Of a DNA stretch of 37,150 bases, positions 1-37,150 are shown in pieces. The notes below the pieces were generated by a model. It saw nothing but the letters and a program-made list of their open reading frames with translations. It did not search any database and was not told the origin of the DNA. Made by a program: the position numbers and the translations under genes. This DNA is from Polymyxa betae A26-41 (taxonomy: Eukaryota > Protista > Endomyxa: Phytomyxea). The DNA lies in the NCBI GenBank assembly GCA_003693705.1, contig RBZT01000852.1, positions 1-37,150 of the forward strand, written 5' to 3'. Numbering within the stretch: position 1 is the first letter of the stretch; each line of letters opens with the position of its first letter.

Positions 1-665
1 TGTCGAACACGCTCCCTTCATATTTTCTGAACGAGAAATGATGGATTATTATTATCAAAGGCTTGTTATAGAATTGTCAGTGGCTCAACGTCTGTTTTTC
101 AGCTGGATCTTTGAACATTTCCAGTTTATCTTTCGTCGCGATCCAGATGTCTTTTGCTATTGGGTTTTAAAATTATCGATTTTTTTGCTCTTACATAACT
201 TCCGCATAGAAAGCCCAAACAAGATGTCGATGATCAGAAAGAAATGTTCTTTATGATTCGAGTTATTCGGAGGCTGACTGTTGTGTTCGCTGAACGATGT
301 CCTGCTTTTATCATGAATCTTATTCTTAATAGCCGTAAAATACCTATCAAAGATCTGATGCACATTCTGGCTGAAAGGTAATTTTATTTTGATCCCGATT
401 TCTCGCGCCCGAATTTGCATTTGTCTCAACAAGTTTCATAGTTTTCGAAATCCTGCGGGTTGTCAATATTCGTGTCTGTCTTTATAAACCGGCTTGAAGT
501 GATTCATATCATTCAAGCTTGTGTTCGATTATCACTTCGCTGTTCTTCATTCTTTTTCATTTTAAACTTGCTACTGTTCATTTCATGCACGCTTTTTCAT
601 TTCTCATATTCACATGGTCTGATCTTTTCTTCTGTCATTTGGCATTGACTGATGCTGGGAACAGT

Positions 666-2548
666 ATGGTAAAGGTTGAGGTCAACTTTCCTGACCGTCA
701 AATGTTTGACCATGATCTCGTTCGTCATGCACTCGATATTTGCTGCTTGTTCCGTGACGCTCCAGAACAGCTCACTCTGACTTCAGTGATACTGGCCCTG
801 GCACTGCACAGGATTTTCATCTCCAAAGATTACTCTTTATTGATTCAGATGCCTGAACTTAACGATGAACAATTGCGACGCGCCCTGGCTCTCTCTTTAG
901 CAAATCGTCATCACTCTTTTATGGAGGAGCTCCAAAATCAAAACGCCTCCTTGTACGAACGGTTTTGTCGCTTGCTGCCAGGCAAACTGTTTCGGAAGCC
1001 GCCTGCTCCTTATTATCTTCTGACGAGGCCAACAAAGACACGAATTCGAAAGTTGGATAATCTCGAGGATGATTATGAGCTATTGGATATTGTTGGTATG
1101 ATAATTGCTTTTCATGTTGCTTTTATCATGGTTGGACAAGAAGACATCCTCTTCTTCATTGATTGTTTATTTAGATGTTTCAGTCATGCTCCATGTATAA
1201 ATGTATTAACAGAATATTTCGGGTTAACAGTCATTTGTGAATTTGATTGCATTTTGTCGTGTTTCCTGCAACCACGTTTAATTTCGTCATGATAGTTGCC
1301 TGATACTAACCTTGACATTGACATTCACAGGGAAAAGCGATGTGGCAAAAGTGTACAGAGCCCGTTGTCTACGAGATGGCTGCAATATGGAAGTCGCCAT
1401 CAAAGTTCTTGAGATGCGTTCACCCATGGAGGTAGAATGTATGTTGCAGTTATGTTATAGGGGCCAGGTCCTTGGTCTTGTTCCTTTCCTGGATGCCTTC
1501 GAGCACGCCGGCAGAACACACATTGTCATGGAGCTGATTTCGGGATATACATTGCTAAATTGGCCTGTTCCTCAATCCATTCCAGAAGCCTCTGCTGCTG
1601 TGCGCTTCTTCGTTCTTCAATTGGCGGCCGCCCTGAACAAGATACACTCTCTGGGATGGTCTCACGGTGATTTGAGTCATCTCAGTAATAGTAAGATTCG
1701 CTGTTCTCTTTGTGATTTTTATTTGTTACTTTGGCAAAAGTGTCTAGTCGAATCCAATCCAATCCATTCATATTGCCAACCTGAAATTTTTTACACTTTT
1801 GTTGCATTGTTGTTGTCATTTCATTATTCTCTTATATGGTATCGATCGCCTTTATGTCATTTGGACGACGGCTTGTTGTAATAATGAATTCCTGTTTCAT
1901 CATTTTTAAACCTATTTTACTGATGGTATTGTCACTCATATTTATCTTTTAGTGATGGTCACCCCCTCCAACAACACGCTCTTTCTAATTGATTTCGAAC
2001 TCGCCGAACGCGAATCTTGTGAATGCTGCCACCCTCACCGCCAGGGCGATTTCCCAAGTTTCTTAATTCGCTGTGCCGACCTCGTTGATTTGCTCAAGAT
2101 TCAATTTCGTATTCCGTGGTATGAACGTCTTCCTGATTGTTTAGGACAATTCGAGGAGGCATCCTCGAACTGGATCTATGGATCATGGGGGTTCAATAGT
2201 GTTATGGCAGATCCCATATTCGACTGTATTCGCGACCAATATCCTCCCCCTTGGAACAAGGACCGATGGTTACAATATCCGGATATGGACCCGCCCGTCC
2301 CCGAGACCAGCACCGATTCAGAGCAGCCTGAGACGGGATCGTCTTCGTTGGATCCTGAGACAGCATCGTCTTCGTTGGATCAGGCTCCTTGCGTTGTCAA
2401 TCAGAGTACGGAATCCGAAAGTTCTGTTGGTGCTGTTGATGCAGACAACCATTATCAGAAGAGCAGTGGACAGATCGAATCCAAACTCGATCACGATAAG
2501 CCGATCCCTGTGAAATCTCAACATCAATCAGGTAGATTCGTTTTTTAA
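666..2548 (+). CDS. Divergent Ser/Thr protein kinase-like protein, 3 exons (666-1095, 1331-1690, 1953-2548); an upstream exon is possible
   Basis: Intron 1096-1330 (GTATGA...TACTAAC...CACAG) and intron 1691-1952 (GTAAGA...TTTTAG) splice in frame. The product has YELLDIVGKSDVAKVY, VAIK, HIVMELISG, IHSLGWSHGDLSHLSNMMV and FLIDFELAE, matching kinase subdomains I, II, V, VIb and VII. A CAG acceptor-like site at 662-664 means the true start may lie upstream. Confidence 0.85.
2327..2380 (+). repeat. 2 x 27-bp coding tandem repeat (PETGSSSLD/PETASSSLD) in the kinase tail
   Basis: cctgagacgggatcgtcttcgttggat followed by cctgagacagcatcgtcttcgttggat. Confidence 0.9.
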
Positions 2549-5500
2549 AGAACTCTTTCAGCTTACTGTTTATGGTATTTGATGTCAACTCTTGTCGACA
2601 ATATGCTCTATTGTATCGGCAGAATCACGTACTTTATCTATTTTGGAATCGTATTTTTAGCATTTTCTGTTTGATTCATCCAGTTCATTATCTGACATTA
2701 TCTCAGGAACAGGTCATCAACTCGTAATCATTTGTATCTGTGTGATTCTGATCTGTGTCGCCCTGTCCTGCTGGTTGTATCAAGGCTTTCAACGACGTCG
2801 ACAGTCTCCCCACTTGGATAATAGCAGTAAGATATCTGTCGCCTCTGTATCAGTTTAAAATACATCTGTTGCAAATTTGCATCTCCTTCCTAATTCTGTG
2901 TCGATCCTTTTGCTTTTGTGAAGGTTTGAAGCTTGTTATCGGCCAACGATATCAGATCCTCCCCCTTATGACCTTATGATTATACTGGCAGTATTATACA
3001 ATAGAAGTCGAGCTCCTTCACACAGTTTGAACTTGGTCGTAAATATATCCCGACATTCATCGAACTGCTTCAATAGACCGATCATTGCCAGTTTTGGTGG
3101 ATCTTGCAAATGGAGGGGATAGATAAATTCCAGAAACGTAGCTGGCAGGTTTGGCACAAGATATAATCTGTTATTAGTAATATATGTGATTGCATGCAAC
3201 TAGGCAGGGATGTTGGTCTGGCGTCATTTTGTTTAAGGAGTATGGTAAAGCTGTACAACACTGAATTGTTTGGGTTCGCTCTAAGGCCGTCTAACTCAGG
3301 GAATCACTGTCAATGTAATAAGGGGGCGCCAGTAGTCTTCAATAAGCTCTGGCTGGCGGTGTGCTTTACTGCATTTGCAATCATGCTTCAAAATGAGGTT
3401 TATGTAATACATACTTGATGATGTGGATAATTCACATGAGCAGTATGTACAACTTCTTGAATGGTGACTCAATGTAACAGCATGATTCAGCTTCTCCTTC
3501 GGCCACAAATTACGGCAAGGCTGGCTGATTTGCCGATTTGAACATCCCTTCATTAGTTGGTAACGTATGAGTACTTGTTATTGTTACTGAATCCGGGACA
3601 AAGTGGAGCAGCCTGTTTTGTTTAGCTTTAAGTTGGAAATTAATGGCGACCAACACTTGGACGTCAGCCGTCTTCGTTATTGACACATTGCTGTCGCGAG
3701 GCCTGGTTTCAAAAGCTCTTCCTTAACACGGCATCGAAAATGGGCGCCGCCTGGTTATTAAGCCAGACTCTCAGAATGATCCGAGTTCCATCGAATATGT
3801 TTTGTCCCTTCTTTCTGTAGTCGCTGTCTTCCCTTTAAAGCTCAATGATCGCTTGAACAACTTGAATCTGATAGGGCAAAACCCATCATGAAATGGCCGA
3901 CGAATTCTCTGGACGGAGCTCTGATCGAGTAAGTTTGTTATGAGTCCATTGGTGATCTTTTTAACCCTTTTCACAGAATCAGCTGATAATCCCTGCCTTC
4001 ATCCATCAAAAGTCGGGACTTCGACAACGAAGAGGTTCACTACTCATATCTCTCAGCCGTCGACTTTCATAACTGCCAGTGTATCCTTCTTACTAGTTTG
4101 GGATGGCTTTACAAATCTTTTCAAGTTTTTCGTTCTTCATCGCATTAAGTATAAGTTTCTCGTGGTTAAGCTGGAACCGTCGTCAGTTTAAGTCGGTATC
4201 TGATATCGCTCGCTCTATCCGGACGAATAGACTGCATTCATTCGCATTGAATCGCCTGTTCGAAGATTCTTGTTGCTTTCCGATCGAAAATCCATCATGT
4301 ACTCGAATGTCGTTCTTGCGTCCCCTCTCATTGCATAAGCTTAGAGTATTGCTCCAATTTTATATGACTATTTTCGTTGTTGATTGCATTTAAAGGCAGG
4401 GTGCATCGCGTCGAAGCTGATCGCCCATGTTACCAGATATCTGACCAATTCTCCACATCGTTAATAATACGAGGAGCTTGTCGCCCTGTTGGGGTCATTT
4501 CGGCGCTCTCGATACTGTCTGCCAGCCCCCTTATTGGAAAAAGTCCTCTTCTCGTTGTCTGCCTGTCTCGTAAATCAATTTTCATTTAAATGGCTTTTTT
4601 GCAATTGCAAGTTTTCTATTTAATCATTGCGTATTGGAGCCACTTTTGCTATCAGTCGAGGAGATAACTACAAGGCTAACCACCCCGCCGGTCGAGGCCT
4701 GATGAAAGAACGGGCAGCTGACAGCCGGCTCTGACCTGCTTAGTCTGGATAGGGCCCAGGTTCCCAACATCGAATGTGAACCTGATGAGCATTCATCCAA
4801 ACGATATGCACTGCCCATTCAAGATTCTGTGGCGATATTGCGCTGCTGAGTTGGCGAAGATTTACCAAAACTCCCAATACCTTTACGAACTTAAAGGTAT
4901 CATTTGCTACTAGTATTTTCCATATTAACGTTTAGGGTTCCTGCTGATTCTTTTTCATTAATTGCCAGTTAAACATAGCTGTATTATGAATGAATTCAAG
5001 AAATCCTCTCTGCGAAAGGATGCTTGCTTTTTCGTTTGCATTCGTTTTTCGCCATCATCTCTTTTCGTATGTAATGACCATTTTCCTTTGATTGGCTTCG
5101 TGATAAAGCGCGACTCGACGTTTTTGAGGGGATGGGTTTCTTTAACCTTATTTATAACCAAATTTTTATAAAATGAGATAATTCTGTTATGCTGTAGCCG
5201 TACTTGGCAAATCTTTACTGAATTGACGGCAGTTACGTTTTGGAAGAACCCGGCGCCTTATGACGCTTGATCTAGAGTTCAGCACCCTCTAATACGAGCA
5301 ACGACAACGAGATTGGTTTCTTCATCATCATTGACCGGCTCTGGCCGAACCGAGTGCCGTCGTTCTTGAGCAATTGCCTCAATGTATTGCGATAATCTCC
5401 GTTCGGGCAATGTCTGTTGAAGCCAAGGTAAAAGATCTTGGTTGGTGAAGCGGCTTGCTTTGCCGCTTGCGTGACGGCCGTGGACGATCTGCTGGCCGCC

Positions 5501-6199
5501 CTAATTAGGGTTCATCAACATGGTCTATCCAAGACTTGTTTGTTTTTGGATCGTTATTATAGAGGGAGTCCGCGACTTTCCGATTCCGATCTCGACATTG
5601 TTCTCCGATATGGCTCAACTCTTATTTTCACCTAACATTCTGCAATATATACATTGAAACTCGTCAAAAATTTCAGTCTATCGGAGGTACCCTATCCTGG
5701 CAATTTCTGAGTCCGTTACCTCGACATGTAAATGTTTATTGAAGAGTATTTACCAGAGCTACGAGGAGTTGTACCACCGGGAACATCGAGGAACGCTATC
5801 AGGCTGTCATTCAGTTTGATGTAATATTCTAGCTTCGATTACGCCCGATTAAGTGGTTTTGCTGATCTGTGAACGATTGCAGGATGACCTACTAAGGATA
5901 CTGTGTTGCCACAGCATTTTTGGCATTATCGCTATAATCACGGCTGGAGACAATGTCGACATTGCCCCTACAGCGAGGCACGAAGCAGCGCCAGCTGTTG
6001 ACCATTTATTGAATCTAGAATCGGCTGTATCAGTACTGTAATGCTAGCTGCTAACAAGCAATTATTGAGTTGTCGTCAAGAAAAATATTCTGTTTAATTA
6101 GCTGGATTTTATGTTCCTGATTGATACAGTACCTCTTCAAAACTCCGTGATAAAACTTTCTGCGTCATTACTCATTAGTATAATCAACTCCTTCAAATC

Positions 6200-6500
6200 T
6201 GTTGGAACAGAACATGAATCAGCACAGCGCAGCCCTTCGTCACCTCTGTGACCACTGTCACTTGCTATAGTTGTCATATTCCGAGTCTCATTTTCTCTAC
6301 CGATAGAAACAACAGATTAAGAGTCCCATCCTAGCTCTCGACCACGAGCGTATCAAGCCCAAAGCATGAACAACGATCAACAAGAACGTGCTCTTGTACC
6401 AATATTCAATGGAACAAATTTCCAGCAAAGGCGTCATCGAATGGCCAGCCTTTCGAAAAGGATTTAGATGAAATCACTCTCGGCATCATGTTTGATATGT
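6200..6500 (+). mobile_element. Ty1/copia 5' remnant: candidate 115-bp LTR (6200-6314), PBS (6315-6329), frameshifted gag N-terminus from ATG 6366
   Basis: TGTTG...CAACA termini are followed directly by GATTAAGAGTCCCAT. Gag-like peptide ALVPIFNGTNFQQRRHRMASL/EKDLDEI is homologous to the gag start at 26224(-). No pol or 3' LTR seen. Confidence 0.7.
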
Positions 6501-7793
6501 AAACATGTCATCTTCCCCCCCCCCCCCAAGCGCGATCGACGTTAATTCTTCGTCGACCTCCAGCAAAGGAATCAACGGTTTCGCCATCTTACCCAATCAT
6601 TCCCGCAGAGCTGGCGTTAGAAGACCACGATACTTGGAAGGCTTTATGGAGACCATATTCTTCAAGCTGCTTGACTTTCTAACTTTTAAGTGGGTACTTG
6701 GCAACGCCGTTCTGGATCGTGTGCAACAGAACCAAGTCCCACTTCCAACAGGCCAAGCATCTCGACGGCTTGTTCAGATGCAACCCTGGTTAAAACCATC
6801 ACAGGCATGGACCATTTGGATTTGATTATAGGCCACGAATTTCAGCAGGAGATTCTGCTGATAGACGCGAATACGAAACCGATTTCAGGTAACCCAAATA
6901 ATATTGCACGTTTTCATATTGTTCGTATGCTGATTACAATCATAGGTCCGCATGGATCGAAGTAGTGATTGAAAAAATCGAGCATTGCTGATCACTACGG
7001 AGTCTGCTGTTTCCAGATGTTCTGTACAGCAAGTTAACATTTGATGATGATGGTGCTGAAGCTCCGAAAATGCTTACCGGTCATTTCTGCCCATCAAAAC
7101 TTGCCAGGTTCGCTCTTGTCTGCGACAGCAGTGAACTTCATCTGACGTATGACGGCTGCTGGCTTCTTGAAGACTTCTGCCACAACAGCGAAGTCGGAGG
7201 GGACTTTTTCCGATTGTGATGGTTTGTCGTTTGAATATGCCATCCTGTTCGCAAGGTCATTTCTTCGAAGACCTGATGGGTCCGCCGCCTGCTGATGCTC
7301 AGCGAGGCGTAAGCCTCTGTCCATGCGGCAAAGCGTATGGTCTTCATGACAGTCGCTCACAGAGACAGGGTAATTCCCTCAATGCTTTTCATTCCATTGT
7401 TCTGTCAACTTATGACCATAGAACAGTTCCACTTTCAAAAAACCGCAACAAATCGTTATCTAGGGTTTATGCTGCTGTGTCAATACTTTCTTTGTTTGTG
7501 ATTGGTCTGGGATGTCGCCTCCGAAAAAGAAACCCTTTAAAAAAGATGGACTGATTAACTGAGGCAATATTTCAAGTTAGTGTCGTTTCGTTAGGTCGCC
7601 GTTTGACCCTTGTGAATCAACAACGCTACCAAGATTGTGGTCATACAGTTAAAATTATACGTACAAAATCGGCGTGAAGATCACGTAATTATATCGACCG
7701 TGAAAACCGCGCAAAGTCGCTAAGCCGGAGAGTCACAACGTTTTTCCATCGCCATCACGCCGCCTCGTCCTCGGTAAGCCGCTGAAACGGCCA

Positions 7794-8731
7794 TGGCTTC
7801 GGTCTTCAGCATCTGAAGAAACACCTACTTTCCAAAGTGGGCCGCCGTTCCCATCCAAATCTTACAGCTGAAGCTCTCAGTGGCTGGATTCGTGTATCTG
7901 ACGTTCCTGAGGTCCTGTCCAAGGTAAAAGCAGAATGTTTTGTTTCAATGCCCAAATATATTTCACAGTTGTGTATCTCAAACTATGCAATTAGCATTAA
8001 ACTCTTTATTTAAATAACGAGACAATTATAATTTTTTTTGACTGAACCCTAACTGCTTTTACAGATTGTACGCGTGGCTGACAGTGTGGTTGCCCAAAAT
8101 AGACAGAGTCGCGCACGCGCACTGGACAATTGTCGGGTGCGCAAAGCCACCGCGAAACTCCGGCGTTGTAGGAAGGCGGCACAGGAGGCCGAGTCGAAGT
8201 TTGACTCTGCGCCCCGCATTGCTGCAGCTCCAAGTGAGGGTCGAGTGTCATCCCGACAAGAACTTGGAGCCTGAGTTGTTTTTCCCACCAGGGCCTACGT
8301 TAGCCGAATATATCCCGCAGGAGGTTGCGGGGTGGGCGGGCCACTTAATGCAATCATTGCAGGACGCCATTCGCTCCGACGTTATGAAATCCTGTTAAGT
8401 TGAGATGGTCAATCTCCGCGATGATTTCACTTCAAACTCCGGCGCCGTTGATTGGCCGGGTTTTGAGAAGGAGGTCCAGGTGCGTGGATTGGGCCGAAAC
8501 AAATTTTCGGTCGCGCTGGCCAGTTACATCGGCCTGATGGAACGGGTTTACAAACCCCGCTGTGACCGCCGTACTCGGGCGTACCGGAAATACAAGAAGA
8601 CAGCGCGGGAGGTCCGGGCAGCAGAGCAGGCTCTTACAGCTGCTAAAATTGCGAAAAAGGCTGCAGTCGGAGTCGTTGATACTGACTCCGAAGATTCTTC
8701 TGGTGCAGGGTCTACTAGTGAAGAGTTTTAA
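7794..8731 (+). pseudogene. Hypothetical protein gene, probably disrupted
   Basis: Clean intron 7924-8064 (GTAAAA...CTAAC...TACAG). Coding-like GC-rich downstream ORFs 8066-8398 and 8405-8731 are in the same frame, separated by one TAA. No recognisable domain. Confidence 0.35.
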
Positions 8732-9100
8732 ATCGTTTCTTCTTTTATAAATCTTTGTTAGAGTCTTTTGCATAAAAACATAGGTCTCACAGGATTATAA
8801 TGTAGCATTCCGAGGAGCAGAACGAATTGACGATTCCCAAGACTGATTTCATCTGTTCAAATTTAATAAACCCAATCCCGAAAATAGATTCAAGAAATCG
8901 TTGTCAATGACGATTCAGAATATATAATAAAAAATTAAATAAGAGGCTTGTTTCAAGTGAAAAATTCCGATACGGTTATATAGATACCACCAATCAAATT
9001 TAAGCTTAGGGAATTTTTATCTCAATAAAAGTTATTAACCACTCCATGGTCAATAAAATTAATTTATCGATATAATCTACTATATCCACTGTCCTTCTCG

Positions 9101-10351
9101 ATGACAGATCGGGACACCGTTGCAGCTATCGCGGCCCTGTCGGCGTCTATTCAAGCTTCGGTGCAAGCCGTCGTTACTGCTGCTCAGCTCTGCATTGTGG
9201 ATGCAAGCATGGACGGCCGATCCTTTAGAGCACCCAATGCTATTCGATGGACTATTCGGGAGAGTCAGTTTCTGACAGCATCGAACGACCCAGGGTGTTA
9301 CGATGGCTGGTTTCGTAACGTCTTCCGCTGTTCGAAAGCCAGTTTCGATCAGATAGTCGACCTGGTTGAGGGGAATTGGGAAAGGGTTAATCTCCCTCTA
9401 GGCCTTAATACACATTTTGGGATCCCATGGCGCGTTGCTGTGGCCATGTACTACTTTACTCATTCCGGTTCCATTGTAGATTCTGCCAAAGTGTTCGGCA
9501 TGAGTAAATCATCGGCCTGGCGCTATATCGAACAAATAATCGACGTCTTGCTACTCATTGGCAAGAGATTCATTAGGCTTCCAGATAATCAGGCAAAATG
9601 GCAGTCACTCAGCGGTGGGTTTGAGAAATCTTGGGTTTCCTAACACCTGCCTCTCAATTGATGGTGTTCTTTCGAAATCGAGCGTCCCTTCAATTATGAA
9701 GGATGGTATTGTCGGAAAGGATTTCCAGCCATCAATGCATTGGTCGCTGTTGATCATTTGAAACGAATCCGCGATTATGCTCTTCGCCCAGGTTCAGAAA
9801 ATGACAAGGGCGTTTATAACCGGTCCAGTTTTGGTAGCGTTATACATGCCAAGGTGCCAAAATGCAAAATGATAGTAGGCGATGCAGGATATCAGCTATT
9901 TACTCACCTGATGACCCCGTACGAGATTCGGCCAGATATGCCTCGTGACGAGAGAAACTATAATTATCTCCATTCAAACACGAGAATCGTCGTTGAGCAA
10001 GCATTTGAATTTTTGAAGGGACGTTTTAGAATCTTCAAAACGGCTTTGAACATGAAAGGCACAGCGGCAACATTGCCGATGGATCTGGATGCCGAGTTTG
10101 AACGAGACCGCACAGCAACTGAAAGCATGGCCAAGTTGATACGGGCGTGTTTTGTGCTGCACAATATCCTCATCGATCTACATGACAACACCACCATCGA
10201 TATCGAATCGGAGCAGCATGAACGAGAGCCGTCCTATCCAGATACAGCTAATCTCCCATTTGGCTCTGTTGGCGGACAGGCTGCGAAAGCAACTAGGGAC
10301 GCTGTCAAGGCGTACCTCACGACGGTTAAGAAGCACCGGCCGGTTTATTGA
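9101..10351 (+). CDS. Harbinger/HARBI1-like DDE transposase (DDE_Tnp_4), with two compensating frameshifts at ~9627 and ~9670
   Basis: Motifs: FRCSKASF, HTH-like AKVFGMSKSSAWRYI, LGFPNTCLSIDG, RKGFPAINALVAVD, PGSEND, GDAGY, LMTPY, YNYLHSNTRIVVEQAFEFLKGRFRI, ACFVLHN. Confidence 0.92.
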
Positions 10352-10361
10352 GAAACACATT

Positions 10362-11298
10362 TTATGGCTTGGGCGGAGCCAAACGCTCCAGAGCTTGAAG
10401 CATCGCGAGTTGAATATTTGCTCCATTTTCTATTGATTTTCTGATTGCTAATAGATGTTCTTGATCCGCAACTCTATCTTGCTTCACTTCTTTCATTATC
10501 TGTAAAAGGTCACCATCTCCCTGCCTAGACAATGACGAGGCTATTGCCTTCAGGCCCGATCCCACTTCACAAAGGCCAGTTTGAATGCTGAGCCCAATCT
10601 TAGCAAACATTTCGGTCTTGCGTGCAGAGCTGCAACTGGTATTGGGACGGATGTTGCTTTTATAATCTGGCTTCTGGTCTTGTTTGACAACTGGGTCCGT
10701 CGCCTGTCCTAATCGCATCCAAGGCCGGTTTTTTAGCTAGATGCAGCTGGATAATATCAAAGTCGGCCCCTTTCGCATCGGGATCCATAGGTTCGTTTCC
10801 AGTGCGTGTAAACTCTTTACCTGCTGGCTTATGGTCTCGCCATTTGGTAACGCAGTAGTTATGCTTAGCTTTGATCTGGTCAAGCGACAGGTTGACACCA
10901 TGGACGCGATTGACTTCCAGCGCTACTCGATTCCATCCATCGCTTAACGAGTTTCGACTTTTAGTGCCTTCAAAATGATGTTTATATGTCTCATACAGAG
11001 CCTCCATTAAGGTTTCAACCATTTCTCGCGACCATTTCGCAGAATCGCTGGGAGTTCTGTCGGTAGATTCTTTTTTAGGTCGGCCCCTCTTTTTCTGAGA
11101 GGTAGGTGTTGTAGCGGAATCTTGTTTATCAATCGTTTCATTCGATTCATTTATCGAGAGCATCCAATCATCCCTCGCTCCGCTCTCGGGCAATGAAAAC
11201 GGCGCTGGCTGAGTCGGTTTGACTTGAGCGCATTGAGGAGCAACAGAAGTGGGGCTGGAGAAAGATGTTGCCGAGAACGAAGAGTTCGTGGACGACAT
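10362..11298 (-). CDS. Harbinger ORF1, a Myb/SANT-like DNA-binding protein with an AT-hook; frameshift near 10715
   Basis: KKRGRPKK AT-hook, then KWSREMVETLMEAL...WNRVALEVN...LSLDQIKAKHNYCVTKW (Myb/SANT trihelix pattern). The C-terminal helical part is in overlapping ORF 10362-10718. It ends tail-to-tail with the transposase. Confidence 0.82.
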
Positions 11299-11314
11299 TG
11301 CGAGAGAGAAATCC

Positions 11315-11407
11315 TTTTATCTATATAAATACTCTGAATTTATCGTCTTTTTATCTATATAATGCTTGGAACACGCACAGTATCTATGCGCTATTTTATC
11401 TATATAA
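11315..11407 (+). repeat. Harbinger subterminal repeats TTTTATCTATATAA x3; inverted and variant copies at the left end (8976-8986, ~9014, ~9063)
   Basis: Copies seen directly at 11315, 11349 and 11394; TTATATAGATA at 8976. Confidence 0.8.
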
Positions 11408-11772
11408 AATCCTTACTTGAAACAGGCTCTAAAGCAAATAAAACTAAAGTAGACTGAATACAAAAGAAAATTCATAATATATAAAAAATACAAAATTGAT
11501 ACGTGGGAACATTATTGCCACGATATGTTAGAGGGTTGGTACCAAGATTAGTGGCGGGATGTTTTGTGGAGGATTAATACCGATGGTCATTGTCAAAATA
11601 GGTTCCGGGATGCGGGGAATTGGGCCAGTGTCGTGTTAGATACCGTGATTATTACGAGAAATGTACGAAAAAGACGGTTTAAAATGTTGGGATTGGCGTC
11701 TGGTGGTGCCGATCCTGAGCAACAAGACATGCTGGTGTCGGATTCTCCGGATGAACGTCTGAAGGTGAACAT

Positions 11773-11844
11773 TGTCGCCCCCATAATCAAAATATGCAAT
11801 ATTCAAGCTGTCGCCTCCATAATCAAAATTTGGAATATTCAAGA
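11773..11844 (+). repeat. 2 x 36-bp imperfect tandem repeat
   Basis: tgtcgcccccataatcaaaatatgcaatattcaagc followed by tgtcgcctccataatcaaaatttggaatattcaaga. Confidence 0.85.
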
Positions 11845-11895
11845 TCTGTTGGAACTGCCCTATATCCGACGCATTCTGGTTGTTGCAACTGCCCA

Positions 11896-13432
11896 ATGAC
11901 TGATTACACAGTCATTCAAATCGCTCTGCATGGGGGCTCTACTGTTAGCTTTCCTGGACTGCACAGGCATATAAATTGTATACCATCACAATGTTATAGT
12001 GACTTAACTGCCGATGGCAGTCTTCGCCGAATGTTAGAGCAGCTCGAAGTCATCAGACCAATATAAGGGACATCCGTGACGTCAACTTACGCTATATATC
12101 GGACGAATTTTACGCATTTGTCGGGCCGAATTTCTAAAAGTGGTTCGCAAACCGTTGCGGAAGATATTTACTGATGAGACGTACAGGCAATGAAATACGG
12201 AACGTACCATAACGTCAAAGGTGACAACGCTCTCAGTGCTGCAGTAGATATCAATTCGCATTGGGATAAGGTGAGCGCATTGAATTAGGTACATAGCGTG
12301 TTACAAACTATTAATTGTAAGTAGGAGAGATTCTGGTTCGCTTTCTTTGAAGGAGCTCCAAATTCACAAAATCAGCCTCAATCAGCCGGCGCGACAAGCG
12401 ATGACACCAGGGGTCCGACGATTTTAACGTATCTGCAGAAACTACTCTGGCTGTGGTGATGCAGACCATGATAATGATGACGATTTGCCCGCTTCGCAGC
12501 AGACCATTTGGCGGGATCTCTCTGCCCTTGAACCAGAGTCGTTTTCTCAGGAGCTGTGTCAACTGTCTGATCTGGAACAGTATTTGAAGACGAGCGAGGC
12601 GTCAAATTACTTTATTTGTGTTGTCGGTTATCAAAGCCTGGATTTTTATTATGGCACACGGTTTCAGCATGAAGTCGAAGTCGCGTTGAACGACAAAACC
12701 AGAACGGTCATGTGCGACGACCTGCGACTGTGTCATACTCAACAGATGCCGAGATGTTCTCATAGATGGTCCTTAACTGTAAGCTTTGCGACCACCTGCT
12801 TGACTCCCGACGAGGTCACGTTCGAACTGTATGCTGAGGGGGCTTTCTCAAGATAAAAGCGATCTGTTTAAGGACCAGCTAGCTAGAGATGCTAAACTTG
12901 CAGCCGATACCAGACCAAAGCTGGTGCAAGGTTGGGGTTCCGGATAATGTAGCCTTAACTTTCCCATTATCTAACTGTTCTACAGATCCTGAACGACATC
13001 TCTCAATCAGTTGGTTGCCAATTGCAGCTGGAAGCGATGTCGTTTGTCAGCCTCGCAGAACTTACCACGTCCCAGCTTCGTTGGAACCAGTCGAGGTCGG
13101 CGAATCGGTAATCGCTTTTGCCATCGTTTCTTTCTTTAATTGAAATCCTAATACGGCCGTGCGGTAGGCTCATTCTTGCAGATCTCACGATGTTGGATAC
13201 GATTCTTAGGCAGCGGGCGCAACGTTTGCAGCGTGGAACCTGGAATCTCGATAGGGTTCATCAGACATTTGTGGCTGTGTACGAGGACATGTTCTCCCTG
13301 ACCCCTATGTTCTTTGCTATACTGAAAGAACATTTCAGGGCCTGCGAACGGGTAGGGCTGTTCAGAAGTATCCAATCGCTTCAGCACCAGATTCCCCCAA
13401 AAGAATATCGAAGGGCTGATATCGGCAACTGA
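11896..13432 (+). pseudogene. Fragmented coding-like sequence of unknown family
   Basis: A chain of protein-like + strand ORF segments (11896-12066, 12485-12856, 12889-13143, 13118-13432) broken by stops and frameshifts; possible GTGAG donor at ~12271. Confidence 0.3.
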
Positions 13433-14574
13433 AGAGGCATTCTGGTCAATGGATCCAGATACCTTAACCAGTATCTTCCTAACATGGCAAGGTTGCATGA
13501 TTGAAGTCATGAAAAACAACGGTGGGAACAGCTATAAGTTGTCACACACATCGGCAAAACGTCTTTGCTAAAGAAAGGACAGTTGCCAGTGTCGTTGAAA
13601 TGCCCTATGGAGGTCGTTGAGCAAGCAAAACACTTCATTTTGAACCAATAAATCACCTTTAGCACAAACCCGGGTTTTATCATGAGACAAGTAACGTGCG
13701 TTTCCGTGGTTTGTTTTGAGACAGAGGCTAGGGAGTATAATAATATATAATCAATAATGTAAAAAACTGCAATGCCCGGTTCGGCGATTAAGTAGTATGA
13801 TATGAATATGATACGGGCAGACCCCATGTTAAATTCGTTTGGTTTTTTTACCTAGAATTCCAAGCCGTAAAGGGACGACCTCTGGATTCGGGAGCTAGCA
13901 GTTCAGTGATGATGGCTGCAAACGATGTTCTTTCAGTACTGTCCTAATACTTGGGAGGAACATGGAGAGGTCGATTTGCTTCATTGTTTCAAACCCGATA
14001 CCTGACCCGCCAATAGAGACGACAATATGATGTCTCAATATTTTTATTTTTAAAAATAAAGCGTCAAATGACAAGTTCCTAAAAGCTGAGTACCGATTGT
14101 ATTTACGTCTCGAACTTCTTTACGCGACGATGCATCAATCACGAGATACAAGAAGTCGTATCTAACAAGGTCAAACCGAGGCAGGCTCAGACTGCCAAGA
14201 TGACCGAAAAGAAACGAGGGCGATAGAAACATGTATGCATTACCTAACTGTAGCAATCGCCATTCATTCCGCCGCCTTAGAAGAAATGATTATAAAAAAT
14301 CGATGCTGTCTCTACATGACTTCGTGAGTACAGTTATTCATTGAACAGAGTAAACCTTTTGCTAAGGATAACGAAAGTTAATGAAAGCAAAACAAACTGC
14401 AAAGAACGAATCTAATGCCAGTGCAAAAGCTATTAAATGCTCTCAAAAGCGCGCTCTGTATGGAAAATCGTGAGCCCCTGCTCCACCGATATTGTATATA
14501 ATGATTAATTGAGAAATGTCTCCAGATATTACATTCTAGGGTCAGATGTCGGATTGGAAATCTATGACCGAGGA

Positions 14575-16614
14575 TTACATGATTGAATCTGCATCGCTAT
14601 CAGAGACCGTGTGAGCGCTCTGGGAAAATTTATCCCTGGCACCATGTTGAAGCCTGTCCAGCCGTGTTCGATTCAGTCGGCTAGTCGAAGTATTTCGAGA
14701 AGCTGTGGACGGATTTACAGCCACCGGCTGGTTCAGAAAGAATTGATAGTTTGATCCTCTTGGATCAGCACCGGACGATTGCGGAATCATAATTATGTCT
14801 TGTAAGCTGCCGTTGTAAGATTCGGGCTCGGCCGCATTGATGACCTCGCGAGAAGAGTTTGGTTCAAAAAAACTGTTATTGGAGCGACTGGCAGCAAGGC
14901 TGTAAGTGGTCGACTGTTGGACGTAATATTTGGGAGCGTTAAAACCCGCCATCCCGTTGTGCTCGGGAGGCCGATCATGACGATCTTTCAAATCTGATAA
15001 GAGCCGCCGAAATACAGTATTTGCAATTATTGCCAGAATCACAACGACGACAGCGACTAACAGCCATATGAGCTCTTTCCGGGTCCAGAGCGAATCCGGT
15101 AACGCCTGTACGGCAGCTGAAGTCGGACACGAATCCGGATAAATCATGTACGAATCCGATCCGCATGTAGTGACGAAAACGGCAACGATGTCAATAGGAA
15201 TGGTAGGATCTGCAGCGAGCGTTAACAGCGGCGATGTGCGAATGACACTTTTCGAATTCTGCATCTGTATGTTAAATGCGGACGCCAGCAACGACCCATC
15301 AGAGTCGGTGTTGTCGCCAAGAATCACGAATGAGATCTCGGTGGAGGTTCGGGTTCGATTCTTGAATTGTACAAGAACGAACCGGGAGGATTGCACATTG
15401 AAAGCCGAACCCAAATCTCTGATGAATGCCGTCTTTAAAGTTTTCTCAACCGAATCAGGAAAGTCCAGTGTCGATCCTGGAACAGTTAGAGATACCTTCC
15501 TGGCGTTGGATATTGGGCTTGTTACAGGACGCGATGAGAGGGAGGGTGAAGCACTTGGCGATAATACAAACAGCGACGAAATTGAGGAAGTCGATTTCCA
15601 TACTGAAGGAGAAGGCGAACTTGATGGCCTTGAACTGTTAGAGATTGGTGCTTTCGTAGACGGCGATGATGATTTAAAAGCTGATTCACAGATCATAGAG
15701 ACAGCGACCCATTTACTCCAACCTGGGCAAGGGTCCACACTAAACTCTTTGTTGGTTTTCGGAATCGAGCACGACCTCTTTCCCAAACATGCGTTATTGA
15801 CAATAGGGAGCGCAGACGATCCGAGATCACATCCAGGAGATGGAGCGAAATTGGGCCACATACCAATAGGGCGACCATAGAGAGCTTGCTGTACAGAAAC
15901 GATGGTCATGTTGTTGGGACAAGAAATGTTCAGATTCGCGCTGGGTCTTTCAAAGGAAAGCCCACCGATCTGCGCCCCGATCGAGTAGAAATACGGAGGC
16001 GGGTAGATCGTGCTATAAAGCTCGAAATCGTCGGAGCTCAGCGCGACCGCGATCGAGCTTAGCCGAATCACATACACCGGAACCGGATTCGTCGACAATG
16101 TCACAACATTCACCGACGTCATTGCCGTACTGGACGTGAACATATCGCCTCGAAGCGAGACTTTCTTCGACGAATAGGTCGGATTGGAGACCATCGTGTT
16201 GACCCTATTGGCGACGTAAAACTGGACGTTCCGATCAGGGCCATTACCAATCGAAATCCCGAACGAAAACCAGGTATCCAAACTGACACTGGGGCCTATT
16301 ACCATCTCATTACCGAACGTTGTACTGATGTTGGTCGCCAGATACCGATCTTGGTAGATATAGACTTTGGGAAGCGATAACGAAGTATCAGAATCGGGAT
16401 GGACGGTGAAGATGATACGGGTTGACAACTCGTTTGAAGGGACCTGGGCCATTCCCATATACGAGACGCTCACACTTGAACGAACTGTCTGCATCCGATA
16501 CCAGGTGTTCGCGACTGTCGAGACAGTTCGATAAGGTTCGTTGAACATCACATTGTAAGGCGGAGCAGCACCGGTTGAGACCGCCGCCAGCAGGCTCAGA
16601 GCCAAAACCAGCAT
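14575..16614 (-). CDS. Type I membrane SUEL/Gal-rhamnose-binding lectin protein, copy A (intact, intronless, 679 aa)
   Basis: Signal peptide MLVLALSLLAAVSTG; ~200-aa beta-rich domain; SUEL pattern ISCPNNMTIVSVQQALYGR...GC...CLGKRSCSIP...FSVDPCPGWSKWVAVSMIC; S/P/T stalk; juxtamembrane domain AFIRDLGSAFNV...RF; TM LIWLLVAVVVVILAIIA; ~140-aa cytoplasmic tail. Confidence 0.9.
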   Translation of the reverse strand: MLVLALSLLAAVSTGAAPPYNVMFNEPYRTVSTVANTWYRMQTVRSSVSVSYMGMAQVPSNELSTRIIFTVHPDSDTSLSLPKVYIYQDRYLATNISTTFGNEMVIGPSVSLDTWFSFGISIGNGPDRNVQFYVANRVNTMVSNPTYSSKKVSLRGDMFTSSTAMTSVNVVTLSTNPVPVYVIRLSSIAVALSSDDFELYSTIYPPPYFYSIGAQIGGLSFERPSANLNISCPNNMTIVSVQQALYGRPIGMWPNFAPSPGCDLGSSALPIVNNACLGKRSCSIPKTNKEFSVDPCPGWSKWVAVSMICESAFKSSSPSTKAPISNSSRPSSSPSPSVWKSTSSISSLFVLSPSASPSLSSRPVTSPISNARKVSLTVPGSTLDFPDSVEKTLKTAFIRDLGSAFNVQSSRFVLVQFKNRTRTSTEISFVILGDNTDSDGSLLASAFNIQMQNSKSVIRTSPLLTLAADPTIPIDIVAVFVTTCGSDSYMIYPDSCPTSAAVQALPDSLWTRKELIWLLVAVVVVILAIIANTVFRRLLSDLKDRHDRPPEHNGMAGFNAPKYYVQQSTTYSLAASRSNNSFFEPNSSREVINAAEPESYNGSLQDIIMIPQSSGADPRGSNYQFFLNQPVAVNPSTASRNTSTSRLNRTRLDRLQHGARDKFSQSAHTVSDSDADSIM

Positions 16615-17029
16615 TTCTGCCGGGAGAGTTCAGAACGGGCACAAAAATCAGAGATATTTCATGAAGACACGCGCCGACATTATCGAAATCTTTTGGTGGT
16701 GCTCCCTTTCAAATAACCTGCTACGTACATGCTTTTTTCGCAAGGAAATGTTGATGTCGATGGGTATTACACGCTGGATGATCCATCGCTATCAGAAAAC
16801 GTGTGGGCGCCTTGGATCGGATTTATCTCTAACGCCGTGCTGGAGTCGGTCCAGCCGAGTCCGGGATCTGAAGCAGCCGATGTATTGTACTTGGCACTTG
16901 ACAGCTTGATGACGATTGGTGGGCTGACATAAAGATAGTGCTAATTAGACCCTGATATGAGAAGATGGGATATGATCAGGATCTGTCTTAATCGAATTGA
17001 GCAGGAAGCCTCTGGGCGCTGCAGAAACC

Positions 17030-18560
17030 CGAATGAATCGTCAATACAGAATCATCAGCGAAATAGATACCAGACAGACGATCATACCGCCAAATATCGA
17101 TTCGTTTCGATCCAAATTGAAAGCGATTTTACGGCTCGAATAGGCATGAATCCGGGTAGACCACTGACGAATTCGTCCAGCAGACTGAGATGAAAAATAC
17201 GACATTCTCGACTAGAACGGGTGGATCGCCAGCAGAATTTAATAGCGTCGCCGTTCGAGCTGCACTCCTCAGCGTTGACATTTGCCTGTATACGGAAAGA
17301 CCCATCGGTGTCGGTGCCATTCGGAAGCACCACGAATGAGATTAGAGGTGACGTTTTTGTCTGAGTCCTTGATAGCTTGACGTTGGGAGTTGCGGCCACG
17401 ACTGATAGGAAGGCCTGGTGCTATCGGTCTCGGGTAGGCCCAATTGTTTGCGAGACTTTCGTGACAAACAAATGAGAGCTTGCGGCCGTCGTTGAGCCGT
17501 CCTGATAGCCATGACTGGCTAGCGAAGAGTCAACCGATAAGAATAGGCGAAACAGAAATCAGTATTCTCGCCACTAATACTGAAGAGAAGTTCTTGGAGC
17601 TAGACAGCTGCAAGGACAAGATGAACGTGTCTACGGCATGAGCAATGAGGGCGAGGCGGAAGGCGAGGATGGCATGGTGGAAGCTGTCTAACCTGAACAG
17701 AGCAACCCAAAAGAGACCCATGAATAAAGATCGAATCCATAGCTGGCGTTGGTCTGAGCAATATGCAGCTGTGTCTGCCGAGACATGATCTGGGAATAAC
17801 TTTCAAGAAGGCGTTATCGGTATCGAGGCGTGATTGGCGGCGGAATTCGGCCAGCGACAAAGTTGACGTTCATAATGATTGGATTTGATTCTGAATTGCA
17901 AGGATAGGAAACACTGCCAGCAGCTGCTCCAGGCGTTCAAATAGGAACGCAACGATCTGATTGTTCTTCTGATAAATGTTGCCAACGGGGAAAGGATATC
18001 GACAGTCGAAGCTGAGGAGAGCAGATGGGGATATTCGTATGGTGTGCAGATAGACAGAAACCGAATTCTTCCAGACTGATACAGCGTCGACAGTGAACAC
18101 CGGCCTGTTAAGGATATCGCCACGAAGAGGGCAGGCAGACATTGAATAAGGTGTTGCGGTCATTGCCGAGACGAAAAGTTCGACGCTACGAGAAGGAAGG
18201 GGTGACGGGACCAAAGAAGATCTCTGCGCCCCAGATTGTCGTGATGTCTGCTGTAAAGATTGGTTACCAGCAATGTAAACGTTGAGAAGAACGGAAGTGC
18301 ATGATTCGCTTGAGCTTAAAAGATGAGTACTGAAGTAGATCTGGTTGTTGGCAATTGAATCCATCCTTGGTAAGAAATAGCAACTGATTGGGATATTCGT
18401 CATAGAGCCAATATGGAGTTGCCGACAATGATTCGGTAAGTATAAGCTCGATGTATGGATACAATGCCGATGTGGGTTGGTGACGAATTGGATGATATAA
18501 CGGCATGAGCTACCACAGAGAGCATTGATCTAGGTGAAGGAGACAAACGCCAGCGCTCCT
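17030..18560 (-). pseudogene. SUEL lectin membrane protein paralog, copy B (decayed)
   Basis: Collinear fragments match copies A/D: PLRGDIL, AFLFER, SCLGRHSC, ISFVVLPNGTDTDGS, LLNSAGDPPV, VVYPDSC. Many frameshifts and stops. Candidate intron 17519-17580. Confidence 0.8.
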
Positions 18561-18599
18561 AGATTATCGGTTTCGGCAATACAATCCATTATGACAGCC

Positions 18600-19460
18600 G
18601 GAATAACATCCTAGACCGTCCATAGCGCCAGCAGACAGCATATACAAAAATCTCCAAAACACAAAGGACAACAGCGACAAGGAATAAGAGCTTTTAGTTC
18701 CATGACGACGAGCTTGTCGATGCTTTTGCGACCCTAGATGCACAAGGATCAGGATCCATTACATACGAATCCTCTTCACAGAGCGTCTCACATAGCTCCA
18801 GAAATCGATTGAGCGTATGCTGCTTTTTGGACTCTGCATCTATAATCGTTTCGCTAACAGAGAGGAATCGGGATCGGGAAACCACAGTCAACGGCTGGGT
18901 CCGGTTTTAAAACTGCAGAAGAATGAATCTGACGGATATGACGCTCAGAGCTGAGCTCCGGTCTCTGATAAAAGCCATCTTCAAAAGGCTCTGAACTGGG
19001 TCAGTGATGTCAATGTCGCTTCAGCCACTGTTAGAAGAATCCTCTGGCTGTTTGACAAAAAATCATGCAGCGCGTCGACCTAAACATATGAAGTCAGCAT
19101 TTGAAATGATTGAAAATGCAAAACGATGCTGTAATGAACAGGCACACCTGCGAGAAAACTCGATAGTATGAACTCACATAAGCGATGGTACAATTGCCCG
19201 CTAGGACCAACGGAGACGAATTCTATTCATTTAAAAACCTGAACAAGTGGAAAGAGCATGACGATCAGGCCTTCATTTCTCACAGGCAGATTTGTTGGCA
19301 ATCTGCAGAATACGAAAACAGCCAAAGACATAGAAGCAAACGCTGATTGTTGACAAGTCTGGCTTCGATCCGCAAGTTCTCGGATCCAGACAGCTGTGTT
19401 CAATGTTGACACGTCTGACTTGAAATACGATCCGAAAGTTCTCGGGTCCAAAGACAGCTG
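18600..19460 (-). pseudogene. Paralog copy C (decayed; juxtamembrane domain and TM recognisable, lectin domain not)
   Basis: Minus-strand translation gives LSNSQRILLTVAEATL, DITDPVQSLLKMAFIRDRSSALSVISVRFILLQF*NRT, LCEEDSYVMDPDPC and SWN*KLLFLVAVVL. These match copy A segments ISNARKVSLTV, LKTAFIRDLGSAFNVQSSRFVLVQFKNRT, TCGSDSYMIYPDSC and WTRKELIWLLVAVVV. Confidence 0.75.
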
Positions 19461-19889
19461 CATTCAATGATGACAGGATTCTAATTCAAAGCCAAATACT
19501 CTTAGAGCATGAAGTGAGGACTGAGGGGGCTTAGTATAGCGCAACCCTTTCTTAGCTCTGATATAATCACACTCACTCATTCGGTTAGACAGAATCGTGA
19601 TTGTATGGCAATGGGGCAGGCTATATAGCCAGCCCACAGAGCAGTTTAAAATCGACTGTTGTCAGATTGGGTTTATTGCAAATTTCTTCACCAATTTGTA
19701 GGTTTGCATAAAGTCGAATTTCAGCACGATCGCGAATCTTGACACTGCAGATCATCGAGGTTTAAACATGGCTAGGTAGCAGATATCTGCAGGAAGCCTT
19801 AAAGACATCATTCACTGGAATGATATTGCCTCGAAAATATCTCGAAGTGCCTTGCCTCAGATCTGAATACTAAAGAAAATGAGAACTGT

Positions 19890-21989
19890 CTACAAAGCAG
19901 ATTTTTGAAGCGATTGCGTATTTCCTCCATTCAGGGATGGGAACACGAAGCCATTCGGATTCAGATTCGGCATTGGACTGTTCAGCGTCTGACCGACGTG
20001 AATCGGATAGTTTGATGTCAGATTTGGCAGCACCTCCTGAACACTATTAATCGGTTGAAAACTTGGAACTGCTGGTGTCGTTTGCTGCAAAGTTCCATTA
20101 GCTCGCGTCGAAGCCCTGCGCTGAAACCGAATCAAAATATACAAGCCAGCGACGACGATCACAGAACACAAAACAATCACGGCTCCATGCGCTTTGCCAA
20201 AACCTGATTCGTTATCTGATAAAAGTACTCCAGAAATAGAGGATGGGCAAGGATTCGGGTATATCACATACGAGCCTGAATCACAAAACGAGATGTGAAT
20301 GGTCTCGACGTTGATAGAAACAGGAGGGTCACTGGCCGACTTCAATAAATCTCCAGCTCGAAGCCTGCTGCTTGAAATCTGCATTTGATCGTAGAAGTCG
20401 TTGACCAGAAGCGATCCTTCGGGATCAGTGGCGTTCGGCAGAATCACAAACGATAACAGCGTCGACGTTGCGGTCTGGTCAAAGAATTGGACCATGATGA
20501 ACCTGGTCTTTGGCACGTTAAGAGCAGCACTCATATCGTTGATGAACCATTCAATCAAAGCCGTTCGAACCGAGTCCCTCATGCCCAAAGTTGACTCGAA
20601 GACGTTTAGAGAGATACGCCATGCGTTCGAATTTGTTCGAGATATAGGCCTAAGAAAAGTTTTAGCAAAGAATGCAAACATAAGGGCTGAACGCCAAAAA
20701 GCTATCTCGGAAAAAGCTTAAAGGCACATACACCAATGAGGGTACGTTGGCAGCTTGAGAAGTATTGCTTATTGCAGGAGAATAAACCTTTGGCGATGGA
20801 ACTTTGAGAGAAGAAGCAGTCTTTGATGATGGTGCCGCGACAGGCGAAGAAACTGTGGATGCTGATTGTAATGGAGCTGAGAGGGACCAAGAAGCTGTTG
20901 ATGGGGACTGGAGAGAAGAAGCAATCTTTGAGGATGGAGCCGCGACAGGCGAAGAAACTGTTGATGCTGATTGTAAGGGAGCTGAGAGGGACCAAGAAGC
21001 AGTTGATGGGGACTGAGAAGAAGGCGTGAAGGTCGCATTACAGAGCATAGCAACAAAACCCATTTTCTATATCCTGCGCAGGGGTTATACTGGAAATCGT
21101 CGTTAGTTCTAGGAACTGTGCATGTGTTCTTGCCGAGGCACGCCTTCTGGACGACAGGAAGGGCGCCGGGTCCCATATCGCAGGCTGAATTCGGCGCGGT
21201 CCTAAATCCCAATCCAGATGGACGATCGTAGTAGGCAGACTGAACAGAAGCGATAACCTGATCTCCAGGGCAGGAGATATTCGGAACGACGCCTGAAATC
21301 TCGAAGGCGAGCGCGCCAATCGTAGATCCGACTTGATAGAACGAAGGCGACGGGAAATTGAATCGAAATAAATCGAAATCGACAAAGTCCATCGATTGCG
21401 GGAATACACGTAATGACGTCATATAAACCGGGACCGGAAATGTCGATAGCAATAGCTGTGGTGCGAGCACGACGGCTGTAGACGATGTCAGAATATCTCC
21501 ACGAAGCGGAACCGTTTTCGCCCAATAGCCCGGGACGATGTTTGTCACCAGATTGGAGACATAAAATTTGACATTGCGACCAGGTCCGTTTGTAATCGAG
21601 ATTCCGAAGGAGAACCAGATATCTTGAGTGATATTTGGTCCAATTAGCATTTCGTTGCCGAACGTTGTCGTGATGTTGGCAGCCAAGAACTTATCTTGAT
21701 AGATAAAGACGTTCGGAAGCGCTTGAGAGGTATCAGCAATGGGACGGACTGAAAAAAGAAGGCGGTTTGCTGATTGGGTAGAAGGAACTTGGGCAAAGCC
21801 CATATACGAGACAGCAACAGATGAGATATTCGTCATGCTGCGATATGTAAAGAAAGTGACCACAGTATCTGATGTGCGATAAGGATCCCCGATTAACCTG
21901 ATATAAGGAGGAAAAGCGGCAGTGGATAAGTTCGGGATCAGCAGGCCCCATAACAACAACAGTATAGAGTAGGTGGTCATCTCCGTCAT
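19890..21989 (-). CDS. SUEL lectin membrane protein, copy D (one intron 20650-20731; one 1-nt frameshift at ~21056)
   Basis: Signal peptide, N-domain and SUEL are closely similar to copy A. A GTATGT...CTAAAAC...TTAG intron splices in frame (SLV|PISR). Adding one T to a T4 run restores KWVFVAMLC. TM is AVIVLCSVIVVAGLYILI. Confidence 0.85.
20806..21015 (-). repeat. 2 x 105-bp (35-aa) tandem duplication in the S/P-rich stalk of copy D
   Basis: PSTASWSLSAPLQSASTVSSPVAAPSSK(I/T)ASSL occurs twice; units start at 20806 and 20911 on the + strand. Confidence 0.95.
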
Positions 21990-22709
21990 TCACCACATAT
22001 CTGTGGATCTAAGTAGATTCACCACCGACCAAAATATCTGCTCCATATAGGATGTGAGGACCAACGTCTTGTTAGGGCCGCCTGCCTTTGCTGAAATCGC
22101 AAACATTACAGGTGAGATCAGTATTAATTGGCGAAGAGTTTTTTCACAAAATTTGCGGCCTTCATTGTCCAAAAATAGCTGACTGGTTTGACTCAGATAA
22201 TGGCGGCAGCGAATCAGACAATAAACCTATTCAAACTTAGATGGATTTCGGCCACTGATTGCCAGCAATAGATAACGAGTGAAAATTTCGCAGGATTCCA
22301 TTCTACGAGAGACGAGAATGTCAACAGCGATCCTTGAACCGATGCGTGTTTAATATTAGAAACACAACTACAGTTCAGGCAGAGCGAGATCCGGGCCCTT
22401 ATCGAGCCTTTGCCTCTTGGATGACGACGGCTTTTCCGGTGTGATGGCAGTGTATTCAGGCTTGGCCTGATATCAACGTTATTTAAATCCTGCTCGAGCT
22501 GGTGCTATAGGTTACCGTTCTAGATCGGATCTTATCACAGCTGAGAGACTCTTGCAAAGCCGCTTTGATTTCTTTCGCGTATCCTTCTTCAGTGCACATG
22601 ATCTTCCAAATTTTGTTTTGCTTGCGCTTATTCTCGCCATAGAAGAGAACATTGTGAACCACGTTGATGTTTTTAAAGCTCAGAATGTGGAAAATAGTCC
22701 TAGAGTTCA

Positions 22710-22931
22710 GTCAATCAGAATCGGTAGAAAGAAGCACAAAAGAAACACCGAATTCGTGACAAGATGCAAATCATGGTGCAGTGAGGTGAGAAAAAAGGGT
22801 GAAAACTTTCAGAAAGTGTCAATCAGAATGGGTAGAAAAAAGCATAAAAGAAAAACCGAATACATGACAAGATGCAAATCATGGTGAAGCGATGCGTTCG
22901 AGGTGAGAAAAGAGTGAAAACTTTCAGAAAG
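22710..22931 (+). repeat. ~108-bp imperfect tandem duplication
   Basis: gtcaatcagaat(c/g)ggtagaaa...gacaagatgcaaatcatggtg...gtgaaaactttcagaaag at 22710 and 22818. Confidence 0.85.
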
Positions 22932-22959
22932 GAAACGAAAACAAATTCGAAACAAAAAA

Positions 22960-23378
22960 CTGACTGTTTGTTGACGGTTGGTGGCACATTCGTGACGATT
23001 ACTGGATATTCGACATAATTCTGGAGAAGCCGTTTACGCTGAGGAGCGGCCAAGACGACGCTCAGCGCCTTCCCTCGGTACATGGCCTGATCCATTATCG
23101 TCATGGCACGCAGCGCCTCGTCTCGGTCTAGGAAATGGACTGCAAAACAATTCAGCATACGACGACAATCGCCTGCTGCAATCCTACTATAAGCGAATCG
23201 TCGTGAATGCAGCACCGCCTTGAGCACCGTCCCATACTGGGAGAAATCCAGTGCCAGATCGACTTCGCTGACAGCCCTATGGACGCCTGATTAGCGCCCA
23301 GCCGACAGCGACCAGGGTCGGCGCTTACTCAGGGACATATTTGACGAAGAGGGTGGCGCCGGTCGACGCCTCCTCCAT
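22960..23378 (-). CDS. RRM RNA-binding protein (PABP-like RRM plus the start of a second RRM); exon structure imperfect, possibly a pseudogene
   Basis: MEEASTGATLFVK (RNP2), VSEVDLALDFSQYGTVLK, CFAVHFLDRDEALRAMTIMDQAMYRGKALSV, then VIVTNVPPTV. An intron-like GTAAGC...CTAATCAG is present but the phases do not match cleanly. The 3' end is unresolved. Confidence 0.7.
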
Positions 23379-25582
23379 CAACACCAAAATTGCGCGCAAA
23401 TTAATCGAATGTGCTTCCTTCTGACTTTCGGCTCTCCAGTAAATTCGTTGGTGGGAGACAGGAGTCTGACAGTCAATGATCGCAGGTCCTGCGACGCCTC
23501 AAGTTACGATCGATCAAGGTGTAGAGTGGATTCACCCATTGATTATTAGCTAGATCAATCCCGGGTTCGCTGTCTTTGTGATATAGTTTTTATCTTTGGC
23601 TCATCTTGAAACAATTCCAGAACGATACCGTTGTTGTTGCTAATAGGCTATCTACAGCTATAGTTGAAATTTTTTAGATTTATTCCTTGCGAAATCAACT
23701 TCCTGAAGATGTGTCGAACGTGATAAGTTGACGTTATAAGTTGACTTGAGACTGTAATATCAAATCTGAAAAAGATTTACATTCCCAATCTGAATAACGG
23801 AAATTGCCAGATTGAACCTTAAAAAACAAATGAACATCTGTAAAGCATTAATTTAAGTCCTGGATTGTTATCAATCATGGCGATTCTTGCTTATGTCGAT
23901 CTGTCTTCGCCTGGATACTGAGAATCCAAAATCTTGAAATCGTTATTCATTCGCATTGAATATCCACGCTCATTCATCGCCTTTGTCAATTTGCATAGCC
24001 GCTAGATATTTTTGGCCTTTCGTCCAAACGCTTCAAGATTTTCAACAATATTGTTCACGAACGATAACCTGATGTGAAAAACCAATGCAAAATTTATGCA
24101 ATGATATGCTGCAAGCTCAATGGTTTGCGGAACCCTGTTCTTCTGAAGCTCACTGTTGGAAGCAGTTGCCATTCAAACAAATGAGTCAGGTTTGTTCTGG
24201 AAAGACTTTCCCGTTGCTACCGATTGAATGTCTTGATCGGTATTTGCTGAAAAAACAATTGAAATTCATCTATCGAACTCCTTCACAAAAGGTACAGTTT
24301 TTGAATCAATTCAAATTGCCTGACAGATTTCATTTTATTGGGAATTGCCGGTGATCAACGAGTTACTAACCAGGGTTCTTTCAACATTTATGCTTGCAAA
24401 TCCCGAAGCACAAGGCTTAGGAGCTGGGCTGCTTACATTCGCTTATAGAAATCCAGTGAGTATATCTTACATGCAAGGCTGAATTGCCACCTAGTTCCTG
24501 ACGAACTCGTCCAAGGATGACGGTTTGGTAGCAGTGCTGTAATGGTTGCGCTGATAGGCGGCTCTAACCGAGCCGTTGTTGAATTTCTGAAGTCTGCTTG
24601 CCTTCTGAGGTTGATATCCACTAGCCAACCGTGTTAATGTCGGCATTCGCATCTCGGTCAAATGGTTTGAATAAGGTCATTTTGGTACGTCGGTTGGCAG
24701 TGATGAAAATTGTGCATGTAGAATGGGTCGCTAGGTCGAATGGCCTCAAAATCGACCGATTCTAAGGAGCAGCTTATCCAGTTTGCCAAGGATTTCCGCG
24801 CACTCTTACAAAGCGATCCGCAGAATCCCAGTAAGGCAGCTCGCAGATGGGCCAATTTTTCATCTGGAAAATGTACAGCCTGTACCGTATCTGAAGCCTG
24901 CCCAGCCTGCACGATCGCGAAGAAGAATGCAAAGAGCCGCATACAAGTACTGTTTACTTTCTTTTGACAGAATCTATTCGATTCTTGCGCGATCCTTAAT
25001 AAAGACGTTCGAGTTTAGGCGCATCCATCAACCTTTGTCTTTACGATGCTGTTGGCTGCTCTTCGTTCGAATTCTTTCTACGCATTCAGCTGTGAAGTCA
25101 ACGTCTGAAAATTTTCAGAGATGCCCCTTGCTGGTGGTGGGCTGGCTGATGAACCAGGCGCATCCTGAGCTACAGATCTGACAGTGCATTGATCTTCAAT
25201 TAGCAGTTCCTGGTTGTGTCAACTTTTCTGCGAAATCGAAACCAGAAATGATCTCAAAGTGGACAATAATCTTTTGCTAGTGGAGATCGGTATTTATTGC
25301 AGCAAATGAACATGATCCATAGGAGCACGCCACGCTTAGGATGCTGTGAGCACCAGTGTTCAGCATCCCTTGCATGTGCCAAACGCAATCTTTATTGGGT
25401 CGTATCGCAGATCTGATGCACTTTTATAAAATTTTTGGCGATATCCTGTTCCAAAAATTCGGGGACATTCGGAATTGGATACCGGACGTTGATATTCATA
25501 ACTGGCTCCTGAACTGGTTGTTGTGGCAGTTGTCGCTCTCGAGTAGGAAGTTTGCGAATTCGATTTACTTCTGACCATGAGA

Positions 25583-26224
25583 TCATGAACCCTGTGAACG
25601 GAAGCAAAACAATAATGGGTCAATAACGCAATAATAATGTTCGCCCAGTTCTTCACGAATCTGTTTACGAACGATAACGGCTGCTGCTTTCACCAACTCT
25701 TTTTGTACGTCCGGAGATGTGTACTTGGCATTTCGAGGTGAACTTCTCACAACCTTTTGCAATTCTGGATCATTCTGGATAAGGAAATCTAGTGTTTCGA
25801 GAAAGTTTCCCCAATTCAAGGAGTCAGCACTCTCATCGTGTCCACGAAACGCCAAGACCTGTCTTGCAAGATGCAGTGCTGTTATGGCAACCGCCACTAT
25901 GTGCCTTGACTGAGCATTCTTCTGATTTTGGTCAAGAGTTGAAAGAGCTGTTGGCAGGACTTTAGACTTCCGGAAATTCATCGCCGGTTCTAAATATGTC
26001 TGAGGATGGCTGTTGGAGCTATCACTCGTGGGGGGTTCGCTCGGTGGATCCGCTTGACCGCTGATTGCCACTAGGGGAGGTATTTCGCATAGCTGCAGTG
26101 TGATGGGATCGATACCGACAACTTGGTCGAGCTCCTTCTCGTCCAACAGGTTCGTCATTCTTCGGGCCCACCCTGCGAAGTTTGTGCATTCGAATTTGGG
26201 CACAACCTCATCCCCTTTTCCCAT
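25583..26224 (-). CDS. Chimeric ORF: copia gag N-terminus fused in frame to a hAT transposase (DUF4371/ZMYM1-like) fragment
   Basis: N-terminal VPKFECTNFAGWARRMTNLLDEKELDQVV (copia gag). C-terminal LARQVLAFRGHDES...GNFLETL...SPRNAKYTSPDVQKELV...IREELGEHYYCVID (hAT motifs up to the first catalytic Asp). Confidence 0.8.
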   Translation of the reverse strand: MGKGDEVVPKFECTNFAGWARRMTNLLDEKELDQVVGIDPITLQLCEIPPLVAISGQADPPSEPPTSDSSNSHPQTYLEPAMNFRKSKVLPTALSTLDQNQKNAQSRHIVAVAITALHLARQVLAFRGHDESADSLNWGNFLETLDFLIQNDPELQKVVRSSPRNAKYTSPDVQKELVKAAAVIVRKQIREELGEHYYCVIDPLLFCFRSQGS

Positions 26225-26241
26225 TTCCGTCAACTGAGAGG

Positions 26242-26329
26242 ATGGGACTCTTAATCTGTGACGAGTTCTTATCATGCGTTAATCAAGTGTGTTTGACGCC
26301 TTGTAACGCGCTGGTTACGACTCATCACA
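26242..26329 (-). mobile_element. Copia 5' end: candidate 73-bp LTR (26257-26329) and PBS (26242-26256)
   Basis: Minus strand TGTGATGAGT...ACTCGTCACA (9/10 terminal inverted repeat) is followed directly by GATTAAGAGTCCCATCC, identical to the 6315 site, then the gag ATG. Confidence 0.65.
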
Positions 26330-29300
26330 TTTAGCTCCGGATTTTGAGGGCTACACTGACTCTGCGATAAGTCAAACCGGTGATGACCACGCTCATGTGC
26401 CCAGACAATGAATAAGAACACGGCAGCCTCATTGGTGTCTCGCTCGGCGATACACGATATTGCCCAAGCAGTATAGGAGAGCATCAGAATTTCCCCAGAA
26501 TCGAAGCGGTCGTGAACGGCATAAATTTCGAATGATGGACCAGGATGATGGGGAAAGTCAAGAACAATTTTTACCTTTGGAAACGGATTCTCATCAACAA
26601 GTTGAATGGTGAGTTCGACGTCCTTTTTTTAATGACTTCGAAAAACTCTTGTGGACTCTGGTAGAAATCGAATTCCTTGCAGAGACGCGCGAAAACATCA
26701 CCAGGGAGCTCGTTTTTGACATTATGCCCTCGAACCAGTAGACGCCAAACAGCTCTTGCAGCGATTGTTTAGATATTCCCGACATCTTATCCATTATCCT
26801 CTACATCCAGCTGTTTTAGTTGTACACCGAAAGCCTGGCAGCCCCCAGAGAAAACCATTAAGAATTGCGATAGCCAAATCAGAGGAAAAAATTGCGAGCA
26901 TCCGCCACAGAGCGAATTTGTTTAAAATTTTATCAATACAATTTTCAATTCATATCATGATTTCTGTGTATCAATCAAGGTTGTAATGCTCTAATCATTG
27001 ACAGTATGATAGTTCTAAACAGTAATATTGGTAGCCATGTTGGCCTGCAAACCCGTATTTATCTTTCTTTCTCGCTGCCAATTTTCCATTATGTTGCATT
27101 GCTTACTAACCTTCCTGATTAGCACAGGTCTCTACTGGGAATGGAACCGAAAAAAAGTGTATTCGATTTCGAGACGCTCTGCTATTTGGAGAAATCATTG
27201 TAGTTGTGGGAGATGTTATCGCATATCCATAACTTCCACTATGTAGCTCTGTGGAATTGGATACTATTCAGTTGCCGCTCGAATTTATGGCAAAGCTTCT
27301 TCGCTGAACTTTGCGAATGGAGAAGCTGTTTCCGTCGGTCTTTAGAAGCTAATCATATCAAGCCGCATCAATTCAGGTCTATGCCGGTGACAACCGGTTT
27401 TTCATCGCGTTCTGCTGGGTCTAACACCCACCTTCGTTTCTGCAAGGACTAAAGATGAGTTCACAGCTGGCTAACCTCTACTGTCTCATTTCTGGTCAGC
27501 CATCCGAACGAAAGTGTCTGTGGAAAGCTAAGCCCCGACATGTCGAGATTGTCAAGTCATTTTCTTCTATCATCAATCATGTTGTTTTTATGTGCTCATG
27601 AAATAAAGTAAATAATAACACTTTTAACCCTCCATTTCACTCTATTTTATTTCAGCGATTTTTCCTTTCTTTCCATTTGCATTTTTCGAACGGGGTTCAA
27701 GTACAGAAAGAACAACTTTCTCACTACGCGTCTGGTTTCGTCTCTTTCAGCTTGCGTTCAAGATTGGTTTGCTAATTTCGTGGGAGATTGGGTTGGATCA
27801 ACGTCTGCTCAAAGGGAGCCAAAGTTGATGATCGGAAATATCGTTTTCGGCATGCTGAATAACTGATAGCGAAATCATCCCAGAATTGAGAATCGTCACC
27901 AGTAAAATCGGATCTGAACAGATAGTCAGCGACGCTGCAGCCTGCTTTACTTGGCAATTGTTAACGAACTGAGTCTTGTATGAACCTTGACAAGAGTTTG
28001 CTAAGTTGGATGTGTATTCTGAATTAATCTTATCTGTTTATGAAGCCGGAAAAACATTATCGTGGCGAGCGTGGAGTTTCACACATAATGGAGAGCTACG
28101 TACTTGGTGCAGAAGATCTTGTTTTAGGGAGCCGATTCAGCCAACTTGGGGACGAGCAGCATGAATTGATAGCCCGGCATTAGGGAACTGACATCTATGG
28201 TGATTTCGATAGAGTTTTCGAATACAGGAAGCAATCTATTACAGATACATTGGAAACTTGTGTAGACAGCGAAATAAACGACTCAATAATTTGCTTCCAA
28301 TTTGGGCTTCATGCACAGGTGAACAGTGAAAAACGAAATGGGACAAATGAATATGTCTGACAATTCCGAGATGAGAACAATCCAAGAAAATGGAGAAATT
28401 CAGTTATAAGTAGGAAAGCTCCAGAGATCGATCTACCTACGCTGGAAGCTCGAGCCCAGGTGCGTCGTACCGACATTTTGTCGTGATTCGCGACATCAAT
28501 GACTCAAATTCTCTCATCATGTCCATCTTCGCACCGAATTTCTCGTCATAAACCATTTGAAGCAGGTCTATAAACAGATTCATTGACTAATAGAGCTATA
28601 TTCTGGTCAATTTATGCATAAATCTCTTGTAAACTTGCCATCGTTCTTGGCGCTGTTTGAATAGATCTTGCATGGTTGCGTTCAAACGGCTTAGATCAAT
28701 GCGAACGAAAACCTTAATCGCATACGGTCAATTGAATGCCAACGAATTCCCACCAGTACGACCTGTCTGTTGAAGCTGGATTGGCGGGCGGCATTCATTA
28801 TCATGAAATGGCTCTTCGTGCTCTGAATTCCGTGAAGACTGGGGTCACTGCTCGACCAAGCAAAACCCAAGAATCGCATACAGATTGCCCTGCTACGATT
28901 GCCAATCGCCCTTCGGCATCATTGATCCACACGATCCTCATTTCTCCAATTCAGGTTTACGTGTTTGGAAGGCAAATCTTCCTCATTTCATCACTGAAAC
29001 TTTCAGGCAGCTCAGCACTTCTCTAGAATGCAAACCTTGGGAAAGTCAGAAAAGGGCAGCGTTGCTGAATGACAATCGCTCTTGCAGAGATCTGTCTTGA
29101 AATGTCTTAAAAGCTCTAACGCTGCAATTGTAGAGTTTTGAGAATTGGCGATGAGGCCGATCTGGCTCGCCATCGTTCATGTCTTTACGATTACACAACA
29201 AGCTCAAATAAATCTCTGAAAGTCTTATTTCCTGGATTCCGGCATCTTTTTCGGTTTCCTTTTCTGACTGATTCTGTGATAAATCTTTCGTTTTTCTAGA

Positions 29301-31294
29301 ACATGCAAACCGTAGCTTTAGCTATCAAAATGCACTTTATCAAAAAATCAACTTGGCAATATATTGGCTGATGCAAACTGTAGGCTCTTTGAGTGATGTT
29401 GAAGCTGCCGATCGTTGGAGAGCAATATCGCTCCGAGATGGCTGATGGCCAAGGGCAGTGGCTCAGGACAATCTCAGGCTCGATCCAGAATGGTGCCATG
29501 GCATTCAGCACTTCCATGCCGCTCGAGGCCATTTCCCGTTACGTCCAGATTATCTTTCTATATCGTTGGCTCCGGGCTTCACCTTGATTCATTTTTATTT
29601 CAATTATGTGCAATTATCTATATACCTAGCTCGAGTTAGAAGGTTTCGCATTACGAATTTTGTTTTCAAAAATATGCTAATATTTTTAATTATACGGATA
29701 TTTTGCTCCTGGCAAGATGCAATGGCAACTGCCAAAAACGGCATGGCGACTGCTGTCAACTCCTGCATTGCAAACTAAACAGGACTTCTCAAGGAACTTC
29801 ACGGATAAAGAAACGAACAACGAATTTCTCTCTCATCTCTGCCTTTTGCTCGGTTTGCTAGTCACTCTAATTCTGTCACAAAAATTGTTTGGAAAAAATT
29901 TCTGGACCCATCTAAAGTTCATTCACGAACCAAGAATCCCATTCAATGTACGTAAACTACTTAACATCGTCGGAAGCTGTATTCCTGTGGGATCTTACAA
30001 ACAGTTGTATTTGTTCGTCAAACTAATCCTGAGAGGAACAGCTCAAGGCTGGACTGTCGCTGGGCTAAGTTGGCGCCTGCAGGAGGAAAGCATCACAAGT
30101 CGATATAAGCTGCATGAATTATCATACCTGGAATTTGAACATTGTAAAACCACTCTAAACCATCAATATCGGCGTTCACAAGGCCAGCAACCGCACCTCT
30201 TGCCAAACCTATTGCTGGAAAGAACGCTGTTCCTGGAAAAACAGTTCCGATGGGAACTGGGACGGGAAGTGCTGCTAGCACGGGATCCTGGGGATTCCGA
30301 CCTACTGCGTGTCCAGGAGCTTCCTTAAGGAATGCTCGATATGTCATTCCCAGAAACGGAGCAGCACCAGTATGGACATGCTCATTACGTCACTCGATTT
30401 TCTGGTTCTGAGAACTGAATAAGACGATCAATGGGATTGCTACAGAAAATGTCAAACCTGAAGCCTTGTAGCTATGAGATCCAAAGTGGCAGTATGCTGG
30501 TTCAACGTGGCAGTATTTTGGGCCTGCAACGCTCTGATTGGAGCCAACGCTCGATTCAAGGCAGCAGGTAACCCCCCAGGGACAGCAGCGCGAACGATAT
30601 TCTGCATCTCTGGTGACTGATCAAAGGCAACCTCAGCTGTGTATAACTAAACGACAGTAATTCAGGTCCGAAAAATGCGATTCATATAAACATTAGATAC
30701 TATAGCATTGGCTACATCCGTGGGAGTAGCAGCAGCAGGTCGCTCTCCTTGACCAAACAGGGTATTGGTGGTACATTCTATGGCTGTTCTCAGATCCGCC
30801 ATGGTGGATTGCCCAGCTGGTATCTGGGGCGGCTGCGGGAATCTAGCTGCTGCACGACGGCTCTGCCTTGGGGCGCGCGGCATCTCTGCTTTGTGTCGTT
30901 GTTTCGGCAAATTAAATAGTCAGGTCGCGAAGAAAATTGCGCATCACTCTCCGCAGTTCTCACACTCGCGCGCTTCGTTTTCGAGGGTGTCCTAACTGTT
31001 ACTGTTGCGGACAGCTTAACTCTGTAATCAGTGACAATTCGACAAAAAAAGTGAGCACGCAAACATAAAAAGTGCGAGCGCAAGAAATAAAAAAAATGAA
31101 GAAAATGTCAAGAATGCTCAAAATTCGTAGCGAGATTTTTCGATGCTGTCAATAGCGCTTTACAGCATACCCGATCTGTTCCGGCGTTAAAGAGTCAGAT
31201 CCCTGGACACGATAGGCGCCGATGATTCGATATAATTTCCGCGCGAATTTGCGAATCTTCGCAACAGAAACGCTTTCTAATGCCAATGAAACTA

Positions 31295-32010
31295 CAGTAA
31301 ATGTTTTTATTAAGGTTTTTTCATATAAGCCCTGAACCCTGATTTCGGATGCCTAAGACCCTGGACGCTGGAAATCCGGTCCCAGGGTCTTATTAGGAAC
31401 ATTCATTTACTACTAATGCTATTTGCAATAAACTCGATAGCGTAAACTTGCCCTGGCCATCGACTTGAAAGCTCAATTTAATTGGAACTTTTTGTTAACG
31501 AATACTACAAAATCGATTTTGCGAAGCCTGTCTCGGAACGCACCAGCAGGAGCTCAAATCTTGATGAGCTCTTTCTCCTCATCGAATGGCGACCAAACTC
31601 TCATCGGAAATAAGAGAGAAAGGGATCGTTTCAGCTCCCCGTTAAACAATTCATGGACAGGTTGCGCCCAAGGACTGTATCGTAGTAAATGTCAACCGGA
31701 TTGAACTCGGTGCCAGTCTGGGACAAGATTGGTTCGGCGAGCCTTTCGTTCCTGGCCCATATTTCCTTGCCAAAATGGAGAATACTCGTCCAATATTCAA
31801 ATGGAAGTTATTTTGGCTATCAACACGCATCTCTCTTGAAAAAACGACGAATTTGCTAGATATTTTGATGCAAAAGTGATAGGATCCGCAGTTTCTTTAT
31901 TAAGGCCCTCAAAAAGACGTTGGCACCTTGATAAGGCCCTCAACACTCAGTTTGGCTAAGACCCTGGACCCTGCCAATATTCACCAGGGCCTTATTAGAA
32001 ACTTTTACTG
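31295..32010. mobile_element. Non-autonomous Tc1/mariner (pogo/Tc2-like) element with TA TSD
   Basis: TA|CAGTAAATGTTTTTATTAAGG ... CCTTATTAGAAACTTTTACTG|TA (18/21 TIR match). Repeated TAAG(A/G)CCCT / CAGGG(T/C)CTTA motifs at both ends. No transposase seen. Confidence 0.75.
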
Positions 32011-33001
32011 TATCTGAACCAAATGATTGAAATCGTAATTACAGTGTCTGTAAAACACATCTCGATTTTTAATTGAACTCACAGTAATATTTGGGTCGAA
32101 ATCGATCGAAAACCCAGCCGAGGTTACACAGAGAGGCGAAACAGCCAGGTCACGTCCAACCGCTACAAAATGGATTCTGGCCCTTGTCACCGATTGCGTA
32201 CAAAACGTATTTAATGGAATTTCTTCGCGCTGGCATCTGCTTCACCACCGCCCACGACGTCCTGGTCCGTTTTACTGGACAGAACAACACAGTCTTTGAA
32301 CGTCGCTCTTGTCCGAACGCCAGCATTGGCGTCCTAGTCCTGCCCGCAGTCGATTTGCTTAATCATTCTGTGTGGAGGATCTGCATGTGTGTATGGGGCG
32401 AATGGGGCCCCGATCTGGGGGCGCGGAATCCTGTTCCGAACGGGGTTGCGGCGGCGCTAGCCCCAGTGTTCCCATTGATTGGAGTCGAATGTTTCAGACC
32501 ATCTTCGTATGGCGACCACTTTTTGTATTACAAAATCCTGTCTAATTTCGCTCTCTACTCATTTTTCTCCGCTATAAAACTGCTTATCTGATCGCTTGTG
32601 AGAATTTTACAAAACTTTTTGTGAAATTTATTGTAGTTATAGGGCGGATTGGATTGCAATCGATTTCCGATTTGATTGGAAAAGGACAACAAGGCCGCAA
32701 ACGTCTACGTTGAATGGTCTGTCATGGAGGCCGTCCTGTTCAGCATCATAACGTTGCGTTACACGAGCGGACCAACGACTCGATCGTCTCCAAATACCAC
32801 CAGCAACAGCAGCACGACCACCGATCGTCCAGAGCGATCAATCCGTCCGAGCTCCGGAACGACCGGAACGTGGATTGATCTCGACGGAATCGGCTCGGGT
32901 CCCTTTCCGCCAAGTCCCGCCCTCCTTCTCATTATCCAATCCGCTCTACAATTATCAAACCCCGATTCTATTCTATTTATTTATATCCAAATTAATCAAA
33001 T

Positions 33002-33790
33002 ATGAAAACGACGATGGTCATGCTGGGCCTTGCCTCGGTGTCCGGTGTCATTGCGCAGGTCGCCCCTGTCGAAGGTAACCCTCCACATAGCGTTACAATG
33101 CCCATAATCTGACTGCTGCGAACAGCTGGTGTCACCGAGCCGATGGATTTCGCTACTGATATCAACAATCTCGTGACTCTGGATGGTAACGTGGCCGGAC
33201 GGGATCTGCTGTCAGCGACGCAAGATTACGTTACAGGTTCGTGGCAGGACGAACTCATTGATAACGCCCGCAACCTGTTCCGCGTCTACTCCGACGAACA
33301 GTTCCAGGAGGACGTCGAGCGCGATCTGTCCCAGGCTCGCGAAGTCGAGCAGGTTGTGAGCCCGCCCGCCGCCGCCGACGACGCTCAACAAGCGCTGGCA
33401 GAGGCTCCCATCCAACAGTTAGTGAAAGATCTGCAGGAAGGCCGCCGCACAGTCGAGGATTTGACTGAGCAGGAGACCGTGCAGATCTGCCGGTACTACA
33501 AGTCGTCGTTGAATAACGTTACGTGCGGCGTGGCCCTCCAGATTTTAGAGTGGCTGGACCTTAGCGAGGCCTCCGGCGACGCCGATTTCGTGGATAGGTG
33601 GTTCCGCTCCCAGCAGCCGAACGTCAACGCCGTCGAGGGGAACGAAACGCCCGTGGGCGAGCACGGCATGACGTTCGAGGATTTCTATAACACGAACTGG
33701 AACCAGGAGTGGAACGCGGCCTCGTCCGAACCTGATGCGGACTCGACGGCATCGACGGCGGCCACTACGAATGATATGGATACGGATTGA
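33002..33790 (+). CDS. Secreted acidic helical protein, ~245 aa, 2 exons (33002-33074, 33126-33790)
   Basis: Signal peptide MKTTMVMLGLASVSGVIA; a 51-nt intron GTAACC...CTGAC...AACAG splices in frame into ORF 33143-33790; GC3-rich codons; AATAAA just after the stop. Confidence 0.85.
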
Positions 33791-34243
33791 GTCAATAAAC
33801 ATTGTCCTGTCTTTGTGCACATTTTGGCTGTTATTGAGCTCCGAGACAATTTGACATGAGGAATCATGAGTAACGAAACCCGAGGTGTGAATGGTTCCTC
33901 ATCACAGTTTATAGTGCTACTGGGAGCTTCTGGAGAAAAACTACCGTAACATTAACTTATGAGGGCCGTACTATTGTCCAGTGATAATTCACAGCCCTAC
34001 TCTGTAAAAGAGAAAGCGCTATCAGTATGTTAAAACCGGCTCTGAGTACCCTTTCGAATCCAGTTGAGAAAATCCGCAAACACCGTTCAAAATGCGCTGA
34101 ACTTTGCGCTCCGATGAGAATTAATAATTGGCCTTGGTGGGCCACATTGAACAGAAACACAAAATTGTTGTTTGTTATTGCTGTTTATTGAGGTAGATCA
34201 CAGATAAGGCATCTTTATAACAGCGTCGAGCAGGAATACGATC

Positions 34244-35835
34244 AAACCCTAACCCTGGAAGGGGCTTCGTTTGAACCATAGTGATGATTACCAGCGAGAT
34301 GTTGCGATCATCGCCAAAACGTCATGTGACGTTAACTGACTGAAAGAAGCGAAGCATTCCGGGTGGAAGACGCCGCAGGTCATGCTGGGCCATGCCGCAG
34401 AGTCACGTCACAAGATTTGGATGCCGAGATGGCAGAAGAGGTCAACAATCTTCAGCATTCCACAATTCCACGCATTCGCAGCTATCAATGATGGGCCAGT
34501 ATCACCCAGGTATTCAATCTCAGCTAGTAAAGATTCTCATAAAAAGTTTTCAAAGTTTCGACTTCAGATACTCACTGAGTTGGCGAACGTGGTATCATAA
34601 TGCTTGACGTTACTTCCTATCGGGCTGTTCTATACTACGTATAATATAATACTGGAGGATCAAGGCTGGCAAGGGTTTATTTGCAAAAAAAGTTCCATAA
34701 ACTTCTTCATTCTGATTTGGCAAACAGCACCTCTTTCAGATAACCCTAAACCCTAATCCAATACTTCAGGTCGTATCCAGCGACATCTGGGTGATCTCTC
34801 TAACCACTTTGTCTACGACAAACCAACCGTGGTGAATATCAGAAGGTGAATATTAGAATTGTATATTGATGAGAACAGGCTCGGACCATGTCCGGAAAGG
34901 TTCCACAGGCTGGAACATTCCAGCAGTTTACATGGCGCGGGCTGCGGAAAGTTCCGCAGAATATCCGGGTGGCCGTCGCTACTTTATTGCCATCATCACA
35001 GGTCGCTCCAATGAGCTAGGGTTTTAGGGTTTCGGATTCATTCCGATGAATTAATCTCAGATGGTTTCCGACGCCAACTTCCGCTCCATTCCCCTCCATA
35101 TGTAGTCTATTGATCCACAAACCTGGTCGGCATGGGCGCCATTACACCGACTCTAATCATCGCCGTCGTGCTGGCCCTGGTCGCGGACCTCGTCCAGAGC
35201 CAGCTTCTCGATCCAGGTCCGTCATTGAATTCGTTCGCATTCCGGCAATTGTCAACGCTTACGTTTCCTACCACGAACCCAAGGCCCCCACCACATTTTA
35301 CGTTACAGTTTCGGTTTCGATTGCGTTACTCACTGCGTTTCTGCTGTTGAAACTTCAAAGGCTGTGGATTTTTACGTTACTGAATATCAGCTGTAACAAA
35401 TACTGAGCCAAGTCAAGGCTGGAGAAATCTATTCCGTTCGAGATCGTATCCGGGGCTACCAAGTCCGAGCATCTGGCTGGGCACCAGCTGTAGTCCGGAC
35501 TCGCTGGCGCTGCTGGACCACTGGAAGCATCAGCAAATAGAGCGCCAGGCGGACTTCACGGCCTCCGTCGGCGAGAATTCGAAATTTCGCCGCAGCATTT
35601 CGGACAGTTTCACCGAAAGCCAGCTGCTGCGGCTCGTGCAGATGTTCGAGCAGCATTGCCGCAGTTCAGACCACTGTTACGTTACGGAGTCCGCACTGAA
35701 GATTCCGCAGAAGGAAGGAAGTCCGGAGGTTTGTCTCCGCGTCTCGATTCTGAGCGACCCTATGAAGTTGATCCGCGATGGCTTCCAGTCGCTTCCTATT
35801 CGAGTTTGCGAACCTCAGGTAGGGTTTAGGGTTTT
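34244..35835. repeat. Dispersed telomere-like or telo-box dimers: 34244-34256 and 34742-34756 (CCCTAA strand), 35017-35032 and 35820-35835 (TTAGGG strand)
   Basis: aaaccctaaccct, aaccctaaaccctaa, tagggttttagggttt, tagggtttagggtttt. Confidence 0.65.
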
Positions 35836-37061
35836 TGGATTGCATGTTTATGACGTGAATGCAGGAGGTTGCGGCGAAGGGCTCGCAGTGTGCCGAGATG
35901 ATTACCGCATTGGGGCCACCAAGTCCGGGGCTCTGTATCCCGCCTGATGATGACACCATGCAGAAAAAAATAGCCGTGTCGGAGTGCGAGACGCAATCCG
36001 AAATGGGTAAGACGGTGTCCGGCAAGGATTGGATACAGGGATACACAATGGAGAGCTATGCCAATATGCTGGTTGATCGGGAGATTGAAGATGTGCGGCC
36101 TCCGATAGGGCGCAGCCCCCCTCCGGAGCGCAGTTGCTCCCAAGGGTCCTCTTCAAATTCTCAGCTCGACGAAACTGTCGGACCTGTCGAGGGCTCCGAA
36201 GAGTTGGAGCGAATCGAAGGACAGAATGCGGAGTCCGAATTACAGAATGCGGAGTCCGAACAGCACGCTGGACAAAGCGCGACGTTCGAGGATAACTTTA
36301 GAGAGTGCGCAGAGTCCGCAGCAGCAACCGAGGCCAAACAGCCAGCTTTGGCCATTCGTAACGAAACTACCAGCGCCAAGGTACAGCTTCATGACGTTAC
36401 AGATCTCATGGCGAACGTATTTGTTAAGCGCTTTCTCAAGCGTCATTTTTATGGGGATCCACGAGGCGCTCCTGCCTCCAAACGACCTCGATATGAGACA
36501 AGCCCAAACCCTAATTACGCTACGAACCATTCAAACAGCGTCGATCCCGTGACGGACTTTGAAAACGCATCTCGCACATCGACGTCATCGCACGCGGTTC
36601 CGCTTGTCATACCGGCCCTGGGCCTATCCGAATCTCCGCCGCCGCGATCGCCACCAGAGACAGTGCCGCACACGCCGACGCAGCCAAGCGCAGCCCAAGC
36701 GCAGCCTTGTACGCGGCCTCCGGCCTCTGCAGCGCGATCTTCCACGCTGCAGTTCCGACACTCAGTGACGCAACCCGACGCGAATCCCGACGAGGTCGGG
36801 TACGGCTTCGCGCTCGATTACGATCTGCGGGATTGGTTCCGTATGACGGAGACCGTCATAGTAACGTTGGTGACGCTGGTGGTAACGTGTGCCCTGGTCG
36901 TGTCGTTACGCCTGAATCGGGTGACGGAGATCCCACTGGGACTGCGCGATTTCCAGCTGGAGCCGCGCACTTACACGTATCGGACGCTGTCCGGGAAACG
37001 GATCTCGGCTCGCACACTGATTCCGGACTGTTATACGCCGACGGCCGTCTCTGTCGCATAG
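35132..37061 (+). CDS. Orphan type I membrane protein, ~570 aa, 3 exons (35132-35216, 35391-35818, 35865-37061)
   Basis: Signal peptide MGAITPTLIIAVVLALVADLVQS; introns 35217-35390 (phase 1) and 35819-35864 (phase 0) give an open frame; Cys-containing N-region, long S/P/E-rich region, TM VIVTLVTLVVTCALVVSL, short tail. Confidence 0.75.
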
Positions 37062-37150
37062 TCCGAACTGTCTCCATCCTGACCTAAATACTTCATAATA
37101 GCACTTGAGGGCCCGAACCGGTTCTGAATCCATTTTCAGCATATGGGAGG

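Follow-up and report, generated by a model that had tools for sequence, protein, structure and literature searches.

Proteins that carry the SUEL or rhamnose-binding-lectin (RBL) domain (Pfam PF02140), including sea-urchin SUL-I (PDB 5h4s), salmon CSL3, the RBL domain of latrophilin and EVA-1, share YGR and DPCxGxxK motifs. Classic egg lectins of this kind have eight half-cystines forming four disulfides, and EVA-1 is a type I membrane protein with more than one SUEL domain. Sugar contacts in the RBL domain of mouse Lat-1 are made by the Glu at position +1 of the first Cys, Tyr63, Gly117 and Lys120 (PMC2430599). A jelly-roll fold is found in the CBM40 modules of sialidases, the HCN domain of clostridial neurotoxins and NTNHA, pentraxins and the LamG domain of PAPP-A, and a beta-alpha-beta-beta-alpha-beta topology in the SEA mucins (MUC1, MUC16), the C-domain of EpCAM/Trop2, CDH23 MAD28, PCDH15 MAD12, IA-2 and the C-terminal domain of KIAA0319.

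Plasmodiophorids live as obligate parasites of roots, transmit viruses and can not be cultured alone; Polymyxa betae is a root parasite of sugar beet. The basis of root recognition and attachment by zoospores is unknown, as has been stated for Spongospora (PMC9944879). The accessible parts of two reports describe enrichment of the Gal-lectin domain in plasmodiophorids (Schwelm et al. 2015, PMC4471660) and the recovery of P. betae Gal-lectin transcripts or ESTs from early infection (PMC5772912). The proteins analyzed here belong to the same domain family and organism group; however, those parts report domain enrichment only, and not the architecture, the N-terminal and juxtamembrane domains, the clusters or the pseudogenes.

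In this study, we analyzed a 37,150-nucleotide stretch of P. betae A26-41 DNA (contig RBZT01000852.1, hereafter the window). A tblastn search with copy A and searches with family HMMs identified four head-to-tail paralogs on the minus strand at 14575-21989, designated A, B, C and D, in agreement with the first-pass annotation; their features are listed in Table 1.

Table 1. Features of the four paralogs in the window (N, N-terminal; JM, juxtamembrane; TM, transmembrane)
Feature	Position	Strand	Description
Copy A	14575..16614	-	Intact intronless gene, 679 aa; stop codon 14575-14577
A signal peptide, aa 1-17	16564..16614	-	Predicted; hydrophobic N-terminus, then small residues; equivalent N-termini in paralogs
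A N-domain, aa 18-215	15970..16563	-	198 aa, all-beta; AF2, Foldseek, VIA, profile matches
A SUEL/RBL domain, aa 216-312	15679..15969	-	6 Cys; Pfam PF02140, PDB 5h4s
A Ser/Pro/Thr-rich stalk, aa 313-371	15502..15678	-	59 aa; 62% Ser/Thr/Pro (42% Ser, 15% Pro, 5% Thr)
A JM domain, aa 372-505	15100..15501	-	134 aa; AF2 model, VIA, ESM Atlas
A single TM helix, aa 519-539	14998..15060	-	Mean Kyte-Doolittle 2.93 over 21 aa; basic residues after
A cytoplasmic tail, aa 540-679	14578..14997	-	140 aa; family motif in last ~30 residues
Copy B	16822..18429	-	Full-length decayed pseudogene; HMM pieces in three frames with in-frame stops
B N-domain remnants	18429-17966	-	Family HMM pieces
B SUEL remnant	17845-17756	-	Family HMM piece
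B JM remnant	17369-17144	-	Family HMM piece
B tail-motif remnant	16863-16822	-	tblastn of A, 13/14 residues identical
Copy C	18634..19020	-	3' fragment, JM and TM remnants; tblastn 33% identity to A, E 7e-12
Copy D exon 1	20732..21989	-	Signal peptide, N-domain, SUEL, stalk; frame change inside
D stalk tandem repeat	20805..21023	-	105 nt (35 aa), 2.1 copies, 92% matches (TRF)
D intron	20650..20731	-	82 nt, GTATGT...TTAG (GT..AG), stalk/JM boundary
Copy D exon 2	19890..20649	-	JM domain, TM, tail without family motif

Copy A is a single uninterrupted open reading frame, and the order of domains proposed earlier (signal peptide, a beta-rich domain of about 200 aa, SUEL, stalk, juxtamembrane domain, transmembrane helix and tail) was verified for this copy. 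Type I topology is predicted for its product from the signal peptide, the basic residues that follow the transmembrane helix and the location of all eight cysteines in the ectodomain. A helix equivalent to that of A is present in all paralogs.

The SUEL domain was assigned by Pfam (cut-off 31.4 bits) in both A (48.5 bits, E 1e-12) and D (39.1 bits), and the domain of A matched the solved rhamnose-binding lectin 5h4s with an E-value of 9e-26. The A domain contains YGR and DPCxGxxKW, corresponding to the conserved YGR and DPCxGxxK(Y/W)(L/V) loops. Among 18 paralogs, 80% or more keep GRP, DPC and K; the aromatic residue of YGR is Trp or Phe in several paralogs, and D departs from the motifs with YDR and NPC. 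The residues of A at the positions of Lat-1 Tyr63, Arg65, Gly117 and Lys120 are kept, with direct alignment for Tyr, Gly and Lys. The family also has a conserved Glu in the context E-x9-C-x13-YGR, the spacing expected for Lat-1 Glu42, but preceded by Phe instead of Cys, and its equivalence is a matter of spacing because neither the Pfam nor the PDB alignment reaches that stretch. In most family members Phe takes the place of the first canonical RBL cysteine and, unlike the RBL proteins above, the family domain has lost the first cysteine pair. The resulting six cysteines in A, short of the eight of egg lectins, do not undo the Pfam assignment, since the number is known to vary in receptor-borne RBL domains. 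Judged from its sequence, the SUEL domain of A is genuine and keeps residues expected to contact rhamnose, with the conserved Glu as a candidate by its spacing.

The N-domain of A was modeled by AF2 (pLDDT 87.5) as an all-beta, two-sheet jelly roll of 12-13 strands. Foldseek returned 229 matches at E<=1e-3 (best E 2e-6), including the protein-binding neurexin LNS2, NEL, collagen IX NC4 and PAPP-A LamG, and VIA gave Z 13-14.4 over 150-170 residues at ~3 Å, with 8-15% identity to any solved structure. The VIA matches comprised CBM40 lectin modules, the BoNT/NTNHA HCN domain, pentraxins and PAPP-A LamG, with sugar-binding CBM40 modules at the top. A family profile searched against 1.84 billion representatives hit bacterial and eukaryotic proteins (P0002, P0003, P0005 and P0006; E 4e-11 to 3e-4), each hit falling exactly on a Laminin_G_3 domain, and these were the sole distant sequence relatives. 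The N-domain of A itself has no Pfam match to Laminin_G_3 (PF13385) and thus differs from recognized members of the Laminin_G_3/ConA superfamily; such a match was found in two of 14 paralog N-domains (best E 2.3e-5). No relatives were detected in other plasmodiophorid proteomes, which may reflect database content. The ConA/LamG-like character suspected from the letters is borne out by the modeled fold and the profile relatives. The fold alone is no proof that the ligand would be a glycan. Many ConA/LamG domains bind proteins and not sugars.

The JM domain of A was modeled (pLDDT 90.8) as a ferredoxin-like beta-alpha-beta-beta-alpha-beta sandwich followed by a hairpin with a C484/C496 pair. The pair is thus C-x11-C instead of the C-x9-C given earlier, and the domain is ~134 aa rather than ~120 aa. 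VIA matched it to the Trop2 C-domain (Z 8.3), MUC16 SEA 1ivz (Z 7.8; 101 residues aligned, 3.1 Å), human MUC16 SEA (7.2-7.3), TMPRSS6 SEA (6.7), IA-2 and the MADs of CDH23 and PCDH15, the whole set at Z 6-8.3, which is moderate and within the range where, by the warning of VIA, a match can be a common arrangement. ESM Atlas clusters of KIAA0319 gave TM 0.53-0.55. Its closest structural matches are all extracellular modules near the membrane and, as in SEA mucins and other ferredoxin-like modules of this position, the domain immediately follows a mucin-like stalk, ahead of the transmembrane helix. None of 18 JM domains matched SEA (PF01390) at E<=1, a PDB profile search with the domain was blank, and among the family only A matched the KIAA0319 C-terminal domain (PF23620), at E 0.024 and 15.5 bits, under the cut-off of 27. 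The G/SVVV self-cleavage motif, which lies in the beta2-beta3 turn and defines cleaving SEA domains only, is absent; the family consensus of the turn is Q-T-x-x-S-T-L-L-S-F-V, without Gly-Ser. The proposal of a SEA-like domain holds at the level of fold (Z 7-8.3) and not of sequence membership or cleavage, and the extra C-terminal hairpin also separates the family from SEA mucins.

The C-terminal motif of the A tail, R-L-x-x-G-A-R-D-K-F-x-Q ... D-S-D, occurs in A, in the remnant of B and in six or more paralogs (C872_2 to C872_5, C244_1 and C244_2), is partly present in C390, and absent from D and three C841 copies. The tails had been called unrelated and of low complexity, but those sharing the motif are not unrelated. 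No recognizable signaling domain was found in the A tail by Pfam search.

Copy B is decayed, as claimed, and heavily so, but spans the full length, with other tblastn pieces of A between 18504 and 17144. Copy C, described as decayed in the same way, was found to be a 3' fragment and not a whole decayed copy, because only JM pieces were recovered (19014-18724, in three frames with one stop) and family HMMs gave no trace of an N-domain or SUEL between it and the 3' end of D. Copy D aligns with A over the N-domain and SUEL (21929-21045, 51% identity over 299 aa, E 4e-91) and over the JM domain (20651-20118, 40% identity, E 2e-30) by tblastn. Its frame change sits at a T-run (21055-21058) that shows no indel in independent DNA (X2) or in RNA contigs (X3, X5), which confirms the change. 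A second apparent frameshift was rejected, since the break is a GT..AG intron spliced in RNA contigs of two studies, with the joint at 20648 to 20731 (CT..AC on the plus strand, cut +1), so that D is near-intact, with one frame change. The X2 strain, an independent DNA run, carries a 17-nt deletion at 20516 in exon 2. D is considered a transcribed pseudogene because of the RNA splicing, the confirmed frame change and this deletion, and would yield at most a truncated secreted protein with N-domain and SUEL. Within the window, the full protein is encoded by A alone, and B and C are dead.

A and D are both covered by RNA contigs from infected-root samples of two studies (stage, and strand for the intronless A, not given), and RNA depth over B is low. 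A 2421-nt RNA contig maps to 16101-16881 over A and, if colinear, reaches ~14461. A genome census counted ~20 family loci, about half of which are intact, grouped into six main clusters, which fits the birth-and-death mode suggested by the first-pass annotation. These clusters are transposon-rich, and roughly two in three SUEL loci of the genome over the Pfam cut-off (about 19 of 30) belong to the family. N, SUEL and JM domains are all conserved across intact members, and many paralogs that are otherwise ~40% identical keep the tail motif.

Compared with the described RBL proteins, each family protein has a single SUEL domain joined to a LamG-like domain, a stalk and a SEA-like pedestal, a combination present in none of them, and no description of it was found in the accessible parts of the plasmodiophorid Gal-lectin literature. 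The claim of an undescribed system can be upheld in part: the Gal-lectin enrichment and the P. betae ESTs have been published (PMC4471660, PMC5772912).

We see roughly even chances that the locus is a tandem, partly decayed cluster of lineage-expanded type I membrane glycoproteins for cell-surface glycan recognition or adhesion. Two lectin-type modules, the divergent Laminin_G_3/ConA-like jelly roll and the rhamnose/galactose-binding SUEL domain, would form the tip of each intact member, carried on an O-glycosylatable Ser/Pro stalk that would rise from a compact SEA/MAD-like pedestal beside the membrane, followed by the single helix and the cytoplasmic tail. The basic-helix and acidic D-S-D motif in which the tail often ends would couple the protein to sorting or signaling. 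The SUEL module would bind glycans containing rhamnose or galactose; on the root surface these could be arabinogalactan proteins or pectic rhamnogalacturonan-I/galactan. Surface location, sugar binding, the host as target and the function of the tail are all inferred.

The domain architecture would serve equally well if the family joined the parasite's own cells or walls (sporosori cohesion, zoospore pairing or plasmodial contacts) through its own Rha/Gal glycans on glycoproteins or the spore wall. The RNA came from infected roots, in which plasmodia, zoosporangia and sporosori are the prevailing forms, and the N-domain search returned no relatives from databases that should include Plasmodiophora brassicae proteins; this species forms single spores. 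However, the missing matches may be a database gap and ~20 diverging paralogs would be better explained by a range of external ligands than by a single self ligand, and self-adhesion is considered unlikely. The conserved tail motif could instead mark a receptor whose ectodomain senses host or environmental sugars and whose tail relays the signal (e.g. for encystment or chemotaxis) with no mechanical load, as SUEL domains occur on receptors such as latrophilin (PMC2430599). The lack of a recognizable signaling domain, the copies without the motif, and a mucin stalk and SEA-like pedestal typical of adhesive or protective surface proteins make this quite doubtful.

A protein ligand for the LamG-like module, in the manner of neurexin LNS, with a structural or inactive SUEL domain, is suggested by the protein-binding domains among the fold matches and by the loss of sugar-binding residues in many receptor-borne RBL domains (PMC2430599). 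The Glu, Gly and Lys positions are kept in A and most paralogs, however, and the top structural matches bind sugar, which renders this reading improbable.

With two modules of sugar-binding type on a mucin-like stalk, the glycan-recognition proteins proposed here are candidates for host attachment or sensing by P. betae. A more specific version, to which we assign a low probability, is that they are zoospore or cyst surface machinery for recognition of and attachment to root cells, in which the variable loops of the LamG-like domain and the SUEL site would jointly read host cell-wall glycans and paralog turnover would track host specificity. Sequence searches hardly detect the N and JM domains, and an animal-looking mucin design, with lectin tip, stalk and SEA-like pedestal, is present in a rhizarian. 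The family supplies defined, expressed candidates with a predicted sugar-binding site for plasmodiophorid root attachment. If the attachment-machinery reading is true, plasmodiophorid attachment would for the first time become accessible at the molecular level, as might what the vector surface offers to the viruses it carries.

A total of four head-to-tail loci of one predicted surface lectin family were located on the minus strand of the window, as the first-pass annotation had proposed, by tblastn with copy A and by family HMMs which were built from the paralogs and run on three-frame translations. Broken copies were searched piecewise with X at stops, and domains were taken unaltered from single exons. 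The copies, the domains of A and the other loci of the family in this genome are listed in the table.

Location of the array copies, the domains of copy A and the family loci of the genome (JM, juxtamembrane; TM, transmembrane)
Feature	Position or number	Strand	Basis or features
Copy D	21989-19890	minus	tblastn and family HMMs
Copy C	about 19020-18634	minus	tblastn and family HMMs
Copy B	about 18429-16822	minus	tblastn and family HMMs
Copy A	16614-14575	minus	open reading frame
A signal peptide	residues 1-17
A N-domain	residues 18-215		without Cys
A SUEL domain	residues 216-312		six Cys
A stalk	residues 313-371		42% Ser, 15% Pro
A JM domain	residues 372-505		Cys 484 and 496, C-x11-C
A linker	residues 506-518
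A TM helix	residues 519-539		RR directly after
A tail	residues 540-679
Window	four family loci
Contig C841	four family loci
Contig C872	six family loci and a fragment
Contig C244	three family loci
Contigs C390, C255, C121, C955	one family locus each
Contig C598	JM fragment alone

Copy A is an intronless open frame of 679 aa, in which the predicted order of signal peptide, beta-rich N-domain, SUEL domain, mucin-like stalk, JM domain and TM helix was confirmed and all eight cysteines lie on the predicted outside; the JM cysteine pair was found with eleven intervening residues and not with nine as first read. Because A is intronless, its RNA contigs may derive from either strand. In the upstream region of A, adjoining the tail remnant of B, a joint from 16881 to 16939 with a shorter side of 30 nt occurs in the RNA contigs of two studies, X3 (depth 16.9) and X5 (depth 3.2), and the skipped 57 nt (16882-16938) have GT..AG ends on the plus strand, whereas the lectin genes lie on the minus strand. 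No long plus-strand ORF was found across this piece, and the joint could represent an antisense or upstream transcript with a short intron, or an allele with an indel.

The other copies differ widely in their preservation. In tblastn against the window, the N-terminal half of D was 51% identical to A over 299 aa (E 4e-91) and its JM half 40% identical (E 2e-30), C was matched at E 7e-12, and B gave several weak pieces and a 14-residue tail remnant, identical at 13 positions. The family HMMs recovered remnants of all domains in B, scattered across three frames with stops between them, and JM pieces only in C, with no N-domain or SUEL trace in the three-frame translations upstream, which ruled out C as a whole copy. 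The array thus consists of the intact A, the near-intact D, B as a dead copy of full length and C as a 3' fragment, so that the four-copy reading stood for A, B and D and was reduced for C. Identity to the nearest copies is just 33-52% for the remnants of B and C, and RNA contig depth was highest for A and D and low and uneven for B and C. The window has a GC content of about 45%. The array is flanked on one side by a Harbinger-type transposon (9101-11298, with DDE_Tnp_4 at 9740-10351 and a Myb/SANT ORF at 10660-11298) and on the other by a hAT-like DUF4371 ORF (25583-26275); a protein-kinase fragment is located at 1312-1881.

In D, the N-domain and SUEL domain share a single frame up to a T-run at 21055-21058, and the Ser-rich stalk lies in another. 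No indel was detected at this T-run in any run, including independent DNA of the same organism label (X2), so the frame change is real; an assembly error was ruled out, since independent DNA and RNA both show the change and the draft is Illumina-based. A second frameshift was also excluded, since the site is an intron spliced in the RNA contigs: in both X3 and X5, from two separate studies, 20648 is joined to 20731, and the 82 skipped nt have GT..AG ends on the minus strand with the donor GTATGT, which indicates that D is transcribed from the minus strand and spliced. The independent DNA differs from the window by six single bases (17558, 20007, 20215, 21839-21840 and 22051; four of the six inside D) and lacks 17 nt at 20516, within the D JM domain, and this deletion is a second D lesion in that strain. 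Of 18 columns that are highly conserved in the family, four are altered in the D SUEL domain, including YGR to YDR and DPC to NPC, the final Cys (beyond the frame change) being set apart, and the N-domain and JM domain show zero departures at such columns. The stalk carries a tandem duplication of 105 nt. We read D as a young pseudogene that is still transcribed; its frame as it stands would end after the SUEL domain and about 90 out-of-frame residues.

The N-domain, suspected to be ConA/LamG-like, was modelled with AlphaFold2 from 14 paralogs as an all-beta structure (pLDDT 87.5, pTM 0.86), and Foldseek returned 229 PDB matches at E<=1e-3, headed by the lectin-like HCN domains of clostridial neurotoxins and NTNHA and including neurexin LNS2, NEL, collagen IX NC4 and PAPP-A LamG. 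Re-alignment gave Z 13-14.4 over about 160 residues with sialidase CBM40 modules, pentraxins and neurotoxin/NTNHA HCN domains. Among 1.84 billion representative proteins, only seven matched the family profile at E<=1e-3: one piece of A, 51 aa encoded on a 906-nt metagenome contig (69% GC), four proteins with Laminin_G_3 exactly at the matched place, and a weak seventh (E 3.5e-4). In Pfam, Laminin_G_3 was reached by two of the 14 paralog N-domains as single sequences (best E 2e-5), and the profile search of the PDB yielded only a chance-level botulinum-like toxin row (E 0.62). The model, the structural scores and the Laminin_G_3 matches bear out the suspicion, and the N-domain is a very divergent member of the ConA/LamG superfamily, the fold of which does not reveal the ligand.

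The 906-nt metagenome contig (JGI) holds a longer relative of the N-domain, which scores 84 bits with the family HMM and is broken by two in-frame stops; it is the sole clear relative found outside the Polymyxa genome, and its source has a far higher GC content. P0002 and P0008 of ENA (388 and 543 aa; E 4e-11), the closest relatives by sequence outside the family, have two tandem Laminin_G_3 domains and weakly resemble the receptor-binding N-domain family of clostridial neurotoxins. Residues about 120-135 of the A N-domain (window about 16160-16205) are its sole low-confidence block (pLDDT 65) and coincide with the most indel-rich, variable loop of the paralog alignment, a candidate specificity loop. 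Residues S34, T81, E86, W98 and R111 of the N-domain (domain numbering) are invariant.

The SUEL assignment was upheld for A by 48.5 bits against a Pfam cut-off of 31.4, and among solved structures it is closest to SUL-I, a rhamnose-binding lectin of sea urchin (E 9e-26 over three repeats), with a lectin domain of a plant beta-galactosidase, CSL3 and latrophilin next. The rhamnose contacts of mouse latrophilin-1 are Glu42 (beside the first Cys), Tyr63, Gly117 and Lys120, and binding is lost in the E42D and K120R mutants (PMC2430599). In A, three of these contacts are matched in direct alignment, by the Tyr of YGR and by the Gly and Lys of DPCPGWSKW, and a Glu lies upstream at comparable spacing but follows Phe, not Cys; it departs in three of 18 aligned paralogs, and its equivalence to Glu42 is inferred from the spacing. 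As A keeps the Tyr, Gly, Lys and conserved Glu, its SUEL domain looks competent to bind sugar.

The JM model from 18 paralogs (pLDDT 90.8) shows a b-a-b-b-a-b order and then a short hairpin with the Cys pair. Foldseek gave weak rows only, EpCAM and Trop2 first (E 0.03), and exhaustive structural comparison gave Z 8.3 to the Trop2 C-domain, 7.8 to CELSR1 and a MUC16-type SEA domain (101 residues, 3.1 A), 7.5 to SorCS2, 7.2-7.3 to human MUC16 SEA, 6.7 to the TMPRSS6 SEA region, 6.6 to IA-2, 6.5 to CDH23 MAD28 and 6.2 to PCDH15 MAD12. A best Z of 7-8 is common in such comparison, but the moderate values gain some weight because extracellular membrane-proximal modules make up about half of the 24 best rows. 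The proposed SEA-like character therefore holds for the fold; membership in the SEA family was rejected, as no JM domain had a SEA Pfam match and the G-S-V-V-V cleavage motif is absent from the b2-b3 turn, which reads Q-T-x-x-S-T instead. Nothing supports self-cleavage. KIAA0319 clusters occur among the ESM Atlas neighbours (TM 0.53-0.55), and this family was also rejected, its C-terminal domain giving a sub-threshold Pfam match in A alone (E 0.02). No match was obtained with the JM domain in the PDB profile search, with the JM and N alignments in metagenome pattern scans, or by features in the ESM Atlas.

Genome-wide, 27,085,814 bases on 1001 contigs were searched; the draft was published as 1,001 contigs of 27,085,946 bp with 45.1% GC from Illumina MiSeq reads (PMC6328671), without gene models, in keeping with the scarcity of its proteins in protein collections. 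A word-index protein search with whole A, A 365-545 and A 18-315 gave no match, which says little since shared 5-mers are required and the proteome is apparently not in the index; the whole-A query was probably swamped by low-complexity stalk words. The census yielded 49 matching pieces with A as query and, by domain HMMs on the fetched clusters, about 20 loci with the order N, SUEL, JM, among which roughly 11-12 look intact and the others have stops, frame changes or truncations. About 19 of the 30 SUEL loci over the Pfam cut-off belong to the family. A candidate GT..AG intron, judged by frame-openness only and confirmed by RNA for D only, was found in several paralogs at the stalk/JM boundary, where D has its own, and none in A and some others. 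The N-domain tree is nearly unresolved, resolving just two groups, the divergent pair of C121 and C955 and a subclade of seven members; its terminal branches of 0.3-2.5 indicate old duplicates, and at the 50-58% protein identity of the closest pairs synonymous sites would be saturated. In the third C841 paralog, an in-frame insert with stops between N-domain and SUEL (L013:7658-7711), holding degenerate TTTAGGG-like telomere-type repeats, looks like a 54-nt (or 42-nt) intron, GTATGG...TTTAG; the frame also changes there in C872_3 and C244_3.

The tails had been described as unrelated and of low complexity, which is right for A against D, but one C-terminal motif is common to A, the remnant of B and no fewer than six paralogs: a basic stretch, G-A-R-(D/V/E)-K-F-x-Q, with D-S-D following only a few residues from the C-terminus. 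That this motif is conserved where the rest of the tail is of low complexity suggests a contact for sorting or signalling.

An enrichment in galactose-binding lectin domains has been reported for Plasmodiophora brassicae and Spongospora subterranea (Schwelm et al., PMC4471660), and Gal-lectin transcripts of early infection have been reviewed among P. betae ESTs (PMC5772912); the architecture is not described in the searchable text of either source. Each module type is already known, and the combination, with its divergent N and JM domains, appears undescribed. With lectin modules at the tip, a stalk open to glycosylation, a compact pedestal below it, a single TM helix and a tail whose end is conserved, the predicted protein is built like a surface adhesin or receptor. 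As an unlikely alternative, the family might be a protein-binding LamG receptor in which the SUEL domain is silent, a reading that the N-domain fold accommodates and that the retained sugar contacts of A speak against. Further, less likely readings are self-adhesion, in which parasite cells or spores are bound together, and a sugar-sensing receptor, to which a signalling contact in the tail would be suited. We give about an even chance to the general function of binding Rha/Gal-containing glycans at the cell surface, for which the target would most plausibly be host root wall or mucilage polymers.
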